Assembly: GCA_013112535.1 (NCBI GenBank) | Contig: JABFGI010000007.1 | Location: 43,592-107,591, forward strand | Reading direction: 5' to 3' | Source of the DNA: Pseudomonadota bacterium | GTDB taxonomy: Bacteria; Pseudomonadota; Gammaproteobacteria; Eutrophobiales; Eutrophobiaceae | DNA: 64,000 nt | Shown here: positions 1 through 64,000 of the stretch, piece after piece | Layout: every line of letters begins with the position of its first letter | How positions within the stretch are numbered: the stretch's first letter is position 1 | Program-made: the position numbers and the translations under genes | Notes under the pieces: generated by a model | Told to the model about the DNA's origin: nothing | Databases searched by the model: none | Seen by the model: the letters and a program-made list of their open reading frames with translations, nothing else

Positions 1-15
1 TTTTCGCAGAAAGCA

Positions 16-1671
16 ATGAGTGATTTTCCATCACTGGCAAATTACGGTGTGCGTGTAAGAGATATGCTTGAAGAGTATGCAGCGCATGCTGGCGGCAAAT
101 TAATCCTTAATATTATTGAACCCGAAACATTCTCTGCAGCAGAAGATCAGGCCGTCGCCAGTGGACTTAAAACCGTTCAGGCAAACAACACCAGTGAACG
201 TGCCTACTTCGGCATGGTTGGAACAAACTCTACTGACGATGAAAAAGTCATTCCATTCTTTCAGACTAACAGGGAATCTGCACTTGAATATGACATCACC
301 AAACTGATTTATAACCTGGCTTATCCGGATAAACGTGCTGTTGGTGTTATTTCGCAATTACCGATCATGGGTAACGATACCGATGCGAATCAACCAACCT
401 GGACCATTATTAACGCATTAAAAGAATTTGTTGTTGTTAAAGACTTGAGTCAAAACATTACTGATCTTGACGAAAAAATTGATGTATTAATGTTGGTGCA
501 TCCAAAGAAATTTAAAAATGATGAATTGTATACAATCGATCAATACTTATTGCGTGGCGGTAAAGCCATCATCTTTTTAGATCCGCTTGCTGAACAGGAC
601 AAGACACAACCCGATCCGGCTCAACCAAACGTCATGCCAAAACTGGATTCCTACTTGTCTGCTCTATTGGAACAATGGGGTATTGAAATGAGTAAGGAAA
701 AAATTGTCGGTGACATCACAGCGGCAATGCGGGTCCAGGCAAACAGTCCTCGTGGCCCACAGGAAATTGATTACCTGCCCTGGTTGCGTATGACGGAAAG
801 TAATTTTAATGCAGATGACTTTTCTACCAGCGAGTTAAATCTGGTGCATATGGGCACGGTTGGTTCTTTAGAAGTTAAAGAAGACAAAGGCATGACCATT
901 ACACCACTAATTCAAACATCTAAAAAATCAACAAAACTCGAACGTGATTTGATTCTGTTTCAACGTGATCCGACGGTTATTCTCAATAACTTTGTGTCTG
1001 GTGAAAAACAATTATTGCTAGCTGCACGCGTCAAGGGCAAAGCAACTTCTGTTTTCCCGGAAGGCAATCCTGCTGAAAATGAAGACGGTGAAAACGTCAT
1101 CGATGAAAACTTTATAAGTGAAGGCGAAGTTAATGTCATCCTTGTTTCGGATACCGACATCCTGGCGGATCATTTCTGGGTGCGTACGCAAAAAATGTTT
1201 GGCGTTGATGTGCCGCAACCCATAGCGAATAACGGCGACTTTGTTATTAACAGCATAGAAAACCTGTCAGGCAATACGGACATGATCAGCTTACGTGGTC
1301 GCGGAAAATACTCACGACCTTTTGTTAAAGTTGAAACACTACGTAAAAAAGCGGAAGAACAATTTCGCCAACGCGAAAAAGAATTACAAGCCAGCTTAAG
1401 TGAGACTGAAAAGAAAATACAACAGTTAAAGCAGGAACAAGGCAGCGAAAAATCCTATTTATTAAATAATAAGTTAACAACTGAAATTGAAAAGTTCAGA
1501 GATGAACGTCTGGCTATACGAAAAGAATTACGTAATGTTCAGCATGAATTGAAAAAGAACATTGAAAAACTGGGTGCACAAATACGCTTTATTAATATCG
1601 GACTGATTCCTTTATTAATAACCTTGATCGCATTAATGATTGGAATTTACAGAGCAACCAAACGGACATAA
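16..1671 (+). CDS. GldG-like auxiliary component of an ABC-2 type exporter (probably 5'-truncated by the window edge)
   Basis: Reading frame is open from base 1 (no stop before the M at 16). Long soluble domain, then a coiled-coil segment and a C-terminal TM anchor (IGLIPLLITLIALMIGIY), as in GldG-type proteins. Followed 3 nt later by a DUF4340-like gene, the usual partner. Confidence 0.6.
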   Translation: MSDFPSLANYGVRVRDMLEEYAAHAGGKLILNIIEPETFSAAEDQAVASGLKTVQANNTSERAYFGMVGTNSTDDEKVIPFFQTNRESALEYDITKLIYNLAYPDKRAVGVISQLPIMGNDTDANQPTWTIINALKEFVVVKDLSQNITDLDEKIDVLMLVHPKKFKNDELYTIDQYLLRGGKAIIFLDPLAEQDKTQPDPAQPNVMPKLDSYLSALLEQWGIEMSKEKIVGDITAAMRVQANSPRGPQEIDYLPWLRMTESNFNADDFSTSELNLVHMGTVGSLEVKEDKGMTITPLIQTSKKSTKLERDLILFQRDPTVILNNFVSGEKQLLLAARVKGKATSVFPEGNPAENEDGENVIDENFISEGEVNVILVSDTDILADHFWVRTQKMFGVDVPQPIANNGDFVINSIENLSGNTDMISLRGRGKYSRPFVKVETLRKKAEEQFRQREKELQASLSETEKKIQQLKQEQGSEKSYLLNNKLTTEIEKFRDERLAIRKELRNVQHELKKNIEKLGAQIRFINIGLIPLLITLIALMIGIYRATKRT

Positions 1672-1674
1672 ATC

Positions 1675-2724
1675 ATGTTTAAAAATAAACTCATTGTCCT
1701 GTCACTTATTACAGTCTGCGCAATCATCGCAGCGACTGTTTTTGTCAAACTTCGTGCACCACAAACAGAAAAGGAAAAACCGGCATTTTTTCCTGAGCTA
1801 ACAGGGAAAATTGAATCAGTAAATCATATCGCAATAAAAGGCTATGCAAATTCTATTAATCTTAGTCGTATTAACAACAAATGGGTTATTGATGAATTCG
1901 ATGGTTATCCGGCATTACCTGATAAAGTAAAAAGTGCCGTGTTAGGTGCCGTTGAACTGAAGATTAATGCCCCTAAAACGGCATTACCCCGATTATATCA
2001 TCGCCTTGGTGTAGAAGGACCTGAAGTAGAAGACACAACTTCATTATTGTTTACATTAGAAGATAATGAAAATAACAAATTGGTTAATGTTATTGTTGGC
2101 AAACCAAGACGCAGTAGTGCATCACAAAGTACTCCTGGCCTTTATGTGCGTAAGCCGGAAGAAGCAAGCTCTTATCTGGTCGATGGTGTTATCGATATAA
2201 GTGCAATAAAAACAGACTGGATAGAACGTACACTATTCGATATTCCGGCAGAAGCCATTCAGTCAGTACGTATTGATCATGCTGACGGTGATACCTTTAC
2301 TTTATTGAAAAAAGAAAAGGGACAGGAACAGTTTGAATTACAATATCTCCCTTTAGGGAAAAAGCTGGCCTCTGAATTAATCATCAAACGATTTGGAAGT
2401 ATCCTGTCAGATATGCAAATCAGCGGAGCCAGATCACAGGAAAAATTTGAGGCACATGGCGATGTGATACAAGCGCAAATCGTTACCTTTGAAGGTATCA
2501 TCACTAACATCACCGCTTTTCTATATGATGAGCTACCCTATGCCTCATTTGAGTTTAGATATGATGAGACTCTTCTGGATGAAGATAAAAGCAAAGCTGA
2601 AGATGTTAAGGCATTTATTGGTAACCTGAATGCACGAACCTTGAACTGGTGGTTTGAAATCCCCGAATTTAAATTCGATGTGTTAAAAAAACGCTCGAAT
2701 ATTGTTATGCGGGATGCTGGTTAG
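1675..2724 (+). CDS. DUF4340-like protein with N-terminal membrane anchor
   Basis: N-terminal TM helix. Position directly after the GldG-like gene. General resemblance to DUF4340 proteins; recognised by eye only. Confidence 0.45.
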   Translation: MFKNKLIVLSLITVCAIIAATVFVKLRAPQTEKEKPAFFPELTGKIESVNHIAIKGYANSINLSRINNKWVIDEFDGYPALPDKVKSAVLGAVELKINAPKTALPRLYHRLGVEGPEVEDTTSLLFTLEDNENNKLVNVIVGKPRRSSASQSTPGLYVRKPEEASSYLVDGVIDISAIKTDWIERTLFDIPAEAIQSVRIDHADGDTFTLLKKEKGQEQFELQYLPLGKKLASELIIKRFGSILSDMQISGARSQEKFEAHGDVIQAQIVTFEGIITNITAFLYDELPYASFEFRYDETLLDEDKSKAEDVKAFIGNLNARTLNWWFEIPEFKFDVLKKRSNIVMRDAG

Positions 2725-2731
2725 AAAGTAA

Positions 2732-4894
2732 CTAAGAGACCAGTTTGTTAGTGTTGTCAGTACAATGATTAGATTCATATTCCTTCGCCCACAGATAAAA
2801 GTCACTTGCCGGCAATGGTCGCGAATAATAAAAACCTTGAACGACATCACATTGATGCTGTTTCAGGTATTCAAGTTGCTCTTTATCTTCCACTCCTTCC
2901 GCAATAACCTTATAGCCTAAATTATGTGCCAATGAAATTAACGCATTCACTATAGTTGCATCATCTTTATCATGCATAAGATCGTGTACAAAACTTTGAT
3001 CGATCTTTAATTTTGATATCGGCAAGCGTTTGAGATAGCTCAACGATGAATAACCTGTCCCAAAATCATCAATGGAAATACTGGCACCAAACTCCCTTAA
3101 TTCCTGAAGCACAGGCAAGACAATATCGACATCTTCCATTAATACCGACTCGGTAATTTCCAAATCCAGACGTGACGCTTCAAATCCGGCTAAACGTAAA
3201 TGTTTAAAAATATGCTCATTGATATTTTTATCGAGTAATGATGCCGGTGTAATATTTATAGCAACAGATTCCAGTTCAAATCCTTGCTTGCCCCAATCGG
3301 AAAGTTGTCTACAAGCTTCAGCAATAGCCCAATCCGTCATTGGCATTATTAAACCGGTGTTTTCAGCCAGGGGAATAAAATTTGTTGGAGGGACCAGCCC
3401 CATATCAGGATGATTCCATCTGATTAAAGCTTCTGCACCTGTAATATGTCCATCATCCAGACTAATTTTAGGTTGATAATAGAGTTGGAATTCTTCTCTT
3501 TCCAAAGCCTTGCGTAAACTTGTCTCCATGGATAATCTCTGGAAAGACTGTGCATTCATCGAATCGGTATAAAACCGATAACAATTCCGACCAGTTTCTT
3601 TTGCATTATGTAATGCTACGCTTATCTTTTTTAATAAACCTTCAACTTCATCGCCATCTTCAGGATAAACCCCGATACCAATACTTGCTGTCAAATGAAT
3701 TTCATTTCCAGGAATTTGAAATGGCTCATTAAATTCATGGTTAATCCGGCGCGCTATCTTCGCTGCCTCATCTGCATTATTAATTTCGTTAAGCATGATA
3801 ATAAAATTATCACCGCCAAAGTGGGCAACAAGTCCTGTCCTGAAACTGACTTCATCATCATTAATGCTTCCAGAATTTGAATTATCTATATCCTGAATAA
3901 TATTGCCTAGTCTCTGACTTGCCGCCAATAACAATTTATCACCAACGTCATGACCCAGTGTCGTATTAATACGCATGAATTTATCAAGATTAATATCTAG
4001 CAAGGCAAAATGACGATCATGCCGTTTTGAAGATTCGATTGTTTTTTTAAGCAGTCGTTTAAAAAACTGTCGATTAGGTAGACCGGTAACACTATCGTAA
4101 AAAGACAGGGTCTGAACTTTCTTTTCAGCGTTTCTTAAATCAGAAATATCCTGGAAGATACCAAAGATTATTCCTTCATTTATTTCATCATAATTATCAG
4201 TATCAATAATTTGTCTGATTTGTTTTTTAGAGCCATCATTAATCTTGATAGAATACTCAATACTGTGATTCGATTTTTCCAATGATGCATTATCCAGTAC
4301 ATTACGTACTCGATTTACATCATTTTTATCAATACAATTAATTAAATCTTCATGCGACATTACATTTGAATTGTTAATACCGAATATTTTGGTCACTTCA
4401 TCAGAGCAGAAAAACTGTTTTTTTTGTATGTCGTAGGTCCATTCACCCATTTTTGCAACTTTTTGAGCTGACAATAGTTGCCTTTCCCTGTTAGCCAGTT
4501 GCTTGGCTATTTCACTAGCGCGTAATGAGAATTGAACCCGGTGATTGAGTTTAGCCTGGTTAATGGGTTTTGTTATAAAATCGGTTGCGCCTTTATTATA
4601 GGCTTCATTAACCGAAGCCTGATCATCCTGCGCAGTCATAATCATAATTGGGATGTGTTTTTCAGAACTGAATGTTGATGCTTTTTCACAAAACTCGAAG
4701 CCATTCATCCCGGGCATATTTACGTCGGCCATGACCATATCGGGAGATTCAGCTTTTAATTTTTCAAGGCCAACAATACCATCAGCAGCCTCAATAATAA
4801 TATAATCCTGTTTTTCCAGCTTAAGTCTTAATATCTGGCGAATATCCTTATCATCATCAATAATTAATATCTTTTTTTTAGTTTCCTCTTCCAT
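2732..4894 (-). CDS. Response-regulator receiver / PAS / GGDEF(degenerate) / EAL c-di-GMP protein
   Basis: N-terminal REC (ILIIDDD...MADVNMPGMNG), a central PAS-like region, a GGDEF domain whose signature reads GGDNF, and a C-terminal EAL domain (EALIRW, DDFGTGYSSL, KIDQSF). Confidence 0.85.
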   Translation of the reverse strand: MEEETKKKILIIDDDKDIRQILRLKLEKQDYIIIEAADGIVGLEKLKAESPDMVMADVNMPGMNGFEFCEKASTFSSEKHIPIMIMTAQDDQASVNEAYNKGATDFITKPINQAKLNHRVQFSLRASEIAKQLANRERQLLSAQKVAKMGEWTYDIQKKQFFCSDEVTKIFGINNSNVMSHEDLINCIDKNDVNRVRNVLDNASLEKSNHSIEYSIKINDGSKKQIRQIIDTDNYDEINEGIIFGIFQDISDLRNAEKKVQTLSFYDSVTGLPNRQFFKRLLKKTIESSKRHDRHFALLDINLDKFMRINTTLGHDVGDKLLLAASQRLGNIIQDIDNSNSGSINDDEVSFRTGLVAHFGGDNFIIMLNEINNADEAAKIARRINHEFNEPFQIPGNEIHLTASIGIGVYPEDGDEVEGLLKKISVALHNAKETGRNCYRFYTDSMNAQSFQRLSMETSLRKALEREEFQLYYQPKISLDDGHITGAEALIRWNHPDMGLVPPTNFIPLAENTGLIMPMTDWAIAEACRQLSDWGKQGFELESVAINITPASLLDKNINEHIFKHLRLAGFEASRLDLEITESVLMEDVDIVLPVLQELREFGASISIDDFGTGYSSLSYLKRLPISKLKIDQSFVHDLMHDKDDATIVNALISLAHNLGYKVIAEGVEDKEQLEYLKQHQCDVVQGFYYSRPLPASDFYLWAKEYESNHCTDNTNKLVS

Positions 4895-4943
4895 AGTATT
4901 TATCGCTGGTCAGAAATCAGATTTGAATATTGATTCTACTTAA

Positions 4944-5324
4944 TTAAGCAACTTTATCCATATTGTCTTGCAAATATTTTTTTATTAATACATGAGATTG
5001 CGTAAAGATATCCTGTAATTCACCAAGCCTGTTTCTTGCAGAGTCAAGATCATTTTTAACCAGGCATTGCTGTATGTCTTCGGCAATGTTTCCTAAACAT
5101 ATTGCACCTACATTATTACCGCATGATTTAAACGAGAGTATTACATCTAACAAGTTATCTGACTCTTCTTCAAAAGCAAGGTGGATTTCCGACATTAAAC
5201 TAACGGACTCCTCAAGGAAATTCTGCAATACATCTGTAAATTCATCGTCCATAATTGATTTTAATTCTTTTAAAATTGATTCATCTATCAATGCAGAATT
5301 ACTTTTATTCTTTTTACTTTCCAT
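4944..5324 (-). CDS. Hpt-like four-helix-bundle protein (canonical His apparently absent)
   Basis: Size and helical pattern match Hpt domains. Motif region reads LSFKSCGNNVGA, where Hpt normally has HxLKGSxxxxGA. Lies directly upstream of the REC-containing gene. Confidence 0.5.
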   Translation of the reverse strand: MESKKNKSNSALIDESILKELKSIMDDEFTDVLQNFLEESVSLMSEIHLAFEEESDNLLDVILSFKSCGNNVGAICLGNIAEDIQQCLVKNDLDSARNRLGELQDIFTQSHVLIKKYLQDNMDKVA

Positions 5325-5447
5325 AGATTATGCCTCTTTGTAATTGTATCCTTACCCCCTATTGTTTATTTTTATACAATTCTCCTACGTCATTTAATAT
5401 GTCAAAAACAGCTTTTATACTGAGCTCTATTATTTACTTTTGCTTTT

Positions 5448-5987
5448 CTAGTTTAATACGCGGTGAGATATAGGACTACTAAATGAAATACTCCCTGTAT
5501 TAAATATTAGACTAAAATCATCATCTTCATTTGGTAATTGGTAGTGTTGCTTTGTGACAGACTTGTCAGAAAACTGATTAATAAAATTCAATAGTTCAGA
5601 GACCTGAATAAAATTTTCTGTCAGATATTCAAAAATAATCTCGTTTTCACCGTATTCGAGTGAAGCCAGTTTTTTATATGACTCAACTCCCATAGAGACA
5701 AACTCTTCAATAGCGACACCATATTCCTCACTTGCTTCTGGGTAAAAACCACATAACATTAGGCATTGATCTCCCAGGCGCTGTAATTTGTATTCGGTAC
5801 TATCAACGAATTTCTGCTGTTTTGTTTCAAAAAAGACAGCTTTATCTTCCTGTTCAATACGCATAAACAGTCTTATCAGGTAATTTTCAATACCTTGAGG
5901 CAACATATGACGGGCAATATGCTCGGCTTTGCCAATCAGGGCATGCCAGTGAGCTGTTTCAGGAACGCTAATTGATATCTGCTTCAA
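5448..5987 (-). CDS. Hypothetical protein, paralog of 33944-34588
   Basis: Shares a core block (LQRLGDQCLMLCGFYPE...FVSMGVESYKKLA) with LRKLGDTALFTSGFFAG...FISMGGGAYSFLA in the other ORF. No recognised domain. Confidence 0.6.
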   Translation of the reverse strand: MKQISISVPETAHWHALIGKAEHIARHMLPQGIENYLIRLFMRIEQEDKAVFFETKQQKFVDSTEYKLQRLGDQCLMLCGFYPEASEEYGVAIEEFVSMGVESYKKLASLEYGENEIIFEYLTENFIQVSELLNFINQFSDKSVTKQHYQLPNEDDDFSLIFNTGSISFSSPISHRVLN

Positions 5988-6132
5988 AATATTGCCTTAC
6001 TTTAATTATTCAGATACAAGATCTATCGGCGATTTGTTATTATTTCTTGAGATAATTATTGATAAAAACCGCTCCATACACATCATCAGTCACACACGGT
6101 ATACTTCCCGCCTCTTAAAATGGTTTAACTAG

Positions 6133-7056
6133 ATGTCACAAGATAATAAAGAAAAAGAAATTTACGGAACTTGTAATAGCTTCCAGGAACTCATTTTTGA
6201 GCTGCAAAAATACTGGTCTGCTCATGGCTGCACTATCGCGCAACCCTATGATATGGAAATGGGTGCAGGAACGTTCCATCCTGCCACATTCTTGCGTGCT
6301 ATTGGCCCTGAACCCTGGCGTGCGGCTTATGTACAGCCTTGTCGTCGCCCTACAGATGGTCGTTATGGCGAAAATCCGAATAGACTGCAACACTACTATC
6401 AATTTCAGGTATTGCTAAAACCGTCACCCGATAATATCCAGCAACTTTATCTGGATTCACTCAACGCGATAGGTGTCGACACCGACACCCATGATATTCG
6501 GTTTGTCGAAGATAACTGGGAATCTCCCACTTTAGGTGCCTGGGGACTGGGCTGGGAAGTCTGGCTGGATGGCATGGAAATCAGCCAATTTACCTATTTC
6601 CAACAAATTGGTGGTCTGGACTGCAAGCCGGTAACCGGTGAAATTACCTATGGTCTGGAACGTATTGCCATGTGTCTACAGGATTGCAGTAATATTTTTG
6701 ATCTTGTCTGGACTGAAAGTAATGGCCATAAAGTAACATACGGTGATCTTTATCATCAAAATGAAGTTGAAATGTCACGCTACAATTTTGAATTGGCTAA
6801 TACAGACTCGTTATTCGACTGGTTTGATACCTGCGAATCTGAATGTATGAACCTTATTAATCAAGATTTACCGTTACCTGCTTATGAAATGACAATGAAA
6901 GCCTCACACGCGTTTAATTTATTAGATGCGCGCGGAGCAATTTCAGTGACTGAACGACAACGTTATATTTTACGCGTCAGAACACTTTCGCATGCAGTAG
7001 CTCAAGCTTTTTATGAAAGCCGTGAATCACTGAACTTCCCATTATTAAAAAAATAG
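6133..7056 (+). CDS. glyQ: Glycine--tRNA ligase alpha subunit
   Basis: Highly conserved GlyQ sequence ([17 protein letters not shown]..., [22 protein letters not shown]). Followed by glyS. Confidence 0.97.
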
Positions 7057-7068
7057 AACGAATTTAAA

Positions 7069-9144
7069 ATGAGTAACACACAAAACTTGTTGATTGAAAT
7101 TGGTACGGAAGAATTACCGCCAAAGTCACTAAAAAAACTGGCCTCTGCTTTTAAAGATGAAATGATTAAATCTTTTAATGAAGAAAAGCTCAACTTTAGT
7201 GATGCAAACTGGTATGCCACACCGCGTCGACTTTCATTAATAATTAATAATCTTGAAGTCAAACAAGAAGACAAACAACAACAACGTCGCGGCCCTGCCC
7301 TTGCTGCTGCTTATGATGCCGAAGGCAAACCGACAAAAGCAACAGAAGGTTTTGCAAAATCCTGTGGCGTAAGCGTTGATCAATTGGAAAAACTGGAAAC
7401 AGATAAAGGCACATGGTTGGCTTTTAATGCTGTTATTAAAGGTAAGGAAACAACTGAACTGATATCTGCAATTATTGAAACGGCATTAGGACGGCTACCT
7501 ATCGCCAAACGTATGCGTTGGGGAGACAGTGATGTTGAGTTTGTACGACCAGTCAAATGGGTACTTATCCTGTTTGGTACTGACTATCTTGACTGTGAGA
7601 TTATGGGAATCACTTCTGGCAAAGAAAGTTTTGGACATCGTTTCCACCATCCTCATGCTGTATCAATAAACGCACCTGAAAACTATATTGAAACATTAAA
7701 AAAGGAAGCGCACGTTTTAGTAGACTACAATGAACGTCGCACCTTAATTGAATCTCAGGTTAATGCTATTGCTGAAGAAAATAATGGTATAGCCATTATT
7801 GATCCTGATTTACTCGATGAAGTAACTGCATTGGTTGAATGGCCAGTTAGTTTTGTCGGTGAATTCAATTCTGATTTTCTCAAACTACCGAAAGAAGTAT
7901 TAATTTCTTCTATGCAGGATCATCAGAAATATTTTCCCGTTGTTGATACAAAAGGTAACTTATTACCGTACTTTATCAGTGTTGCCAATATCGAAAGCAA
8001 GAACCCGGCATTAGTAAAACGTGGTAACGAGCGTGTGATACAACCTCGATTAAATGATGCTGCTTTTTTCTGGGAACGTGATTTAAAACACGGATTAGCA
8101 AATCATATTGAATCACTTAAAAAAGTGATTTATCAAAAACAACTGGGAACATTGTTTGATAAATCAGATCGTTTACAAAAATCAGTTCTCCATCTGGCTA
8201 AACCTTTAAATATTGAAATTGATCAAGCGAAGCGTGCTGCTGCATTATGCCTATGTGATCTACTCACTGACATGGTTTCCGAGTTCCCTGCTTTACAGGG
8301 AACGATGGGGCGTTACTACGCTGAAGCAGATGGTGAAGACGGTCAAGTGGCCATTGCTTTAGAAGAATATTATCAACCCCGGTTTGCTGGTGATGCCTTG
8401 CCAACATCAGCATTAGGTCAATGTCTGGCTATCAGTGAAAAAATCGATAGCCTTGTCGGTATCTTTGCTATTGGTAAAGCACCAACCGGAGACAAAGATC
8501 CGTTCGGTTTACGTCGTTCGGCAATCGGCTTATTGCGCATCATTATTGAGTGTAATCTCGATATTGATTTAAAAGAATTAATTACTAATGCTGCAGCAAA
8601 TTATCCGACTGATATTAATAGCAATAACTGTATTGATGATGTTTACCACTTTCTAATGGAACGATTACGTCGTTATTATCTGGATGAAGGCGTCAGCCCT
8701 GATACGTTTGAATCGGTATTAGCCATCAATACCAGTAAACCACTGGATTTTCACCATCGACTTACTGCTGTCACTGAATTTAGAAAACTGACTCAAGCTG
8801 AAAGTCTGGCTGCAGCCAATAAACGTATTAGTAATATACTGAAAAAGTCAGAGATTACTGACATAAAACAGGTGAATGATAATTTACTCACCGAAGAATC
8901 AGAAATCACATTGGCAAAATCATTAAATGAATACCAGAAACGTCTGGCTCCCATGATAGAAAAGCGTGATTATAAGTCAGCGTTAACTGAGTTAGCGGGA
9001 TTACGTGAGAACGTTGATAATTTTTTTGATAATGTCATGGTGAATTGTGAAGATGATGCGACTAGAATTAATAGACTGGCACTACTCAACAGTTTGAGTG
9101 CTTTATTTTTAAAAACAGCAGACATTTCTAAATTACAGAGTTAA
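7069..9144 (+). CDS. glyS: Glycine--tRNA ligase beta subunit
   Basis: Typical GlyS N-terminus (LLIEIGTEELPPK), 691 aa, placed immediately after glyQ. Confidence 0.97.
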   Translation: MSNTQNLLIEIGTEELPPKSLKKLASAFKDEMIKSFNEEKLNFSDANWYATPRRLSLIINNLEVKQEDKQQQRRGPALAAAYDAEGKPTKATEGFAKSCGVSVDQLEKLETDKGTWLAFNAVIKGKETTELISAIIETALGRLPIAKRMRWGDSDVEFVRPVKWVLILFGTDYLDCEIMGITSGKESFGHRFHHPHAVSINAPENYIETLKKEAHVLVDYNERRTLIESQVNAIAEENNGIAIIDPDLLDEVTALVEWPVSFVGEFNSDFLKLPKEVLISSMQDHQKYFPVVDTKGNLLPYFISVANIESKNPALVKRGNERVIQPRLNDAAFFWERDLKHGLANHIESLKKVIYQKQLGTLFDKSDRLQKSVLHLAKPLNIEIDQAKRAAALCLCDLLTDMVSEFPALQGTMGRYYAEADGEDGQVAIALEEYYQPRFAGDALPTSALGQCLAISEKIDSLVGIFAIGKAPTGDKDPFGLRRSAIGLLRIIIECNLDIDLKELITNAAANYPTDINSNNCIDDVYHFLMERLRRYYLDEGVSPDTFESVLAINTSKPLDFHHRLTAVTEFRKLTQAESLAAANKRISNILKKSEITDIKQVNDNLLTEESEITLAKSLNEYQKRLAPMIEKRDYKSALTELAGLRENVDNFFDNVMVNCEDDATRINRLALLNSLSALFLKTADISKLQS

Positions 9145-9146
9145 TA

Positions 9147-9689
9147 ATGGCGCTTATTATTCTAGATCGTGATGGTGTAATTAATGAAGACTCCGATGAT
9201 TACATCAAGTCACCTGAGGAGTGGCATGCTATCCCCGGCAGTCTCGAAGCCATAAGCACACTTTCACATAACGGATATCAGGTAATTATTGCGACAAATC
9301 AATCAGGCATAGGTCGAAAATTATTTACCATGGATGATCTCAATGCTATTCATCTAAAAATGAAATCACATCTTGCTCAATACGGTGGCGTCATTGATGC
9401 AATATTCTTTTGTCCTCATACACCTAGAGATGATTGCAATTGTCGTAAACCGAAACCTGGGCTTTATAACGATATTTCACAACGATTAAGAATCGCATTA
9501 AACAAAGTATATTGTATTGGCGACAAGATGACGGATGTCAAAGCCATACAAAGTGCCGGAGGCAAACCTGTGCTAGTGCGTACCGGTAAAGGTCAGTCCG
9601 AAATAGATCAAGGCTTGGTTCCGGAAGGTATACCTGTTTACGACAACCTCGCTTCATTTGTAAACGAGAAAATTATATTCAATAAGTGA
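9147..9689 (+). CDS. gmhB: D-glycero-beta-D-manno-heptose-1,7-bisphosphate 7-phosphatase
   Basis: HAD motif DRDGVIN, TNQSGIGR, and the Zn-loop CPHxPxxxCxCRKP. glyQS-gmhB synteny. Confidence 0.9.
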   Translation: MALIILDRDGVINEDSDDYIKSPEEWHAIPGSLEAISTLSHNGYQVIIATNQSGIGRKLFTMDDLNAIHLKMKSHLAQYGGVIDAIFFCPHTPRDDCNCRKPKPGLYNDISQRLRIALNKVYCIGDKMTDVKAIQSAGGKPVLVRTGKGQSEIDQGLVPEGIPVYDNLASFVNEKIIFNK

Positions 9690-9690
9690 T

Positions 9691-9834
9691 CCTGAAAACC
9701 ACAGTTGACCGACCGTATTCCAAAATAAAACGATATAAACTAATGATTTCTTTTATTTTAGTATTTTATCCAAAAAGTAAGTTCGTCTACACATTTAATT
9801 GCACACTTAAACACGTCCAACTGTGGTTTTTAGG
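9691..9834. repeat. About 144-bp segment bounded by 19-20-nt imperfect inverted repeats (MITE-like, or a long-range RNA stem)
   Basis: CCTGAAAACCACAGTTGAC (9691-9709) against the reverse complement of GTCCAACTGTGGTTTTTAGG (9815-9834). One mismatch and one 1-nt indel. Confidence 0.4.
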
Positions 9835-9837
9835 ATA

Positions 9838-10557
9838 ATGTTATTTATCCGCTCCCTGTTTTTTTACATCGGGCAAATTGTTAGTACGCTGCTATTCGCA
9901 CCATTGGGCGTTATTATTTTTCCGTTAAAATTTGAAACACGATATTACCTGGTCTCACGCTGGGCTGCTTTTAATCTTTGCTGGCTGAAAATCTGTTGTG
10001 GTGTCAGTTATAAAATTGAAGGCACGGACAATATTCCCGACAAACCCTGTATCGTCATGTGTAATCATCAATCTGCATTTGAAACACTGGCATTACAACT
10101 TATCTTCATCCCACAAGTATGGGTACTAAAACGCGAGTTATTACAAATCCCCATTTATGGCTGGGGTTTAGCATCGATGCAACCGATTGCTATAGATAGA
10201 GGTTCCGCCGTTAAATCGTTTCGACAAATTGTTGCGCAGGGTTGTGAACGATTGAAGCTAGACTTATGGGTCATTATCTTTCCCGAAGGGACGCGTATTG
10301 CACCAGGAGAAAAAGGCAAGTACCTGCCCGGAGGAGGATTACTTGCTGAAAAATCCGGTGCCAATGTAGTTCCCGTTGCACACAATGCCGGTTACCTGTG
10401 GTCACGCAACAGTATGATTAAAAAACCGGGCGTCGTTACAATTGTCATTGGTCCAGTTATTAAAACAGTTAACAAAAGCGCAAAACAAATCACTAAAGAA
10501 GTCGAATCATGGATTGACGAAACAGCTAAGTCTTTACCCGATCCCAATATTAATTAA
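9838..10557 (+). CDS. plsC: 1-acyl-sn-glycerol-3-phosphate acyltransferase
   Basis: NHQSAFE and FPEGTR acyltransferase motifs. ATG at 9838 is preferred over the GTG at 9823, which lies inside the inverted repeat. Confidence 0.85.
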   Translation: MLFIRSLFFYIGQIVSTLLFAPLGVIIFPLKFETRYYLVSRWAAFNLCWLKICCGVSYKIEGTDNIPDKPCIVMCNHQSAFETLALQLIFIPQVWVLKRELLQIPIYGWGLASMQPIAIDRGSAVKSFRQIVAQGCERLKLDLWVIIFPEGTRIAPGEKGKYLPGGGLLAEKSGANVVPVAHNAGYLWSRNSMIKKPGVVTIVIGPVIKTVNKSAKQITKEVESWIDETAKSLPDPNIN

Positions 10558-10654
10558 CGTTTGTTAAAAATATTTTGATATTTTTCATAAATCCACCTTG
10601 CTGATATAAATTTTTAGCAACATACTTCCACTGTCAACAACAGGGGGTATCATT

Positions 10655-10897
10655 ATGTCTATCGATCAACTTACCCATTTTCTCGGTTGGTGTGCTGTTT
10701 TAAACATCGCATTATTAATGTGGTGGGTCTTTTTCATAACCTTTGCTCATGATTGGGTTTATAAAATACACAGTAAATGGTTTTATCTGGAGACTCAACG
10801 ATTTGATGCAATACATTATGGCGGCATCGCTTTTTATAAATTAAGTATTATACTTTTCAATATTGCACCTTACCTGGCATTACGAATCATTGCCTAA
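10655..10897 (+). CDS. Small membrane protein (2 predicted TM)
   Basis: Hydrophobic 80-aa ORF. GGGGG-type SD about 8 nt upstream of the ATG. Confidence 0.5.
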   Translation: MSIDQLTHFLGWCAVLNIALLMWWVFFITFAHDWVYKIHSKWFYLETQRFDAIHYGGIAFYKLSIILFNIAPYLALRIIA

Positions 10898-10911
10898 TCT
10901 ATGGAGGAGTC

Positions 10912-11166
10912 ATGAAACTATCCATTAAGAGCTTTGCATTATCTTGCAGTATTCTTTGGGGTACGGCTATCCTGATTGTGAGTAGTGCCAACATGATTTG
11001 GCCAGATTACGGAAATGCTTTTCTAACTGTCGTCGCTTCAATTTATCCGGGCTATGAAGCAATGCAAGGTATAGAAAGCATTATTGTCGGAACCTTATAC
11101 GCGCTGGTTGATGCCGGTATTGGCGGAGGAATCTTTGCCTGGTTATATAATTTCTTTGTTGAATAA
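10912..11166 (+). CDS. Small membrane protein
   Basis: 84-aa ORF with 2-3 hydrophobic segments. GGAGG SD upstream. Tandem with the previous small membrane ORF. Confidence 0.5.
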   Translation: MKLSIKSFALSCSILWGTAILIVSSANMIWPDYGNAFLTVVASIYPGYEAMQGIESIIVGTLYALVDAGIGGGIFAWLYNFFVE

Positions 11167-11182
11167 AGCTATAGTGCCCTTA

Positions 11183-12049
11183 TCAATCTGAAGGGGAATT
11201 GCCGCTATCTCTTTCAGCAGCCATGACTGTATTCGCAACAAGCATGGTGATCGTCATGGGGCCAACACCACCCGGAACAGGTGTAATCATACTGGCAACT
11301 TCCTTTACTTCATCAAAATCAACATCACCCGCAAGTTTTCCCGACTCCAGACGATTAATACCAACATCAATAACGACAGCACCTTCTTTAACGTGTTCGG
11401 CCTTGACCATTTCAGGTCTGCCCGTTGCGACAACCAATATATCTGCCTGTTTGGTATGACTAATCAGATCTTTCGTTTTAGATGTACAAATTGTCACCGT
11501 TGCGTCTTCCTGTAGTAATAACATCGCCATCGGTTTACCAACAATATTACTTCTGCCAACAACGACAGCATTTTGCCCCGCTATTGGCACGTCGCAATAG
11601 CTCAACATACGCATCACACCAAATGGTGTACAAGGCGGAAATACCGTATTGCCTGTCATTAGTGCGCCCACATTATATAGATGAAAACCATCTACATCTT
11701 TATCCTGTTTTATTGCTTCCAATACTTTATTTTCATCGATATGTTTTGGTAATGGCAATTGCACAAGTATGCCATTTATTTTTTTTGCCTGATTCAACTC
11801 GTCAATTAATTTAAGCAACATTTTTTCAGAAATATCTTCGGGAAGATCGTGTACTTCGGAATGTAGACCAACGTCATGACATGCTTTAATTTTATTGTTC
11901 ACATACAATTTTGACGCAGGATTATCTCCGACAATAATGACAGCAAGTCCAGGAAGAACACCTTTTGCTTTAAGTTTATCAGCACGTTCTTTCCACTCCT
12001 CTCTGACTATTTCTGATATTTTTTTTCCATCTATTATTGTTGCTGTCAT
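11183..12049 (-). CDS. folD: Bifunctional methylenetetrahydrofolate dehydrogenase / methenyl-THF cyclohydrolase
   Basis: Canonical FolD sequence (ATIIDGK..., [32 protein letters not shown]). Confidence 0.97.
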
Positions 12050-12067
12050 AACTTTACCTTTATTAAA

Positions 12068-13186
12068 TTAACAACAGGAAGAATTTTCCGTATTGATTGA
12101 ATGCCTCGCACCTTTTGTTTCTGTAGCTGGTCTTTTGGTGCCTGCTGGCGCACACCATACTTTTGGCTCTTTTTCTTGCGCAGGAATGACACCGATAAAA
12201 TCTTCTTTATAAGGTTCATTGCCAAGCACATTAAATGTACGTTCGCACACAGCCATTCTTTCGCCTCGAGGAAATTCATGACCTTCATCATCAATAACAA
12301 AACTGAATGGGCCGCGATAAATCACAGCGTGACCTTTATCAATGCAATCTGTTTGTTCACGCTTAATTGCGGTTAATGTTGCTGAACGAAATTCAATACC
12401 TTCTACTACCTGCCATGGCGCATCTGACCATTTATCGTATGATACTGCAATAAAGCATGCATCATGAAACATTTCTAACATTTCCTGTTCCTGAAAAGCA
12501 CCGGAAATACAGCCACTCCATAAATCTTTATCTAGTTTTAAATGTTCGGGTATAAATTCATCACTGATAATGTCTGAAATAGCAATACGACCTCCGGGTT
12601 TAACAACACGGAATATTTCATTCACTAACTGTTGCTTTTCAGCATCACTGACTAAATTTAATACACAATTTGAAATAACCAGATCAATTGAGTTGTCAGC
12701 TATTAGAGGCGCCTCACCTGTTTGTTGTAATTTCCAATTCTCTAATTTTGATAAATCATCGACTGTAGTAACAGGATTTGATTGCAACCATGTTTCCATT
12801 GCATCTACATCCAATGCCAAATCCTGTATCTTGCCTTTTAAAAACTGGACTCGATCATTACCAAGCTTTTCAGCCATCTCTTCTTGATACTTTCTAGACA
12901 GCGACAGCATGTCGTTATTCATATCAACGCCGATGACCTTGCCCTTTTCTCCTACTAACTGCGCCGCCATATAACATATCTTGCCACTGCCGCTACCCAG
13001 ATCGAGTACGACATCATCTTCCCTGACATAACGTGATGGATCGCCGCAACCATAATCTTTTTCAATAACTTCATCCGGTAATATTTTCAATAAGTCGGTT
13101 TGATAATCAACCGGACAACATAAGGCATCCTGACGCTCATTTGCACCCTCAGAGTATCGTTCCAGAACAGTATTTTCCTGATTCAT
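12068..13186 (-). CDS. arsM: ArsM/AS3MT-like SAM-dependent (arsenite) methyltransferase
   Basis: SAM motif VLDLGSGSG. Cys residues at the ArsM catalytic positions (LCCP, YGCGDP, ISNCVLNL, LWSGCISGA). Confidence 0.7.
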   Translation of the reverse strand: MNQENTVLERYSEGANERQDALCCPVDYQTDLLKILPDEVIEKDYGCGDPSRYVREDDVVLDLGSGSGKICYMAAQLVGEKGKVIGVDMNNDMLSLSRKYQEEMAEKLGNDRVQFLKGKIQDLALDVDAMETWLQSNPVTTVDDLSKLENWKLQQTGEAPLIADNSIDLVISNCVLNLVSDAEKQQLVNEIFRVVKPGGRIAISDIISDEFIPEHLKLDKDLWSGCISGAFQEQEMLEMFHDACFIAVSYDKWSDAPWQVVEGIEFRSATLTAIKREQTDCIDKGHAVIYRGPFSFVIDDEGHEFPRGERMAVCERTFNVLGNEPYKEDFIGVIPAQEKEPKVWCAPAGTKRPATETKGARHSINTENSSCC

Positions 13187-13188
13187 TG

Positions 13189-14004
13189 TTACCTACCCGT
13201 TGTAAATGGATTAATTAATAATTGTAAAACTTGTCCTGATGCAGGATTTCTATACTTATCAAGCCCAATGGCCATATCATCATACCCTGCTTCGGGTAAA
13301 GGCGTGTATGTTTTGAAAACTTTATCCCAAATTGAAAAGATATTGCCATAATTACTATCTGTCTCATTTCTAATTACGGAATGATGTATTCGATGCATAT
13401 CCGGCGTAACAAAAATCGCCCTCAAAATTCGTTCCAGTTTTGCATTCAATAAAATATTGCTATGACTAAATAATGCAGCCGCATTAAGCATAATTTCATA
13501 CAAAATAATTGAGAACGCCAAAGGGCCAATTAAATAGACGGCGATAAGTTTATAAAACATCGATAGAATAATTTCGATTGGATGAAAACGAATGCCGGTT
13601 GTTACATCAAATTCAAGATCAGTATGATGTACACGATGTACCCGCCAGAGAAAAGCAAGTTTATGGAAAACAACGTGCTGTATGTAAATAAGGAAATCAA
13701 AAATAATAATGGTTAACAACACACTTGGAAACAAGGGTAAAGTAAGCTGGTTTAGTAAGCCAACGTCTTTTTCGTCAGCTATCAAAGCAACTTGAAAGCT
13801 TGCTAACGGCACCAGAAAACGGACAGCAACAAAGTTAACACTCAACAATAGAATATTATTCATTCGCCTGAATCTAGAATTATTATCTGTTGCACGCCTG
13901 GGCCAAATGATTTCAAGTCCGGCAAACATGACTATCAATGCTACAAAACTTATCATTCTCAGTTCGGCTTGATATTCAATAAAAAATGTCTGGAGATATT
14001 CCAT
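13189..14004 (-). CDS. Fatty acid hydroxylase / sterol desaturase superfamily membrane protein
   Basis: Polytopic, with histidine boxes HVVFH, HRVHH and HRIHH. Confidence 0.8.
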   Translation of the reverse strand: MEYLQTFFIEYQAELRMISFVALIVMFAGLEIIWPRRATDNNSRFRRMNNILLLSVNFVAVRFLVPLASFQVALIADEKDVGLLNQLTLPLFPSVLLTIIIFDFLIYIQHVVFHKLAFLWRVHRVHHTDLEFDVTTGIRFHPIEIILSMFYKLIAVYLIGPLAFSIILYEIMLNAAALFSHSNILLNAKLERILRAIFVTPDMHRIHHSVIRNETDSNYGNIFSIWDKVFKTYTPLPEAGYDDMAIGLDKYRNPASGQVLQLLINPFTTGR

Positions 14005-14079
14005 GTGATGTCAGATGTCTTTATTATGTAGCTTTATCTATTTTGAGTTACACTAGGTAGACTATAAACATAACTATAA

Positions 14080-16865
<2,786 letters not shown>

Positions 16866-17053
16866 TATTAAACTCCTTTAGTTATATTAACTATGTAACT
16901 TTATTAAAGAGAATTAATCTCTATATGAAATTATCATTAGTTTGTGACAACTATGTTTCCACAATAATAAAATTAACGACTGTTTAATAAGCGACTTAAT
17001 ACTATTTATTTTAAGTTTCTATGAAATTTATGTTACGACATGTGATAAGGAGT

Positions 17054-18457
17054 TTATAAATCCAGCTCAAGTTGTTTAATCTTTCGCGTTAATGTGTTTC
17101 TACCCCAACCCAGAAGTTTAGCCGCATCCTGACGACGTCCACCTGATTTCTTTAATGCTTCTTCAATCAAGATTGTTTCAAATCGTGGAACGGCATTACG
17201 TAATAACTCTGAATCGCCTTGCGACAAACTGGACTCAGCCCATTTTCTAAATGTAGATTCCCATTCGTCAGAGACCTCGACAACTTCGGTATCTTGCCTT
17301 AACTCCGGAGGCAAATCATCGATGTGGATTTCCCCGCCCGATGCCATCACTGTTGCCCAACGACAAAAGTTTTCAAGTTGCCTGACATTCCCAGGCCATG
17401 ATAAATTAGTCAGGTAATCTTCCGTTTCAGGCATTAACTGTTTTACTTCTTCGTTCAGTTCAATTGCAGCTGAATTTAAAAAATGCTTTGTCAGCTCAAT
17501 AATATCGGTTCTTCTTTCCCGTAATGGCGGCACATGTACTCTTATAACATTTAAACGATGCAGCAAATCTTCACGAAACTTTCCTTCTTTAACCAGTTGT
17601 TCAAGATTTTGATGTGTGGCGGCTATGACTCTTACATTTACTTTAATAGGAATATGTCCACCAACACGATAAAATTCACCTTCCGCCAGAATTCGTAATA
17701 GGCGTGTTTGTAAATCAGCAGGCATATCACCTATTTCATCCAAAAATAAAGTACCGCCATTCGCTTGCTCGAAACGACCCATACGTTGCCCACTTGCACC
17801 TGTAAATGCTCCCTTCTCATGACCAAATAACTCTGATTCAAGTAAGTCCTTGGGAATTGCAGCGGTATTGATTGCAATGAAAGGATGACTCGATCTGGGA
17901 CTGTGTTGATGCAGGGCACTGGCTACCAGCTCTTTACCTGTACCCGATTCACCCGTAATTAATACGGTAAAATTAGAATTTGAAAGTCGTCCAATGGCTT
18001 TGAATACTTCCTGCATTGCAGGTGCGGATCCAATAATCGATGTGTTTTCTGCAGTAGCATCAACAACTGGAGCCGTGCTATTTTTTTGTTTATGCGTAAT
18101 AGCACGTTTTACCAGACTTACTACTTCATCAACATCAAAAGGTTTTGATAAATATTCATAAGCTCCTCCCTGAAATGCCGAGACAGCTCGATCAAGGTCA
18201 GAATAAGCCGTCATAATAATGACCGGAATGTCAGGTGATTGTTGTTTAATCTGTTCAAGCAAGGAGATGCCATCCATGCCAGGCATACGAATATCTGAAA
18301 TGATGACATCCGGTTGTTCGTGATGCATTTTTTTTAATACTTCATCGGGATTTGAAAAACTTTGAATATCGACATCCGTTTTTTGCAAGGCTTTTTCCAG
18401 AACCCAACGAATGGATTTATCATCATCCACGATCCATACTTTTTGTGTCTCATTCAT
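17054..18457 (-). CDS. glnG: Nitrogen regulation protein NR(I), sigma-54-dependent response regulator
   Basis: REC + AAA+ (GESGTGKE, GAFTGA) + C-terminal Fis-type HTH. Start set at MNETQKVWIVDDD, where its ATG overlaps the ntrB stop (ATGAATGA). Confidence 0.93.
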   Translation of the reverse strand: MNETQKVWIVDDDKSIRWVLEKALQKTDVDIQSFSNPDEVLKKMHHEQPDVIISDIRMPGMDGISLLEQIKQQSPDIPVIIMTAYSDLDRAVSAFQGGAYEYLSKPFDVDEVVSLVKRAITHKQKNSTAPVVDATAENTSIIGSAPAMQEVFKAIGRLSNSNFTVLITGESGTGKELVASALHQHSPRSSHPFIAINTAAIPKDLLESELFGHEKGAFTGASGQRMGRFEQANGGTLFLDEIGDMPADLQTRLLRILAEGEFYRVGGHIPIKVNVRVIAATHQNLEQLVKEGKFREDLLHRLNVIRVHVPPLRERRTDIIELTKHFLNSAAIELNEEVKQLMPETEDYLTNLSWPGNVRQLENFCRWATVMASGGEIHIDDLPPELRQDTEVVEVSDEWESTFRKWAESSLSQGDSELLRNAVPRFETILIEEALKKSGGRRQDAAKLLGWGRNTLTRKIKQLELDL

Positions 18458-19556
18458 TTTCGTATTCCATTGGGAGTAAGATGCTGAAATAGGTATCACT
18501 TTCTTTGCGTTCATAATTAATTAAACCACCATGAGATTGAATAAGTTGTTGTGCAATAGATAAACCGAGCCCTGTACCTTCGGCACGTCCTGTGACCAAA
18601 GGATAAAATGCACCAGCTTCGATTTCGGGAGGGATGCCCGGGCCATCATCAATGATATCAACTTCGATGATATGTCTGTTTAAACGATGTTGAATCGTTA
18701 CCTGTCGCCGAATCCGTGTTCTTAATGTAATAACACCGTCATCATCAATTGCCTGAACGGCATTTCGAATAAGGTTTAATATTGCTTGTATAATTTGTTC
18801 ACGATCAGCCTTTATTGACGGAATACTCGGGTCGTAATCCTTCTTGAATTTCAATGGTTGTTCATTTTCTGCACAAACAACAGAAACGACATATTCCAGC
18901 ACCTCGTGAATATTCATCGCTGATTTAGCTGGCTGGTTACTTGTTGTCAACATACGGTCGATAAAGTGTCTTAATCGATCAGACTCGTTGATAATGAGTT
19001 GCGTGTATTCAAGCAAATCTTTATTTTCAAGTTCTCGTTCTAATAATTGAGCTGCACCACGAATGCCACCCAGTGGATTTTTAATTTCATGCGCCATACC
19101 CTGCACAGATTCTTTTGCTGCTTCCTGAACTGTTTGTTGATTTGCTTCTTGCATGACACGAACAAAAGCATCGGTATCAACTAACTCCACCAGAATTTCT
19201 TCCGCCGCTTCATTAACCAGAACCGGCGTAATCATGCAATCGACCAAAATAGTCTGGGCATTATTAAGATTAAGTTCCACCCCTCTTTCTATACAGGTAC
19301 TACCCGAATAAAGAGCACGTTGAATCGCCTCATAGAAGAATGATGAATTTGGCCAGATTTGTTTAGGTGTCATCCCTGCAACACGATTATGACTAACGGA
19401 TAGTAGCCCCTCGCCCGCACTGTTTATAAACAGTAACTGAAGGTCCTTTCCAAACAATAAGACAGCTGTAGCCAGATTTTCAATAATTCTTACTGGCGTT
19501 TCAGACAATGCATTCATAATCTGCTCATTATTGCACTGTTTTAGTGCGTATTTCAC
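18450..19556 (-). CDS. glnL: Nitrogen regulation sensor histidine kinase NR(II)
   Basis: PAS + H-box (MAHEIKNPLGGIRGAAQLL) + ATPase N/G boxes. Coupled to the ntrC homolog. Confidence 0.92.
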   Translation of the reverse strand: MKYALKQCNNEQIMNALSETPVRIIENLATAVLLFGKDLQLLFINSAGEGLLSVSHNRVAGMTPKQIWPNSSFFYEAIQRALYSGSTCIERGVELNLNNAQTILVDCMITPVLVNEAAEEILVELVDTDAFVRVMQEANQQTVQEAAKESVQGMAHEIKNPLGGIRGAAQLLERELENKDLLEYTQLIINESDRLRHFIDRMLTTSNQPAKSAMNIHEVLEYVVSVVCAENEQPLKFKKDYDPSIPSIKADREQIIQAILNLIRNAVQAIDDDGVITLRTRIRRQVTIQHRLNRHIIEVDIIDDGPGIPPEIEAGAFYPLVTGRAEGTGLGLSIAQQLIQSHGGLINYERKESDTYFSILLPMEYENE

Positions 19557-19669
19557 GTATCAATCCTTGCTAATAATTTATAGATTTTTTTATTTTAATG
19601 AAAACAATAAGTTAAAAAGAAATAAAAATATAATTCTTTCGATATTAGTGATTAGAGCAAGAAGCAGAC

Positions 19670-19677
19670 CAGTTGAA
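19670..19677. repeat. Left copy of the 8-bp target-site duplication CAGTTGAA
   Basis: Identical octamer at 22159-22166, each directly abutting a terminal inverted repeat. Confidence 0.8.
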
Positions 19678-19701
19678 GGTGTTTATCCCCTTGCGTCATG
19701 T
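19678..19701. repeat. Left terminal inverted repeat (IRL)
   Basis: See the mobile element entry; 19/24 match to the reverse complement of 22135-22158. Confidence 0.8.
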
Positions 19702-19748
19702 AGTTATTTATCATATACTATACCCATATAACATGTAAGGAGCCGTAA

Positions 19749-20618
19749 GTGTCTGATTTTACTATAATTGAGTTCTTTGATCGTTTCCCAACTGATGATG
19801 TGTGTCTTGACCATCTGTGGCTTGTCCGCTTTGGTGCTTCATATAAGTGCCCCAAGTGTTCTAAAGAGGGTAAATTCCACCGTGTTAAGAAACGCCCTGT
19901 TTATGAGTGCCAATGTTCTCATCAAGTCTCCCCTATGATGGGTACACCGTTTGCCAAGTCTCGTACTTCTCTGCGTAAATGGTTCTACGCTATGTATTTG
20001 TTCACGACTTCGCGTCATGGTGTGCCTGCAAAAGAACTACAACGTCAACTAGGTGTTACTTATAAAACCGCCTGGCGCATGGGTCACGAAATCAGAAAGT
20101 ATATGTCTGATGTTGATGGTGACGGTCAATACGGTGGTCACGTTGAAATGGACGAGACTTATATTGGTGGTAAGAAAAAACATAAAGACTCAAGCTACAA
20201 ACTAAACCGTAGTCACTTCAAAGATAAAACTATCGTTTACGGTATGGTAGAGCGTAACGGTAGTCTACAGACTTATGTAGTAGAAGACCGTAAACGTAAA
20301 ACAATACAAAAGCACGTTGATAAGAAAGTCGTTAAAGGCTCTATCATTAGTACTGATGAAGCTCCTTGTTATCAATTCTTAGGTAAAGCAGGTTACCAAC
20401 ATGGTTCTGTTTGTCATGAAGACTACGAATGGAAAAACGGTATTTACCACACTAATACTATTGAGGGTTTCTGGTCACGTTTAAAGAGTTCTATTCGTGG
20501 TACTCATATACATGTTAGTAAAAAGTATCTGCCTAACTACTTAGGAGAATTTGAGTACAGATATAATATGCGTAAAAGCCCTAAGTGGATGTTTGAAAGA
20601 CTGCTAGGCGCATTCTGA
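19749..20618 (+). CDS. IS1595-family (ISXO2-like) DDE transposase with N-terminal zinc ribbon
   Basis: CPKC...CQC zinc ribbon. Catalytic-region motifs VEMDETYIGG, ISTDEAPCY and NTIEGFWSRLK. GTG start 6 nt after an AAGGAG SD. Confidence 0.9.
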   Translation: MSDFTIIEFFDRFPTDDVCLDHLWLVRFGASYKCPKCSKEGKFHRVKKRPVYECQCSHQVSPMMGTPFAKSRTSLRKWFYAMYLFTTSRHGVPAKELQRQLGVTYKTAWRMGHEIRKYMSDVDGDGQYGGHVEMDETYIGGKKKHKDSSYKLNRSHFKDKTIVYGMVERNGSLQTYVVEDRKRKTIQKHVDKKVVKGSIISTDEAPCYQFLGKAGYQHGSVCHEDYEWKNGIYHTNTIEGFWSRLKSSIRGTHIHVSKKYLPNYLGEFEYRYNMRKSPKWMFERLLGAF

Positions 20619-20639
20619 TCTATAATAAATCTGTTAAAG

Positions 20640-20835
20640 AATTGGGAACACTGCCCCTTTCTACCTAACGGCGAAAGACGCAGTGTAATCCCCGGCGGAG
20701 TGGCAACTCCCACCGTTAGGAGGCCAAGATACTGCCCGTTATAACTAACCGACAGTTCCTCGTAACCTCCAAAGAACGGCCAACTAAGTAATTAGTGACT
20801 GTTCGAGGCCTCAACGGTCGCTCTTACGTGGAGAA
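20640..20835 (+). ncRNA. Candidate structured RNA or structured 5' leader (unclassified)
   Basis: No ORF in any frame, and visibly more GC-rich than its flanks. Complementary pairs: ACACTGC 20648-54 / GCAGTGT 20680-86; CCTAACGG 20664-71 / CCGTTAGG 20713-20 (interleaved with the first pair, so pseudoknot-like); GGAGT 20697-701 / ACTCC 20706-10; CCTCG 20758-62 / CGAGG 20804-08; ACTAA 20783-87 / TTAGT 20792-96. Strand inferred from the downstream terminator. Confidence 0.35.
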
Positions 20836-20840
20836 TACCC

Positions 20841-20927
20841 ATGTTAAAGCTAACGTTGAAAATTGAGTTGAGCTACAAGCAAGCAATATGTTTCATCCTT
20901 TTCTTGCTCACGCTTTACCCAATTTGA
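20841..20927 (+). CDS. Possible 28-aa hydrophobic peptide (MLKLTLKIELSYKQAICFILFLLTLYPI)
   Basis: GGAG at 20830-33, 7 nt before the ATG. Hydrophobic C-terminal half. A terminator hairpin starts 7 nt after the stop. Too short to be confident. Confidence 0.25.
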   Translation: MLKLTLKIELSYKQAICFILFLLTLYPI

Positions 20928-20933
20928 TTTAAC

Positions 20934-20968
20934 CCGTCCCCCGAAAGGGGGCGGTCTACTTCTTTTCT
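20934..20968 (+). terminator. Hairpin terminator (GAAA tetraloop) followed by a T-rich tract; may act on both convergent transcripts
   Basis: CCGTCCCCC-GAAA-GGGGGCGG (8 bp with one bulge), followed by TCTACTTCTTTTCT. Confidence 0.55.
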
Positions 20969-21108
20969 GTAGGTTTATTCTTTGCCATCCGGCCTAACAT
21001 ATTATCAAACTGCTTTTCATTGCCTTTTGACGGGTGTTCTTTGATGAAGCGTTTTAATTGCTTTTCGTCTTTAGCTTCTTCTAGGGATGTGTATTTACCA
21101 GTGGACAT
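20956..21108 (-). CDS. Possible 50-aa basic protein (MSTGKYTSLEEAKDEKQLKRFIKEHPSKGNEKQFDNMLGRMAKNKPTEKK)
   Basis: ORF below the track threshold, starting 12 nt after the ImmA-like stop on the same strand. No clear SD. Confidence 0.3.
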   Translation of the reverse strand: MSTGKYTSLEEAKDEKQLKRFIKEHPSKGNEKQFDNMLGRMAKNKPTEKK

Positions 21109-21120
21109 TTAAATGTATTT

Positions 21121-21588
21121 TTAACGGCTTAATTTTATACTCATTGCCTGCTTTGAAACCTGTAATCTTTCAGCCATAGCATCTACATTAAGCCCTTGAT
21201 CTTCATAATCAGTTACAAGCTGCTCCGGCATTAATAAATAAGCAGCAAAACTATTTGCTTCTGTTTCTTGGTGACTAGATATGCTTGTATTATTGTATTT
21301 TCCGCTAGTGCTTCTATACATTCTGTCTTCAGTAATGCCATCACCAATCAAAGGCCTATGAAGAATATAATGACCTAATTCGTGAGCTATAGTAAATCTT
21401 TGTCTAGTTAATCCATCAGCTTTGTTTATAGTGATTCTAAATTTACCATCGTCTTTTTTTTCTATTTGACCAGAGACATCATCTTCCATTGTTTCATAAG
21501 AAAGCTCTATTCCTAACTCGCTACATAGACCAACAACATCTACCGGAGCAGATTTTCTATAATCATCAATTAACTGGTATGTATTCAT
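21121..21588 (-). CDS. ImmA/IrrE-family (COG2856, peptidase M78) zinc metalloprotease
   Basis: HEXXH motif (AHELGHYILH) plus the downstream E..ANSFAAYLLMP block typical of ImmA/IrrE. Confidence 0.8.
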   Translation of the reverse strand: MNTYQLIDDYRKSAPVDVVGLCSELGIELSYETMEDDVSGQIEKKDDGKFRITINKADGLTRQRFTIAHELGHYILHRPLIGDGITEDRMYRSTSGKYNNTSISSHQETEANSFAAYLLMPEQLVTDYEDQGLNVDAMAERLQVSKQAMSIKLSR

Positions 21589-21597
21589 GATTAACTC

Positions 21598-22047
21598 CTA
21601 ATCGTTATCGTCTTGAGCTTGCATAATTTGATCCGCAATAGGATCATTTTCTGAAGCGTTTTTTGCTAGCTCCATATAACTATCAACAAACTCTGGTAAC
21701 TTTTCTTCTAAATCTTCTATAACTAACTTTTCAACATTGTCGTGAACATCACTTTCAAGTTTTTGCCAATTACTAACTACTGTGTCTTCACATCTTTTTA
21801 ATATCACTCTATAAACTGGCAAAGCTGCAAAAACCAATAAGGCAGCAACTATCGCAAGCAATAAAGATATAAAATCGAGCCGTCCTAATTGACCAGCCAC
21901 ATTCATTGAGTCGATTAATCTCTGGTCTCCGCCGTATATGTCGAGAACTAGCTCAGGCTTATAAAAATAATAAGTTGCGCCCCAAGTAACGCACATAATC
22001 AATGCGCCACAAGCTAATCCCGCTAGAAAAGCTATTGTTCCTTTCAT
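21598..22047 (-). CDS. Two-TM membrane protein with an acidic C-terminal cytoplasmic tail, unknown function
   Basis: TM1 is IAFLAGLACGALIMCVTWGATYYF and TM2 is FISLLLAIVAALLVFAALPVY. Stop lies 9 nt before the ImmA-like start. No SD before the ATG. Confidence 0.6.
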   Translation of the reverse strand: MKGTIAFLAGLACGALIMCVTWGATYYFYKPELVLDIYGGDQRLIDSMNVAGQLGRLDFISLLLAIVAALLVFAALPVYRVILKRCEDTVVSNWQKLESDVHDNVEKLVIEDLEEKLPEFVDSYMELAKNASENDPIADQIMQAQDDND

Positions 22048-22072
22048 AATTTATGATTGTAGAACAAATAAC

Positions 22073-22105
22073 AAAGTTCCGAAATAGTTCTCTTAAAGTT
22101 CTCCT
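22073..22105 (-). promoter_or_regulatory. Three tandem 11-bp direct repeats upstream of the cargo operon (candidate operator or iteron)
   Basis: Plus strand reads AAAGTTCCGAA / ATAGTTCTCTT / AAAGTTCTCCT, with the AGTTC cores exactly 11 bp apart. An inverted GAACA lies at 22062-66. A TACAAT -10-like hexamer (minus strand, 22056-61) sits 8 nt before the ATG. Confidence 0.45.
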
Positions 22106-22134
22106 TCAAATAAGATACTATATCAGCAGAAAGC

Positions 22135-22158
22135 ACATGATTCAATGGGATAGCCACC
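22135..22158. repeat. Right terminal inverted repeat (IRR)
   Basis: ACATGATTCAATGGGATAGCCACC; its reverse complement matches IRL at 19/24 positions. Confidence 0.8.
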
Positions 22159-22166
22159 CAGTTGAA
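22159..22166. repeat. Right copy of the 8-bp target-site duplication CAGTTGAA
   Basis: Identical to 19670-19677. Confidence 0.8.
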
Positions 22167-22216
22167 TAACTGATGAAATGGTTCGGAAAAGAATCCTCTA
22201 TTTATAAAAAGAAAAT

Positions 22217-22711
22217 TTACTTCGTGGCACGAAGCAAAGAAAAACTACTCGACGTTGAAATCAGTTTCTTACCACTGCCGTCGATGACACTGGCACTGAT
22301 ACTATGCGTCCCTCGGTCAACATTTTGTAACGAAACACTGCTACCGGAGCCAATTTCCTTGCCGTCCATTGAAATAATGATTTTATGCCCTGTTTGTAAT
22401 GCCGGCTCAAGTGAAAGAGAAATACTGACATTACCGTTATTACTCCTGATACCTGCACCATTTTCAGGACTGCTAACGGTTAAGCTTTCATATTGAAAAG
22501 CACTTTCTTCGGCTTGTTTTGGACTGGGTTTATATTTAGCTGGATTAGGGTTTTCTATTGTCTCTAATTTTTCAATTTTTATTTCTTCTGCTTCCTCAGA
22601 AGGTTTATCAGTAAAGATAATATTGCCGTCTTCATCCACTGACTTATAAACTGTTTCTGCGCCTAAACAGCCAACAAATACAACCAGAAGTAGAGATATA
22701 ATTAATTGCAT
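22217..22711 (-). CDS. Secreted DUF4124-like protein
   Basis: Signal peptide followed by the motif VYKSVDEDGNIIFTDKPS. C-terminal domain is paralogous to the next gene. Confidence 0.65.
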   Translation of the reverse strand: MQLIISLLLVVFVGCLGAETVYKSVDEDGNIIFTDKPSEEAEEIKIEKLETIENPNPAKYKPSPKQAEESAFQYESLTVSSPENGAGIRSNNGNVSISLSLEPALQTGHKIIISMDGKEIGSGSSVSLQNVDRGTHSISASVIDGSGKKLISTSSSFSLLRATK

Positions 22712-22749
22712 TCGTCTAGCATACCTTAGTTAATTACTCTCTAAAACCG

Positions 22750-23367
22750 TTACAAGGTAGGAATTTTCGGGATTTCGGGAGGAGTGTCGCTACCGGCTGG
22801 AGGTGTTATAACAGTGTTCCCATTATTAACATTGTCTTTGGCCCTGTTTTTAAATAATTTTGACTCCTTTCGAAGATGGAAAGTTGTTTGTTTTGAACGC
22901 TTTAATATTTTCTTATTTTCATTCTCTATTAAAGCTGCAATAGTATGAGAACCACGATCAATTCCCTGTAAAGATAACTGCAATGACTTTCCTGAACTCA
23001 CCTCTTTACCATCCATAAAAAAAACAATCATATGTTTGTCATCAAGCTCAGGTGTCATTTCCAGGCTAATATTAACGATACCTTCGTTACTTCTGATAGT
23101 GGAATCATGTTCAGGTAAAGTAACTTCAAAACGAGTATAGTTTAATTCTTCCGGCGATAACTTAGTTGCCCGCCTATTATCCAGTCTTTTAGGCTTTGGT
23201 ATGTTTATCGTCTGTGCTTCATCTATTATTATCTCTTCAGCACCTTCGCTTGGTACATCGGAAAATATAATATTACCTTCTGCATCTCGTGTTTTATAAA
23301 CTGTTTCAGAAGCAACAGATACAAACCAAATAACACTCACAATAATCAAAAGCAGTTTAATTTTCAT
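22750..23367 (-). CDS. Secreted DUF4124-like protein (tandem paralog)
   Basis: Signal peptide followed by VYKTRDAEGNIIFSDVPS. C-terminal block IRSNEGIVNISL...DRGSHTI parallels IRSNNGNVSISL...DRGTHSI in 22217-22711. Confidence 0.65.
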   Translation of the reverse strand: MKIKLLLIIVSVIWFVSVASETVYKTRDAEGNIIFSDVPSEGAEEIIIDEAQTINIPKPKRLDNRRATKLSPEELNYTRFEVTLPEHDSTIRSNEGIVNISLEMTPELDDKHMIVFFMDGKEVSSGKSLQLSLQGIDRGSHTIAALIENENKKILKRSKQTTFHLRKESKLFKNRAKDNVNNGNTVITPPAGSDTPPEIPKIPTL

Positions 23368-23619
23368 AGTTAATAGACTAGCACTAATGTATTGTAGTTC
23401 ATAAAAAAGCAGCTATTAAATCTACGTAATGTCTACTTTGTCTCAATTAGTTTATATATGCTTATATCACTAGTTTCATAACTATTATTTACTGTTTGTT
23501 ATGCTTCATCTGAATAAGTGTCTTATAATAAAAGCAAATAAGGCTTTAAATTTAACAATTTTAAAGCGACAAGTTCATTCTGAAAATGATAATCCGATAA
23601 ACAAAAAGGGTGTTTGTAC

Positions 23620-24573
23620 ATGACAACTTTTCCAGAATTACCACGTGATGAATATGACATTATTTATCTGGAAAATACGGATAAAGAACTACCTACCAAA
23701 CTTAATCAAAGTACCCGTTACGCCTATTTCAAGACCATTGCTAAAGGCGGAAAAGCTTTGGTCCAATCTTGTAAAGACTTACATTTATCCCGTGTTATTT
23801 GTTATAAAAAACTCCGCAGTGAATTTGCAGATGACCCGATAGAAAATAAACGTTTCTTACGAGAAGCGCGCGTCAGTGCTTTATTACAGCATCCCAACAC
23901 CATTCCGATGTATGAACTGGGTCGTGAGGCGAACGGACATTACTATTTCACCATGAAACTTGTACATGGCTATACCCTACGAGAAGTCCTGGACTATCGA
24001 GAACGTTACGATTTAACACAATTAATTAATGTACTTAAACAGGTTGCTCACGCACTGGAATATGCGCACAGTCACCATGTTATTCATCGGGATATTAAAC
24101 CGGAAAATATTCTGGTTGGCCCCTTTGGTGAAGTACTATTAATGGACTGGGGTCTGGCGAAAGTATGGAATCCGGATGGCACTAGTGCCGATGTCCCGGA
24201 TAAACCAAAAACAATATCTAAAAAGAAAGTATCATCATTCACTGATTTAGAGAAATTGCAGGGAACAATTTCCTATATGTCTCCAGAGCAAATTCAAAGA
24301 GATCCGGATATCGACTTTAGAACAGACATCTATAGTCTGGGTGCAGTATTGTTCGAGATATTGGCAGGACGCCCTCCGTCAATTGAAGAGACCGTCGATA
24401 AACTTATCGAGGAAACATTGAACGTAATACCACCAAAACCTTCAAGTCTGACCAAGGTTCGCGTCCCTGAGTTGTTAGAAGATGTCGCCATGCGATGCAT
24501 TGCTAAATCTGTGGATAATAGAATACAGAGCTGCTCAGAACTTGTTCGGCTTCTTGAAGAGGATTGGAATTAA
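23620..24573 (+). CDS. Hanks-type serine/threonine protein kinase (kinase domain only)
   Basis: HRDIKPENIL, DWGLAK and SYMSPEQ motifs. ATG at 23620 preferred over the TTG at 23614. Confidence 0.85.
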   Translation: MTTFPELPRDEYDIIYLENTDKELPTKLNQSTRYAYFKTIAKGGKALVQSCKDLHLSRVICYKKLRSEFADDPIENKRFLREARVSALLQHPNTIPMYELGREANGHYYFTMKLVHGYTLREVLDYRERYDLTQLINVLKQVAHALEYAHSHHVIHRDIKPENILVGPFGEVLLMDWGLAKVWNPDGTSADVPDKPKTISKKKVSSFTDLEKLQGTISYMSPEQIQRDPDIDFRTDIYSLGAVLFEILAGRPPSIEETVDKLIEETLNVIPPKPSSLTKVRVPELLEDVAMRCIAKSVDNRIQSCSELVRLLEEDWN

Positions 24574-24628
24574 TACCATAAAGCTAGCGCACCATATTAG
24601 AGCGTTAATTTGACGCTTGTACTGTTTT

Positions 24629-24645
24629 TGCACTATTTTTGTGCA
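24629..24645 (+). promoter_or_regulatory. NtrC-type enhancer palindrome TGCAC-N7-GTGCA
   Basis: TGCACTATTTTTGTGCA, about 165 bp upstream of the sigma-54 promoter. A weaker related site lies at about 24588-24604 (CGCACCATATTAGAGCG). Confidence 0.55.
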
Positions 24646-24808
24646 TTTTTATTTTTTTTGTATTAATAATTTTGACCAAATACTTCGATATTTCATTCAA
24701 ATAAATTTAACTAAAAGCCTTATAAATATCTAAATTTTAGGCGAAAATTAATATTTGTATATTATTAATAATTTCCGTAAAACAGTGATTGGAATATTTG
24801 CCCAAGAT

Positions 24809-24824
24809 TGGAACACATATTGCA
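24809..24824 (+). promoter_or_regulatory. Sigma-54 (-24/-12) promoter
   Basis: TGGAAC-ACATA-TTGCA. The GG and GC elements have the canonical spacing. Lies about 70 nt upstream of the GSII start. Confidence 0.65.
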
Positions 24825-24892
24825 ATTTCTGAGTTCTACAAACTTAAGTGGGTCCAGTAACTAATAGAAAAATGGTGGGAGATAAATAAATC

Positions 24893-25906
24893 ATGAAAAG
24901 TAAGTTGGAATATATTTGGCTTGATGGATCAGAGCCAACTCAAGGTCTACGTAGTAAAACAATGGTTAGATCTGATTTTAACGGTAATTTGGAAGATGCA
25001 CCTGTATGGTGTTTTGATGGTAGCTCTACAGAACAGGCGGAAGGTAACTCATCGGACTGTTTGCTAAAACCAGTCGCGGTTTTTCCTGATCCGGATCGAA
25101 GAAATGCCTACCTGGTTATGACGGAAGTACTTAACGCAGACGGAACGCCACACACATCAAACGGTCGAGCCACAATAGACGAAGCAGATGATGATGATGA
25201 CTTTTGGTTTGGTTTTGAGCAAGAGTACTTCTTGTGGGATCCAGACACTAACTTACCTCCAGGTTTCCCACATCGTGGTTATCCTAAGCCTCAAGGCCCT
25301 TACTATTGTTCAGTTGGTGCTGAAAATGCTTATGCCAGAGAAGTTATCGAAGAACATCTTGATTTCTGTATTGATGCAGGTATTAACATTGAAGGTATTA
25401 ACGCTGAAGTGGCTGCAGGCCAATGGGAATTTCAAATCTTCGCTAAGGGAGCTAAACGTGCCGGTGATGAAATCTGGGTAGCCAGGTATCTTCTTGAGCG
25501 CACCGCTGAGAAATTCAATCTGGGTGTTGAATGGCATCCAAAACCGTTAGGCGATACAGACTGGAATGGTTCAGGTATGCACGCAAACTTTTCAAATGGC
25601 GTAATGCGCGAATCAGGAAATGAGGAAACCTTTACCAAAATTTGTGAATCGTTCGGTAAAAATATTTCACGACATATTTCCGTTTACGGCGCTCATAACG
25701 AAGAACGCCTGACTGGTAAGCATGAAACTCAATCTATAGACGAGTTCAGTTATGGTGTATCTGATCGCGGTGCATCCATACGTATACCTATCGGTACTGT
25801 AGAAGATGGTTGGAAAGGACGTTTGGAAGATCGTCGTCCTTCTTCAAATGCTGATCCTTATAAAGTCGCAGCAGCAATCGTTAAATCAACAAACGAAGCT
25901 GGCTAA
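24893..25906 (+). CDS. glnII: Glutamine synthetase type II (eukaryote-like GSII)
   Basis: 337 aa. Motifs KLEYIWLDG, FDGSSTEQA, GFEQEYF, NAEVAAGQWEFQI, GSGMHANFS. Confidence 0.88.
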   Translation: MKSKLEYIWLDGSEPTQGLRSKTMVRSDFNGNLEDAPVWCFDGSSTEQAEGNSSDCLLKPVAVFPDPDRRNAYLVMTEVLNADGTPHTSNGRATIDEADDDDDFWFGFEQEYFLWDPDTNLPPGFPHRGYPKPQGPYYCSVGAENAYAREVIEEHLDFCIDAGINIEGINAEVAAGQWEFQIFAKGAKRAGDEIWVARYLLERTAEKFNLGVEWHPKPLGDTDWNGSGMHANFSNGVMRESGNEETFTKICESFGKNISRHISVYGAHNEERLTGKHETQSIDEFSYGVSDRGASIRIPIGTVEDGWKGRLEDRRPSSNADPYKVAAAIVKSTNEAG

Positions 25907-25933
25907 TTAAAGATTAAGCGAAGTAAAAACAAG

Positions 25934-25967
25934 GCCGAAGTTAGAGATATCTAACTTCGGCTTTTTT
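25934..25967 (+). terminator. Rho-independent terminator
   Basis: GCCGAAGTTAG-loop-CTAACTTCGGC (11-bp stem) followed by TTTTTTATTT. Confidence 0.85.
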
Positions 25968-26011
25968 ATTTCCATGGCGGTCGTATGCAGTGAGAGAACC
26001 GACTATAAAAA

Positions 26012-26680
26012 CTATTTACTACTTATCGTTAAATGCCGATCAGAAACCACTAAAACATTAAACCCTTCAAGCCCCACAGCACTTAATTGAGAAATAACTT
26101 CATCAGGTGTAAATGCCGCTTTTAATGAATTATGAAAATCGCGCTGTAATACTTCCGGCTCGTCCTTAGCATACTTATTTGTAAGTGCATCCACCTCTGC
26201 ATCCGAACCCGGTCGCATCAGATCCATAATAAAAACCGAAGGGTCTCCTTTTGCGCTTTTAATCGCATTCCATAACACCATTGGATCATGCAAGTGGTGC
26301 AATAAACTATTACTGAAAATAAGATCGTAATTTCTATCAGCTAATGTTGTTTCTTGCAAATACGCGTGAATAAGATTAATTCGTTGCGTTAAACCAGAAG
26401 TATTAACCGCCTTTACACCTTCAGCTAACATCGCTTCGGCACCATCCAACGCATCGATCTGATAAGCTGAATATACCTTGGCAAAGCGAATACTAATATC
26501 CGCTGCCCCACAGCCCAAATCAACCGCCAAACCAGATTCAGGTATAACATGACCGACAGATTCTTTTAACAACTCTATGAAATGATTATGCGGTTCCTCA
26601 AAGTCTGCGTTCGCATAAGCGATAGCTTGTTCTTCATCGGTCATTAACTCTGCTTCAGGAATGCGTTTCATAATAGTCAT
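26012..26680 (-). CDS. Class I SAM-dependent methyltransferase
   Basis: Motif I VDLGCGAADIS, plus the post-I and motif II spacing typical of Methyltransf_11/25-type proteins. Confidence 0.75.
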   Translation of the reverse strand: MTIMKRIPEAELMTDEEQAIAYANADFEEPHNHFIELLKESVGHVIPESGLAVDLGCGAADISIRFAKVYSAYQIDALDGAEAMLAEGVKAVNTSGLTQRINLIHAYLQETTLADRNYDLIFSNSLLHHLHDPMVLWNAIKSAKGDPSVFIMDLMRPGSDAEVDALTNKYAKDEPEVLQRDFHNSLKAAFTPDEVISQLSAVGLEGFNVLVVSDRHLTISSK

Positions 26681-26688
26681 TCAACGAT

Positions 26689-26985
26689 TTAAACTTCAGT
26701 ACGAGTAATCCAATATCCAGGCTCTCGACGTTGATGAGCAACTGCAACGACTAATATTGAATCAATATCAATTTCATATAAAACGGCAAAAGGAAAACGT
26801 CTAACCAGTTTTCTTCTAATATTGTTACGTACTTTTGAAGATGCTTTCGGGGATTCTGAAATGAGACCGCACGTTTTACGAACTTCATGGATAAAAGCGA
26901 TACCTAATCCTGAGCTTTGTTGCTGGTAATAGGAACTTGCCTGAATAATTTCTTCTTCTGCTTCCTGCAGAAAATTAACAATCAT
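26689..26985 (-). CDS. RelE/ParE-family type II toxin
   Basis: 98 aa. The pattern RRFPFAVLYEI...ILVVAVAHQRREPGYW is typical of ParE/RelE toxins. Overlaps the antitoxin stop by 1 nt. Confidence 0.75.
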   Translation of the reverse strand: MIVNFLQEAEEEIIQASSYYQQQSSGLGIAFIHEVRKTCGLISESPKASSKVRNNIRRKLVRRFPFAVLYEIDIDSILVVAVAHQRREPGYWITRTEV

Positions 26986-27215
26986 CAGCTAAATTTCTGT
27001 TCTATCTCAGAAAAGATTTCCTCAGCAGACCGCGCGGTAGTCTTCCCTGAACGATAATCTGATAGTCGACGTTCGGCTTCATCCAACCATTGCTGTTCGA
27101 CATCCTGATCTTTCCCTAAATCAAGACCTGCAATTAAACGCCTCACAAGATGAGCACGCTCTTGCGTAGACAAGTTCAGCGCTGCTTTCTCAATATCACC
27201 AATTTCTTTATCCAT
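26985..27215 (-). CDS. Addiction-module antitoxin (TIGR02574-like)
   Basis: 76 aa. The motif LSTQERAHLVRRLIAGLD...WLDEAERRLSDYRSG is characteristic of this antitoxin family. Confidence 0.7.
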   Translation of the reverse strand: MDKEIGDIEKAALNLSTQERAHLVRRLIAGLDLGKDQDVEQQWLDEAERRLSDYRSGKTTARSAEEIFSEIEQKFS

Positions 27216-27259
27216 ATTAAAACTCTAGTATTTATACAATTAATCGTCAATTACTTAAC

Positions 27260-27730
27260 TTAATATTGATTAAAAACCTGAATGTTCCCTTTTTTATCAA
27301 TAGCAACAACCGAATAATTATCCACGCGATCACCCATCTCCATACCGGGAGAACCTACCGGCATACCCGGAACGGATAAACCAAGCACATCAGGCTTTTC
27401 AGATAATAAACGCTTCACATCATCAGCAGGAACATGACCTTCTACGAAATAACCATCGACAACAGCAGTATGACAACTTGCTAACTCACGATTAATACCG
27501 TACTTTTGTTTAATAATATTCATCTCAAGCAAATCAACCGCGCTGATCTTGAAACCGTTCTCTTCCATGTGTGTAATCCACTTACCACAACAACCACATG
27601 TGGGTGACTTATAAACCGTCATCTCTGGTTCGGCATTAACGCTCTGCATAAAAATAAATCCACCAAAAGCAGATATAACAATTGAGAAGATAATTCCAAT
27701 AAACGTTTTATTTTTAATCATATTGAACAT
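27260..27730 (-). CDS. DUF411 (CopG-like) periplasmic metal-binding protein
   Basis: Signal/TM segment, a CGCC motif, and MPxGSPGME. Confidence 0.75.
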   Translation of the reverse strand: MFNMIKNKTFIGIIFSIVISAFGGFIFMQSVNAEPEMTVYKSPTCGCCGKWITHMEENGFKISAVDLLEMNIIKQKYGINRELASCHTAVVDGYFVEGHVPADDVKRLLSEKPDVLGLSVPGMPVGSPGMEMGDRVDNYSVVAIDKKGNIQVFNQY

Positions 27731-27813
27731 ATTAGTTATTTGAGTATGTGTTGTATATTAAGTTTTATATAAATCAAGACTTAATTGAATATTATAAGTT
27801 TATTTTAAGATTA

Positions 27814-27876
27814 GTTTCGCTTAAACAGCGAGGTACTTCTTTTTAAAAAGAAGCACCTCGCCGCTTTAGGCGAAAC
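27814..27876. repeat. 63-bp imperfect palindrome (REP/MITE-like)
   Basis: GTTTCGC...CGAGGTACTTCTTTTT | AAAAAGAAGCACCTCG...GCGAAAC. About 26 of 31 arm positions pair. Confidence 0.6.
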
Positions 27877-27911
27877 CAATTTCAAAAAAGACTATTGATA
27901 ATATGAACTGG

Positions 27912-27931
27912 ATTCCCGCCGCCGCGGGAAT
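27912..27931. repeat. GC-rich REP-like hairpin ATTCCCGC-CGCC-GCGGGAAT
   Basis: 8-bp stem with a 4-nt loop, immediately downstream of lysA. No U-tract on the lysA strand. Confidence 0.55.
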
Positions 27932-27945
27932 GACAAAGGAAGAAT

Positions 27946-29199
27946 TTATTTAGGTAACAAAGACTCACCATTCATTAATTCATCAACCGTCTCTCGTCTA
28001 CGAATTTCATGAATCTGATCACCATCAACCATGATCTCAGCAACTCGCGGTCGCGAGTTATAATTCGATGCCATGGTAAAACCATAGGCACCTGCAGAAC
28101 AGACCGCTAATAAATCACCATGTTCTAAACGTAACAAACGATCTTTACCAAGAAAGTCACCTGTTTCACAGACAGGACCAACAACATCATAGTTGGCTTC
28201 TTCCGCATCGGAAACTTCTTTAACACTTTTAATGTCGTGCCAACCGTCATATAACGATGGACGGATCAGATCATTCATTGCTGCATCAACAATGGCGAAG
28301 TTATGATCTTCCGATTTATTCAGGTATTCAACTTGCGTTAATAACACACCTGCATTACCAACAATACTTCGTCCTGGTTCAATAACGAGTTCTATGCTTT
28401 TGTCATTTAGCGTTTTAATAATTGTTTGAATATAATCACTTCTTGCTGGAGGCTCTTCACCTTCATAATTAATACCTAAACCACCCCCCAGATCGATATG
28501 TTCGAATGTAATTTCCAGTTGTTTTAAATCTTCAATCAACTCCAGCACTTTTAACAATGCATCTTTAAATGGTTCCAATGTCGTAATTTGAGAGCCAATA
28601 TGACAATCTATACCTTTAATAGTGATATTAGGTAATGCAGAAGCAAGTTCATATGCAGCAATTGCATTTTGAAATGCGATACCAAATTTATTGTCTTTTA
28701 AACCGGTGGCAATATAAGGATGAGTATTCGCATCTACATCAGGATTAACCCGCAGTGATACTGGCGCGTGATGGATATGCATTTCTCCAGCAACTTCATT
28801 AAGACGAATTAATTCATTAACTGATTCAACATTAAAGCATTTTATGCCTGCCCGAAGTGCGGCTTTCATTTCATCTTCACGTTTACCCACACCGGAGAAA
28901 ACGATCTTGTCCGGTCTGCCACCGGCACGAAGCACGCGCTCCATTTCACCCACAGAGACAATGTCAAAACCCGCCCCCAGTTTTGCCAAAACATTCAACA
29001 CACCAATATTCGAGTTTGCTTTTACTGCATAGCAAACCAGATGCTTTTGTGTTTTTAAAGCCTGATCAAATTCACGCCAGCTTGTTTCGATGGCATTGCG
29101 TGAATAGACATAACATGGCGTACCATATTGCTTGGCAATTTCTGCCAAAGAAACACCTTCGGCATGCAGAAAGCCGTTCTGATAATTAAACTCAGACAT
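27946..29199 (-). CDS. lysA: Diaminopimelate decarboxylase
   Basis: Conserved LysA sequence (YAVKANSN PLP-Lys region, GGGLGI, CETGD). Confidence 0.95.
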   Translation of the reverse strand: MSEFNYQNGFLHAEGVSLAEIAKQYGTPCYVYSRNAIETSWREFDQALKTQKHLVCYAVKANSNIGVLNVLAKLGAGFDIVSVGEMERVLRAGGRPDKIVFSGVGKREDEMKAALRAGIKCFNVESVNELIRLNEVAGEMHIHHAPVSLRVNPDVDANTHPYIATGLKDNKFGIAFQNAIAAYELASALPNITIKGIDCHIGSQITTLEPFKDALLKVLELIEDLKQLEITFEHIDLGGGLGINYEGEEPPARSDYIQTIIKTLNDKSIELVIEPGRSIVGNAGVLLTQVEYLNKSEDHNFAIVDAAMNDLIRPSLYDGWHDIKSVKEVSDAEEANYDVVGPVCETGDFLGKDRLLRLEHGDLLAVCSAGAYGFTMASNYNSRPRVAEIMVDGDQIHEIRRRETVDELMNGESLLPK

Positions 29200-29204
29200 G
29201 GAAA

Positions 29205-29354
29205 TCAGACGATACTGGTATAATCCGCAGCGGATAGACTAACATTGTCAGGAGGTAAATAAAGATCTCCTTTTTGGCCACATGCAGAGACACAGGACAA
29301 AACTGACAGTATTATCCCGACTTTGAATAATTTAATTTTAATTGCTCTGCTCAT
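29205..29354 (-). CDS. lptM: Small lipoprotein LptM/YifL-like (49 aa)
   Basis: Hand translation gives MSRAIKIKLFKVGIILSVLSCVSACGQKGDLYLPP..., with a lipobox (VSAC) followed by GQKGxLYLP. Lies directly upstream of lysA, as in many Gammaproteobacteria. Confidence 0.65.
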   Translation of the reverse strand: MSRAIKIKLFKVGIILSVLSCVSACGQKGDLYLPPDNVSLSAADYTSIV

Positions 29355-29449
29355 CTCGTGTCCCCCTTGAGACATGTGATACTGATCTGTGAAGTACTGA
29401 GCATAACAAATTATCTGTTGCTAAAAAATAAAAAAGGACAAGAACCACT

Positions 29450-30115
29450 ATGTCATTCGAACAAGATGCCGTTATTATTGAACCCAGGAATGAACACAAA
29501 GCCAGTGTTATCTGGTTACATGGATTAGGCGCTGATGGTCACGATTTTGAAGCTATCGTGCCAGAATTGAATCTGGATCCTGATTTAGGAATTCACTTTA
29601 TTTTCCCCAATGCTCCCTTTCACCCTGTAACGATTAATGGCGGCATGGTTATGCGTGCCTGGTATGACGTTAAATCTCCAAATCTTCGCGAGATGGAAGA
29701 CGTTGAATCAATAAACGCGTCACACGAACTGATTAATCACTATATTGATGCAGAAATTGAACGGGGGGTACCCGCTAATAAAATTATACTGGCCGGCTTT
29801 TCACAAGGTGGTGCTATTACTTTGCATACCGGTTTACGTCGTCCGGAAGCCCTGGCAGGTCTATTAGCATTATCAACGTATTTACCGGTATCTGATTTGC
29901 TTGATGATGAAGCTTCAAGTAACAGAGATATCCCTATCATGATGGCGCATGGTATCGCTGATCCGGTTATCCCGGTCGATCAAGGTCGTTCATCATGCCA
30001 GGCACTAAAAGACAAAGGCTATTCAGTTGAGTGGCATGAATACATGATGCAGCATGCCGTTTGTCTTGAAGAAATTAATGCAATAGCCGATTGGATTAGA
30101 AAAGTTTTAACTTAA
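29450..30115 (+). CDS. Carboxylesterase / phospholipase family alpha-beta hydrolase
   Basis: GFSQGG nucleophile elbow; Asp and His are in the expected order; about 220 aa. Confidence 0.8.
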   Translation: MSFEQDAVIIEPRNEHKASVIWLHGLGADGHDFEAIVPELNLDPDLGIHFIFPNAPFHPVTINGGMVMRAWYDVKSPNLREMEDVESINASHELINHYIDAEIERGVPANKIILAGFSQGGAITLHTGLRRPEALAGLLALSTYLPVSDLLDDEASSNRDIPIMMAHGIADPVIPVDQGRSSCQALKDKGYSVEWHEYMMQHAVCLEEINAIADWIRKVLT

Positions 30116-31389
30116 GACTTTTGTCCGCCCGGTTTTCCTGAACGACGTGGTCTTCTACCGCTTTTTTTCTTGCGTTGATGTTGTTGTCGTTGTTCGTGAT
30201 GTTTTCGTTTTACTGGCGGCTCTGGTGTTATTAACAAATCATCAGTAATTTGCTCTGTCGGGATTGGGTAACCGACATAAGATTCAATATCCATCAACGA
30301 ATAAATAAAATCTTCGCAACCAAAACTCACTGCATCACCACTGGCACCGGCACGCGCAGTTCGACCAATACGATGTACATAATCTTCAGAGTTTTGCGGT
30401 AAATCATAATTAAACACATGACTGACATCCGGAATATGTAAACCGCGCGCAGCAAGATCAGTCGCAACTAACGCTGCCAGTTCGCCTTTTGAGAATTCAT
30501 TAAACAATCGTTGCCGTTTCTTTTGCGGCACATCACCCGACAAAATCGCAGAATGAATACCGTTACCTTCAAGATAAGACCAGACTTTCTCAGCAACGCG
30601 TTTGGTATTAACAAAAACTATTGAACGATGCGGATCTATTTGTTTCATTAACCCCAATAACAATGGTATTTTTTCATCATTGGCAACGTGATAAAGCACT
30701 TGTTTTACCTTATCTGCTGTAACCTGCTCTGGATTAATTTTCACCTGTGTTGGGCTATTCATGTGTTCATAAGCCAATTCCATCACTCGGTGCGATAAGG
30801 TGGCTGAAAACAGCATATTTAAGCGTTTATCCGGCTTTGGCATACGCCGTAGCATATAGCGAATATCACTGATAAAGCCTAGATCAAACATACGATCTGC
30901 TTCATCAAGGACAACGATTTCAACATTTTTAAAATTGAATACTTTCTGCTTGGAATAATCGATTAATCTTCCCGGAGTGCCAATCAGGATATCAACACCC
31001 TCTTCCAGAGACTTGCGTTGCTTTTCGTAGTCGACACCACCATAAACGAGCGCTAATTTTAAACCGCAATGTTTATTAAATTTTTCTGCATCACTGTGTA
31101 TTTGAATAGCTAGTTCGCGCGTTGGTGCAATGATCAATGCACGGAGATTGCTATTTTTCGGTGCTGGTTTAGAAAGTAAAAAATGAAAGGTCGAAAGTAA
31201 GAAAGCGGCTGTTTTACCTGTCCCTGTTTGTGCCTGTCCGGCGATATCGTGACCATCCAAAATTAATGGCAAACACTCAGCCTGTATCGGAGTACAATTT
31301 TTAAACCCGATCTCGTCCAGTGCAGTAAGTAAGCGCTCATCTAATGGGAATTGCCTGAATTCAGGCGTGTTCTTTGTGTCTACGGTCAT
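30112..31389 (-). CDS. rhlB: ATP-dependent RNA helicase RhlB (DEAD-box)
   Basis: AQTGTGKT, DEAD, SAT and HRIGRTAR motifs, with a basic C-terminal tail. Divergent from trxA-rho, as in E. coli. Confidence 0.9.
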   Translation of the reverse strand: MTVDTKNTPEFRQFPLDERLLTALDEIGFKNCTPIQAECLPLILDGHDIAGQAQTGTGKTAAFLLSTFHFLLSKPAPKNSNLRALIIAPTRELAIQIHSDAEKFNKHCGLKLALVYGGVDYEKQRKSLEEGVDILIGTPGRLIDYSKQKVFNFKNVEIVVLDEADRMFDLGFISDIRYMLRRMPKPDKRLNMLFSATLSHRVMELAYEHMNSPTQVKINPEQVTADKVKQVLYHVANDEKIPLLLGLMKQIDPHRSIVFVNTKRVAEKVWSYLEGNGIHSAILSGDVPQKKRQRLFNEFSKGELAALVATDLAARGLHIPDVSHVFNYDLPQNSEDYVHRIGRTARAGASGDAVSFGCEDFIYSLMDIESYVGYPIPTEQITDDLLITPEPPVKRKHHEQRQQHQRKKKSGRRPRRSGKPGGQKS

Positions 31390-31502
31390 TTATTACCCTT
31401 ATGTTAAATCGCAATTTTATAGTATGACAATTTCAAGCTTGCAATTAGTCTTTAATTTCGTTGAAATTGCACCCTCACACACTAATTAGGATTACACAAT
31501 AA

Positions 31503-31829
31503 ATGAGCGACAGTATATTGCATGTTACAGATTCAAGCTTTGAAGATGAAGTTTTAAAATCAGAACAAGCTGTAATTGTAGATTTTTGGGCTGAATGGTG
31601 CGGCCCTTGTAAAATGATTGCACCAATTCTTGATGATTTAGCAGAGCAATATAAAGGCAAACTCACTGTTGCTAAAATTAACATCGATGAAAACCAAAGC
31701 ACCCCTCAAACTTATGGCGTAAGAGGTATTCCGACCCTGATCCTGTTTAAAGACGGCGATGCTATTGCCACCAAAGTCGGTGCTGCTTCAAAATCTCAAC
31801 TAGAAGCCTTTATTGATACTAATATTTAA
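31503..31829 (+). CDS. trxA: Thioredoxin
   Basis: 108 aa with a WCGPC active site. Confidence 0.97.
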
Positions 31830-32019
31830 TTAGTATCAATTTTAAATAAAACTGGACGTATGCATAATCGCGTGCTACTTTTATCAGGAAATAATAAGTA
31901 ATTTTATTTCAACCCAAAACCAAACCCCCTTTAAACTGTTATAACTAAAATCCGTTTTTATTTCGCAAACGATTCCGTTTGCTAACAAAAATATCAATCC
32001 AATCTAATATTCAAAACTT

Positions 32020-33276
32020 ATGAACCTTACAGAACTCAAACTAAAACCAGCCTCAGAACTTGTTGCAATCTCCTCCGAACTTGGCCTTAATAATCTGGCC
32101 CGCTCCCGGAAGCAGGACGTCATATTTGAAATTTTAAAAGCCCAGGCAAAAAAAGGCGAAGACATTCATGGCGATGGTGTGCTGGAAATTCTACAAGATG
32201 GCTTTGGTTTTTTACGTTCTGCCGGCAGTTCATATCTTGCCGGTCCGGATGATATTTATGTTTCACCGAGTCAGATAAGACGCTTCAACCTTAGAACAGG
32301 GGATAATATTTCAGGCAAAATCAGGCCACCAAAAGACGGTGAGCGTTATTTTGCTCTACTCAAAATTAATGAAATAAACTTTGAACCGCTTGATAAAGCT
32401 AAAGGTAAAATTTTATTTGAAAACTTGACGCCATTATTTGCCAACGAGCGATTAACACTGGAATTAGGCAATGGCAGCACCGAAGATTTGACACCAAGAA
32501 TCATTGATCTGGCATCACCAATAGGTAAAGGCCAACGTGGTTTAATCGTATCTCCACCAAAAGCAGGTAAAACAATGATCCTGCAAAGTATTGCTCAGTC
32601 CATTGCGCATAATTATCCGGAAGTACACCTGATCGTATTGTTAATTGATGAACGTCCTGAAGAAGTAACAGAAATGGAACGTTCTGTTCGTGGTGAAGTT
32701 ATTTCCAGTACCTTCGATGAACCAGCCAGCCGCCATGTACAAGTAGCCGAAATGGTCATTGAACGAGCTAAACGATTAACCGAACACAAAAAAGACGTTG
32801 TGATCCTGCTTGATTCGATTACACGTCTTGCCCGCGCTTATAACACCGTGATTCCTTCATCAGGTAAGGTTTTAACCGGTGGTGTTGATGCAAATGCCTT
32901 ACAAAGACCAAAACGATTTTTTGGTGCAGCTCGAAACATTGAAGAAGGCGGTAGCCTGACTATTATTGCAACCGCATTAGTTGATACCGGTTCAAGAATG
33001 GATGATGTCATCTACGAAGAATTTAAAGGCACGGGTAATATGGAACTGCATCTTGATCGTAGCATTGCAGAAAAGCGTGTTTATCCTGCGATTAATATTA
33101 ATCGTTCAGGAACACGACGCGAAGAAATGCTAACTGACGAAGCTGAGCTTCAAAAAATGTGGATACTACGTAAACTGCTTCATCCAATGGAAGAACTGGC
33201 TGGCATGGAGTTTTTACTTGAGCGATTAAAAGCTACCAAGAATAATGCAGATTTCTTTGATGCAATGAAGAGATAA
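32020..33276 (+). CDS. rho: Transcription termination factor Rho
   Basis: Near-canonical Rho sequence (MNLTELK..., GFGFLR, Walker A PPKAGKT). Confidence 0.98.
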
Positions 33277-33278
33277 TA

Positions 33279-33857
33279 TTAATTTAGTTTATTGATATAA
33301 CGCATTTTATCCTGTTGCCCTAATCGATAAAGGCGGCGCAAATCATTGAGTAAAACACGATTTAAACCGGATAAATTATATTTTTGTTGCAAACTCCTAC
33401 AATATTTACCTGCGTAATAATTAGCCCGCTCATATCGTTCTAATTCATTTGTCTCTAATTCTAAATCATAATGATTATTTTCAAATAACCAGGTTCTAAG
33501 ATCATTAATCAAGTCAGCATCCTGATCATGATTAATTAAAGACTGCATCAATATAAACTTATCAATCTCGGCTTGTAGCTCCATTTCCAATAATGTTACC
33601 TGTCGATAATGACTGGCATTCCAGACTACATATAAAAAATGACTGACACCTTCCAGAATTAAACAAAACTCTGAATACTTGCCCTGCTCTATTAAATTAA
33701 TCGGGTGTGTATTTTCAATATGTTTAAAAACATCAGCAGATATATACAAGGACAAATCAATTCCACCTTCATATTCAGCGATTAATAGTCTTTCATTATT
33801 ATTACGTGTTTGACTATTTGAAGATAAATAATCCGCAAGACATTTGTCCGTAATCAA
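33279..33857 (-). CDS. Hypothetical protein; true start probably upstream (frame open to 33950)
   Basis: The first canonical start is a TTG with no SD. An in-frame ATC at 33932 lies 7 nt after a perfect AAGGAG that overlaps the upstream stop. Confidence 0.55.
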   Translation of the reverse strand: MITDKCLADYLSSNSQTRNNNERLLIAEYEGGIDLSLYISADVFKHIENTHPINLIEQGKYSEFCLILEGVSHFLYVVWNASHYRQVTLLEMELQAEIDKFILMQSLINHDQDADLINDLRTWLFENNHYDLELETNELERYERANYYAGKYCRSLQQKYNLSGLNRVLLNDLRRLYRLGQQDKMRYINKLN

Positions 33858-33943
33858 GAAATCATTTACAGAATGTTCAACATCAATCTCATAGATGGAT
33901 TCAAGTTGTTCCTGAAAATAATCAAGTTCGATGAGACTACTCC

Positions 33944-34588
33944 TTAATGTTTACGCTTTTTGGAAGGAAAAGTCAGAATACCGTTTTCTTGCAATCGTTT
34001 TCTTGCATATTCACTACCGCTATCTAACCAGGATTCATACAAATCAAGTACATCACGGTCATCAACCAACTCACTGCTTTCACTAACTTCTGTTAATACA
34101 TCAACATAATTCATAAAATGTTCAGCCAGATCATTAAAGACATCACGTAAATTTTTATCTGAAATTGTTCGAGGTGTTGCATCGGCCAGAAAACTATAAG
34201 CACCCCCGCCCATAGATATAAAATAATCAACACCGACAGCACTTCGTTCCAGACTTCCTGCAAAAAAGCCGGAAGTAAACAATGCAGTATCACCAAGCTT
34301 TCTAAGATGTGTATTTCTTTCTTCGTTAGATGATGCTTCAACTGCGTCTTTATAAATAAACGCTAAAGGTTTTGAAGAACGCCCTTCAGTTTCAACATCA
34401 AATATATTTTCTGAAAGTGTGTAATACGATAGTAAGTTGACAATATAAACAACTGTTTCATCGTTGTGATTGATATGTTGGTGAGAGAGTGCATCATGAA
34501 TAGCATCGTTAAAGTATTCATTCACATTAAGATTAGTAATTAGCTTAACATCATCATTAACTGAGTTCGACATAGTGCCTCCTGTCAA
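33944..34588 (-). CDS. Hypothetical protein, paralog of 5448-5987
   Basis: Shared core block (see 5448-5987). GGAGG SD before the ATG. Confidence 0.6.
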   Translation of the reverse strand: MTGGTMSNSVNDDVKLITNLNVNEYFNDAIHDALSHQHINHNDETVVYIVNLLSYYTLSENIFDVETEGRSSKPLAFIYKDAVEASSNEERNTHLRKLGDTALFTSGFFAGSLERSAVGVDYFISMGGGAYSFLADATPRTISDKNLRDVFNDLAEHFMNYVDVLTEVSESSELVDDRDVLDLYESWLDSGSEYARKRLQENGILTFPSKKRKH

Positions 34589-34824
34589 TACACATAATGT
34601 ATTTAACCGTTTACTTACTGGTTATATCGGCTAAATGTTTAATACGCTTTAGAAGATATCAAACTTTTTTATAAAAAGGGAAGTTAGCACTCTCTTGATG
34701 ATGCTGATAATGAAAAACATTTTTATTAAAATATAAGTTAACAGTCATGTCAGTTTCAGGCTAAAAGCGCACATAATATTTTGGTCAAGATGTATGCTTT
34801 TTGGACGTGAAACTGAATTATTTA

Positions 34825-35196
34825 CTATAAGTTATTTTCATATATAAAAAAGTAAAAAATTATCGCAAATACAATGATGCCTATAACAAGCATTTTTAAG
34901 GTTTCAATAAAATTTACTTCCGTGTCTTTTTTATTTTCCGCCATCATTTCTTTTTCATATTCTTTAGATTTTTTATGAAACTCTTTATTGCAAGGAATAA
35001 ATAGAAAGGATCTGAATAGTAAAAAAGAACCAATTAAAGTTGAGCAAAGTAAATTAAAATAATACCAATACTGGTGATCAAGTTTTTTTAATACTTCCAG
35101 ATCTATAGTAAATATATTTCCCGTAAGCAAGCCATAAAGAGAATTGACCAAAAGTATTATTCCAGCAACAAAGTAACCTACATGTATACTTTTCAT
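34825..35196 (-). CDS. Membrane protein (3-4 TM), unknown function
   Basis: Hydrophobic segments separated by a lysine-rich loop. Confidence 0.45.
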   Translation of the reverse strand: MKSIHVGYFVAGIILLVNSLYGLLTGNIFTIDLEVLKKLDHQYWYYFNLLCSTLIGSFLLFRSFLFIPCNKEFHKKSKEYEKEMMAENKKDTEVNFIETLKMLVIGIIVFAIIFYFFIYENNL

Positions 35197-35333
35197 TTAA
35201 CTTATTATTAGACAGTTCTTAAAATGTCACTTATTTTCCTCTATTCCTAGTTTGAAGAAGTTAAAAAACATTATTTCATTATGTCTGTATTGAATTATAA
35301 ATTCAATTAGTAGTCGCAGCACTTTATCTTTAC

Positions 35334-35370
35334 ATAAAAAAACCGACCTACATAAAATGTAGGTCGGTTT
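35334..35370 (-). terminator. Rho-independent terminator of groESL
   Basis: Perfect 13-bp stem (35341-53 with 35357-69), followed on the minus strand by a run of T. Confidence 0.9.
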
Positions 35371-35427
35371 CTTTAACACTTTAACTTAAACCTAATGGCT
35401 TAAGTGGACCAAGATGTTAGGTTGGAA

Positions 35428-37104
<1,677 letters not shown>

Positions 37105-37115
37105 TTATATTTGAT

Positions 37116-37403
37116 TTACTCGATGACGCCCATGATGTCGTCTTCACGAAGAACTAATAGATCTTCGCCGCCGACTTTGACTTCAGTACCGGAATACTTG
37201 CCAAATAATACTTTGTCACCTTTCTTAAGATCTAAAGCGCGAAGCTCACCGTTATCTAGCAATTTGCCATTGCCAACGGCAACGATTTCGCCTTCGATTG
37301 GTTTTTCTGTAGCTGAATCAGGGATTACGATACCGCCTGGTGACATTTTGTCTTCTTCCACGCGTTTCACAATCACACGATCATGTAATGGTCGGATATT
37401 CAT
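37116..37403 (-). CDS. groS: Co-chaperonin GroES
   Basis: Canonical GroES ([14 protein letters not shown]...). Confidence 0.99.
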
Positions 37404-37461
37404 AATGAAGCTAACCTCCTTAATTCCTAACCTATTGATTTTTAAGCACCAACAAATCTTG

Positions 37462-37488
37462 TTAGCACTCCCATATAGTGAGTGCTAA
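37462..37488 (-). promoter_or_regulatory. CIRCE operator (HrcA binding site)
   Basis: Perfect TTAGCACTC-N9-GAGTGCTAA. Confidence 0.9.
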
Positions 37489-37515
37489 ATATAGTCTAAA
37501 ATTTTCCTATGTCAA
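37488..37515 (-). promoter_or_regulatory. Sigma-70-type promoter of groESL
   Basis: On the minus strand, TTGACA-16 nt-TATATT, immediately upstream of and abutting CIRCE. Confidence 0.6.
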
Positions 37516-37717
37516 CATTTTGCGCATACAGACTCAATAAAATTCTATATTGATTCATGCCAGAGAGATTATTTTAATAATGTATGTACTCACTAGAAAT
37601 TGAGGATGCGCTAGCCCCGTGTCGCGCTTCTGCTATAATGCCCCGCTTTTTAATGCTCAGAAACAAGTAGACACTTGTCAATCGCATTTCTTTTCCATAA
37701 TTATTACGTGTAGGGTC

Positions 37718-38626
37718 ATGACCAATTACAAGCTAACACATCTAAAACAACTCGAAGCGGAGAGTATCCATATTATCCGTGAAGTCGCCGCTGAATTCGA
37801 AAAACCGGTGATGCTTTATTCAATAGGAAAAGATTCTGCAGTCATGTTGCAATTAGCGCTGAAAGCGTTTGCTCCCGGCAAGCCTCCATTTCCATTACTC
37901 CATGTTGATACCACCTGGAAATTCAGGGAAATGATTACATTTCGTGATGAATTGGCAAAAAATCTCGGTCTGGATTTACTGGTTTATACAAATCAGGAAG
38001 GCGTTAAAGCGGGAGTTGGTCCCTTCACTCATGGTAGTAAAAAACATACGGATGTCATGAAAACCGAGGCTTTAAAACAGGCTCTTAATAAATATAAATT
38101 TGATGCTGCATTTGGCGGCGCACGCCGTGATGAAGAAAAATCACGCGCTAAAGAGCGTATATATTCTTTCCGCGATAAAAACCATCGTTGGGATCCAAAG
38201 AATCAACGTCCTGAATTATGGAATATCTATAATGGCAAAGTTGATAAAGGTGAAAGTATTCGTGTTTTTCCTTTATCAAATTGGACTGAGCTTGATATCT
38301 GGCAATACATCCATCTGGAAAAAATACCTATTGTCCCACTATATTTTGCCAAAGAACGTCCGGTAGTAAATCGGGATGGCGTGGATATTATGGTTGATGA
38401 TGATCGCATGCCTCTGGAACCGGGGGAAACACCTGAAATGAAAATGGTACGCTTTCGTACACTGGGTTGTTATCCATTGACCGGGGCGGTTGAATCAACG
38501 GCAACGACCTTACCTGAAATTATTCAGGAAATGTTATTAACCAAAACATCTGAGCGACAGGGTCGGGTTATCGATCATGATCAGGCCGGCTCGATGGAAG
38601 AAAAAAAACGCGAAGGTTACTTCTAA
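37718..38626 (+). CDS. cysD: Sulfate adenylyltransferase subunit 2
   Basis: Conserved CysD from [23 protein letters not shown] onward. The upstream 33 codons of the track ORF look spurious. Confidence 0.93.
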
Positions 38627-38627
38627 C

Positions 38628-40274
38628 ATGTCACATCAATCCGAACTTATTAGTACAGACATCGATGCTTATCTTGAGCAGCATGAAAAGAAGGAATTAT
38701 TACGTCTACTGACTTGTGGCAGCGTTGATGATGGTAAAAGCACACTGATCGGACGTTTATTACACGATTCAAAAATGATCTATGAAGATCAACTGGCAGC
38801 TATTACAGCAGACAGTGTTAAGTCTGGCACCACTGGTGATGATGTTGATTTAGCATTACTGGTTGATGGCTTACAGGCAGAGCGCGAACAAGGTATTACC
38901 ATTGACGTTGCTTATCGTTATTTTTCAACAGCCAATCGGAAATTCATTATTGCTGACACACCTGGACATGAACAATATACGCGTAATATGGCTACCGGAG
39001 CATCAACTTGTGATCTCGCTATCATCCTGATCGATGCGCGACACGGTGTACAGGTTCAAACACGTCGCCATAGTATTATTGCATCGCTGTTAGGCATGAA
39101 ACATATCGTCGTTGCTATTAATAAAATGGATTTAGTTGATTACGATGAATCTGTATATAACAAAATAAAAAGTGACTATCTGGACTTCACTAAAAAACTG
39201 GAAAAAATGGATATCCGTTCTATACCTATTTCTGCATTGAATGGTGACAACGTAGTAAATTTAAGTACAAACATGCCATGGTATGATGGTCAATCGATGA
39301 TGGAAATTCTGGAAACAGTTGAAATCGCTGCCGATCAAAATTACAAGGATTTTCGATTTCCGGTGCAATACGTCAACCGACCTAATCTCAACTTTCGTGG
39401 TTATTGCGGCACGATTGCCGCGGGAGTAATACACAAAGGTGACAACATTACTGTGTTACCGTCAGGCAAAACCAGTTCAATTAAATCGATTGTCACCTAT
39501 GAAGGTGAATTGGATGAAGCATATCCACCTATGGCTATTACCCTGACTCTCGAAGATGAGATTGATGTTAGCCGAGGAGATATGATTACTCACAGTAATG
39601 ATCTACCACAAATTAGTAATAAGTTTGACGCCAAGATTGTCTGGATGACAGAACAAGCTATGACTATTGGTAAGCAATACTATATAAAACTTGGTACAAA
39701 ACTGGTTCATGGTTCTGTCTCAAAAATAAACCATTTGATTGACGTTAATACACTAGAAGAATCGGACGTTGAAGAATTGAATCTGAATGAAATTGGTCAC
39801 TGTGATGTCACGCTAACTGCCCCGGTTCCGTTTGATGCATACAATTTATGCAAAGGATCCGGTTCATTTATCATCATTGATCGTTTAAGTAACGTGACAG
39901 TAGCCGCAGGCATGGTCATCGGCCCAATAGAAAATGATGAGTTGTTACCCGTCACTCAGGATGAAAGAACAGCACGATACGGGCAACAGGCTTTCACTGC
40001 CTGTTTAACTGGCAGCAATAATCGACAAACAGCACTTGAACTTGAACGCCTGCTATTCGATATGGGGCATGCCTGTGTCGTTCTGAATGAAAATCAATTA
40101 ACAGGAAATATTGCAGAAATCAGTAATTTGCTTAACCAGACCGGATTTATATGTTTATGCACTCTGGATAAAACCTCTATCACAACTGTGGAAAATAGTG
40201 ATGTATTTGATTGTACTAAAGAGGCCACCAATGACATTCTCAACGCAATAAGCAGCAAAGCACAACTTCGGTAA
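38628..40274 (+). CDS. cysN: Sulfate adenylyltransferase subunit 1 (GTPase) with a degenerate APS-kinase-like C-terminal extension
   Basis: [23 protein letters not shown] and NKMD GTPase motifs. ATG lies 1 nt after the cysD stop. The C-terminal roughly 100 aa aligns by eye to the N-terminal half of APS kinase, but with LTGSNNRQT in place of the P-loop. Confidence 0.88.
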
Positions 40275-40346
40275 GATTTAGATGATTGCTGGAAGATTTT
40301 TCATTCCGGGATTAATATAGGAATCAAATCCAAAAAGGAGGAAGTT

Positions 40347-40553
40347 ATGTCAGATCCAAAATCAGTTGAAGCAGCCGATCCCACAAAAAAAACTTCTAAG
40401 ATTACCGGTCCTGTTGATAATGATGCCACTGTAATAACTTCAGAAGTTGAAATTAAATGCTTCTGGAATGATGAAGAATTTGGAAATGGTGATCGCGTAA
40501 CTTCTGGAGGCAAGACTTACGAAGCCAACAACGGAATGTGGATTGAAGTATAA
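40347..40553 (+). CDS. Small hypothetical protein (68 aa)
   Basis: Strong SD (AAAGGAGGAAG) 4-5 nt before the ATG. No recognised domain. Confidence 0.5.
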   Translation: MSDPKSVEAADPTKKTSKITGPVDNDATVITSEVEIKCFWNDEEFGNGDRVTSGGKTYEANNGMWIEV

Positions 40554-40557
40554 GAAC

Positions 40558-41124
40558 CTATATTAGAGTTGGAACAAAGTCGTAACCGGCTTCTGTTTTA
40601 ACTATATCGCCAGTGTGTAATGAAAAAGCACCTTGTTTTATATCTTCAAAATAACATCTCAATGATGCTCGTATTGTTGTAAATGCGAGTTCATTCCATG
40701 GTATATCTGCTTCCTTAAATAATTTAACATCCAGGCTTTCAGCACCTGGCGAAAAGTTCAAATCTATTAGCCTAGAACGAAACATCATATAAACCTGACC
40801 GACATGAGGTAAACTAAAAACAGCAAATAATTCTTCCACGTCGACACGTGCATTCGCTTCTTCCAGTGTTTCTCGTATTCCTGCTTCCAGGCTTGTTTCA
40901 CCGAGTTCCATAAAACCTGCCGGCAAGGTCCAATAACCATAACGTGGTTCTATCGCACGCTTACACAGTAAAATTTTATCTTCCCAAACCGGAATACAGC
41001 CTGCGACTATTTTTGGATTTTGATAATGAATAGTATCGCAACTCTGGCAAATATAGCGATGACGATTATCATCAGCGGGAATTTCATAAATTAATACAGC
41101 ACGGCAATAACAACAATATTTCAT
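40558..41124 (-). CDS. NUDIX hydrolase with N-terminal zinc ribbon
   Basis: CxxC...CxxC at the N-terminus. Nudix box GFMELGETSLEAGIRETLEEANA. Confidence 0.85.
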   Translation of the reverse strand: MKYCCYCRAVLIYEIPADDNRHRYICQSCDTIHYQNPKIVAGCIPVWEDKILLCKRAIEPRYGYWTLPAGFMELGETSLEAGIRETLEEANARVDVEELFAVFSLPHVGQVYMMFRSRLIDLNFSPGAESLDVKLFKEADIPWNELAFTTIRASLRCYFEDIKQGAFSLHTGDIVKTEAGYDFVPTLI

Positions 41125-41744
41125 TTGTTTATATCTTTATTGATAAGTTTTGATAAACTCGGCCAGATATTTTCAAGCATTATTGGATGGGCTGACTCTA
41201 CCGGGTGTATGCCATCAGCTTGCATCAATCCAGGCACATCAGCAATATTCTGAAAAATAAATTTTGAAACAGGTACTTTCATTATTTCCGAAACCTTTTG
41301 ATAAATTGAAAAAAAACCTTCTCTGTACTTCATGCCATAATTTGGTGGCATTTGCATAGGTACAAGCAAAGCATCACTATTAACTTCAGTTATCATACTG
41401 ACCATTTTAATAAAATTACTTTCTATTTCTTTAAGCGAAATACCACGTAAGCCATCATTACCACCAAGCTCTATCACGACTATATTCGGTTTATGCTTTG
41501 TTAATAAATCAGCCAAACGCATTTGCGCTCCCAATGTTGTTTCACCAACAACACTGGCATTTACAACCTTATAATTATATTTATTCTGGACAAGTCGCTG
41601 CTGAAGAAGTGAAACCCAACCTTTTTCTACTGGAACACCGTAAGCAGCGCTTATACTATCGCCCAGAACTAGCAAGGTCTTTGCCTGTCCGATAACAGGT
41701 AAAACAGATAAACATACAATTAGAAATAATATTCGGTAATTCAT
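41121..41744 (-). CDS. tesA: SGNH/GDSL arylesterase / acyl-CoA thioesterase I
   Basis: Signal peptide followed by LGDSISAAYG, GGNDG and DGIHP. Start placed at MNYRILF.... Divergent from ybbA, as in E. coli. Confidence 0.85.
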   Translation of the reverse strand: MNYRILFLIVCLSVLPVIGQAKTLLVLGDSISAAYGVPVEKGWVSLLQQRLVQNKYNYKVVNASVVGETTLGAQMRLADLLTKHKPNIVVIELGGNDGLRGISLKEIESNFIKMVSMITEVNSDALLVPMQMPPNYGMKYREGFFSIYQKVSEIMKVPVSKFIFQNIADVPGLMQADGIHPVESAHPIMLENIWPSLSKLINKDINK

Positions 41745-41746
41745 AT

Positions 41747-42427
41747 ATGGTTCCAACAAATATTGTGCAAGCTGAATCACTCGGAAAGCAAGTTAAGAGT
41801 CCTGAAGGAACACTTACTATTCTGGCTGATATCAATTTGTCTATTAAACAAGGTGAAAGTTTAGCAATTATTGGTATTTCGGGTTCTGGCAAATCAACCT
41901 TATTAGGTCTGCTTGCAGGCCTTGATATACCGACTGCAGGCAGAGTGATTCTTGATGGAAGTAATTTATCACAACTGGATGAGGATGGTAGGGCAAAAAT
42001 TCGAGCACAATCTATAGGTTTCGTCTTTCAGTCATTTCATCTGTTACCCGGCCTGACTGCATTGGAAAATACTTCACTACCACTAGAATTAGCTGACATT
42101 GATGATGCAAAAAAAAAGGCAGAGAAAAAACTGGAAGAAGTGGGTTTAATTGATCGTATTCATCATTATCCAAATCAACTTTCAGGAGGAGAACAACAAC
42201 GCGTTGCCATTGCGCGTGCATTTGCTGGCAACCCAAAGATCATGTTTGCCGATGAACCGACGGGAAATCTCGATCAAAAAACAGCAAAACGCATTATCGA
42301 TTTATTATTTAAACTGAATAAAGAGAATGGCACTACATTAATTATGGTGACACATGATAATGAAATTGCGCATCACTGTGATCGACAAGTTGTAATTGCT
42401 GGCGGACAAATTAGCGAAGAAAAATGA
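41747..42427 (+). CDS. ybbA: ABC transporter ATP-binding protein YbbA-like
   Basis: Walker [10 protein letters not shown], signature LSGGEQQR, Walker [12 protein letters not shown]. Confidence 0.9.
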
Positions 42428-44922
42428 ATACTTTTAAGTTTGCATTAATTTCGTTAAAACGAGACTGGTACTCTGGAGAGCTCAGGTTAATCAGCATTTC
42501 TATTATTCTTGCCGTTGCTTGTTTAACTTCTGTGAGTTTTTTTGTTGACCGCGTTCACCGTGCGACAGAACAACATGCGACTGAATTACTTGCCGCAGAT
42601 CTGGTAATAATTTCTTCAGCCAAAATTAATAGTGAGATTATAAAACAGGCTATAGATTCGAAGTTAATCTATTCACTGAATGAAAGTTTTCGTAGCGTTG
42701 TCGTTAAAGATGAAAAACTTGAACTAGCTGAAGTCAAAGCAGTTGATACAAACTACCCAATTCATGGAAAATTAAAAATTAGTGACAGTTTATTCGGCAA
42801 GGAACAAATAACTAAGGCTATACCTGCAACAGGTACGGTCTGGATAGACAGCCGTTTAATGCAGACGTTACAAGTCAGTATAGGAGAAACAGTTAATCTT
42901 GGTGCGAGTGAATTGACTGTTTCAAAAAGGTTGACCTATGAACCTGATCGAGGCGGTGACTTATTTAATATTGCACCACGATTATTAATGAACCGGGATG
43001 ATTTAGAGGCAACTGGTTTAATACTTCCTGCAAGCCGTGTTCAATATCGATTATTACTTGGTGGCAATATTGATGTAATAAACCAATTTCGTAAAACGTT
43101 AGGTAAACTTCAATCTGACAAAGACAACAATCTTCGCATTCAAAGTATTAGAGATGCACGTCCGGAAATCAGATCCGCACTTGAACGAGCTGAACAATTT
43201 CTCGGTTTAGCCACCTTGGTCAGTATCGCTTTAGCAGGACTTGCTATTGCTATGTCAGCGCAACGTTATGCTACACGTCATTATGATACCTGCGCCATTA
43301 TGCGTTGTCTGGGTTTACAACAAAATGAAATTTCTCATATCTTTTTATTCCAGTTACTTATCCTTGGTTTTATCTGTAGTTTGATTGGCTGTGGATTTGG
43401 CTATATTGCGCAAGAAGGGTTAAATAAATTAATGATTGGCATATCGCAAACAAGCTTGCCTAAACCTTCGTTATTGCCATTTTTAAAAGGTATCTTTTCC
43501 GGACTACTGACGGTGCTTGCTTTTGCTTTACCACAACTTTTCAGTTTAAGAACAGTCTCTCCATTACGAGTATTGCGACGCGACTTAAATCCATTACCAA
43601 TCAAAAATTATATTATTTATCTCATTGCCATTCTGACATTAATTTTTTTAAGTCCATGGCAATCCGGCAGCATTAAAATAACGTTTCATACCTTATTGGG
43701 CTTATTCATTACAGCCATCGTACTGGCACTATCAGCTAAACAAATGTTACGTTTACTAAAATATTTTCAACCAAAACTTAAGATGGCAGCTCGTTATGGT
43801 TTAGCAAATGTTACGCATCGTGCGAATCAAAGCACAGTACAGATTATTGGTATTGGTCTTGGTATTACCGTTATGCTTTTACTAACTTTGATACGTACTG
43901 ATTTACTTGAGAACTGGAAAAATCGTTTACCTGAGAATGCGCCAAATTATTTTTTAATTAATATTCAGCCAAACCAGGTTGAACAGTTAAAGAGCATTTT
44001 ACTTGATTCTTTGGACAGAGAAATATTCCTCCATCCCATGATTCGAGGTCGTTTAACAAAGATTAATGATGTAGCTATTAATATTGTAAACTACAATAAC
44101 CCCAGAGCTAAGCGATTAGCAACGCGTGAGTTTAACCTTTCCTATGCCGAAACAATGCAAGAAGACAACAGACTCGCTGCGGGTTCATGGTGGCCAGAAG
44201 AGAGCCGTGATAAAAACTATTTTTCTGTAGAACAAGGGATTGCTGAAACATTGGGAATAAAACCAGGTGATGATTTAACCTATTCTATTGCCGGTGAATT
44301 AATAACAGGTAATGTTACCAGTCTTCGGTGGCTTGAATGGGATTCTTTTAATGTTAATTTTTTTGTTGTCGCCAATCCTGAAGCATTAAGCTCTCACCCT
44401 AGTACTTTTATCACCAGCTTTTATCTACCTGAATCAAAACGTGGTCTACTTGTTGATCTGGTTAAGCAATTTCCAAGCATCACTGTACTTGATATGGATG
44501 CAATACTGACTCAAGTTAAATCTATTATGCAGCAGGTTATACGCGCAGTTGAATTTGTATTTATTTTCACATTATTAACCGGTTTCACGGTTTTATTTGC
44601 AGCTATACAAAGTACCCATGATGAACGTACCAATGAAACAGCGATGATGAGTGCCTTGGGAGCGAGCCGCAAACAAATCGTTTCCGGTTTAGTTGCCGAA
44701 TTTCTTTTTCTTGGATTAATTACCGGAATATTGTCAGCTGTAGCTGCATCGATTATTGAATTAGTGCTCGCAGAATACATTTTTAAAATCCATATCGATT
44801 TTAACCCACTGATATGGATCCTTACACCTATAGTATGTTGCTTAATTATTGTTTCTGCCGGTTTATTTGGTACTCGAAAAGTATTGTCTACATCGCCGAT
44901 GGCAGTGTTAAGAAAGATTTAA
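42424..44922 (+). CDS. ybbP: ABC transporter permease YbbP-like (double FtsX domain)
   Basis: 832 aa with two FtsX-type TM modules. Overlaps the ybbA stop by 4 nt. Confidence 0.85.
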   Translation: MNTFKFALISLKRDWYSGELRLISISIILAVACLTSVSFFVDRVHRATEQHATELLAADLVIISSAKINSEIIKQAIDSKLIYSLNESFRSVVVKDEKLELAEVKAVDTNYPIHGKLKISDSLFGKEQITKAIPATGTVWIDSRLMQTLQVSIGETVNLGASELTVSKRLTYEPDRGGDLFNIAPRLLMNRDDLEATGLILPASRVQYRLLLGGNIDVINQFRKTLGKLQSDKDNNLRIQSIRDARPEIRSALERAEQFLGLATLVSIALAGLAIAMSAQRYATRHYDTCAIMRCLGLQQNEISHIFLFQLLILGFICSLIGCGFGYIAQEGLNKLMIGISQTSLPKPSLLPFLKGIFSGLLTVLAFALPQLFSLRTVSPLRVLRRDLNPLPIKNYIIYLIAILTLIFLSPWQSGSIKITFHTLLGLFITAIVLALSAKQMLRLLKYFQPKLKMAARYGLANVTHRANQSTVQIIGIGLGITVMLLLTLIRTDLLENWKNRLPENAPNYFLINIQPNQVEQLKSILLDSLDREIFLHPMIRGRLTKINDVAINIVNYNNPRAKRLATREFNLSYAETMQEDNRLAAGSWWPEESRDKNYFSVEQGIAETLGIKPGDDLTYSIAGELITGNVTSLRWLEWDSFNVNFFVVANPEALSSHPSTFITSFYLPESKRGLLVDLVKQFPSITVLDMDAILTQVKSIMQQVIRAVEFVFIFTLLTGFTVLFAAIQSTHDERTNETAMMSALGASRKQIVSGLVAEFLFLGLITGILSAVAASIIELVLAEYIFKIHIDFNPLIWILTPIVCCLIIVSAGLFGTRKVLSTSPMAVLRKI

Positions 44923-44985
44923 CATCTTGAACTTAAGAATTTAGTTATTATCTATATAGTTACTAATCAACCGAGGCTTGAAAAC

Positions 44986-45888
44986 ATGTTACGACTATTG
45001 CTTTTTCTGGGGACCAATATAGCCATCATGCTTGTTTTAAGTTTAAGTATGCGCTTACTCGGCGTTGATACGATGCTAGCACAACAGGGTGGTGGTCTGG
45101 ATTTAACTTCCTTAATTATATTCTCCGGTATTTTTGGTATGGGTGGTTCGTTAATCTCACTTGCGATATCCAAGTGGATGGCAAAAAAATCCATGGGTGT
45201 CCAAGTTATAGAAACGCCTACTACTCAACAGGAAGAATGGTTAATTTCAACAGTTGAAATGCAGGCCAGAGAAGCCGGCATAGGTATACCGGAAGTAGGC
45301 ATATTTAACTCGCCACAACCTAATGCATTTGCAACGGGTATGAATAAAAATGCTGCTTTGGTTGCCGTTAGTACAGGTTTACTAGCAAATATGAATCAGG
45401 ATGAAGTAGAAGCCGTTTTAGGTCACGAAGTCAGTCATGTCGCTAATGGTGACATGGTAACGCTGACTTTGATTCAAGGTGTTGTTAATACCTTTGTTAT
45501 TTTCTTTTCGCGCGTTATTGGACACATACTAGATCGTGTTGTATTTAAAATAGAACGCGGACATGGTCCTGGTTACTGGATAGGCGTTATTTTCGTACAA
45601 ATGATCCTGTCTGTCTTGGCTAGCACAATAGTCATGTGGTTTTCGCGTCGACGTGAATTCAAGGCTGACTCTGGTGGCGCTTATTTAGCCGGCCGCGAAA
45701 AAATGATTTCTGCTTTACGTCGCCTGCAACAAGGCAACGATCCTCAACCTCTACCTGATGAAATGGCTGCTTTTGGTATTTCAGGTGGGCGTCCGAGCGG
45801 CTTCAAACGTTTATTCATGAGTCATCCTCCTTTGGAGGAACGCATTGCTGTTCTGGAAAGTAGCATGGACTATAACAGTGTAAATTAA
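44986..45888 (+). CDS. htpX: Membrane zinc protease HtpX
   Basis: [10 protein letters not shown] motif and an HtpX-like TM layout. Confidence 0.93.
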
Positions 45889-45910
45889 TATTAAATAACC
45901 AGACAGTTGT

Positions 45911-46213
45911 ATGAAAAAAATATACTTTGGTGATTTTCATCAGTACGTGGTTGAACACATCAACGATCTGGAAAACCCTGATCTTGAATCTTATACAACC
46001 GAATGGTTTCTGATTCGTTATTTAAAAAAAATCACCAAGATAACGATTGAAGGTAATCTGGATTACAATCGTGTCGAGGGACCGATGCGTTCACTAATTC
46101 GTTTCTATGTTGACAATATTAATGAGTCATCTGATTTAGCTGAACGTTGTATCAAGATTCATAGTAAGTACCGCGCATTAATTCTTAAGCAACAATCTTC
46201 AAAATATTCCTGA
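45911..46213 (+). CDS. Hypothetical protein (100 aa)
   Basis: ORF only; no recognised motif. Confidence 0.4.
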   Translation: MKKIYFGDFHQYVVEHINDLENPDLESYTTEWFLIRYLKKITKITIEGNLDYNRVEGPMRSLIRFYVDNINESSDLAERCIKIHSKYRALILKQQSSKYS

Positions 46214-46353
46214 GTTTTATAAAATATCAGTTTTTAGTATTAAATTTATATACTAATAGAATAATATAACTATTCAATAATAGTATTAGTTTATTTTATT
46301 AATACTACTCACCATGCTTTGGTCACATTAACAAAACAAAGAGGACCAAAATC

Positions 46354-47016
46354 ATGGGTATTATTAATCGTATTACGACTACTTTAACCGCATCGGTCGA
46401 TAAGGCCGTTTCACAAGTTGAGAATCATGACGCTGTGATTGATGTATCTATCAAAGACTGTCGTGCTGCATTAGCCAAAGCACAAGTTCGCTATTCCAGA
46501 GTCAAGAAAGATCGCGAGAACTTACAGTCCAGATTAAAAGAACTGCAACAGATGGAGGTAACCTGGGAAAACAGGGCAAAGTCGGTTGCTGAACAAAATG
46601 AGAAAATGGCATTGGATTGTTTGCATCGAAAAAATATATGTAAACAACGCATTGTCAGTATTCAACAATCCCTTTCTCAACACGAAAAATTGGAACAAAA
46701 GGTCAGTGCCAGTATTGCAAAAATTGAACAACGTCTTTCCAGGATAACCCAGCAACGAAATATGATGCGTTCGCGTCATTCAGCCGCAGATGCATTACGT
46801 ACTATCAATAGTATCGAAGGTTCAGCAGGTAATGATGTTGATGACACTTTTGAACGCTGGGAAATGCTCATCAGTGAAGCCGAATATGAAGTCGGTCAGG
46901 AGATAGAGTCTATTGATCTCCTGGATAAATCTTTTTGTGAAAAAGAAGATGAAGAAACACTTCGTGCAGAACTTGCTGCGTTAATGAGCAATAAGGAGGA
47001 TGAACATCATGAATAG
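46354..47016 (+). CDS. PspA/IM30-family protein
   Basis: 220-aa coiled-coil protein with a PspA-like N-terminus (MGIINRITTTLTASVDKAVSQVENHDAVID) and an FERWE motif. Confidence 0.8.
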   Translation: MGIINRITTTLTASVDKAVSQVENHDAVIDVSIKDCRAALAKAQVRYSRVKKDRENLQSRLKELQQMEVTWENRAKSVAEQNEKMALDCLHRKNICKQRIVSIQQSLSQHEKLEQKVSASIAKIEQRLSRITQQRNMMRSRHSAADALRTINSIEGSAGNDVDDTFERWEMLISEAEYEVGQEIESIDLLDKSFCEKEDEETLRAELAALMSNKEDEHHE

Positions 47017-48370
47017 TATAAGCACAATGGATGTTTCTGATGCTATTGAAGAAGCATCATTTAAAGAGACAAAAGAAAAAAAATCGATCATGAAAATGAT
47101 TAAACAGTTTGCAACACTGTCACAAGTACTGAGAACCGTAGGTGCATTTTCAGTTGTTGCATCTATGTCTATTTTCTTGCTTCAAGACTGGAGTAACGGT
47201 AGCGATTTACATCGCTACTACTTGTTACTTTCTCAAAGTGTGCTTTTAGCTATCGGCGGTTTTAGCATGGCTTTCCTGTTAAAAGAAAATAAAGGAGCAA
47301 GAGTATTCTTTGGTTTAAGCCTGATCTCTATTGCCGCTAACTTAACAACATTAGGTGCATTAATATTTTCCTACGTACAATGGGGTGGTGAATTATCAAA
47401 TTATCCCGATATTGCACTTTGGACAGTTAGCAGCGGAACTTCTGTTGCAATAGCACTTAGTATTGCTGCAATTGTTTTAATACCAATTACTATTTTTGGT
47501 TTTAAAGTAATGGCTCGTCAGTCTGCTATGCCGTTAACTGCAGCCTACTTGCTTTCTAACTCGATGTTGCTTTTGCCAGTAAGAGATACGCTTTTTGTAT
47601 CATTGATAGCGGGTGCAAGCATTTTGTTATTACTTACGTTTGTTAGCAAGCTAATAAAGAAAGATCCTAAATTACGTACAGCTGAAGGTAAGTTTGCAAG
47701 AATATTATTATTCGTTGCGCCTATCATCATGTTGATACGTAGCTTATGGTTGTATCAAGCCGATGAAATGATTTATACCATCATTGCATTTACCGGTTTC
47801 ATGACATTGAGACACTGTTCATTGCAATTGGATATTCAAAGTCAACTTCGTAAATTTACCGAGTTTTTATCAATTCCTACGGCATTTTTTGTTGCCCTGC
47901 CTGCTTCGCAGTTAATTGATAAAATTCTTCCTGTTGAATTTACTTTACCAGCCTTTGCATTAATTTTTGCTGCGCACATGATAGAACTTGCAAGACGCAG
48001 TAGCGATGATTATAAAGGAGGCGCACTTTTCTTAGCTGGTCTGGTAACCAGCTTAAGCTTCATCATTCATCTTGGAATGAATGAAACTCTGTTTAACGGC
48101 ATCCTATGTGCATTTGCAGGAATGTCTGTTATAACGCTGGGCTATATCAACAAATCAAAGGCAATAACAATATTTGGTTTAATTACCACTACTGTTGCTG
48201 CGATATATGATTTCTCTCATATATTCGAAATAGTTGATTTGTTTAGCTGGGGTAGCTTGGCAGTCATCGGTGTTTCAGCGATTGTTATTGGTTCTGTCAT
48301 TGAGCGACATGGCGTTGCTATAAAATTGCGAATCGATAAATCGTTTAAAAAAGCTGAAGCCAGATTCTAA
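47009..48370 (+). CDS. Large polytopic membrane protein (about 11-12 TM), unknown function
   Basis: Start chosen 9 nt after an AGGAGG SD. The ATG overlaps the pspA-like stop (ATGAATAG). Very hydrophobic throughout. Confidence 0.6.
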   Translation: MNSISTMDVSDAIEEASFKETKEKKSIMKMIKQFATLSQVLRTVGAFSVVASMSIFLLQDWSNGSDLHRYYLLLSQSVLLAIGGFSMAFLLKENKGARVFFGLSLISIAANLTTLGALIFSYVQWGGELSNYPDIALWTVSSGTSVAIALSIAAIVLIPITIFGFKVMARQSAMPLTAAYLLSNSMLLLPVRDTLFVSLIAGASILLLLTFVSKLIKKDPKLRTAEGKFARILLFVAPIIMLIRSLWLYQADEMIYTIIAFTGFMTLRHCSLQLDIQSQLRKFTEFLSIPTAFFVALPASQLIDKILPVEFTLPAFALIFAAHMIELARRSSDDYKGGALFLAGLVTSLSFIIHLGMNETLFNGILCAFAGMSVITLGYINKSKAITIFGLITTTVAAIYDFSHIFEIVDLFSWGSLAVIGVSAIVIGSVIERHGVAIKLRIDKSFKKAEARF

Positions 48371-48389
48371 TATTAGCAACAAATAAAAG

Positions 48390-48428
48390 AACGGCCATAT
48401 AAGGAAACTTATATAGGCCGTTTTTTAT
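48390..48428 (+). terminator. Rho-independent terminator
   Basis: AACGGCCATATAAG...CTTATATAGGCCGTT stem (one bulge) followed by TTTTTTATT. Confidence 0.85.
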
Positions 48429-48466
48429 TATCGACTTCTATATACAAACAGATAAACTCTTGTTCC

Positions 48467-49015
48467 ATGAATTTTGAGCAATTACCAGAAGACATTCCTG
48501 TTCCTGAAGATGACGGTGCATGCGACCATTTAACAGGGATAATTATTCCCAAGATTATTTTAAACGCGACCAATAGTGAAGAAATAAACATTGGAAACTT
48601 ACATGGCTATACAGTTATTTATATTTACCCAATGACTGGACAGCCAAATATTGCTTTACCAGAAGGTTGGGACTCTATTCCTGGTGCCAGAGGTTGCACA
48701 CCTCAATCATGTAGCTTTCGTGATATTCATAGCGATCTAATACAATATGCAAGCATTTATGGATTAAGCAGCCAAGTGACAGACTATCAATTTGAAGCCA
48801 AATCACGACTGCATCTTCCGTTTGAATTATTAAGTGACACCAATTTTTTACTTAAACAAAAACTTTCGTTACCAACTTTTAGTCATGAAGGAGTAGAGAG
48901 ATACAAAAGAGTCACATTAATATTAAAAAATAATTTAATTAAAAAAGTCTTTTTTCCTGTGTTTCCGCCTGATGAAAATCCAACTGATGTTCTAAACTGG
49001 CTTGAACAACAGTGA
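48467..49015 (+). CDS. Peroxiredoxin / redoxin-family protein
   Basis: Thioredoxin-fold size, with a GCTPQSC motif resembling the Bcp-type GCTxxxC. Confidence 0.65.
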   Translation: MNFEQLPEDIPVPEDDGACDHLTGIIIPKIILNATNSEEINIGNLHGYTVIYIYPMTGQPNIALPEGWDSIPGARGCTPQSCSFRDIHSDLIQYASIYGLSSQVTDYQFEAKSRLHLPFELLSDTNFLLKQKLSLPTFSHEGVERYKRVTLILKNNLIKKVFFPVFPPDENPTDVLNWLEQQ

Positions 49016-49213
49016 AAAAACTACACTAAGTATAATGTCTTTTATTTGAGACGCTTGAACAGCTATACTTCATATATTTATTTTGCCAAGTAGTTCACAC
49101 AGAAAGTTTTAAATTGCTGTTTTTAATGAATATTTAATTTTATTTACGTGTAACTTTTCGTCGGCATAACCCTTGCTCTGTATTAAACAATTAATTATTA
49201 AAAAATAACGAAT

Positions 49214-49621
49214 ATGGATTCAACGACAAAAACAGAAATTCGCCGTAGTAATTTACGTCTATTACTTCGTGAAGCGGGTGGAAATGATCAGATCGCTAAA
49301 AGATTAAAGATGGAAAAGAAAGAACTTGCTCAACTTATCAATCTTAAAAACGAATGCAGCATCGGATCGTGGCTAGCCCGTGATATTGAAGAAAAGCTTG
49401 GTTTAGAATCAGGTTGGCTCGATATTTCTCATAATTATTTACCACAAGAGGCACGTTCTATCGCACAAAAATGGCTGGTATTACCTCCAGCATTACAAGA
49501 GCAAATTAAAGATTATATTGATATGCAGATAGAATCACTTCGTTTTGAATCAGAAGATGATGAAGAAGATATAACCGACTTTTCAAAACTGCGTGCGCGA
49601 GAATCAAGTTGGGACTCTTGA
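49214..49621 (+). CDS. Hypothetical protein, possible Cro/CI-like DNA-binding N-terminus with an acidic tail
   Basis: ORF only; the helix-turn-helix impression is weak. Confidence 0.4.
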   Translation: MDSTTKTEIRRSNLRLLLREAGGNDQIAKRLKMEKKELAQLINLKNECSIGSWLARDIEEKLGLESGWLDISHNYLPQEARSIAQKWLVLPPALQEQIKDYIDMQIESLRFESEDDEEDITDFSKLRARESSWDS

Positions 49622-49715
49622 ATCAGTTTTAATATTTAATACTATTAATATAAACCTATAGACTGATATGGGCATTTTTTACTAAGATCGAATCAAATTA
49701 ACATGGAGGTTTTGC

Positions 49716-50309
49716 ATGCATATAAATACACTATTATTTTTTCTCCTTTTTTCTATTTCACTGCCAACTATTGCTGCAGAATGCTTTGGTGATTCACCGG
49801 GAAAAACAGATGGTTCTTATATAACGCCTGAAACAGTTCCTTCACCTCTAAATTCTCAACAAGTAAAAATAGTTCGTAAACTATTTAAAGAGCTTAACGG
49901 AAGATGGACGGGTGATGCTGCATATATTTTTTGTAAAGGAAAAAAATCTTCATTCAAGGAACTAGGTAACGAGTTCTATCTGGAAAGCAAAGTTAAATCA
50001 GACAAGGATGAATTAACTCTTAATACGACTTTAAAATATAAAAACAAAAATAAAAGCAAAGTAAAAAAATTAAGTATTTATATCAATGATAATTTATTGC
50101 GGCATGATGACAAGGGTACAGGTGGAAATGTATCGATAATCTCCATCGAAAAGAATAAAATACATTATGTAAAAAAACATGCTAGCAATGCAGGTCTTGA
50201 GGAAATAGCTATTATCCTGAGAAAAGTAAAATCAGAGTTTGTCCTGGAACAACAAAAATATGTTCGTGGTGAACTCGCCAGTAAAGAATTATGGATATTA
50301 AAAAAATGA
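49716..50309 (+). CDS. Secreted hypothetical protein
   Basis: N-terminal signal peptide (LLFFLLFSISLPTIAAE). GGAGG SD. Confidence 0.5.
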   Translation: MHINTLLFFLLFSISLPTIAAECFGDSPGKTDGSYITPETVPSPLNSQQVKIVRKLFKELNGRWTGDAAYIFCKGKKSSFKELGNEFYLESKVKSDKDELTLNTTLKYKNKNKSKVKKLSIYINDNLLRHDDKGTGGNVSIISIEKNKIHYVKKHASNAGLEEIAIILRKVKSEFVLEQQKYVRGELASKELWILKK

Positions 50310-50324
50310 GTCTTCCAGAAAAAA

Positions 50325-50687
50325 CTAATCAAGCCTTTTATCGCCCTCTTCACTCCATGGTGGATTGACTATTGCAATAAAAATCAACACTTCATCTGCA
50401 ATATTTTCAATCCACTGTGTACGAGAAGGTTCAATATAAATCGCATCACCTGCTTTGACTTCTTTTTGTTCATCATCAATATGCATTAGCCCTCTGCCAG
50501 TATTAATGAGATAGACTTCAGCCTGTTCCAGTTTATGTTTATAACTATGTTGACCGACATCAACTGTCGCTATCGCGATGGAATACGGTAAATTGATGTT
50601 GTCATTCTTTGGATGCAGCCATTCCTGTATCTGACAACCATCATTTGCGGTAAACTTGGTACAATCATTAATATTTTTTACAAACAC
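50325..50687 (-). CDS. Cupin-domain protein
   Basis: 120 aa with a cupin-like pattern (H.H...E...G...GD...P.....H-type spacing); recognised by eye. Confidence 0.55.
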   Translation of the reverse strand: MFVKNINDCTKFTANDGCQIQEWLHPKNDNINLPYSIAIATVDVGQHSYKHKLEQAEVYLINTGRGLMHIDDEQKEVKAGDAIYIEPSRTQWIENIADEVLIFIAIVNPPWSEEGDKRLD

Positions 50688-50712
50688 ATTCAGTTCCTGA
50701 AAAAAGACGGTT

Positions 50713-51795
50713 ATGAAGTATAAAGGTAATCCAGATTATAAACATGATAGCGAAAGCTGTATTGGTGTCCTGATCACAAATCTCGGCACACCAGATGCAC
50801 CAACGCCAGCTGCATTACGAACATATCTGGCAGAGTTCCTTTCAGATCCACGTGTCATTGAAGTACCTAAAATCATCTGGTGGTTTATATTACATGGCAT
50901 TATTCTACGAACTCGACCCAAAAAATCTGCGGAAGCTTATGAAAAGATCTGGACAAAAAACGGTTCTCCCCTACTCGATATTTCTATTAAGCAAGTTGAT
51001 GAAATTAAAGCTGAAATAGAAAAACAGTATCCTGGAAACATCAAAATTGAATTAGCCATGCGCTATGGCAATCCTTCAATAGAATCCGGTTTAGAAAAAT
51101 TACGTAAGGCCAATGCTAGTCGAATTTTAATCTTTCCACTTTATCCCCAATATTCAGCAGCAACAACAGCGTCAACCTTTGATGAAGTTGCAAACGTCCT
51201 TAAAACCTGGCGTTGGGTTCCTGCACTCAGGATGATTAACCATTATCATGACAATCCAGATTATATTGATGCGTTAGCAAATAGCATTGAAAGACATTGG
51301 CAATCAAACTCAAAACCTGAAAAATTAATATTTTCGTTTCATGGTATGCCACAACACTATATTGATGCAGGTGATCCTTATTTTTGCGAATGTCAAAAAT
51401 CAGCGCGCCTGGTTGCAGAAAAACTACAACTGAAAAAAAATGAATGGCTTGTGACGTTTCAATCTCGTTTCGGGCCGCGGCAATGGTTACAACCTTATAC
51501 CGATATCACATTAAAAGAACTTGCCAAAAATGGAATAAAACATGTTCAAATAATTTGTCCCGGTTTTTCTGCTGACTGTCTTGAAACTATAGAAGAAATA
51601 GACATGCAAAACAGAGGTTTTTTTAAAGAAGCAGGTGGAGAAACATTTTCTTATATTCCTGCACTTAATAATAACAATGAACATATACAAACATTAAGCA
51701 ATATTATTATGACGCAATGTCAAGGCTGGAATGAAGATCATAAAGGTTTGGATAGAAGAAAAGAACGAGCAGTTCAATTAGGGGCTAAAACATAG
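50713..51795 (+). CDS. hemH: Ferrochelatase
   Basis: Conserved HemH blocks (LYPQYSAATT, FSFHGMP, QSRFGP..WL.P). Confidence 0.95.
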   Translation: MKYKGNPDYKHDSESCIGVLITNLGTPDAPTPAALRTYLAEFLSDPRVIEVPKIIWWFILHGIILRTRPKKSAEAYEKIWTKNGSPLLDISIKQVDEIKAEIEKQYPGNIKIELAMRYGNPSIESGLEKLRKANASRILIFPLYPQYSAATTASTFDEVANVLKTWRWVPALRMINHYHDNPDYIDALANSIERHWQSNSKPEKLIFSFHGMPQHYIDAGDPYFCECQKSARLVAEKLQLKKNEWLVTFQSRFGPRQWLQPYTDITLKELAKNGIKHVQIICPGFSADCLETIEEIDMQNRGFFKEAGGETFSYIPALNNNNEHIQTLSNIIMTQCQGWNEDHKGLDRRKERAVQLGAKT

Positions 51796-51825
51796 TTTGT
51801 AACCAATAAATAAAGGGTATTTATT

Positions 51826-52419
51826 TTGGGAAAACATAAAGCATTGTATTTGGTTCTAATTTTGACCATTACCTTTGGGTGCTCAATAAAACCTTTTAAT
51901 TCGAAAAATATTCAAACTAAACTCACACCAGCATATACAGAACCAGAACCAGAAAGAGCATACATAATAACATCTACCTCAAACTTTAAAATTAACGGAG
52001 TTTCTCTAGAAAAAAACGTTAGAGAATCTATAAACACTGGAATAAATATCATTACCTTTGATGGACCTGTGAAAGTGACAGTACCATCAAAACCTATTAT
52101 TGAAGCAGAAAAAGAACAAGCCAATGCTGCTAAATTTACTGCTTGTATTTCTGCATTACCATTATGTCCGGTCACCTTATTATTAATGCAAATTGCTTTT
52201 GATAAAACAAGCATAGTTGAAGCCAGATGCACAGGCGAATTAGAATTTTATGCGAATAATCTACATAGTTACTCCATAAATCTCTATACCAACGAAAACA
52301 CTGTTCCTAAAATATCAATTGTGTCCATTAATAACGACATCAAAGCTATAGAAAGAATTACAAATTGTGATACTGCTGATACCATTGAAATACAGAGTGC
52401 AGGAAATCAGATGAAGTAA
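51826..52419 (+). CDS. Putative lipoprotein, unknown function
   Basis: TTG start. Lipobox-like LILTITFGCS. Confidence 0.45.
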   Translation: MGKHKALYLVLILTITFGCSIKPFNSKNIQTKLTPAYTEPEPERAYIITSTSNFKINGVSLEKNVRESINTGINIITFDGPVKVTVPSKPIIEAEKEQANAAKFTACISALPLCPVTLLLMQIAFDKTSIVEARCTGELEFYANNLHSYSINLYTNENTVPKISIVSINNDIKAIERITNCDTADTIEIQSAGNQMK

Positions 52420-52489
52420 ATGTCTCCTAATCCTTAAATTATTAGTTTTTTGTAGCTATACTTAAATATTAAAAATTGAAAATGTAATT

Positions 52490-52912
52490 GTGATGCTTTA
52501 TTCATTAGTATACACAAGCAGGGCTATCAGGGATTATAATCGCAATGATCTTCTTTCGCTTTTATTACAAGCTAGAAATCGTAATAAGCGTTTAGAAATT
52601 ACCGGAATGCTACTGTATACCGATAGTCGTTTTGTGCAGGTGCTTGAAGGAGAGGAAGCAACTGTTCTATCACTGTATGATGATATACGAGACGATACTC
52701 GTCATGTAAATGTAACCACATTAGTTGAAAATAATATTGATAAAAGAATGTTTCCTGACTGGACTATGGGTTACAAGAATATTGATTTGCAACATTATCG
52801 AAATATTCCCGGTTTAAATTTGTTTTTAGATAATGAGCAGATCTCTGAGCCATATCGAATACTGTTACATTTTAAAGATGATCCCAGTTGTTTCCAGAAA
52901 GATACCATTTAG
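52490..52912 (+). CDS. BLUF-domain blue-light FAD photoreceptor (stand-alone)
   Basis: LYSLVYTSRA...RNRNKRLEITGMLLY...FVQVLEG is typical of BLUF. Confidence 0.8.
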   Translation: MMLYSLVYTSRAIRDYNRNDLLSLLLQARNRNKRLEITGMLLYTDSRFVQVLEGEEATVLSLYDDIRDDTRHVNVTTLVENNIDKRMFPDWTMGYKNIDLQHYRNIPGLNLFLDNEQISEPYRILLHFKDDPSCFQKDTI

Positions 52913-53212
52913 TTACTGAGAATTAATTAATTCTGTTATCTCAACACCTTTCCAAAATGCGACACAGTTTTTGATGTTTTCTGCTTTTGATTTTGGTTTG
53001 GGATAATACCAGGCTGCATCTTTATTTGTTTTTCCATTAACTTCGATATCATAATAATTGGCTTCACCTTTCCAGAAACAGGTTGAATGTGTATCGCTTT
53101 CTTTAAAATATTCTTTTGTAATAGCATCCGGTGGAAAATAAATATTACCTTCTACTTTTTTAAAAGTATCACTTTCTGCAATCACAACATCATTCCAGAT
53201 AGCTTTCGCCAT
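52913..53212 (-). CDS. DUF427-domain protein
   Basis: The pattern AIWNDVVIAES...YFP...CFWKGEANYY is typical of DUF427. Confidence 0.7.
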   Translation of the reverse strand: MAKAIWNDVVIAESDTFKKVEGNIYFPPDAITKEYFKESDTHSTCFWKGEANYYDIEVNGKTNKDAAWYYPKPKSKAENIKNCVAFWKGVEITELINSQ

Positions 53213-53257
53213 AATTATTACCTATGTTGTGAGAGGACAGGAATCCGAGGCAACGAT

Positions 53258-53686
53258 TTAATCTCCATGAAGCGTGACAATGACTTTTCGATTATGGGAA
53301 GACGTCCTATGTTCCCATAGATAGATACCCTGCCATGCGCCCAATTGACAACATGATGAGGCAATTGGAATAGTCAGACTTACGTTCGTAATTAAAGTTC
53401 GCACATGTGCAGGCATATCATCTACACCTTCTGTCGTATGACAAAACATAGGATCGCCATCCGGCACGATACTTTGCATGAAAGTTTCCAGATCAGTCCT
53501 CACATCCGGATCGGCATTTTCACAGAGCATTAATGATGCGCTGGTATGTTGTATAAATAAATGACACAGGCCATTTTGAATGTCGCTATTAGCAACAAGC
53601 TTCTGTACTTCCGCTGTAATTTCATACGCTTTGCGCGAATTTGTATTAGAACTAAATGTTTCCTGAATTATTGTCATCAGAATCAA
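53258..53686 (-). CDS. yjbQ: YjbQ/UPF0047 family (secondary thiamine-phosphate synthase) protein
   Basis: HTSASL...ENADPDV...H...GHMPAH-like blocks, and WQGIYLWEHR. Confidence 0.85.
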   Translation of the reverse strand: MILMTIIQETFSSNTNSRKAYEITAEVQKLVANSDIQNGLCHLFIQHTSASLMLCENADPDVRTDLETFMQSIVPDGDPMFCHTTEGVDDMPAHVRTLITNVSLTIPIASSCCQLGAWQGIYLWEHRTSSHNRKVIVTLHGD

Positions 53687-53730
53687 GCCATATATACTTA
53701 AGGTTAATTAAACAATTAAATCGAAACACT

Positions 53731-54177
53731 ATTATGAATCAACCAAAACAATTTAACGATACCAATATTAAAAGACAAAGCAAAATAGTCTGGATGACGA
53801 TGCAATCCAGTGCGCCAATATTGATTGCAATTGTTTATTTCATGAACAAGCTATCTTTGCTTGAAGCCATAATGCCAGACATAAGAAACATTTTTATTGG
53901 ACTCTGCGTTATCAGTATTGCTTTACCTTTTACTTTACTTGGTTTTTTTAAACGCTTGCAAAACAAAATTCATGACAACCTTAAATTAGGCATGGACAAT
54001 GAGCCTGCAGAACTACAACGCTATTTTACTTTTCTGCTTATTGGCATGGCACTTTGTGAATTATCCAGCATGCTTGGGTTAGTTTTGTATATCGTCGCAG
54101 GAGATTATTTTTATTCGTTATTTTTTATAACTGTTTCTTTTTTTCTTGGCTTCCTGTACAAACCTGATTTGGAATAG
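53731..54177 (+). CDS. Membrane protein (4 TM), unknown function
   Basis: Start moved to MNQPKQF, because the longer ORF overlaps the yjbQ start region. Confidence 0.45.
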   Translation: MMNQPKQFNDTNIKRQSKIVWMTMQSSAPILIAIVYFMNKLSLLEAIMPDIRNIFIGLCVISIALPFTLLGFFKRLQNKIHDNLKLGMDNEPAELQRYFTFLLIGMALCELSSMLGLVLYIVAGDYFYSLFFITVSFFLGFLYKPDLE

Positions 54178-54203
54178 AATTATTATTGATGTCTTGAACT
54201 TCC

Positions 54204-54608
54204 CTAGACGTCTTGCGATAACCGATCAGAAATTAATGCATAAAACTGTTGTCCATTAGTAAATAACCAGCCTAAATGTTCATGGCAGGAGTTACAAAAA
54301 GCAAGTTGCCAATCATAACCTTTGAACCAGCTAAACTCATCTGTACTCTCACCCGCAACTAAACAACCTGGTGCTGACTGATAACAATTAATCGTATAAA
54401 TATAACCGGCTGGATTTGAAAATGTATGCGTGTGTTTATCTTCTACCAAAATTGCATCATCCATATTTGTAATATGATTTTTACAATATTTACATAATAT
54501 TTTTTTACTTCTTTCCTTTGCTAAGTCTTCCTTTCTTTCTTCACGAAAACGTTTGTCTGTCTCAAACTCATTCTTTTTAAACCAGTAATGATTTAAAACA
54601 AATTGCAT
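54204..54608 (-). CDS. Bacterial cereblon-like CULT-domain protein
   Basis: Two CxxC pairs (CKYC, CNSC) and three Trp (FSWFKGYDWQLAFCNSCHEHLGWLF), as in the thalidomide-binding domain. An alternative start exists at 54641. Confidence 0.65.
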   Translation of the reverse strand: MQFVLNHYWFKKNEFETDKRFREERKEDLAKERSKKILCKYCKNHITNMDDAILVEDKHTHTFSNPAGYIYTINCYQSAPGCLVAGESTDEFSWFKGYDWQLAFCNSCHEHLGWLFTNGQQFYALISDRLSQDV

Positions 54609-54612
54609 CTTT

Positions 54613-55422
54613 CTAGATTTGAACAAGCATGCGTATTCCAATAATCAAAAGCAGAATTGAAAAAATACGTTTTAGTGTTAATACCGGAAGATAATGTGCC
54701 AACCGCGCACCCATAGGTGCAAAAAAAACAGTCATGGCAACGATGATCAAACCTGCCGGCCAGTACAAATAACTGAGTGAATGTACCGGGACAAGTGAAT
54801 TATCCCAACCGGCAATAATTAATGATGTCGTTCCAGCAACAGCAATAGGGAATCCACAAGCGGAAGAAACGGCAACAGCATTTCGTATATTCACATTACA
54901 CCACAATAAAAATGGTACAGTCAGCGTTCCTCCACCAATACCTAATAAGGTTGAGAATAGACCTATGCCTGTTCCAGTACTGACCATCCCCACTGTATCT
55001 GGCAAGGTTCTACTCGCTTTTGGTTTGAATTCAAACCAGATTTGTATCGCTACTAATGTTTCAAATACGCCGAACACAATTCTTAAAACATTACTGGACA
55101 ACGAATCAGCCAACAGCGCGCCAAACCCGGCACCCACTAAGATTCCAGGTGCAAAACGATTTACTACAGGCCATATAACTGCTTCTTTTTTATGATGTGT
55201 ATAAGTTGATGCGAGCGATGTCACAATAATTGTTGCTAGTGATGTCGTTACGGCCAGATGCATGAGTATCTCCGGCGGAAACCCCTGACGCATGAATAAA
55301 AAATGTAATACAGGAACAATAATAATTCCGCCTCCCAAACCCAACATTCCACCCATAACACCGGCAAAAACACCGGTTAATGCATAAATAACGATAATTT
55401 GTAATGTAATTTCTGTAAACAT
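54613..55422 (-). CDS. TauE/SafE-family sulfite/anion exporter
   Basis: About 8 TM with duplicated G-rich helices (GGMLGLGGGIIIVP, LGIGGGTLTVP). Confidence 0.85.
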   Translation of the reverse strand: MFTEITLQIIVIYALTGVFAGVMGGMLGLGGGIIIVPVLHFLFMRQGFPPEILMHLAVTTSLATIIVTSLASTYTHHKKEAVIWPVVNRFAPGILVGAGFGALLADSLSSNVLRIVFGVFETLVAIQIWFEFKPKASRTLPDTVGMVSTGTGIGLFSTLLGIGGGTLTVPFLLWCNVNIRNAVAVSSACGFPIAVAGTTSLIIAGWDNSLVPVHSLSYLYWPAGLIIVAMTVFFAPMGARLAHYLPVLTLKRIFSILLLIIGIRMLVQI

Positions 55423-55526
55423 AGCGCATCGTCGGTAATGTTCAATAACTTGTCAACGATAGTTAAAGAAATAAATGTTGCGTAAAGAGAGGCAAATCAG
55501 GACAATTCCGACACTTTTTTGTTATA

Positions 55527-57587
55527 TTGATTCAAATGCAATCAGCGGTCGAATCCAGAATTTTCAACGTGCCTTCCAAAGCGACAAGCAAGCGACAACA
55601 ATCCTTGCCAATACTATTATTTTTAATACTTTTAATTTCGATACTGTCATCGGCATCAGTTTTTGCAAAATCTATTGAGCAACAGCGTAAAGATTATATC
55701 GCGGCAAAAAAAGCGTTAGAAACAAAGCAATATAAAACCTTTGGAAAAATTGCTAACACACTGAAAGATTACCCTCTCTACCCTTACCTACGTTACAGCT
55801 ATCTTCTAAAACGCCTCTGGAAAGTTGACGATACTGAAATGATTGATTTTTTTAAACGTTATAATGATCTACCTGTTGCTAATTATTTACGTACATCCTG
55901 GTTAAAGCTTCTGGTAAAACGCGGACATTGGCAAACTTTTCTGGATAATTATTTACCACAATCTGATATCACGATGCAGTGTTATCAGTTACAAGCTCGA
56001 ATTAAAACAAATAACGAGGTTTTTCTTTTAGAAGATACTCGCTCAATCTGGCTAACAGGGAAATCATTACCTCCTCAATGTGATCCTGCCTTTGAACTTC
56101 TATATAAGAGTGATCTGATGACGAATGAATTGGTTTGGGAACGCATTCGTCTATCCATGCAAAACAATAAGGTTAATCTGGTTAATTATTTATCTAAACG
56201 TCTCAACACTGAATATAAGGCGCTGGCAAAAAAATGGATACAAATCCATAACAACCCATACAAATATACAAACAAACCACAATTCGAAGATACTATTATC
56301 ACTAGAGAAATTCTGACTCATGGTATTCTACGATTGGCCAGACAAGATGTTCCTAAAGCAATTAAACGACTGGAAGAGTTAAAAAATAATTTCTCTTTTA
56401 CGCCTGGCGAACTTGCAGAAATTGAACGCACACTTGCTGTTCGAGCAGCCAGAAAAAATAGCAACCTGGCATCACAACTGCTTGATCAAATCGATAATTA
56501 TCATGTTAATGATGAAGTATTTCATTATCGCCTGCGTACAGCTCTGGCAAATCAGGATTGGCCCATTTTAAAAAAATGGACTAGCGGGCAGGCACCTGAT
56601 ATTGATATCGAATTGCGTTGGCGATATTGGCACGCACGTGCCTTAGAAGAAACCGGTGAACAGACAAAAGCAAATGAGATATTTGCCGAACTGGCTAAGG
56701 AACGTGACTACTACGCCTTTCTTGCAGCAGATAAAGTTAATTCGCCCTACCATATGAACCATTATCCTTTACCGGAAAATAAAGAAGAGTTTGAACGTAT
56801 TAAATCGCTACCTGCTATAAAACGTGCTTATGAATTTTTTAAACTTGGTCAAGGATACCCTGCAAGACGTGAGTGGTATCATGCAGAAAGTAAATTAACT
56901 ACCTACCAGATGCAAATGGCAGCAGCATTAGTCACACAATGGGGCTGGCATGATCGCGCCATATTTGCCATGAATCGAGCCAAAGCCTATGACAATCTGG
57001 TTCTACGTTTCCCAATTCTTTTTGAAGATATCTTTAATAAATACGCGAAAAAAAGAAATTTAGATCGAAGCTGGGTTTTTGGATTAGCCAGAGCAGAGAG
57101 CGCATTTATTGAAGATGTAAAATCACCTGCCGGCGCATTGGGTTTAATGCAAGTCATGCCCAGGACAGGAGCGATGACAGCAAAGAAAATAGGTTTAAAA
57201 GGTTTCAAAACTTATAAACTGACACAAGCTGGAACCAACATTCCAATTGGAACCGCTTATATGAAACAAATGCTTGATAAGTTTAATGGCAATATGGTTT
57301 TAGCGACAGCTGCTTATAATGCCGGACCACATCGCGTCACAAAATGGCTACCTAAAAAAGGTTGTGTGGCTCCAGATGTATGGATAGAACAAATACCTTT
57401 TAATGAGACTCGCAAGTATGTTCGTCGTGTACTTTATTTCGCTAATATCTATGACTGGCGATTGGGAGATAAAATCAAATCAATGGGCGAACGTATGACA
57501 CTCGTTACAGCTAATAAAAAAAATAAAAATGTTGCCGACTTAAGCTGTACAGCTATCAAAATTTCGGATAGTCGACATATAAATTAG
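55527..57587 (+). CDS. slt: Soluble lytic murein transglycosylase (Slt70-like)
   Basis: Superhelical N-terminal region plus a catalytic block (ESAF..., GLMQVMP, AYNAGP). Confidence 0.9.
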   Translation: MIQMQSAVESRIFNVPSKATSKRQQSLPILLFLILLISILSSASVFAKSIEQQRKDYIAAKKALETKQYKTFGKIANTLKDYPLYPYLRYSYLLKRLWKVDDTEMIDFFKRYNDLPVANYLRTSWLKLLVKRGHWQTFLDNYLPQSDITMQCYQLQARIKTNNEVFLLEDTRSIWLTGKSLPPQCDPAFELLYKSDLMTNELVWERIRLSMQNNKVNLVNYLSKRLNTEYKALAKKWIQIHNNPYKYTNKPQFEDTIITREILTHGILRLARQDVPKAIKRLEELKNNFSFTPGELAEIERTLAVRAARKNSNLASQLLDQIDNYHVNDEVFHYRLRTALANQDWPILKKWTSGQAPDIDIELRWRYWHARALEETGEQTKANEIFAELAKERDYYAFLAADKVNSPYHMNHYPLPENKEEFERIKSLPAIKRAYEFFKLGQGYPARREWYHAESKLTTYQMQMAAALVTQWGWHDRAIFAMNRAKAYDNLVLRFPILFEDIFNKYAKKRNLDRSWVFGLARAESAFIEDVKSPAGALGLMQVMPRTGAMTAKKIGLKGFKTYKLTQAGTNIPIGTAYMKQMLDKFNGNMVLATAAYNAGPHRVTKWLPKKGCVAPDVWIEQIPFNETRKYVRRVLYFANIYDWRLGDKIKSMGERMTLVTANKKNKNVADLSCTAIKISDSRHIN

Positions 57588-57671
57588 AGTCTTGTCACTA
57601 TCCTGATAAACTATTGTTATTGTTCATATCTAAATACAAATATTAAATTATTTTTATAACACGATATCCAT

Positions 57672-58889
57672 ATGCAGACATATTTAGTTGGTGGTGCTGT
57701 CCGAGACAAACTACTTGGTCTTCCGGTTAAAGATCGGGATTGGGTCGTTGTTGGTGCGACACCTGAAGTCATGATTGAGCAGGGCTTTAAAGCTGTTGGT
57801 AAAGACTTTCCTGTTTTTCTTCATCCTGAAACAAAAGAAGAATATGCACTGGCACGTACTGAACGTAAATCGGGTAAAGGTTATAAGGGTTTCACTTTTC
57901 ACACTTCACCGGATGTGACACTGGAAGAAGATCTACGACGCAGAGATTTAACAGTTAATGCAATTGCTGAAGATGAAAAAGGCAATCTTATTGATCCCTA
58001 TGGAGGCGAAGCAGATATAAAACAAGGCATACTACGCCATGTATCTGGCGCATTTGTTGAAGATCCTTTACGCGTTTTGCGCATTGCACGATTTGCAGCT
58101 ACGCTGGGATTCAAGATTGCTCCGGAAACAACTCGATTATTAAAAGAAATTTCAGCAAGCGAAGAGCTTGAGACGTTAGTTCCTGAACGTGTCTGGACTG
58201 AAATGGAAAAAGCCTTATCAGGAAAGTATCCTGCGCGCTTTATACTGGTATTACGTTCATGTGATGCATTAAAAAAACTTTTTCCCGAAATTGAAGCACT
58301 CTTTGGTATACCTCAACCTGAAGAGTATCACCCTGAAATTGATACCGGTCTGCATACTATAATGTGCTTGAATCAGTCAGTTCGTTTAACTAGTGATTCA
58401 ATGATACGTTTTGCTGCATTAGTCCATGATTTAGGAAAAGCAACAACACCAGCAAATGAATTACCAAGCCACCATGGTCATGAAGCACGCGGCGTAAAAA
58501 TAATAGGAAAGCTTTGCAAACGTTATCGCATACCAAACAAGTATCACGAACTTGCCAGTTGTGTTTCAAAGTTTCATCTTGATTGCCACCGTATACAAGA
58601 GATGAAACCGACGACAGTATTAAAAAAGCTTGAACAACTTGATGCTTTTAGAAGACCGGAACGTTTCGAACAATTTTTAATCGCTTGCGAAGCTGACGCC
58701 CGCGGACGTGCCGGCTTTGAAGACCGTGATTATCCGCAGGCGGAGTATTTTATAAATGCATTAAAAACAGCAAATGCAGTTGATACCAATGCATTGCAGG
58801 AAAAAGGTATTGAAGGAAAAACGTTGGGAGAAGAAATAAAAAAACAACGTATTGAAAATATTAAACAGATGATGTCACAAATTTCTTAA
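57672..58889 (+). CDS. cca: Multifunctional CCA tRNA nucleotidyltransferase with HD domain
   Basis: [23 protein letters not shown], and an HD region (HDLGK). Confidence 0.95.
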
Positions 58890-59245
58890 AATGATCCGGG
58901 CCTGCTGTACCTGACGCGCGTACCATGTTCCAAAGAAAATAATATCTCGTCTGCACGTAGTTCTTTTGGAAAATAACATCCTGAAATATTAGCTCCGGCA
59001 AAACTGGCGCCTTCCATTTTTGAATTTCGAAAATCAACACCTCGCATATCTGTCATACGAAAATAGGCATCTTCAAAATTAATATTATCAACAATTAGAC
59101 CACGTATATCGATACGACTTAAATCTGAGCCACTTAGATCATATTCAACAGAAATATCTCGTTTTTCATTAAACTCATCAATTTCACCCATACGGAGTAA
59201 TTGATACATTTCATCATCTAACACTTTGGGGCTCGCCATAAACAT
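58886..59245 (-). CDS. Pentapeptide-repeat protein
   Basis: Tandem A(D/N)LXX-type repeats across most of the 119 aa. Confidence 0.8.
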
Positions 59246-59293
59246 CTCCTAAGAACTATCGCTGGTTCACTGATATTTACTATATAATCTATT

Positions 59294-60094
59294 CTAGATA
59301 AATATATAGAACAATACTATTCCTAAAACAACTCGATAAACAACAAATGGTAACATGCCTGTGTTTTCCAAAAATTTCAAAAACAAATGTATTGAAATAA
59401 AAGCACTAATTGCAGAAACACATACCGTTATCAAAAAATTTTCTAAATCAACAACCTCTCCTGTTTGAACCAGTTTCAATAATTCATAACCACCCGCAGC
59501 CAGAATAATGGGGACTGCCATTAAAAATGAAAAACGCGCTGCACTATTTCTATCTAGACCTAACATAAGGGCCGCCGTCATCGTGATTCCTGAACGAGAT
59601 GTTCCTGGGATCAAGGCTAAAGCCTGTGCTAAACCTATTATAATTACATCACGCATGTTAATAGAGTTTATCTGACGAATTCTTTTCCCGTTTAAATCTG
59701 CATACAGGAGAAGCAAACCAAAACCAATTGAGGTCAGGGCAATGATTAATGGTTCACGCAAGTAAGTTGAAACAACATCATGTAATAGAAAACCGCAGAC
59801 CAATACTGGCATGCTGCCAATGACGATATACCAGAATAACCTTCCGTCTGATTCGCTAACTCCCTTTTTAATAATTGAGTTTATCCCTGCAAGCAGAATA
59901 CGGGAAATATCTTTTCTAAAGTAAAGAATAACTGCAAATAAACTGCCTAAATGTGCGGCAACATCAATGGCCAGACCTTGATCCTGCCATTGCGTTAACA
60001 GTGGAACAAGAATTAAATGAGCGGAACTGGATACAGGTAAAAATTCAGTAATACCTTGTATTAAAGAAAGAATTATTAATTGTAAAAGGTCCAA
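59294..60094 (-). CDS. uppP: Undecaprenyl-diphosphate phosphatase
   Basis: Conserved BacA/UppP blocks (GITEFLPVSSSAHL, PGTSRSG). Confidence 0.95.
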   Translation of the reverse strand: MDLLQLIILSLIQGITEFLPVSSSAHLILVPLLTQWQDQGLAIDVAAHLGSLFAVILYFRKDISRILLAGINSIIKKGVSESDGRLFWYIVIGSMPVLVCGFLLHDVVSTYLREPLIIALTSIGFGLLLLYADLNGKRIRQINSINMRDVIIIGLAQALALIPGTSRSGITMTAALMLGLDRNSAARFSFLMAVPIILAAGGYELLKLVQTGEVVDLENFLITVCVSAISAFISIHLFLKFLENTGMLPFVVYRVVLGIVLFYIFI

Positions 60095-60131
60095 GATAAA
60101 TTCCTGATTAAATTTATTAAAGATAAGTTTG

Positions 60132-60845
60132 CTATATAGGCAAGAATACTGCTGTTGCCATCTTCTGGATTACAGTTTTCACCGTTCGATTATTTTTACC
60201 CGCCATGATCGTTGTAATATTATCCTGTGTAGCAATTAATTTACCGAATAAGCGTTCATAGCTAAGATTAGTGACTTCTTCATCAGACAAGGAATTACTA
60301 TACAAAAAAGGTTCTCCATTGGAATCACGATTATTACTCAGTTTCCAAACTGCTATTTCTATATTTCTGGCACAGTTATATAACTTCTGTGCGTCAACCG
60401 TATCAAACATGTAAAACTCAGACTGATAATTATAAGACTTCATAATCATTGACATCAGGCCGGCAACAAACGCAAAAACACGATCTCCATTGTACTCTTC
60501 ATTAAATGTCAGGCGAATTAAATCAATATCGTATTTGCCTTCCAATTCAGGAAAGTCCCATGTATGTTCAAGGTCAAACAGCCTAACTAATTGCTCTTCT
60601 ATCAGGTGGAGTTCTGATTTTTGTAACTCACGTGGATTACGTTTATAAAGTTTAACCATCAATTCACGCAGTAATTCTTGTGATTCCTGTATGTGTACAT
60701 CTAGTACATTATCTATATCTGATTTTGCAATTTGTGCAACGCCAGTACCTTCATCGACAGGCTTGTTCTCTCTAATAATTTCCTTGTTACATGCACACAA
60801 TAAACATAGCAAACATAATATGAATATCCATTTAAAAGATTTCAT
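60132..60845 (-). CDS. Putative lipoprotein, unknown function
   Basis: Lipobox LLCLLCAC. Start lies 1 nt after the upstream gene's stop. Confidence 0.5.
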   Translation of the reverse strand: MKSFKWIFILCLLCLLCACNKEIIRENKPVDEGTGVAQIAKSDIDNVLDVHIQESQELLRELMVKLYKRNPRELQKSELHLIEEQLVRLFDLEHTWDFPELEGKYDIDLIRLTFNEEYNGDRVFAFVAGLMSMIMKSYNYQSEFYMFDTVDAQKLYNCARNIEIAVWKLSNNRDSNGEPFLYSNSLSDEEVTNLSYERLFGKLIATQDNITTIMAGKNNRTVKTVIQKMATAVFLPI

Positions 60846-60846
60846 A

Positions 60847-62046
60847 TTACAACCTGACTCGCTGATCCATAATTGAAAATCCTATCAAACCTGTATCAAA
60901 TTCTTTATTCATGGCTATTACTTTAAAACGCTCACCCATCTCTTCCGGTAGCGTTAATTTTTTAACCTGTTGTGTTATTTTTATGTTCGACTTGACATCT
61001 AACAAAGCAATATCTGAAAGCAATTTCTCCAAACCACAGCCAAATAGAAAATAAGCCTGATTAGTATAACCACTAACATGCAAACCCAGGCTGTCACCAG
61101 CTTCGGCAACACTGGTAAAATCGACTGAAGCTGTTATATCCTGTAAACCCGGGTAAGAGAATGGATCAGAATGTACACGGTGTCGATAGTGGCATAATAA
61201 ACTGCCATCAATTCTTGAGGGGTGATAATACTCTTGTACTGAATAGCCGTAATCTATGAACAGCATTACTCCCCTTTGTAAGACTGAATTTAGACCGCTC
61301 AGCCATTTTTGGGTATTCGTATTAATTTCTGAAATGTAATCTTCCGGGAAAGGCTCTGATATTTGAGCTTCAAGCCGGGTTAATATTTTTTTTAATTCAG
61401 CATCTGCGTCATCTTCAAACCAGATGAAATCATCATCACATAAGCCTACTTTTAATTCCTTGAACTCCCCTTTAATTTTTTTAAACCGTTTTACGGCTAA
61501 AGCATCAAGTATTTCATTGGCCAATATCACACCATTAAAAGCATTTTCCGGTAAGGAATCCAGCCAGGTTACACGTTCAATCAAATGAGGAATTGATTCG
61601 TTTAATAATGCTTGCTGTCGCTGTTTAAGATCAGCACTGACTTCAAGAATAAAGTAAGTTTCGGGTAATAAGTCCAATTTCTCTAATTCGAGTAATAAAT
61701 CCCGAGCCATAACACCCGTACCTGCACCCAGCTCCAGAATAGATCCTGAATCAAGGTAGTCTAAAATCTGGGCACATTGAAATGCCAAACACTGTGAGAA
61801 CAAAGGCGAGATTTCCGGTGCTGTCACAAAATCACCTTCAGCACCAAATTTACGACTTCCGGCACTATAATAACCAAGACCTGGCTCATACAGAACAGTT
61901 GACATATATTGGTCAAAACCAATAGATCCACCTTGTTCATGTATTAAATTTTTAATATGAGCTGTTAATTTTTCGCTTTGCAGCAATGCATCTCTTTCAG
62001 GAACAGGCAAAGCTGACTCAGTACTTAATGGTTTTGATTGTGTCAT
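60847..62046 (-). CDS. MidA/NDUFAF7-like (DUF185) SAM-dependent methyltransferase
   Basis: FDQYM...LYEPGLGYY...GDFVTAPE and ILELGAGTG motifs. Confidence 0.8.
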   Translation of the reverse strand: MTQSKPLSTESALPVPERDALLQSEKLTAHIKNLIHEQGGSIGFDQYMSTVLYEPGLGYYSAGSRKFGAEGDFVTAPEISPLFSQCLAFQCAQILDYLDSGSILELGAGTGVMARDLLLELEKLDLLPETYFILEVSADLKQRQQALLNESIPHLIERVTWLDSLPENAFNGVILANEILDALAVKRFKKIKGEFKELKVGLCDDDFIWFEDDADAELKKILTRLEAQISEPFPEDYISEINTNTQKWLSGLNSVLQRGVMLFIDYGYSVQEYYHPSRIDGSLLCHYRHRVHSDPFSYPGLQDITASVDFTSVAEAGDSLGLHVSGYTNQAYFLFGCGLEKLLSDIALLDVKSNIKITQQVKKLTLPEEMGERFKVIAMNKEFDTGLIGFSIMDQRVRL

Positions 62047-62110
62047 GATGTGCTCATGTTATTCTGTTTTACAAATCATTCAATATAACATTTAGGCAGG
62101 AATAGATTTT

Positions 62111-62839
62111 GTGAAGAATAAAACCGCATTAATAACCGGTGCAGCAAAGCGTATTGGTGCTGCTATCGCAGAACATCTTCACCAAACCGGAATGGATGTC
62201 ATTATTCATCATAATACTTCTATAAAAGAAGCAAATGAATTAACTGATAAATTAAATAAAATCCGGCCTGACTCGGCTATTGCTGAACAGGCAAACCTGA
62301 AGTATCAGGAATCCTGTGCAGCTTTAATCAATAGTTCTTTAAAATTTAAAGGAAGCATCGATGTATTGATAAACAATGCCTCCGTTTTTTACCCGACACC
62401 AGTTACTACTTTAAGTAATAAACAATGGGACGAAATCATTAATATCAACTTAAAAGCACCGCTGTTTCTTTCTCAACTTGCTGCACCCTCATTAAGTAAA
62501 AATAAAGGTTGTATCATTAACATCACTGATATTCATGCAAAACGACCATTAAAAGATTATTCAGTCTACAGCGTCTCAAAAGCTGGACTTATCATGTTAA
62601 CCGAGTCGCTGGCCAAAGAATTAGCACCCAATGTTCGTGTCAATGCAATATCTCCAGGAGCAATAACCTGGCCTGAAGAAATGAGTGACAAAATTAAACA
62701 TTCAATACTAGAACACACTGCCTTGAAGAAAACAGGCAATATGAAAGATATCAGTAAGGCAGTATTATTTTTAATTAAGGATGCGGAATATATAACTGGG
62801 CAAATAATTAATATTGATGGGGGCAGGACAATTTATTAG
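62111..62839 (+). CDS. Short-chain dehydrogenase, pteridine reductase (FolM/PTR1)-like
   Basis: TGAAKRIG Rossmann motif, NNAS, YxxxK (YSVSK). GTG start. Confidence 0.75.
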   Translation: MKNKTALITGAAKRIGAAIAEHLHQTGMDVIIHHNTSIKEANELTDKLNKIRPDSAIAEQANLKYQESCAALINSSLKFKGSIDVLINNASVFYPTPVTTLSNKQWDEIININLKAPLFLSQLAAPSLSKNKGCIINITDIHAKRPLKDYSVYSVSKAGLIMLTESLAKELAPNVRVNAISPGAITWPEEMSDKIKHSILEHTALKKTGNMKDISKAVLFLIKDAEYITGQIINIDGGRTIY

Positions 62840-62849
62840 TTAATTCCTT

Positions 62850-63260
62850 TTAGAATTCAGGAAACTCCCCATCAATAAACCACTGATGATTTGGTTCGTT
62901 ATACCACCAATCCTGATCTAAATTTAAGGTTTTAAGGTTACCTTCTGACTTTAAATAATATGAAACAATAGCTTTAACTTTCGCTTTAGTTTGATCGTCA
63001 TTCAGTGTCTTTTCTTTAATTTCTAAACCAGTCACACTAATTTCCTGAAGTCTTTCCATATTAACTGGTGGTTGCGTGCCATTAGGTGAAACATAATATG
63101 CGTAAAGTGTATTATGCTCAGCCCACCTTAAGGCAACACCATAACTGGTTATAGTCGTATCTAAACTATTTACTCTCTTCTTAACTTGATAGGAATTACA
63201 TGCAGTTAGCAAACTGATAAATATGATTAAAAATACTTTGGAAACGGTACTGAAATTCAT
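62850..63260 (-). CDS. Putative lipoprotein, unknown function
   Basis: Lipobox SLLTAC. Confidence 0.45.
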   Translation of the reverse strand: MNFSTVSKVFLIIFISLLTACNSYQVKKRVNSLDTTITSYGVALRWAEHNTLYAYYVSPNGTQPPVNMERLQEISVTGLEIKEKTLNDDQTKAKVKAIVSYYLKSEGNLKTLNLDQDWWYNEPNHQWFIDGEFPEF

Positions 63261-63331
63261 TTTGTCAGGCTCCAGTAAAAGTAGGTGCTATTATTACAGT
63301 CTCAGAAAAAAAATCCATCAATGAATATGAG

Positions 63332-63940
63332 TCAAAAATCAATTTGATTCAATTCAGAATAAATAATATCAGCATAATGGTGGTTTGCTTCAAGTACTAA
63401 ATGAATTTGATCCGCAGACACAAAATCATTCACATTGATATTTCTAAGAGTCATTTGCACAGGTATATCTATTAATTTCGATTTCAATTCATTAGCAATA
63501 TATCGAATTGCATTATTATAGGAATGATAATTTTCATTATAAGTTTTACCATTACCCTGCTTACCATCAACCAAACCAATACTGTGATTTAAAATAAAGA
63601 CAGGAATACTGTTGTTATCTTTAGCAATACGATCAAATTCTTTCAGGTTCTTTTCAAACTCGGCTAAACCGACACGATGCACTATTGAAAAATCTTTTAC
63701 ATTGGCGTCATTAAAGCCAAACTGAATTAATAATATGCCGGGTAATAAAGGCATAACATCAGAGCAAAATCGATCAAAACCCTGCGCACTGGTATTACCA
63801 CCAATACCACGATTATGAACTTTATAGATATCAGGCTTTACAGCATCCAGCTTCTTTTGCAATAAACTGGTCCAACGTACATTAACGGGAAATTCGGCGC
63901 CTTCAGTAATAGAATCGCCGAAACAAATAATATTGATCAT
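63332..63940 (-). CDS. SGNH/GDSL hydrolase
   Basis: GDSITEG block I, GxND block (FGFNDA), and a D..H near the C-terminus. Confidence 0.75.
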   Translation of the reverse strand: MINIICFGDSITEGAEFPVNVRWTSLLQKKLDAVKPDIYKVHNRGIGGNTSAQGFDRFCSDVMPLLPGILLIQFGFNDANVKDFSIVHRVGLAEFEKNLKEFDRIAKDNNSIPVFILNHSIGLVDGKQGNGKTYNENYHSYNNAIRYIANELKSKLIDIPVQMTLRNINVNDFVSADQIHLVLEANHHYADIIYSELNQIDF

Positions 63941-64000
63941 AAATTAAAATCTTGTTGTATTTTATTTATTCCCTGATCAGGATTGTTAAAACTATTCCAT

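Follow-up and report, generated by a model that had tools for sequence, protein, structure and literature searches.

Integration at a single nucleotide position of a defined locus is usually achieved by multi-protein (Tn7) or RNA-guided (IS110, CAST) systems. For transposition, Tn7 relies on the TnsC ATPase and a dedicated target selector in addition to its heteromeric transposase; its target duplication has 5 bp, and its insertions share one orientation. To our knowledge, the published description of the IS1595 family includes neither a conserved convergent 50-aa gene nor a strict insertion at sigma-54-type promoters. The insertion sequences (IS) of the IS110/IS1111 group use a DEDD recombinase together with an RNA guide that is complementary to both target and donor (PMC11187229). 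Within the IS1595 family, passenger-carrying elements were described as ‘transporter IS’ (tIS) by Siguier et al. 2009, according to the passages that cite this work in PMC8496243 and PMC3129680. Because transporter IS have already been described, the element analyzed here is not novel in kind, and an IS1595 element with passengers is, as such, ordinary. The unexpected result is its target specificity: in the literature on sigma-54/RpoN and insertion sequences, no description of such a specificity was found.

The element was identified in a 64-kb stretch of DNA, referred to as the window in the following. Positions 19678–22158 of the window represent an intact, single-copy, passenger-carrying IS of the IS1595 family with a length of 2,481 bp. 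The 8-bp target-site duplication CAGTTGAA is present on both sides of it (left copy, 19670–19677; right copy, 22159–22166). The two 24-bp inverted repeats, IRL (GGTGTTTATCCCCTTGCGTCATGT; 19678–19701, plus strand), which has the same consensus in relatives, and IRR (GGTGGCTATCCCATTGAATCATGT; 22135–22158, minus strand), agree at 19 of 24 positions. Within the entire window, a degenerate pattern spanning both repeat arms has only two sites, which are the two ends of the element, and did not occur in 100 shuffles. Approximately 60 related elements from other genomes share the common terminal consensus GGYGATTATCCCCTTGACGTATGT and are flanked by perfect 8-bp duplications. The nearest described subgroup may be ISNwi1/ISNwi1+; the terminus GGTGTTTAT resembles the ‘ggnnatTAT’ of ISNwi1.

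The first-pass annotation had proposed a complete IS1595-family element with these ends, an intact transposase inside them and roughly 1.5 kb of DNA in excess of a transposase-only IS, and it had predicted that related genomes contain the empty site. These proposals agree with the element length and the terminal features given above, and the uninterrupted site was indeed found in three related genomes (L158, L159, and L161), which align across the excised junction. All relatives range in size from 1.65 to 3.2 kb, and the element is therefore a passenger-carrying IS1595 element. As evidence for single copies, the transposases were located on one to three contigs each. The copy in the window is assembled within a 170-kb contig, and an exact look-up of its transposase retrieved just two more contigs, which represent the same locus with 100% identity. 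Blastn searches with the whole element against plasmids and phages resulted in trivial transposase fragments or no match. In the public records examined, the boundaries of the element and its small gene orf50 (described below) are without annotation.

The transposase (289 aa; 19749–20618, plus strand) contains an N-terminal zinc ribbon (C34, C37, C54, and C56), an HTH, and the catalytic residues D135, D203, E239, and K246. It matches PF12762 (DDE_Tnp_IS1595; 3.4e-40) over the whole model (positions 3–153 of 153), PF12760 (Zn_ribbon_IS1595; 1.1e-7) above the cut-off, and the NCBIfam model transpos_IS1595 (NF033547; 6.4e-63) with a score of 212.5 compared to a cut-off of 75 bits, consistent with the family assignment made earlier. 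The four cysteines and D135 are invariant among 46 relatives, and D203, N236/E239, and K246 were assigned by motif position alone. Thus, the features of IS1595 membership are present (a DDE transposase, an N-terminal zinc ribbon, and inverted repeats with an 8-bp duplication), as is the defining feature of a tIS, namely genes unrelated to transposition (here the ImmA-like and two-TM genes) between the inverted repeats.

The core of the element consists of the inverted repeats, the 289-aa transposase and orf50, which is convergent at the transposase 3′ end. One transposase and this 50-aa protein are the only proteins conserved across the clade. Two slots are variable, the gap between transposase and orf50 and the gap between orf50 and IRR. 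In the window, orf50 (20956–21108, minus strand) encodes an accessory protein with three predicted helices (AF2 model with a mean pLDDT of 79.5). A tblastn search yielded 42 matches at 40 loci, which usually overlap the transposase stop codon, and a single-sequence search retrieved 100 representative clusters of homologues. All but one of these are small proteins of 34–119 aa, the sole large cluster being a 602-aa protein. No relative of orf50 was found in Pfam, PDB sequences or Foldseek-PDB, and it gave only a sub-threshold hit of 17.5 bits to the non-HTH N-terminus of TIGR02684. Judged from its conservation, orf50 is an accessory core gene of the whole IS clade and not cargo. Hence, the opposite-strand operon, which the first-pass annotation had regarded as cargo, retains this status for the protease and membrane-protein genes but not for the 50-aa gene. 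The variable passengers are confined to these two genes and the non-coding insert described below.

The slot between orf50 and IRR contains two cargo genes on the minus strand. The first (21121–21588) encodes a 155-aa zinc metalloprotease of the ImmA/IrrE family (Peptidase_M78; PF06114, 3.3e-19) with an HELGH motif. Its nearest model in the defence libraries is CapP (PADLOC capP, 6.1e-31), of which it covers positions 12–150 of 242, without the C-terminal part. The second gene (21598–22047) encodes a near-orphan protein of 149 aa, whose N-terminal part contains two hydrophobic segments and whose C-terminal half is acidic. This protein was not assigned to a family in four libraries and had only three homologues among 5.8 billion proteins. 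One of these homologues also occurs together with a Peptidase_M78 protein, orf50, and a transposase. Apparent counterparts of the 149-aa protein in the elements L065 and L078 were rejected, homology not being detectable. A putative sigma-70-like promoter (TTGAAT-17-TATAGT with an extended TG; 22117–22145, minus strand), which is a consensus match only, faces the cargo operon and overlaps the inner part of IRR.

The 155-aa protein shares the Peptidase_M78 signature and the HExxH motif with the proteases of the ImmA/ImmR, IrrE/DdrO, and CapP/CapH pairs. In contrast to these pairs, an adjacent HTH (XRE-type) repressor is lacking and the protease is paired with a small two-TM protein; none of the neighbours of the protease (149, 50, and 37 aa) matched an HTH family. 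Since there is no HTH repressor partner, the protease probably acts on the membrane protein encoded beside it or on a protein of the host. In sister elements, the slot between orf50 and IRR is occupied by toxin–antitoxin or defence-type genes that are unrelated to the cargo in the window. Pfam and PADLOC searches of 73 cargo ORFs of relatives identified PemK, Fic, SocA/Panacea, DUF3800, GIY-YIG, ImmA, and PDC candidates. We infer that the element carries a selfish or defence-type module as its cargo.

The slot between transposase and orf50 (slot 1) harbors a non-coding insert of 315 nt (20619–20933) without an ORF and with a GC content of ~47%, compared to 38% for the whole window. In line with the first-pass annotation, which had noticed a structured non-coding region, the stretch following the transposase folds better than shuffled sequences (z = −4.8 for the plus strand and z = −7.5 for the minus strand). 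A G+C-rich hairpin, CCGTCCCCCGAAAGGGGGCGG (20934–20954), with a terminator-like score on the plus strand is located between the insert and orf50. Rfam searches with the region, the whole window, and the insert alone (E up to 10) retrieved nothing except a chance CRISPR-repeat match on the hairpin, and an ARAGORN scan gave no hit. Homologues of the insert were not detected by blastn and nhmmer among all fetched loci, and exact-word scans of IMG/VR gave no match or just chance 16–17-mers. In sister elements, the same slot contains ORFs or is empty.

On the other side of IRL, the host DNA outside the element contains a sigma-54-type −24/−12 motif, TGGTCTGCTTCTTGCT (19656–19671, minus strand), upstream of ntrB. 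The duplicated 8-mer overlaps this motif by two bases, the TG that ends the 8-mer and starts the motif. Five related genomes, some with and some without the IS, show no variation in the ntrB motif. In the downstream ntrB-ntrC genes, adjacent to the motif in the window, a product with Sigma54_activat (an NtrC-type enhancer-binding protein) is encoded, and an NtrC-box-like palindrome is present. The first-pass annotation had made no mention of an insertion point on a sigma-54-type promoter.

Fourteen elements (WIN, L078, L001, L065, L002, L003, L083, L163, L165, L166, L167, L079, L004, and L169) are inserted in exactly the same register, with NNNNNNTG abutting G-N8-xTGC. The duplicated 8-mer ends in the TG that starts the TGG-N8-TTGC (−24/−12) motif, and the octamer thus spans approximately −32 to −25, with G-24 being the second G of TGG. 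Therefore, the promoter is not disrupted, and its direction is away from the element. In 11 of the 14 cases, ntrB-ntrC lies downstream, and in two it is cheW, whose sites come close to the consensus (L004, TGGCAC-N5-ATGCA; L169, TGGCAT-N5-GTGCA); L079 has an ntrB-type motif and a flank too short to name the downstream gene. Either end of the element can face the promoter, with IRL beside it in eight and IRR in six of the 14 elements. In a neighbour-joining tree, the 14 elements form one clade. None of ~50 elements outside this clade has the motif, for which the chance expectation is ~5e-4 per element, and the insertions of the sister subclades are found in AT-rich intergenic DNA. The clade also comprises L177, from a phage-like contig, with a near-cognate TGG-N8-TTGG whose register hinges on an 8- or 9-bp reading of the duplication, and L084, with non-identical flanking octamers and a degenerate motif. 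A target that mimics the IS end was considered and rejected: the identity between flank and inverted repeat was flat at ~25% for all offsets and both orientations, within the clade as well as outside of it.

Based on their consensus, their conservation, the adjacent NtrC-type gene, and the NtrC-box-like palindrome, we infer that the target motifs are putative sigma-54 promoters. Because nearly all insertions are at loci of a single type, what is recognized may be the sequence of the ntrB promoter and not the whole class of sigma-54 promoters. Altogether, we consider it highly probable that this is a passenger-carrying IS1595 element whose clade targets a fixed spot at the upstream border of sigma-54-type promoters. 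The duplications show that the transposase makes 8-bp staggered cuts, and the comparison of elements shows that the cuts of this clade sit at a fixed position at the upstream border of such a promoter, which is usually that of ntrB-ntrC and, in a sub-branch, that of cheW. Most likely, the transposase itself would recognize the promoter DNA directly and thereby select the target. Residues Y128, G129, Q174, R181, C222, and E224 and the tail at positions 276–283 are specific to the transposases of this clade; these substitutions map to the catalytic core and to the C-terminal tail. The site may offer a conserved and harmless ‘safe harbour’, which would explain the presence of one copy per genome.

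Targeting could instead be mediated by a protein if the transposase or orf50 docked on the closed complex of the sigma-54 holoenzyme and cuts were made at its upstream edge. Sigma-54 reads the GG and GC determinants of its promoters, which its holoenzyme occupies stably without firing, and the integration of Ty3 at Pol III genes is a parallel for protein-docked targeting. Besides this stable occupancy, docking would fit the observation that the ntrB-type TGGYCTGNTTYTTGC and the cheW-type TGGCACAGACCATGCA and TGGCATGGAGCGTGCA share only the GG and GC determinants at canonical spacing. However, many sigma-54 promoters exist per genome, yet 12 of the 14 elements reside at ntrB-type sites, which suggests a sequence specificity beyond that of sigma-54 itself. 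Moreover, the TGG-N8-TTGG of L177 on its phage-like contig would be a poor sigma-54 site, and orf50 is common to subclades with other targets and therefore cannot be the specificity factor. Hence, we regard docking as possible but rather unlikely.

Random insertion, followed by selection that keeps only those copies in a harmless spot upstream of the promoter, would be in agreement with an intergenic site that leaves the promoter intact and with the AT-rich intergenic locations in the sister subclades. Such a process is nevertheless very improbable, as it cannot yield a single-nucleotide register in 14 of 14 elements or the same register at two different promoters, and the ~60 nt between the stop codon of the upstream gene and the promoter contain many equally harmless positions. 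There is hardly any probability left for a single ancient insertion upstream of ntrB that was inherited vertically with some losses and without any targeting, even though the 11 elements with a known downstream gene share their locus type in related Gammaproteobacteria. This scenario conflicts with the occurrence of both orientations at an identical nucleotide position, with the two elements found in the same register at a different promoter (cheW), and with the empty site in the hosts nearest to the window (NtrB 87–88% identical). It is also incongruent with an NtrB identity of only ~50% between hosts whose transposases are 74–82% identical. Furthermore, the octamer copies are identical within every genome and differ between genomes, a pattern that old insertions would not preserve. 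Finally, a guide or bridge RNA function of the structured insert in programming the target would suit a site-specific element with a 315-nt strongly structured non-coding region, such as the region by which IS110/IS1111 elements select their targets (PMC11187229), but this reading is effectively refuted by the absence of the insert from every other element (including the sister elements) that uses the same target, by a longest insert–target match of 9 nt that is no better than shuffled controls (p ~0.36), and by the DDE rather than DEDD nature of the enzyme. For each of the elements, the longest stretch matching its own target likewise did not exceed that obtained with shuffled targets.

Beyond the fixed insertion of this clade at the upstream border of such promoters, we tentatively suggest, as a speculative extension, that the clade evolved a promoter-class homing. 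The sigma-54 −24/−12 elements would be read either directly or via the bound holoenzyme, integration would take place at approximately −32 to −25, and the promoters would serve as safe harbours for shuttling interchangeable defence/addiction cassettes among distant bacteria and phages. If the holoenzyme served as the landmark, the clade would represent the first case of a bacterial transposon directed by a transcription-initiation complex and a bacterial counterpart of Ty3. In any case, one small DDE transposase appears to reach single-nucleotide, locus-specific integration. The clade provides a natural experiment, in which independent insertions of either orientation struck the same 8-bp window in hosts with NtrB proteins of only ~50% identity, and a sister branch has switched to another sigma-54 promoter. 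The elements behave like carriers kept in one copy, by which small toxin–antitoxin or defence-like cassettes are exchanged at a conserved site of the chromosome, which is relevant for the movement of defence genes and for the annotation of orf50 and of element boundaries.

With the transporter IS of the IS1595 family (Siguier, Gagnevin and Chandler 2009), the element has in common the DDE_Tnp_IS1595 domain with a zinc ribbon, the 8-bp duplication, short inverted repeats, and additional genes between them. Like the IS110/IS1111 elements with their bridge RNA or seekRNA (PMC11187229), it is a small site-specific IS with a sizeable non-coding region, but its enzyme is of the DDE type, its insert is not conserved in the elements that use the same target, and the complementarity of the insert to the target is not above chance. 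The resemblance to Tn7 and Tn7-like transposons (TnsD/TniQ, attTn7) concerns the presence of one copy per genome at a fixed distance from a conserved host sequence, the lack of damage to a host function, and a variable cargo that often contains defence genes. In contrast to Tn7, one 289-aa DDE protein and a 50-aa protein are found here together with an 8-bp duplication and insertion in both orientations, and a Tn7-type TnsD/TniQ selector and the TnsABC machinery are not among the proteins conserved across the clade. The element works like a safe-harbour transposon and is not a member of the Tn7 family.

The passenger-carrying IS1595-family insertion sequence (IS) at window positions 19678-22158 (2,481 bp) is flanked by two copies of the octamer CAGTTGAA (19670-19677 and 22159-22166). 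Just inside these lie the terminal inverted repeats GGTGTTTATCCCCTTGCGTCATGT (+ strand, left; IRL) and GGTGGCTATCCCATTGAATCATGT (− strand, right; IRR), which are identical at 19 of 24 positions, as described in the first-pass annotation. A degenerate pattern fitting both arms had no other match within the window and none in 100 shuffles, and the window contained no second copy of the element. Related elements came from a search that covered a single genome for each species (75 loci, transposases 39-79% identical), from a metagenome scan (80 further loci), and through look-ups of individual homologs. For about 60 related loci both ends could be placed, and these shared the consensus GGYGATTATCCCCTTGACGTATGT and a perfect 8-bp duplication at the flanks. 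The related elements ranged from 1.65 to 3.2 kb, and no 1-kb transposase-only IS was among them. The identical transposase was encoded on only two other contigs, both 100% identical copies of the window locus from two sequencing runs. A search with the DUF4124 protein encoded beside the element led to three related genomes in which ntrB comes next after the DUF4124 gene, ~210 nt away, with no element in between. Their empty intergenic regions align over the junction made by removing the element and one octamer copy; therefore, the element is complete and its boundaries are correctly set. The shared ends and this empty site, whose existence had been proposed as a check, bear out the reading as a passenger-carrying IS1595 element. 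Downstream of the element are two tandem DUF4124 paralogues (22217-22711 and 22750-23367), a gene pair that stands before ntrB in several related genomes; a terminator-like hairpin (22216-22238, − strand) ends the first paralogue ~50 nt from the insertion point.

The closest sister element resides on a 174-kb TARA scaffold (L078) of a related bacterium with the same neighbour genes. It occupies the orthologous position but is inverted relative to the window element; its octamer differs (TCCAAATG), as does part of its cargo. In the two genomes alike, the octamer is immediately adjacent to an invariant sequence, GTCTGCTTCTTGCTCTAATCA. If the octamer's final two bases are included, the sequence reads TGGTCTGCTTCTTGCT, that is TGG-N8-TTGC with GG at −24 and GC at −12 in canonical spacing, which matches the sigma-54 signature and marks a putative promoter. 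From the motif to ntrB, which is downstream, the distance is ~140 nt. This interval contains a GCAC-N7-GTGC palindrome of the NtrC-box type, and ntrC, whose product has a Sigma54_activat domain, is found downstream. The longest ntrB ORF has a GTG start at 19556 and reads through this palindrome (19533-19547), which is ~100 nt downstream of the motif. As ntrB orthologues begin at the position of ATG 19517 (MNALSETPV...), the true start is probably 13 codons downstream of the GTG, which would place the palindrome in the 5' leader.

A survey of all elements with definable ends revealed the exact register, NNNNNNTG immediately followed by G-N8-xTGC, in 14 independent elements. The downstream gene identified the ntrB-ntrC promoter in 11 of them (the window element, L078, L001, L065, L002, L003, L083, L163, L165, L166, and L167), one had the same motif (TGGCCTGCTTCTTGC) on a contig too short to reach the gene (L079), and two were located at a cheW promoter (L004, TGGCACAGACCATGCAA; L169, TGGCATGGAGCGTGCAT). 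The end facing the promoter was IRL in eight and IRR in six elements, and the promoter was directed away from the element in all 14. The octamer spans approximately −32 to −25, with G-24 being the second G of TGG, and because it is duplicated, the native sequence is kept on the promoter side. The chance expectation at a fixed register is ~5e-4 per element, and the motif was absent from the ~50 examined elements with more distant transposases. Neighbour-joining trees grouped the 14 elements in one clade and placed L168 and L175 (68-69% identical; inserted in AT-rich DNA with no motif) outside it. Two other clade members were imperfect. L177 (4429-7438 of IMGVR_UViG_3300036770_003971) is at a near-cognate TGG-N8-TTGG, its register changing with the length assigned to the duplication (8 or 9 bp), and in L084 the flanking octamers are non-identical and the motif is degenerate. 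Strict homing of this clade to sigma-54-type promoters is, with these two exceptions, a well-supported comparative result. The L177 contig is phage-like, with neighbouring ORFs that appear terminase-like from their sequences, and phages may carry clade elements between hosts.

Octamer copies were identical within each genome and different between genomes, and the orientation of the element varied from genome to genome. The site was empty in the nearest hosts (NtrB 87-88% identical to that of the window); distant hosts (NtrB 51-56% identical) had elements with transposases 71-82% identical. These patterns point to independent insertions and not to inheritance. Spread of a shared locus by homologous recombination could neither invert the element nor shift it to cheW, and retention of harmless sites by selection could not yield a single-nucleotide register. 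Each transposase protein was found on one to three contigs and the window copy was assembled within a 170-kb contig, consistent with one copy per genome.

The transposase is full-length and of the IS1595 type (19749-20618; PF12762, 3.4e-40; PF12760, 1.1e-7; NCBIfam transpos_IS1595, 6.4e-63). Of the intact zinc ribbon and the three catalytic-region motifs noted previously, the four cysteines and D135 were invariant in 46 relatives, while D203, E239, and K246 were assigned by motif position. The comparison shows that insertion is staggered by 8 bp and falls at one fixed point, on the motif's upstream edge. As to what reads the motif, we favour direct recognition, in which the transposase itself would read the promoter DNA. 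This is suggested by the concentration on one promoter sequence despite many sigma-54 promoters per genome, by the GG in place of GC at −12 in the L177 site, and by the residues that distinguish the clade, which are in the catalytic core (128-134, 174, 181, 222-224) and the C-terminal tail (276-283) and not in the zinc-ribbon/HTH region, which presumably binds the IS ends. The leading alternative would be docking on the closed complex of the sigma-54 holoenzyme, in favour of which the ntrB-type and cheW-type sites have in common only those determinants that sigma-54 itself reads. An RNA guide was rejected, as the non-coding insert of the element is missing from co-targeting elements and has no complementarity to the target, and mimicry of an IS end by the target was not supported on testing.

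Other subclades of this IS group likewise insert repeatedly at particular targets. L008 (4921-7265) and L041 (4921-6768) abut, in opposite orientations, AAGTTTTA followed by TTGTC(T/A)TTGCC(G/A)GATAAC; in L087, L094, and L013/L093 the octamer sits between inverted CTTT/AAAG arms; and L031, L033, L117, and L120 have octamers of the ACGTCAAG type (AGGTCAAG in L033) beside TTACCCGGAACACTCATA or a TAACCC variant. Target selectivity may thus be general in this IS group and differ by branch.

Three ORFs (149, 155, and 50 aa) run opposite to the transposase gene and had been interpreted as a cargo operon. This holds for the two longer genes, which vary among relatives, but not for the 50-aa gene (orf50; 20956-21108, − strand), which had 42 tblastn matches in 40 related loci (consensus MSxGKYLSLEEARKxxKLxRFAKEHPSxGDxKxFDxLLxRMAK) and is a conserved accessory gene. 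Since orf50 is convergent with the transposase gene in all cases, usually overlapping its stop codon, a regulatory function is suggested. An exhaustive search of 1.84 billion representative proteins retrieved 100 clusters, all but one of small proteins (34-119 aa). The AlphaFold model has three short helices (mean pLDDT 79.5), and no relatives were found in Pfam, PDB sequences, or PDB folds.

Everything else between the ends varies among relatives and is confined to two slots. Slot 2 (orf50 to IRR) contains one to four genes in every relative. Pfam and PADLOC searches of 73 slot-2 ORFs identified PemK/MazF, Fic/DOC, SocA/Panacea, DUF3800, GIY-YIG, a trypsin-like protease, TPR proteins, and several PADLOC candidate defence families, with no match for the majority. 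Among relatives L002-L075, one cargo protein matched the candidate defence family PDC-S42 at 8e-102, and others matched PDC-S45, PDC-S23, and PDC-M59B. The 155-aa protein of the window element is an ImmA/IrrE-family member (Peptidase_M78) with the HELGH motif; its best defence-model match was CapP (6.1e-31, model positions 12-150 of 242). Lacking an HTH partner, this protein departs from the protease-HTH pairing that defines ImmA/ImmR and CapP/CapH systems. The 149-aa protein encoded upstream of it carries two hydrophobic segments in its N-terminal part and ends in an acidic tail; a search of 5.8 billion proteins yielded no more than three homologs. One of these, a two-TM protein of 149 aa with 47% identity, belongs to an element of a different subclade (L174, 909-2131) that has no non-coding insert, and is followed there by Peptidase_M78, orf50, and the convergent transposase. 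The two cargo genes therefore move together as one module, and IS lineages appear to exchange such modules. That the cargo is a protease-plus-membrane-protein addiction or defence cassette we infer as the weakest part of this account.

Slot 1 (transposase to orf50) is vacant in most elements and contains ORFs in some. In the window element, ~340 nt without a credible ORF separate the transposase stop from orf50, including the structured insert (20619-20933; ~47% G+C versus 38% for the whole window). In line with the earlier call of a structured non-coding region, the insert folds far better than dinucleotide shuffles on both strands (+, −110.6 kcal/mol, z = −4.8; −, −140.5 kcal/mol, z = −7.5). 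It matched no Rfam family at E-values up to 10 and had no homologs in any fetched related locus or in IMG/VR, and in the sister element L078 (transposase 89% identical) a 92-aa ORF fills the slot instead. The insert could be an orphan structured RNA or, alternatively, what is left of a decayed passenger. In two other clade members, L166 (5380-5993) and L169 (5350-5857), slot 1 is a stretch of 500-600 nt with no called genes, dissimilar to this insert; by eye, a short ORF in L169 resembles one in the L002 slot.

All features of the IS1595 family testable here were present, and the termini presumably resemble those of the ISNwi1 subgroup. Passenger-carrying IS1595 elements are a known kind, the 'transporter IS', whose definition goes back to Siguier et al. 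2009 (cited by PMC8496243 and PMC3129680). Homing to sigma-54-type promoters is an added result that the first-pass annotation did not contain. Full-text literature on sigma-54/RpoN with IS or transposases, of which our coverage was incomplete, contained no description of such targeting, which is absence of evidence only. The clade merits experiments for its strict homing. Although the Tn7 machinery is wholly absent from it, the clade resembles Tn7 at attTn7 in being single-copy, inserted at a fixed position beside a conserved host sequence, and variable in cargo.

Follow-up and report, generated by a model that had tools for sequence, protein, structure and literature searches.

The window, that is, the whole stretch of 64,000 nucleotides that was analysed, harbors an IS1595-family element of 2481 bp (19678-22158), whose ends are set by inverted repeats and an 8-bp duplication. 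The coordinates of its features are compiled in Table 1. The transposase domain, the inverted repeats and the 8-bp duplication that define membership in this family are all present. The first-pass annotation had placed the region under study inside a transposon, which is borne out by the inverted repeats and the copies of CAGTTGAA on both sides. A consensus of the IS end, GG..TTATCCCCTT, was derived from related elements that are present twice per genome (L012/L014, L048/L049 and L021/L024), and it is found in the window at 19678. For the right repeat, the runner-up among the scanned positions from 20.6 to 32 kb matches at 17 of 30 positions, compared with 21 of 30 for the chosen site. The order within the element is transposase gene, 337-nt region (20619-20955), 50-aa gene, M78 peptidase gene and 149-aa gene. 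The product of the 50-aa gene has a weak HigA-like match (E = 0.0036), which lies under the family cut-off, and the 149-aa protein has only two homologues, each of them beside an M78 peptidase gene. One chromosomal spot, the HK/DUF4124 intergenic site, holds this IS lineage in both orientations; the target duplications vary among genomes and match within each of them.

Table 1. Features of the IS1595-family element and of the 337-nt region that it carries (positions of the window).
Feature	Position	Strand	Basis or remark
Left target-site duplication, 8 bp, CAGTTGAA	19670-19677		Read from sequence; 8-mer repeated at 22159-22166
Left inverted repeat of the IS (GGTGTTTATCCCCTTGCGTCATG...)	19678-19707	+	Fits ends of multi-copy relatives L012/L014, L048/L049, L021/L024
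IS1595-family DDE transposase gene, 289 aa	19749-20618	+	Pfam DDE_Tnp_IS1595 3.4e-40; Zn_ribbon_IS1595 1.1e-7
Remnant of shared plus-strand cargo leader	20619-20652	+	Aligns with leaders of L065, L085 and L088
Hairpin H7, 20 bp on minus strand, apical loop with arm CCTAACGG (20664-71)	20644-20692		Predicted fold
Hairpin H6, GGAGU/ACUCC core, 3' end overlaps arm CCGTTAGG (20713-20)	20693-20715		Predicted fold
Hairpin H5, 21 bp including 4 G.U on minus strand, broken by A.C mismatches on plus strand	20719-20770		Predicted fold
Hairpin H4, plus-strand GUAA tetraloop	20774-20804		Predicted fold
Hairpin H3, on plus strand enclosing a small hairpin (20826-20844)	20811-20859		Predicted fold
Shine-Dalgarno-like GGAG, 7 nt ahead of ATG	20830-20833	+	Read from sequence
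28-codon ORF MLKLTLKIELSYKQAICFILFLLTLYPI	20841-20927	+	ORF list; hydrophobic rule
Hairpin H2, covers hydrophobic half of the ORF	20860-20925		Predicted fold
Intrinsic terminator CCGTCCCCC-GAAA-GGGGGCGG with T-rich tail	20934-20965	+	Terminator scan; hairpin 20934-54
Conserved 50-aa gene of the IS lineage, convergent with transposase gene	20956-21108	-	tblastn
Passenger gene, M78 (ImmA/IrrE) peptidase, CapP-like	21121-21588	-	Pfam Peptidase_M78 3.3e-19; PADLOC capP 6.1e-31
Passenger gene, 149-aa protein with two hydrophobic helices	21598-22047	-	Sequence
Promoter-like site in right IS end, facing inward to passenger operon	22117-22145	-	TTGAAT-17-TATAGT, TG before -10
Right inverted repeat of the IS, degenerate	22129-22158	-	21/30 against reverse complement of left repeat
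Right target-site duplication, 8 bp, CAGTTGAA	22159-22166		Read from sequence

Our comparison comprises 98 related loci, namely, 75 with related transposases from a scan of one genome per species and 23 that were added later. The added loci include those of every member of the 90% cluster of the transposase that has a recorded contig, with P0127 (Tara) being without one. In the window, the 337-nt region occupies the slot between the transposase gene and the convergent 50-aa gene. The latter is kept in more than 40 related loci according to tblastn, and in 29 relatives it directly adjoins, or overlaps with, the transposase gene at the latter's 3' end, which corresponds to a slot without cargo. 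About 15 other relatives harbor unrelated cargo at this position. Among the 75 scan loci there are eight in which 260-1280 nt of unrelated DNA separate the two genes, and unrelated DNA is likewise found between them in the nearest relatives, which stem from the protein collection and have transposases that are 81-89% identical.

The slot DNA of the relatives consists chiefly of small genes, several of which are unassigned to a family. One example is L002, which carries a Fic/Doc toxin (1.9e-10) and its partner; another is L003 with a PemK/MazF toxin (PemK at 2.1e-10). GIY-YIG-like genes are located in the slots of L065 and L097, and a DUF4760 gene in that of L095. The cargo lies on the minus strand in L002, L003, L025, L083, L095 and L098. 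The content of the slot changes fast even where the transposases are about 83-89% identical to that of the window (78-84% for the transposase DNA), and the 337-nt region is a passenger of this fast-changing cargo slot. A linkage to the neighboring passenger genes was rejected, as L086 carries the module of the 149-aa and M78 genes and lacks the 337-nt element. A descent from the GIY-YIG genes or from other cargo of the relatives was rejected as well, with global alignments remaining at z < 1.5.

The cargo of L065, L085 and L088 is encoded on the plus strand and shares a common leader of about 45 nt (CTATACT..TGTTC..GGAG..GAACAATG), after which the ORFs differ. The window has kept the first 25-33 nt of this leader; its Shine-Dalgarno site is gone and its ATG has become CTG. 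The retained part includes a perfect -10 hexamer, TATAAT at 20621-26, which is preceded by a poor -35 box. At the other end of the slot, the plus-strand cargo of L006 closes with a hairpin that uses the tail of the 50-aa gene as its T tract, and the same arrangement is present in the window. Leaders of about 290 nt ahead of small ORFs are found in L082 and L097.

The 337-nt region stands out by its composition and its folding. Its G+C content is 0.46-0.48 compared with 0.33-0.40 in the flanks, in agreement with the earlier impression of a G+C-rich island, and the self-complementarity that had been noticed by eye clearly exceeds chance. For a 357-nt stretch, the predicted folding energy is -113.6 kcal/mol on the plus strand (z = -4.6) and -140.2 kcal/mol on the minus strand (z = -6.8), and none of the dinucleotide shuffles matched either value. 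In a composition-corrected scan of the 64 kb with 750 windows of 340 nt each, the element reaches z = -5.8 on the minus and z = -3.8 on the plus strand, thereby ranking first or second; the sole comparable spot are long palindromes near 27.8 kb. The predicted fold is a series of seven local hairpins, designated H7 to H1 from left to right. They are mutually unrelated in sequence, and neither tandem repeats nor internal direct repeats were found in the region. On the minus strand, H7 is followed by AAUUCUUUAA, thus forming a terminator-like structure, and the terminator scan called a site at 20657-20645.

The initial statement that the first 200 nt contain no ORF on either strand does not hold literally. 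An open frame of 84 codons (20791-20540) on the minus strand continues opposite the transposase gene, and two mechanically called ORFs of 58 and 32 aa lie on this strand as well. All six frames of the region are broken by stops with the exception of this frame and of the 28-codon ORF on the plus strand.

The interleaved complementary segments, which the first-pass annotation had described as a pseudoknot-like order, are present with the reported coordinates and sequences. Helix A comprises 7 bp (ACACTGC at 20648-54 with GCAGTGT at 20680-86) and helix B 8 bp (CCTAACGG at 20664-71 with CCGTTAGG at 20713-20), and the order of the arms, A-B-A'-B', can be read directly. The step from interleaving to a stable pseudoknot was rejected. 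An interleaved pair of 7 and 8 bp occurs in 93 of 3000 dinucleotide shuffles (3.1%), and the energy balance is neutral at best: the 8-bp helix contributes -13.6 kcal/mol, whereas +12.2 kcal/mol (plus strand) or +16.9 kcal/mol (minus strand) are required to open the nested hairpins that occupy its arms. The case for a pseudoknot is thus weak, because the arms are already engaged in nested helices and because shuffled sequences offer the same pattern at this frequency. According to the predicted energies, the 8-bp pairing would compete with the nested hairpins rather than add to them.

The signals for the strand of the folded RNA are in conflict. The difference is most pronounced over 20640-20772, where the minus strand folds at -69.6 kcal/mol (z = -7.9) and the plus strand at -46.3 kcal/mol (z = -4.4). 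In this segment, seven G.U pairs form in the minus-strand fold as opposed to zero in its plus-strand counterpart; for three sub-regions together the numbers are 14 and 3, respectively. Given that each G.U pair corresponds here to an A.C mismatch on the opposite strand, such an asymmetry is the pattern expected from selection on a minus-strand RNA; the richness of the plus strand in C and A could nevertheless account for part of it. It is only on the plus strand, by contrast, that the T-tract terminator, the two GNRA loops (GAAA, GUAA) and the ORF along with its Shine-Dalgarno site can be read. A promoter that agrees with the consensus in at least 9 of 12 positions was not found within the element for either RNA, and the best internal candidate on the minus strand reaches 8 of 12. 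The better folding of the minus strand did not figure in the considerations of the first-pass annotation.

On the plus strand, the GGAG motif, the 28-codon ORF with its hydrophobic stretch and the hairpin with a GAAA loop and a T-rich tail are all located where they had been noted before, and the terminator scan calls this hairpin as a plus-strand terminator. Type I toxins are encoded by small ORFs (fewer than 70 aa) that contain a hydrophobic stretch resembling a membrane span. According to the rule of Fozo et al. for toxins of fewer than 50 aa, at least 10 of 15 residues are I, V, L, F, C, M or A (PMC2887945). The peptide of 28 aa complies with 11 of 15 residues in QAICFILFLLTLYPI. The 64 kb contain four ATG-initiated ORFs of 16-70 aa that combine a Shine-Dalgarno site with a stretch of this kind, which corresponds to an expectation of about 0.02 per 337 nt. 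The C-terminus of the peptide, TLYPI, contains one aromatic and no charged residue. In the predicted plus-strand ensemble, the AUG and one half of the Shine-Dalgarno site base-pair within the small hairpin at 20826-20844, with probabilities of 0.92-1.0; for the AUG and for G20830-31 the probability of being paired is 0.99-1.0. The ORF lies entirely inside the hairpins H3 and H2. The terminator begins 6 nt 3' of the ORF stop, and its tail coincides, as reverse complement, with the Lys codons at the end of the 50-aa gene.

The distribution of the element is extremely narrow. No match to a known RNA class had been recognized by eye, and the same outcome was obtained with covariance models: Rfam returned 0 matches at the gathering score for the 64 kb, and ARAGORN reported no tRNA or tmRNA. 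With E values up to 10, Rfam gave nothing relevant on either strand of 19400-21200; the matches at this level are a chance CRISPR-repeat on the terminator hairpin (17.9 bits at a cut-off of 39) and three inside the transposase gene. None of the Rfam models for toxin mRNAs or antitoxin RNAs matched, and the element belongs to no Rfam family at the gathering score; the families covered include riboswitches, ribozymes, tmRNA, RNase P, 6S, SRP, group I/II introns, HEARO, OLE, ROOL and GOLLD. The first-pass annotation had proposed to collect homologues of the region, and this search came back empty: nhmmer and/or blastn with word size 7 over the 98 loci (75 + 23) revealed the element in the window alone and yielded no diverged homologue. 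Likewise, when 589 kb of loci were searched with a covariance model built on the minus strand at 20640-20772, the window alone was detected, and phages and plasmids gave no match to the element in the 'distant' mode of blastn.

Metagenome and viral contigs were scanned by exact patterns only. There were 0 matches for the pattern of the H7 loop with its pseudoknot partner and for a 19-mer from H5 in both contig sets, and 0 for a 22-mer from H7 in the viral contigs; the back-translated motif YKQAICFI had only two chance matches in viral contigs, both within unrelated frames. At the protein level, the peptide and its stop-to-stop frame found no candidate among 5.8 billion proteins, the peptide had no match in Pfam and NCBIfam at E values up to 10, and the 84-codon frame of the minus strand had 0 matches among 1.84 billion protein representatives. 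The possibility, raised at the outset, that the region is a decayed fragment of a coding gene has found no support: a protein remnant is missing, the 84-codon frame is without relatives, and there is no similarity to other cargo. Six other copies of the element do exist on contigs from the six sequencing runs SRR7904086/88, SRR10579382/84 and DRR538838/40, and their 100% identity over up to 4 kb indicates that they represent the same strain. As judged from these sequence comparisons, the element is an orphan of one strain.

We tentatively favor the explanation that the 337 nt represent a passenger cassette in the variable slot, more precisely a type I toxin-like module with an occluded start and an antisense strand that folds strongly. 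The plus strand would give rise to an RNA of about 330 nt that begins just past the transposase stop and originates either from the leftover -10 hexamer of the cargo leader or from transposase read-through. This RNA would consist of a hairpin-rich leader of 207 nt, followed by the 28-codon ORF for a short hydrophobic peptide and the GAAA-loop terminator. Translation would be off by default, with the local hairpin locking the AUG and half of the Shine-Dalgarno site. Transcription of the opposite strand may start at the inward promoter in front of the passenger operon or at a weak internal one, and the resulting fully complementary minus-strand RNA, which is better folded over 20640-20772, might serve as antisense repressor. 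The module would retain the transposon in its host, as is expected of the Doc and PemK genes in the slot of the relatives. We infer both transcripts, the translation, the toxicity and the antisense control from this arrangement.

A functional cassette is more likely than junk, because the slot normally holds expressed small genes including several toxins. Several observations argue for a type I module in particular. The ORF is preceded by GGAG at a distance of 7 nt, followed by a terminator 6 nt past its stop and conforms to the hydrophobic rule; the AUG and the Shine-Dalgarno site are occluded in the predicted ensemble; and the antisense RNA of the leader stands out by its stability, which surpasses that of every other RNA domain of the region (z = -7.9, with seven G.U pairs versus 0). 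The plus-strand layout moreover fits the slot, as documented by the shared leader, the equivalent ending in L006 and the long leaders in L082 and L097, and the relatives carry Fic/Doc and PemK toxins at the same place. The lack of any sign of a decayed gene points in the same direction. In type I toxin loci such as hok/sok and zorO/orzO, the toxin mRNA has a long leader and a start site that is blocked, and it is accompanied by a stable antisense RNA. A type I module also reconciles the conflicting strand signals.

The proposal is weakened by other results. No homologue was found in the databases and loci searched, be it for DNA, RNA fold or peptide, and the element offers neither RNA an internal promoter of at least 9/12. 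The peptide stands outside the known toxin families, and the charged or polar cluster that type I toxins commonly have at the C-terminus seems to be missing. As H3 and H2 contain the entire ORF, the latter could be a by-product of a structured RNA, and the G.U asymmetry suits a non-coding minus-strand RNA at least equally well. The first-pass annotation had already suggested a type I toxin mRNA on account of the layout. This part stands with respect to the ORF, the Shine-Dalgarno site, the terminator and the occlusion; an antitoxin promoter, a known toxin family and a homologue were not found, and the strongest signal at the RNA level is located on the opposite strand.

The type I cassette is only slightly more likely than a purely non-coding RNA. 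The first-pass annotation had rated a stand-alone structured RNA as equally possible, and this reading stands as well. The 337 nt would possibly encode a structured minus-strand RNA, either as the 3' part of the passenger operon of the 149-aa, M78 peptidase and 50-aa genes or as a separate small RNA, with the plus-strand ORF being incidental. This RNA would end at H7 and AAUUCUUUAA, just short of the transposase gene, and its role might be to stabilize the transcript of the operon, to keep antisense transcription out of the transposase gene or to bind a partner. It folds far better than its complement (-140.2 vs -113.6 kcal/mol overall, and -69.6 vs -46.3 kcal/mol for 20640-20772) and it explains the G.U asymmetry (14 vs 3) in a simpler way, even though the C- and A-rich plus strand could account for part of the latter. 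The promoter-like site in the right IS end reads the minus strand, a terminator-like site is located at the far end of this strand, and the cargo of six relatives has the same orientation (L002, L003, L025, L083, L095 and L098). However, the GAAA hairpin and the adjoining T tract form a terminator for the plus strand, whose position beside the stop of the 50-aa gene would also hinder read-through on the minus strand. The GNRA loops GAAA and GUAA appear in the plus reading only, an Rfam family was recognized on neither strand, and the lack of homologues in our searches leaves no covariation as evidence for the RNA.

It is rather unlikely that the 337 nt are functionless, i.e. foreign or reshuffled DNA left after an exchange of cargo, whose hairpins would at best halt transcription from both directions between the convergent genes. 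The degenerate cargo leader, which has lost its Shine-Dalgarno site and its ATG, is compatible with such an origin, and so are the fast turnover of the slot even at a transposase identity of about 83-89%, the occurrence of the element in one strain only, and the terminator-like site at the far end of each strand. The excess of folding (z = -5.8 to -7.9) is nevertheless unexpected for random or decaying DNA, and the element moreover shows neither similarity to other cargo nor a protein remnant. An insulator also seems unneeded, given that the two genes overlap in the 29 cargo-free relatives.

We consider it improbable that the element is a novel RNA-only passenger module, namely, a stable multi-hairpin RNA of the minus strand for addiction, anti-defence or regulation that was captured by a cassette-like 'expression slot' through which the IS1595 lineage exchanges its small cargo. 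REP, BIME, ERIC and MITE-type elements prefer the gaps between convergent genes, and their transcripts form stable hairpins. A small non-autonomous mobile element or a palindromic cluster of this kind that landed between the convergent genes is very improbable, because its suitable location and stable hairpins are set against the lack of a second copy in the 64 kb or the 98 loci, seven mutually unrelated hairpins without tandem repeats, and the lack of terminal inverted repeats or of a flanking duplication beyond an 8-nt chance match.

The favored type I cassette can be compared with hok/sok, tisB/istR-1, shoB/ohsC, zorO/orzO and dinQ/agrB. The element shares with these loci a hydrophobic peptide of fewer than 30 aa near the 3' end of a predicted RNA of about 330 nt, a predicted sequestration of the start site, a terminator right after the ORF, a highly structured opposite strand of the leader and the localization on a mobile element. 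It differs from them by the lack of a detectable antitoxin promoter, of an evident charged cluster at the C-terminus and of a tandem duplication, and its peptide is without homologues and unrelated to Hok, Ldr/Fst, TisB, Ibs, ShoB, ZorO, DinQ and other families. The likeness is therefore one of layout only.

Passenger genes have been reported for several IS1595 subgroups in ISfinder. The present element corresponds to such passenger-carrying representatives in its DDE transposase with an N-terminal zinc ribbon, its inverted repeats, its 8-bp duplication and the location of genes before the right end. The conserved convergent 50-aa gene and the fast-changing slot set this lineage apart, and the slot in the window harbors chiefly non-coding, strongly folded DNA instead of an ordinary gene.

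A folded, RNA-like region beside the transposase gene and within the element is reminiscent of the bridge RNA of IS110, the omega RNA of TnpB/IscB and RNA-OUT of IS10. These RNAs are conserved together with the transposase and required for its action or control. The 337-nt element, in contrast, is absent from every relative among the loci compared, including those with transposases that are 86-89% identical, which indicates that it is not part of the transposition machinery; a role of the bridge or omega RNA type was thus rejected. ToxI-type antitoxins consist of tandem direct repeats of about 34-36 nt beside the gene of a ToxN-type endoribonuclease. A candidate pseudoknot on a mobile element whose lineage carries toxin-antitoxin cargo is a common trait, but the element lacks tandem repeats and a ToxN-like gene, and type III ToxI-like repeats were rejected, as no tandem repeat in 19-29 kb overlaps it. 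An integron attC-like site (CCTAAC/GTTAGG) was dropped, since its arms enclose a sequence that lacks self-complementarity and since GTTAGGA deviates from GTTRRRY at the final position.

On balance, we regard the element as a candidate small toxin cassette, similar to type I, that is carried as insertion-sequence cargo, with a sizeable chance of being an undescribed non-coding RNA. As a type I module, it would add a new toxin family to the cargo of transposons in uncultured marine or freshwater Gammaproteobacteria and provide an example of an insertion sequence that secures its own retention. As a non-coding RNA, it would represent a rare case of an RNA gene among the cargo of insertion sequences. 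The element is a single unreplicated sequence and at present a lead for experiment rather than a finding. Its context may outweigh the element itself, considering the tiny conserved convergent gene, the rapid turnover of a slot with toxins and nucleases, and the signs of site-specific insertion: in many related bacteria, the insertions of the IS1595 lineage seem to be directed to one chromosomal site, where both orientations occur.

In about ten related genomes, the IS1595-family lineage to which the insertion sequence (IS) of the window belongs lies between a histidine-kinase gene and DUF4124 genes. A conserved flank, ...AGCAGAC, adjoins the IS in every case, and both orientations occur, the copies of loci L088-L094 and L097 from other genomes being inverted with respect to that of the window. 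The 8-bp direct repeats around the IS match perfectly inside each genome but differ from genome to genome. This combination of repeats, orientations and common flank points to repeated, site-specific insertion at this position rather than to a single old insertion.

The slot, i.e. the variable cargo site between the transposase gene and a small convergent gene, holds plus-strand cargo that in several relatives starts with a common leader of about 45 nt, in which CTATACT resembles a -10 element and a Shine-Dalgarno site is present together with an ATG. Downstream of this ATG, the ORFs of the relatives are unrelated to one another, and the leader looks like a fixed expression platform behind which the cargo would be swapped. 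Two close relatives (L082, 2412-2691; L097, 3871-4174) have a non-coding leader in common in the slot; it measures about 290 nt, contains a promoter-like TTGATT-17-TAGAAT and precedes differing small ORFs of 48 aa and 99 aa, the latter GIY-YIG-like. The slot of another relative (L003, 3874-4000) contains a 130-nt stretch that is rich in G+C, folds well (z = -4.0 and -3.3) and adjoins a PemK/MazF toxin gene; no sequence similarity was found between this stretch and the element, the folded region with a 28-codon ORF in the slot of the window.

The small gene convergent with the transposase gene abuts or overlaps the 3' end of the latter in 29 loci. A profile search assigned it to no Pfam family; a HigA-like 'addiction module antidote' model gave the sole match, which was weak and fell short of the cut-off (E = 0.0036). 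The gene appears to be an accessory, so far undescribed, that belongs to this IS1595 lineage. Of the two passenger genes beyond it, the M78 peptidase matches CapP (PADLOC 6.1e-31), while the other encodes a rare protein with two hydrophobic helices, which has only two homologues among 5.8 billion proteins, each with an adjoining M78 gene. The two IS copies of a Parasphingorhabdus genome carry a passenger segment that is bounded by an inverted repeat.

Features of the IS lineage and of the window
Feature	Location	Strand	Remarks
IS at histidine-kinase/DUF4124 site	window 19670-22166; L065, L083, L085, L088, L095, L097		
8-bp direct repeats of IS, by genome			CAGTTGAA, CACCTGCA, CATCTATA, CAGAATCA, CATATCGT, CATTTGGA, CACCTGAA
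Cargo leader, ~45 nt	window 20619-20652; L065 3871-3917; L085 1001-1048; L088 4371-4416		
Conserved convergent gene	window 20956-21108	minus	50-55 aa; present at >40 related loci
Passenger genes	window 21121-22047	minus	M78 peptidase and 149-aa protein
Inverted repeat bounding passenger segment	L039 and L067, 3971-4001 and 4990-5020		perfect, 26-31 nt
Intergenic palindromes	window 27750-27950		one of them: ggtttcgcctaaagcggcgaggtgcttcttttt / aaaaagaagtacctcgctgtttaagcgaaac

Apart from the element, the top-ranking fold outlier of the 64 kb in the composition-corrected scan, whichever strand is folded (z = -5.0 and -3.7), is formed by the intergenic palindromes, which are long and near-perfect and have no Rfam match. 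The same scan revealed a further outlier at about 35191-35530 of the window (minus strand, z = -3.8; plus strand, z = -2.8).

Follow-up and report, generated by a model that had tools for sequence, protein, structure and literature searches.

The 64,000-nt stretch of DNA analysed here (the window) carries an IS1595-family transposon of 2,481 bp, 19678-22158, which lies between ntrB and a DUF4124 gene and encloses a cargo operon of three ORFs. A previous reading made from the letters of the window, called the sequence-only reading below, had described here a 149-aa protein with two transmembrane (TM) segments, an ImmA/IrrE (Peptidase_M78, M78) protease 9 nt downstream of it and a possible 50-aa ORF, and all three were found on the minus strand exactly where it had put them. 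It had also proposed that this module travels on a transposon. The ends of the element bear this out, as terminal inverted repeats (IRs) were found together with a perfect 8-bp target duplication. The features of the locus are collected in Table 1.

Table 1. Features of the IS1595-family element and its cargo in the window.
Feature	Coordinates	Strand	Remark
Target-site duplication, left copy, 8 bp, CAGTTGAA	19670..19677	.	Identical to 22159-22166
Left terminal IR, GGTGTTTATCCCCTTGCGTCATGT	19678..19701	+	Weaker similarity out to ~19721
IS1595-family DDE transposase, 289 aa	19749..20618	+	Convergent with the cargo genes
Non-coding, strongly structured spacer, 337 nt	20619..20955	.	Between transposase and cargo
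GC-rich hairpin, 8 pairs, 7 of them G-C	20934..20954	+	Terminator-like; T-rich tail on the + strand
Lysine-rich ORF, 50 aa	20956..21108	-	Between the cargo pair and the 3' end of the transposase gene
Stand-alone Peptidase_M78 (ImmA/IrrE/CapP fold), 155 aa	21121..21588	-	Predicted antitoxin or regulator
HELGH zinc-binding/catalytic motif, residues 69-73	21370..21384	-	Columns invariant in the homolog alignment
Two-TM protein, 149 aa	21598..22047	-	Uncharacterised family; predicted membrane toxin or protease substrate
QLGRLDF motif, residues 53-59	21871..21891	-	Just ahead of TM2
Candidate cargo-operon promoter, sigma-70-like: TTGAAT, 17-nt spacer, TG, TATAGT	22117..22145	-	Overlaps the inner right IR; consensus match only
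Right terminal IR, reverse complement, GGTGGCTATCCCATTGAATCATGT	22135..22158	-	Pairs with the left IR
Target-site duplication, right copy, 8 bp, CAGTTGAA	22159..22166	.	Abuts the right IR

The two copies of the target duplication matched at 8 of 8 positions and were flush with both ends of the element. The IRs were imperfect, with 18-19 of 24 positions identical between left and right. When all pairs of sites with matching 8-mers were scanned at this locus, the chosen IR pair ranked first (19/24), and the runner-up was an AT-rich low-complexity match (15/24). The best pairs in loci without a clean element did not exceed 10/24 in the same scan. The transposase matched PF12762 (3.4e-40) and the zinc ribbon PF12760 (1.1e-7), and it scored 212.5 bits against NCBIfam NF033547, for which the cutoff is 75. 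No second IS copy or long repeat was present within the 64,000-nt window, and no empty-site joints were found in four bioreactor metagenome runs, which were examined as contigs only. The candidate promoter of the cargo operon was one of a number of sigma-70-like matches in the region that was no higher than expected from shuffled sequence.

Between the transposase gene and the cargo, the 337-nt spacer gave fold z-scores of -5.8 on the plus strand and -6.9 on the minus strand. Rfam gave no match over 19000-23600, no other copies of the spacer were found, and related elements lacked it. The GC-rich hairpin adjoins the stop codon of the 50-aa ORF. Homologs of this ORF were found in a subset of the related elements (L007, L019 and L021), and in L021 the ORF stands beside a transposase with different cargo and no M78 gene. 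What had been offered as a possible ORF is, judged by these homologs, a genuine conserved gene. Profile searches gave it no family assignment. It was also considered as a hidden Xre gene and rejected: its match to TIGR02684 (E 0.0036) reached 17.5 bits against a cutoff of 53.7, lay in the half of the model that does not contain the HTH, and was not reproduced in the homologs of the ORF.

The 155-aa protein matched PF06114 with 69.3 bits (cutoff 22) over the full profile, positions 1-123. Its active site is intact: H69, E70, H73 and E108 were invariant across 38 homologs, and its profile aligned to CapP and IrrE over AHElGH and the conserved downstream Glu. The AF2 model had a pLDDT of 93, and its best Foldseek matches were CapP 7t5t (E 2.9e-8, TMq 0.74) and PprI/IrrE, with 8sln and 3dte at E values of about 4e-6. 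The modelled fold can be assigned confidently to the ImmA/IrrE/CapP type. The gene is separated from that of the 149-aa protein upstream by a gap of 9 nt (21589-21597), and its start codon is preceded by an AGGAG ribosome-binding site. The sequence-only reading had held that this protease has no Xre-type partner, and had named detection of one in these ORFs by profile search as evidence to the contrary. Profile searches of the three cargo ORFs detected no Xre or HTH domain, and no DNA-binding domain was found in the three proteins.

Two hydrophobic helices of the 149-aa protein span residues ~4-24 and ~58-78. In its AF2 model (pLDDT 81), helices covered residues 2-28 and 42-134, indicating that the second TM helix continues into a long acidic tail. 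The protein had no match in Pfam, NCBIfam, PHROGs or PADLOC, its model had no PDB match in Foldseek, and tblastn against a plasmid collection gave no match. Its homologs have one or two N-terminal TM helices and an acidic helical tail that ends in ADxIAxAQDD. The best-conserved element of the family is QLGRLDF, in which G55, R56, L57 and D58 are invariant. The protein is predicted to sit in the inner membrane with its tail in the cytoplasm and the QLGRLD motif on the outer side, next to the last TM helix. A full HMMER profile search put the family at 382 representatives at 50% clustering. A word-indexed search gave 4 clusters with the protein and 25 with the profile, and these small counts were due to the word filter and not to rarity of the family.

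The pair was found well beyond this element. In all assessable homologs of the membrane protein, at about 30 independent loci, an M78 gene lay directly downstream. This was the case in 4 of 4 clusters of the word-indexed search. A reciprocal search of metagenome and viral contigs, with the QLGRLDF motif of the membrane family as the pattern, returned 12 loci, and M78 was downstream in 10 of the 10 that could be assessed. Homologs lying apart from ImmA-like genes had been named in the sequence-only reading as a refuting case, and co-location was found in every assessable locus instead. The gene order and the abutting or overlapping junction were kept in the ~30 loci, which belong to several phyla. 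Pairwise local alignments, from which both the pair and the transposase identities were taken, showed identities across loci down to 27-39% for the membrane protein and of 36-55% for M78. The two proteins co-diverged, with a distance correlation of r = 0.40 that was reached by 0 of 500 permutations.

No membrane gene without M78 was seen among the ~30 independent pairs. M78 without an intact membrane gene was seen in three loci, L016, L024 and L030; in L016, the membrane gene remains only as out-of-frame fragments; this locus is in a MAG, and the case could be a sequencing error. The presence of M78-only orphans and the lack of membrane-only orphans fit a membrane protein that acts as a toxin.

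The M78 proteins were then compared in a neighbour-joining tree of 94 short members, computed with no support values. The M78 of the window fell in a group of 33 leaves, of which 26-28 had this membrane family upstream and none had Xre. The group next to it contained RmrA of the Gordonia phage Kita, and its members have a partner with one or two TM helices downstream. A third group had Xre upstream. In this comparison of sequences, the type of partner tracks the M78 grouping.

Genomic contexts of the relatives were diverse. A convergent IS1595 transposase was present in 7 independent loci, always in the convergent arrangement, with identities of 33-57% among the transposases and 36-55% among the M78 proteins. 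In one of these loci, L032 from Cognatishimia, a second element is complete; it has a target duplication of its own, AAACTATG, and the same terminal start, GGnGnnTATCCCC, as the window element. A clean IR or target duplication was not found in L021, L094 and L101, so that only the elements of the window and L032 were demonstrably complete. About three quarters of the pairs had no transposase within 4 kb. No IR remnants were found beside these solitary pairs, so there is no obvious sign that they derive from this type of IS by decay, and their neighbours were mostly housekeeping genes, not obvious defence islands. One pair was in an element with integrase and primase, beside a SocA_Panacea gene, and the pair was also found in three IMG/VR viral contigs. 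In a subgroup (L023, L028 and L031), a Beta_protein gene that matched PADLOC 'beta' and PD-Lambda-2_C was directly downstream.

We propose, with moderate confidence and by analogy with the RosmerTA system, that the pair is a membrane-toxin/protease-antitoxin module, or an abortive-infection module, that has become stable cargo of a transposon. The membrane protein would be the toxin and would damage or depolarise the membrane. The cytoplasmic protease would be the antitoxin, which would bind and probably cleave the cytoplasmic tail; in terms of gene position, this tail would stand where canonical pairs have their Xre repressor substrate. The toxin would act when the protease is inhibited, titrated or lost, as might happen in phage infection or upon loss of the element. 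On the transposon, the module might stabilise the element, defend the host against phage, or both, and either benefit would explain why it has stayed with the transposase over deep divergence. The sequence-only reading had left three functions side by side, namely a protease/substrate switch, an addiction or abortive-infection-type module and a regulator of the element. The second is favoured here, because M78 groups with the HTH-less antitoxin of Kita (~35% identity), which has a membrane-depolarising partner; the other two came out as less probable. Some observations do not sit easily with the toxin-antitoxin proposal. The membrane family has no detectable homology to Kita RmrT or to entries of PADLOC, PHROG and Pfam, the gene order and the layout of the membrane protein are reversed relative to Kita, and the tail is acidic whereas typical holin tails are basic. 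The surroundings of the solitary pairs, as described above, are mostly not obvious defence islands. The membrane gene also occupies the slot of the Xre substrate, which suits a switch activated by signal-dependent cleavage equally well.

In such a switch, M78 would respond to DNA damage, ssDNA, a phage protein or a similar signal by cleaving the cytoplasmic tail of a membrane protein that had been inert until then. Either the membrane effector would be activated or the acidic tail would be released as a signal, and the protease would be the activator. To our knowledge, every characterised protease of the ImmA/IrrE/CapP type cuts the protein encoded next to it once a signal has been received, as is the case for ImmR/ImmA, DdrO/IrrE and CapH/CapP. 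Signal-dependent cleavage of a neighbour's product by ImmA/IrrE-type proteases was discussed in Makarova 2009. The membrane gene takes exactly the place of the Xre gene of the related group, which is upstream of the protease gene, in the same orientation, and abuts or overlaps it, and CapP and IrrE are the best profile and structure matches of M78. The conserved ADxIAxAQDD motif at the C-terminus of the membrane family could be a recognition or cleavage site, and the subgroup with Beta_protein as a third, downstream gene looks as though the pair controlled an effector. The 155-aa M78, however, has no counterpart of the C-terminal sensor domain that CapP and IrrE possess, its nearest tested relative works as an antitoxin, and orphans of M78 exist while those of the membrane gene do not, and we regard the switch as unlikely. 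A more specific idea, which we think rather improbable, is that a lineage of IS1595 transposons has kept the module as a permanent component, down to ~33% transposase identity, and that the membrane protein is a new envelope-sensing effector: the invariant QLGRLD motif would be an outer-face sensor of phage entry or membrane stress, and the protease would read this out by cleaving the conserved acidic tail. If it were true, the ImmA/IrrE switch would have exchanged a DNA-bound repressor for a substrate in the membrane, and these 2-2.5-kb elements would be among the smallest mobile units with their own addiction or immunity device.

The pair together with the 50-aa protein might also regulate the transposon by coupling IS1595 transposition to a cellular or envelope signal. 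ICEBs1, where ImmR/ImmA couples excision to DNA damage, is a precedent on a mobile element, the association with IS1595 is recurrent and old (7 loci, always convergent), and L021 has kept the 50-aa ORF beside the transposase in the absence of M78. This role seems quite improbable to us, since about three quarters of the pairs have neither a nearby transposase nor IR remnants, phages and integrative elements carry the pair as well, and none of the three cargo proteins has a DNA-binding domain. Moreover, many IS1595 elements transpose without genes of the membrane-protein/M78 type. The polarity of the module could be the reverse of the one proposed, with M78 as the toxin and the membrane protein as an inhibitor, or as an anchor that keeps M78 inactive at the membrane. 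COG2856 was listed as the predicted toxin of Xre-COG2856 pairs (Makarova et al. 2009), and having the partner gene first is reminiscent of operons in which, as is common, the antitoxin gene leads. With M78 as the toxin, however, the M78-only loci should be lethal, and the RosmerTA experiments assign the antitoxin role to the peptidase protein, which makes reversed polarity very improbable. That two unrelated passenger genes lie side by side by chance is hardly credible, as order and junction have been kept at ~30 independent loci in several phyla despite low identity, and the co-divergence of the two genes contradicts it.

The results define a fairly large, uncharacterised family of small membrane proteins, whose members are obligate partners of HTH-less ImmA/IrrE proteases from a distinct group. 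They add a new type of partner and a new gene order to RosmerTA and the NetFlax 'ImmA hub'. They also give a simple rule for annotation, in which the M78 grouping points to the partner: Xre upstream, a Kita-type TM protein downstream, or a member of the present TM family upstream. The rule would serve the many repressor-less genes annotated as 'ImmA/IrrE family metallo-endopeptidase'. In addition, the element offers a concrete, testable case of a toxin-antitoxin (TA)- or defence-like module that has become a fixed passenger of an IS-sized transposon, with a bearing on the spread of such modules and on why transporter IS elements retain passengers.

As a carrier, the window element resembles the transporter IS (tIS) of the IS1595 family, with a zinc-ribbon DDE_Tnp_IS1595 transposase, short imperfect IRs, an 8-bp duplication and passenger genes that have nothing to do with transposition. 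TA modules are known as cargo of Tn3-family transposons, which are far larger than these ~2-2.5-kb elements. The concept of tIS with passenger genes (Siguier et al. 2009) is cited in PMC11891212. A search of the literature, ISfinder not included, found no description of IS1595 elements with membrane-protein/M78 cargo.

As a module, the pair shares with ImmR/ImmA of ICEBs1 and with Xre-COG2856 pairs the PF06114 family, the size of the protease (~160 aa), a partner gene immediately upstream on the same strand and location on mobile elements. In those systems the partner is an HTH protein, whereas here it is a membrane protein, which lacks an HTH and therefore cannot be a DNA-binding repressor. 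The M78 group of the window is also separate from the Xre-paired group, and no Xre partner was seen in it. The best profile and structure matches came from CapH/CapP and DdrO/IrrE (PprI), with E 6e-31 for the capP HMM and with 7t5t, 3dte and 8slm. The window M78 has the HEXXH-plus-Glu active site of CapP and IrrE but consists of the N-terminal protease domain only: its match to the 242-position capP model extends over positions 12-150, and it aligns to the N-terminal part of solved chains of ~290-300 residues. CapH/CapP comes with an HTH partner and a CBASS operon, and the window element has neither these nor another effector operon. PD-Lambda-2 has three genes, including an M78-like B and a Beta-protein C, and a Beta_protein gene accompanies the pair in the subgroup of L023, L028 and L031. 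The match of the window M78 to PD-Lambda-2_B was marginal (E 0.014), and the window element has no Beta_protein gene.

RosmerTA of the Gordonia phage Kita (gp33/gp32) likewise consists of two genes, for an M78 Zn-peptidase and a small membrane protein whose family is otherwise unknown. The window M78 was 34.7% identical to Kita gp32 (RmrA) over 93% of the query (E 3e-13). The two have the same pattern in PADLOC, where capP was the best match and RmrA models came next. The window M78 matched 14 RmrA HMMs, the best with 8.8e-16, in the peptidase part only (model positions ~160-290). Canonical RmrA, with models of ~360-400 positions, has an N-terminal region with a reported HTH, and this region is absent from the window M78. 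Kita RmrA, at 178 aa, is short too, and its match to the RmrA models is likewise confined to the peptidase part, which indicates that the HTH is not universal in RmrA. The Kita module is a prophage gene pair and that of the window is transposon cargo. Kita RmrT has a soluble N-terminus and two C-terminal TM helices, the opposite of the layout of the window membrane protein, and its gene is downstream of the protease gene, whereas the window membrane gene is upstream. The membrane family was compared with Kita-type RmrT by hhalign and rejected as its homolog (probability 1.5%). RmrT proteins are diverse. Kita gp32 is a validated RosmerTA antitoxin, its partner RmrT depolarises the membrane, and the Kita pair defends against Bas54 and Bas59 (PMC10440598). 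Deleting rmrA proved impossible, and toxicity may have been the reason (Millman 2022 preprint). The pairing of an M78 protease with a membrane protein instead of an HTH protein is thus not unprecedented, with RosmerTA and the NetFlax ImmA hub as its precedents.

The cargo operon that a sequence-only reading had placed at 20956-22047, with a two-TM protein, an ImmA/IrrE protease, a 50-aa ORF and no Xre-type partner (the HTH repressor usual for such proteases), was present with all three ORFs in place (see table). The 149-aa and 155-aa ORFs are separated by 9 nt, and the second start codon is preceded by AGGAG. The 155-aa protein matched PF06114 (69.3 bits against a cutoff of 22), contains HELGH at residues 69-73, and its H69, E70, H73 and E108 were unchanged throughout 38 homologs. 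Its AF2 model was confident (pLDDT 93), and CapP (7t5t) and IrrE/PprI were the top matches by both sequence profile and fold. It is an intact, stand-alone metalloprotease with the ImmA/IrrE/CapP fold. None of the three ORFs showed an HTH, which bears out the missing Xre-type partner. A single TIGR02684 match in the 50-aa ORF was discounted as a sign of an HTH; it was sub-threshold, fell on the non-HTH half of the model and was absent from homologs of the ORF.

The module was also said to travel on a transposon, and terminal inverted repeats (IRs) and a perfect 8-bp direct repeat were found to enclose the transposase and the cargo. The repeat, CAGTTGAA, flanks both ends immediately outside. In an exhaustive scan for IR pairs with matching 8-mer flanks, the window pair ranked first (19/24 matches); the runner-up in the window locus (15/24) lay in AT-rich low-complexity sequence, and no pair at loci without a clean element exceeded 10 matches. 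The IRs and the 8-bp repeat define a unit of 2,481 bp with the transposase and three passenger genes; ntrB (18450-19556) lies on one side of this intergenic insertion and a DUF4124 gene (22217-22711) on the other. The inner portion of the right IR coincides in part with a promoter-like sequence, a match at consensus level only. Relatives of IS1595 that carry passenger genes are an established concept, the "transporter IS" (Siguier 2009, as cited in PMC11891212).

Features of the transposon and its cargo in the window
Feature	Position	Strand	Remark
Left IR	19678-19701		
IS1595-family DDE transposase	19749-20618		Convergent with cargo
50-aa ORF	20956-21108	minus	
155-aa ORF (Peptidase_M78)	21121-21588	minus	
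149-aa ORF (two-TM membrane protein)	21598-22047	minus	
Right IR	22135-22158		18-19/24 positions match left IR

The transposase stop and the cargo are separated by a non-coding spacer of 337 nt (20619-20955), with a GC content of ~46% against ~36% nearby and a GC hairpin at its end. On either strand its predicted fold is far more stable than those of shuffled sequences (z -5.8 and -6.9). It had no Rfam match, no further copy was found, and it is missing from related elements; it could be a 3'UTR RNA of the transposase, an sRNA or a small inserted element. Logan contigs from two metagenome runs (X1 and X4) break within the transposase gene, at 19898-19918 and 20426-20482, which may point to further copies of similar ISs in the two communities, or merely to low coverage. 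About 4.5 kb from the transposon, Pfam matches revealed a ParE_toxin (98 aa) and Unstab_antitox (76 aa) pair on the minus strand at 26689-27215 (mapped from 2833-3359 of locus L001).

In the 149-aa protein, two hydrophobic helices precede a long acidic tail. Its AF2 model (pLDDT 81) contains helices at 2-28, 42-134 and 136-146, the second of which indicates that TM2 runs on into the tail. The protein had zero matches in Pfam, NCBIfam, PHROGs, PADLOC and PDB. A full HMMER profile search gave 382 representatives of its family at E <= 1e-3, many of them 105-125 aa long and without TM1, and 66 at E <= 1e-10. D46, A51 and QLGRLD (53-58) are conserved directly N-terminal to the last TM helix, which is followed by basic residues, a helical charged tail and a conserved C-terminal ADxIAxAQDD. 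The family itself appears to be undescribed.

A word-indexed search with the membrane protein gave only four clusters, and an M78 gene was directly downstream in all four. A reciprocal motif search of metagenome and viral contigs gave 12 loci, with M78 directly downstream in 10/10 assessable ones, the other two stopping at a contig edge. Homologs of the membrane protein were thus co-located with ImmA-like genes, and neither of the outcomes named as counting against the sequence-only reading, lack of co-location elsewhere or a hidden Xre partner, was found; its observation is confirmed. The protease had 543 homologs at E <= 1e-10. When 80 genome loci were ranked by M78 similarity, a membrane-family gene was upstream in 15 of the top 21 and Xre in none; among the remaining, more distant loci, Xre abutted upstream in 29/59 and the membrane family in only three. 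Ninety-four short M78 proteins, placed in a neighbour-joining tree without support values, split into three groups: one with Xre upstream, one containing RmrA of Gordonia phage Kita with a 1-2-TM partner downstream, and the window's group of 33 leaves, 26-28 of which have the window membrane family upstream. Distances of M78 and the membrane protein were correlated (r = 0.40, reached in 0/500 permutations). We concluded that the membrane protein is obligately linked to the M78 protease. Its fixed upstream place in a dedicated M78 group seems not to have been described.

Seven independent loci (window, L007, L019, L021, L032, L094 and L101) have a convergent IS1595 transposase downstream of the pair. 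L032, in Cognatishimia sp. MH4019, contains a second complete element of 1,953 bp, with IR start GGGGTGTATCCCCT and target duplication AAACTATG. Among five IS1595-linked copies, identity was 33-57% for the transposase, 36-55% for M78 and 27-39% for the membrane protein, so deep a divergence that the association must be old or have re-formed repeatedly. Most pairs had neither an IR remnant nor a transposase at a distance of up to 4 kb; the neighbours of pairs without a transposase were mostly housekeeping genes. At L009 the pair resides in an element with integrase and primase-polymerase, adjoining a SocA_Panacea gene, and three IMG/VR viral contigs carry the pair. The pair is found in mobile contexts, and its recurrent carriage by IS1595 elements is apparently undescribed.

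The L009 pair lies between direct repeats of ~300 nt (2227-2529 and 3907-4205, 74-87% identical), both duplicating the 3' half of a 210-aa gene, and it looks like a cassette inserted by recombination. L021 (Afifellaceae MAG, 1717-5544) has two tandem IS1595-type units between recA and a histidine kinase gene. The pair is in one unit; the second has a distinct 213-aa 2-TM protein and a homolog of the 50-aa ORF without M78, so the small ORF may belong with the transposase end and not with the protease pair. In a three-gene variant (L023 2002-3084, L028 3936-5003 and L031 4469-5524), a Beta_protein gene (PF14350, ~355 aa) directly follows the pair, and its product matches PADLOC 'beta' and PD-Lambda-2_C.

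As for function, we infer that the membrane protein would be a membrane-active toxin of N-in/C-in topology, a topology suggested by the basic residues after TM2 and by the tail having to lie within reach of a cytoplasmic protease. M78 would neutralise it via the tail, probably by cleavage, and loss or inhibition of the protease would release the toxin. M78 without an intact membrane gene was seen in three cases and the membrane gene without M78 in none, which slightly favours these toxin and antitoxin roles. At L016 (Pseudomonadales MAG, 3739-3999), membrane-gene fragments in two frames, with an internal stop, lie upstream of an intact M78; either the partner has become a pseudogene or the assembly is wrong here.

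As the main alternative, the pair would be a signal-activated cleavage switch in which the membrane protein stands in for Xre as the protease substrate. This agrees with the position of the membrane gene and with the CapP/IrrE similarity, but is harder to square with the missing sensor domain and with the antitoxin role of the closest tested relative of the protease. Regulation of transposition by the pair is possible but the less favoured view, given that most pairs have no transposase.

The closest tested relative, gp32 of phage Kita, was among the phage-collection matches of the window M78 (34.7% identity, 93% of the query). Ernits et al. 2023 (PMC10440598) validated it as RmrA, the antitoxin in a RosmerTA system. 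RosmerTA was defined as a Zn-peptidase antitoxin with a toxin of unknown function, and an rmrA deletion was not obtainable (Millman et al. 2022). The Kita toxin RmrT (gp33) depolarised and permeabilised the membrane, the Kita pair gave defence against Bas54 and Bas59, and ImmA is a hub antitoxin domain with varying gene order (PMC10440598). Kita RmrA, like the window M78, is short and matches RmrA models in the peptidase part only, and a PADLOC profile is common to both. However, Kita gp33 is downstream of the protease whereas the window membrane protein is upstream; gp33 also differs in layout, being soluble at the N-terminus with two TM helices at the C-terminal end, and no homology was detected between it and the window membrane family.

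In the M78 group containing Kita RmrA, a downstream partner of 120-200 aa recurs, with a soluble N-terminus, 1-2 C-terminal TM helices and often a terminal YLFPK (L064, L047, L074, L066, L087, L082, L027, L034, L088, L063, L039, L065, L091, L058, L042, L069, and L104 2944-3303, which is Kita gp33). This looks like an RmrT family that is widespread in Actinomycetota, Bacillota and candidate-phyla-radiation (CPR) lineages.

The general kind is already known, both as M78 protease with membrane toxin (RosmerTA) and as passenger genes on IS1595 elements, and the window pair is akin to a validated membrane-toxin/protease-antitoxin system.
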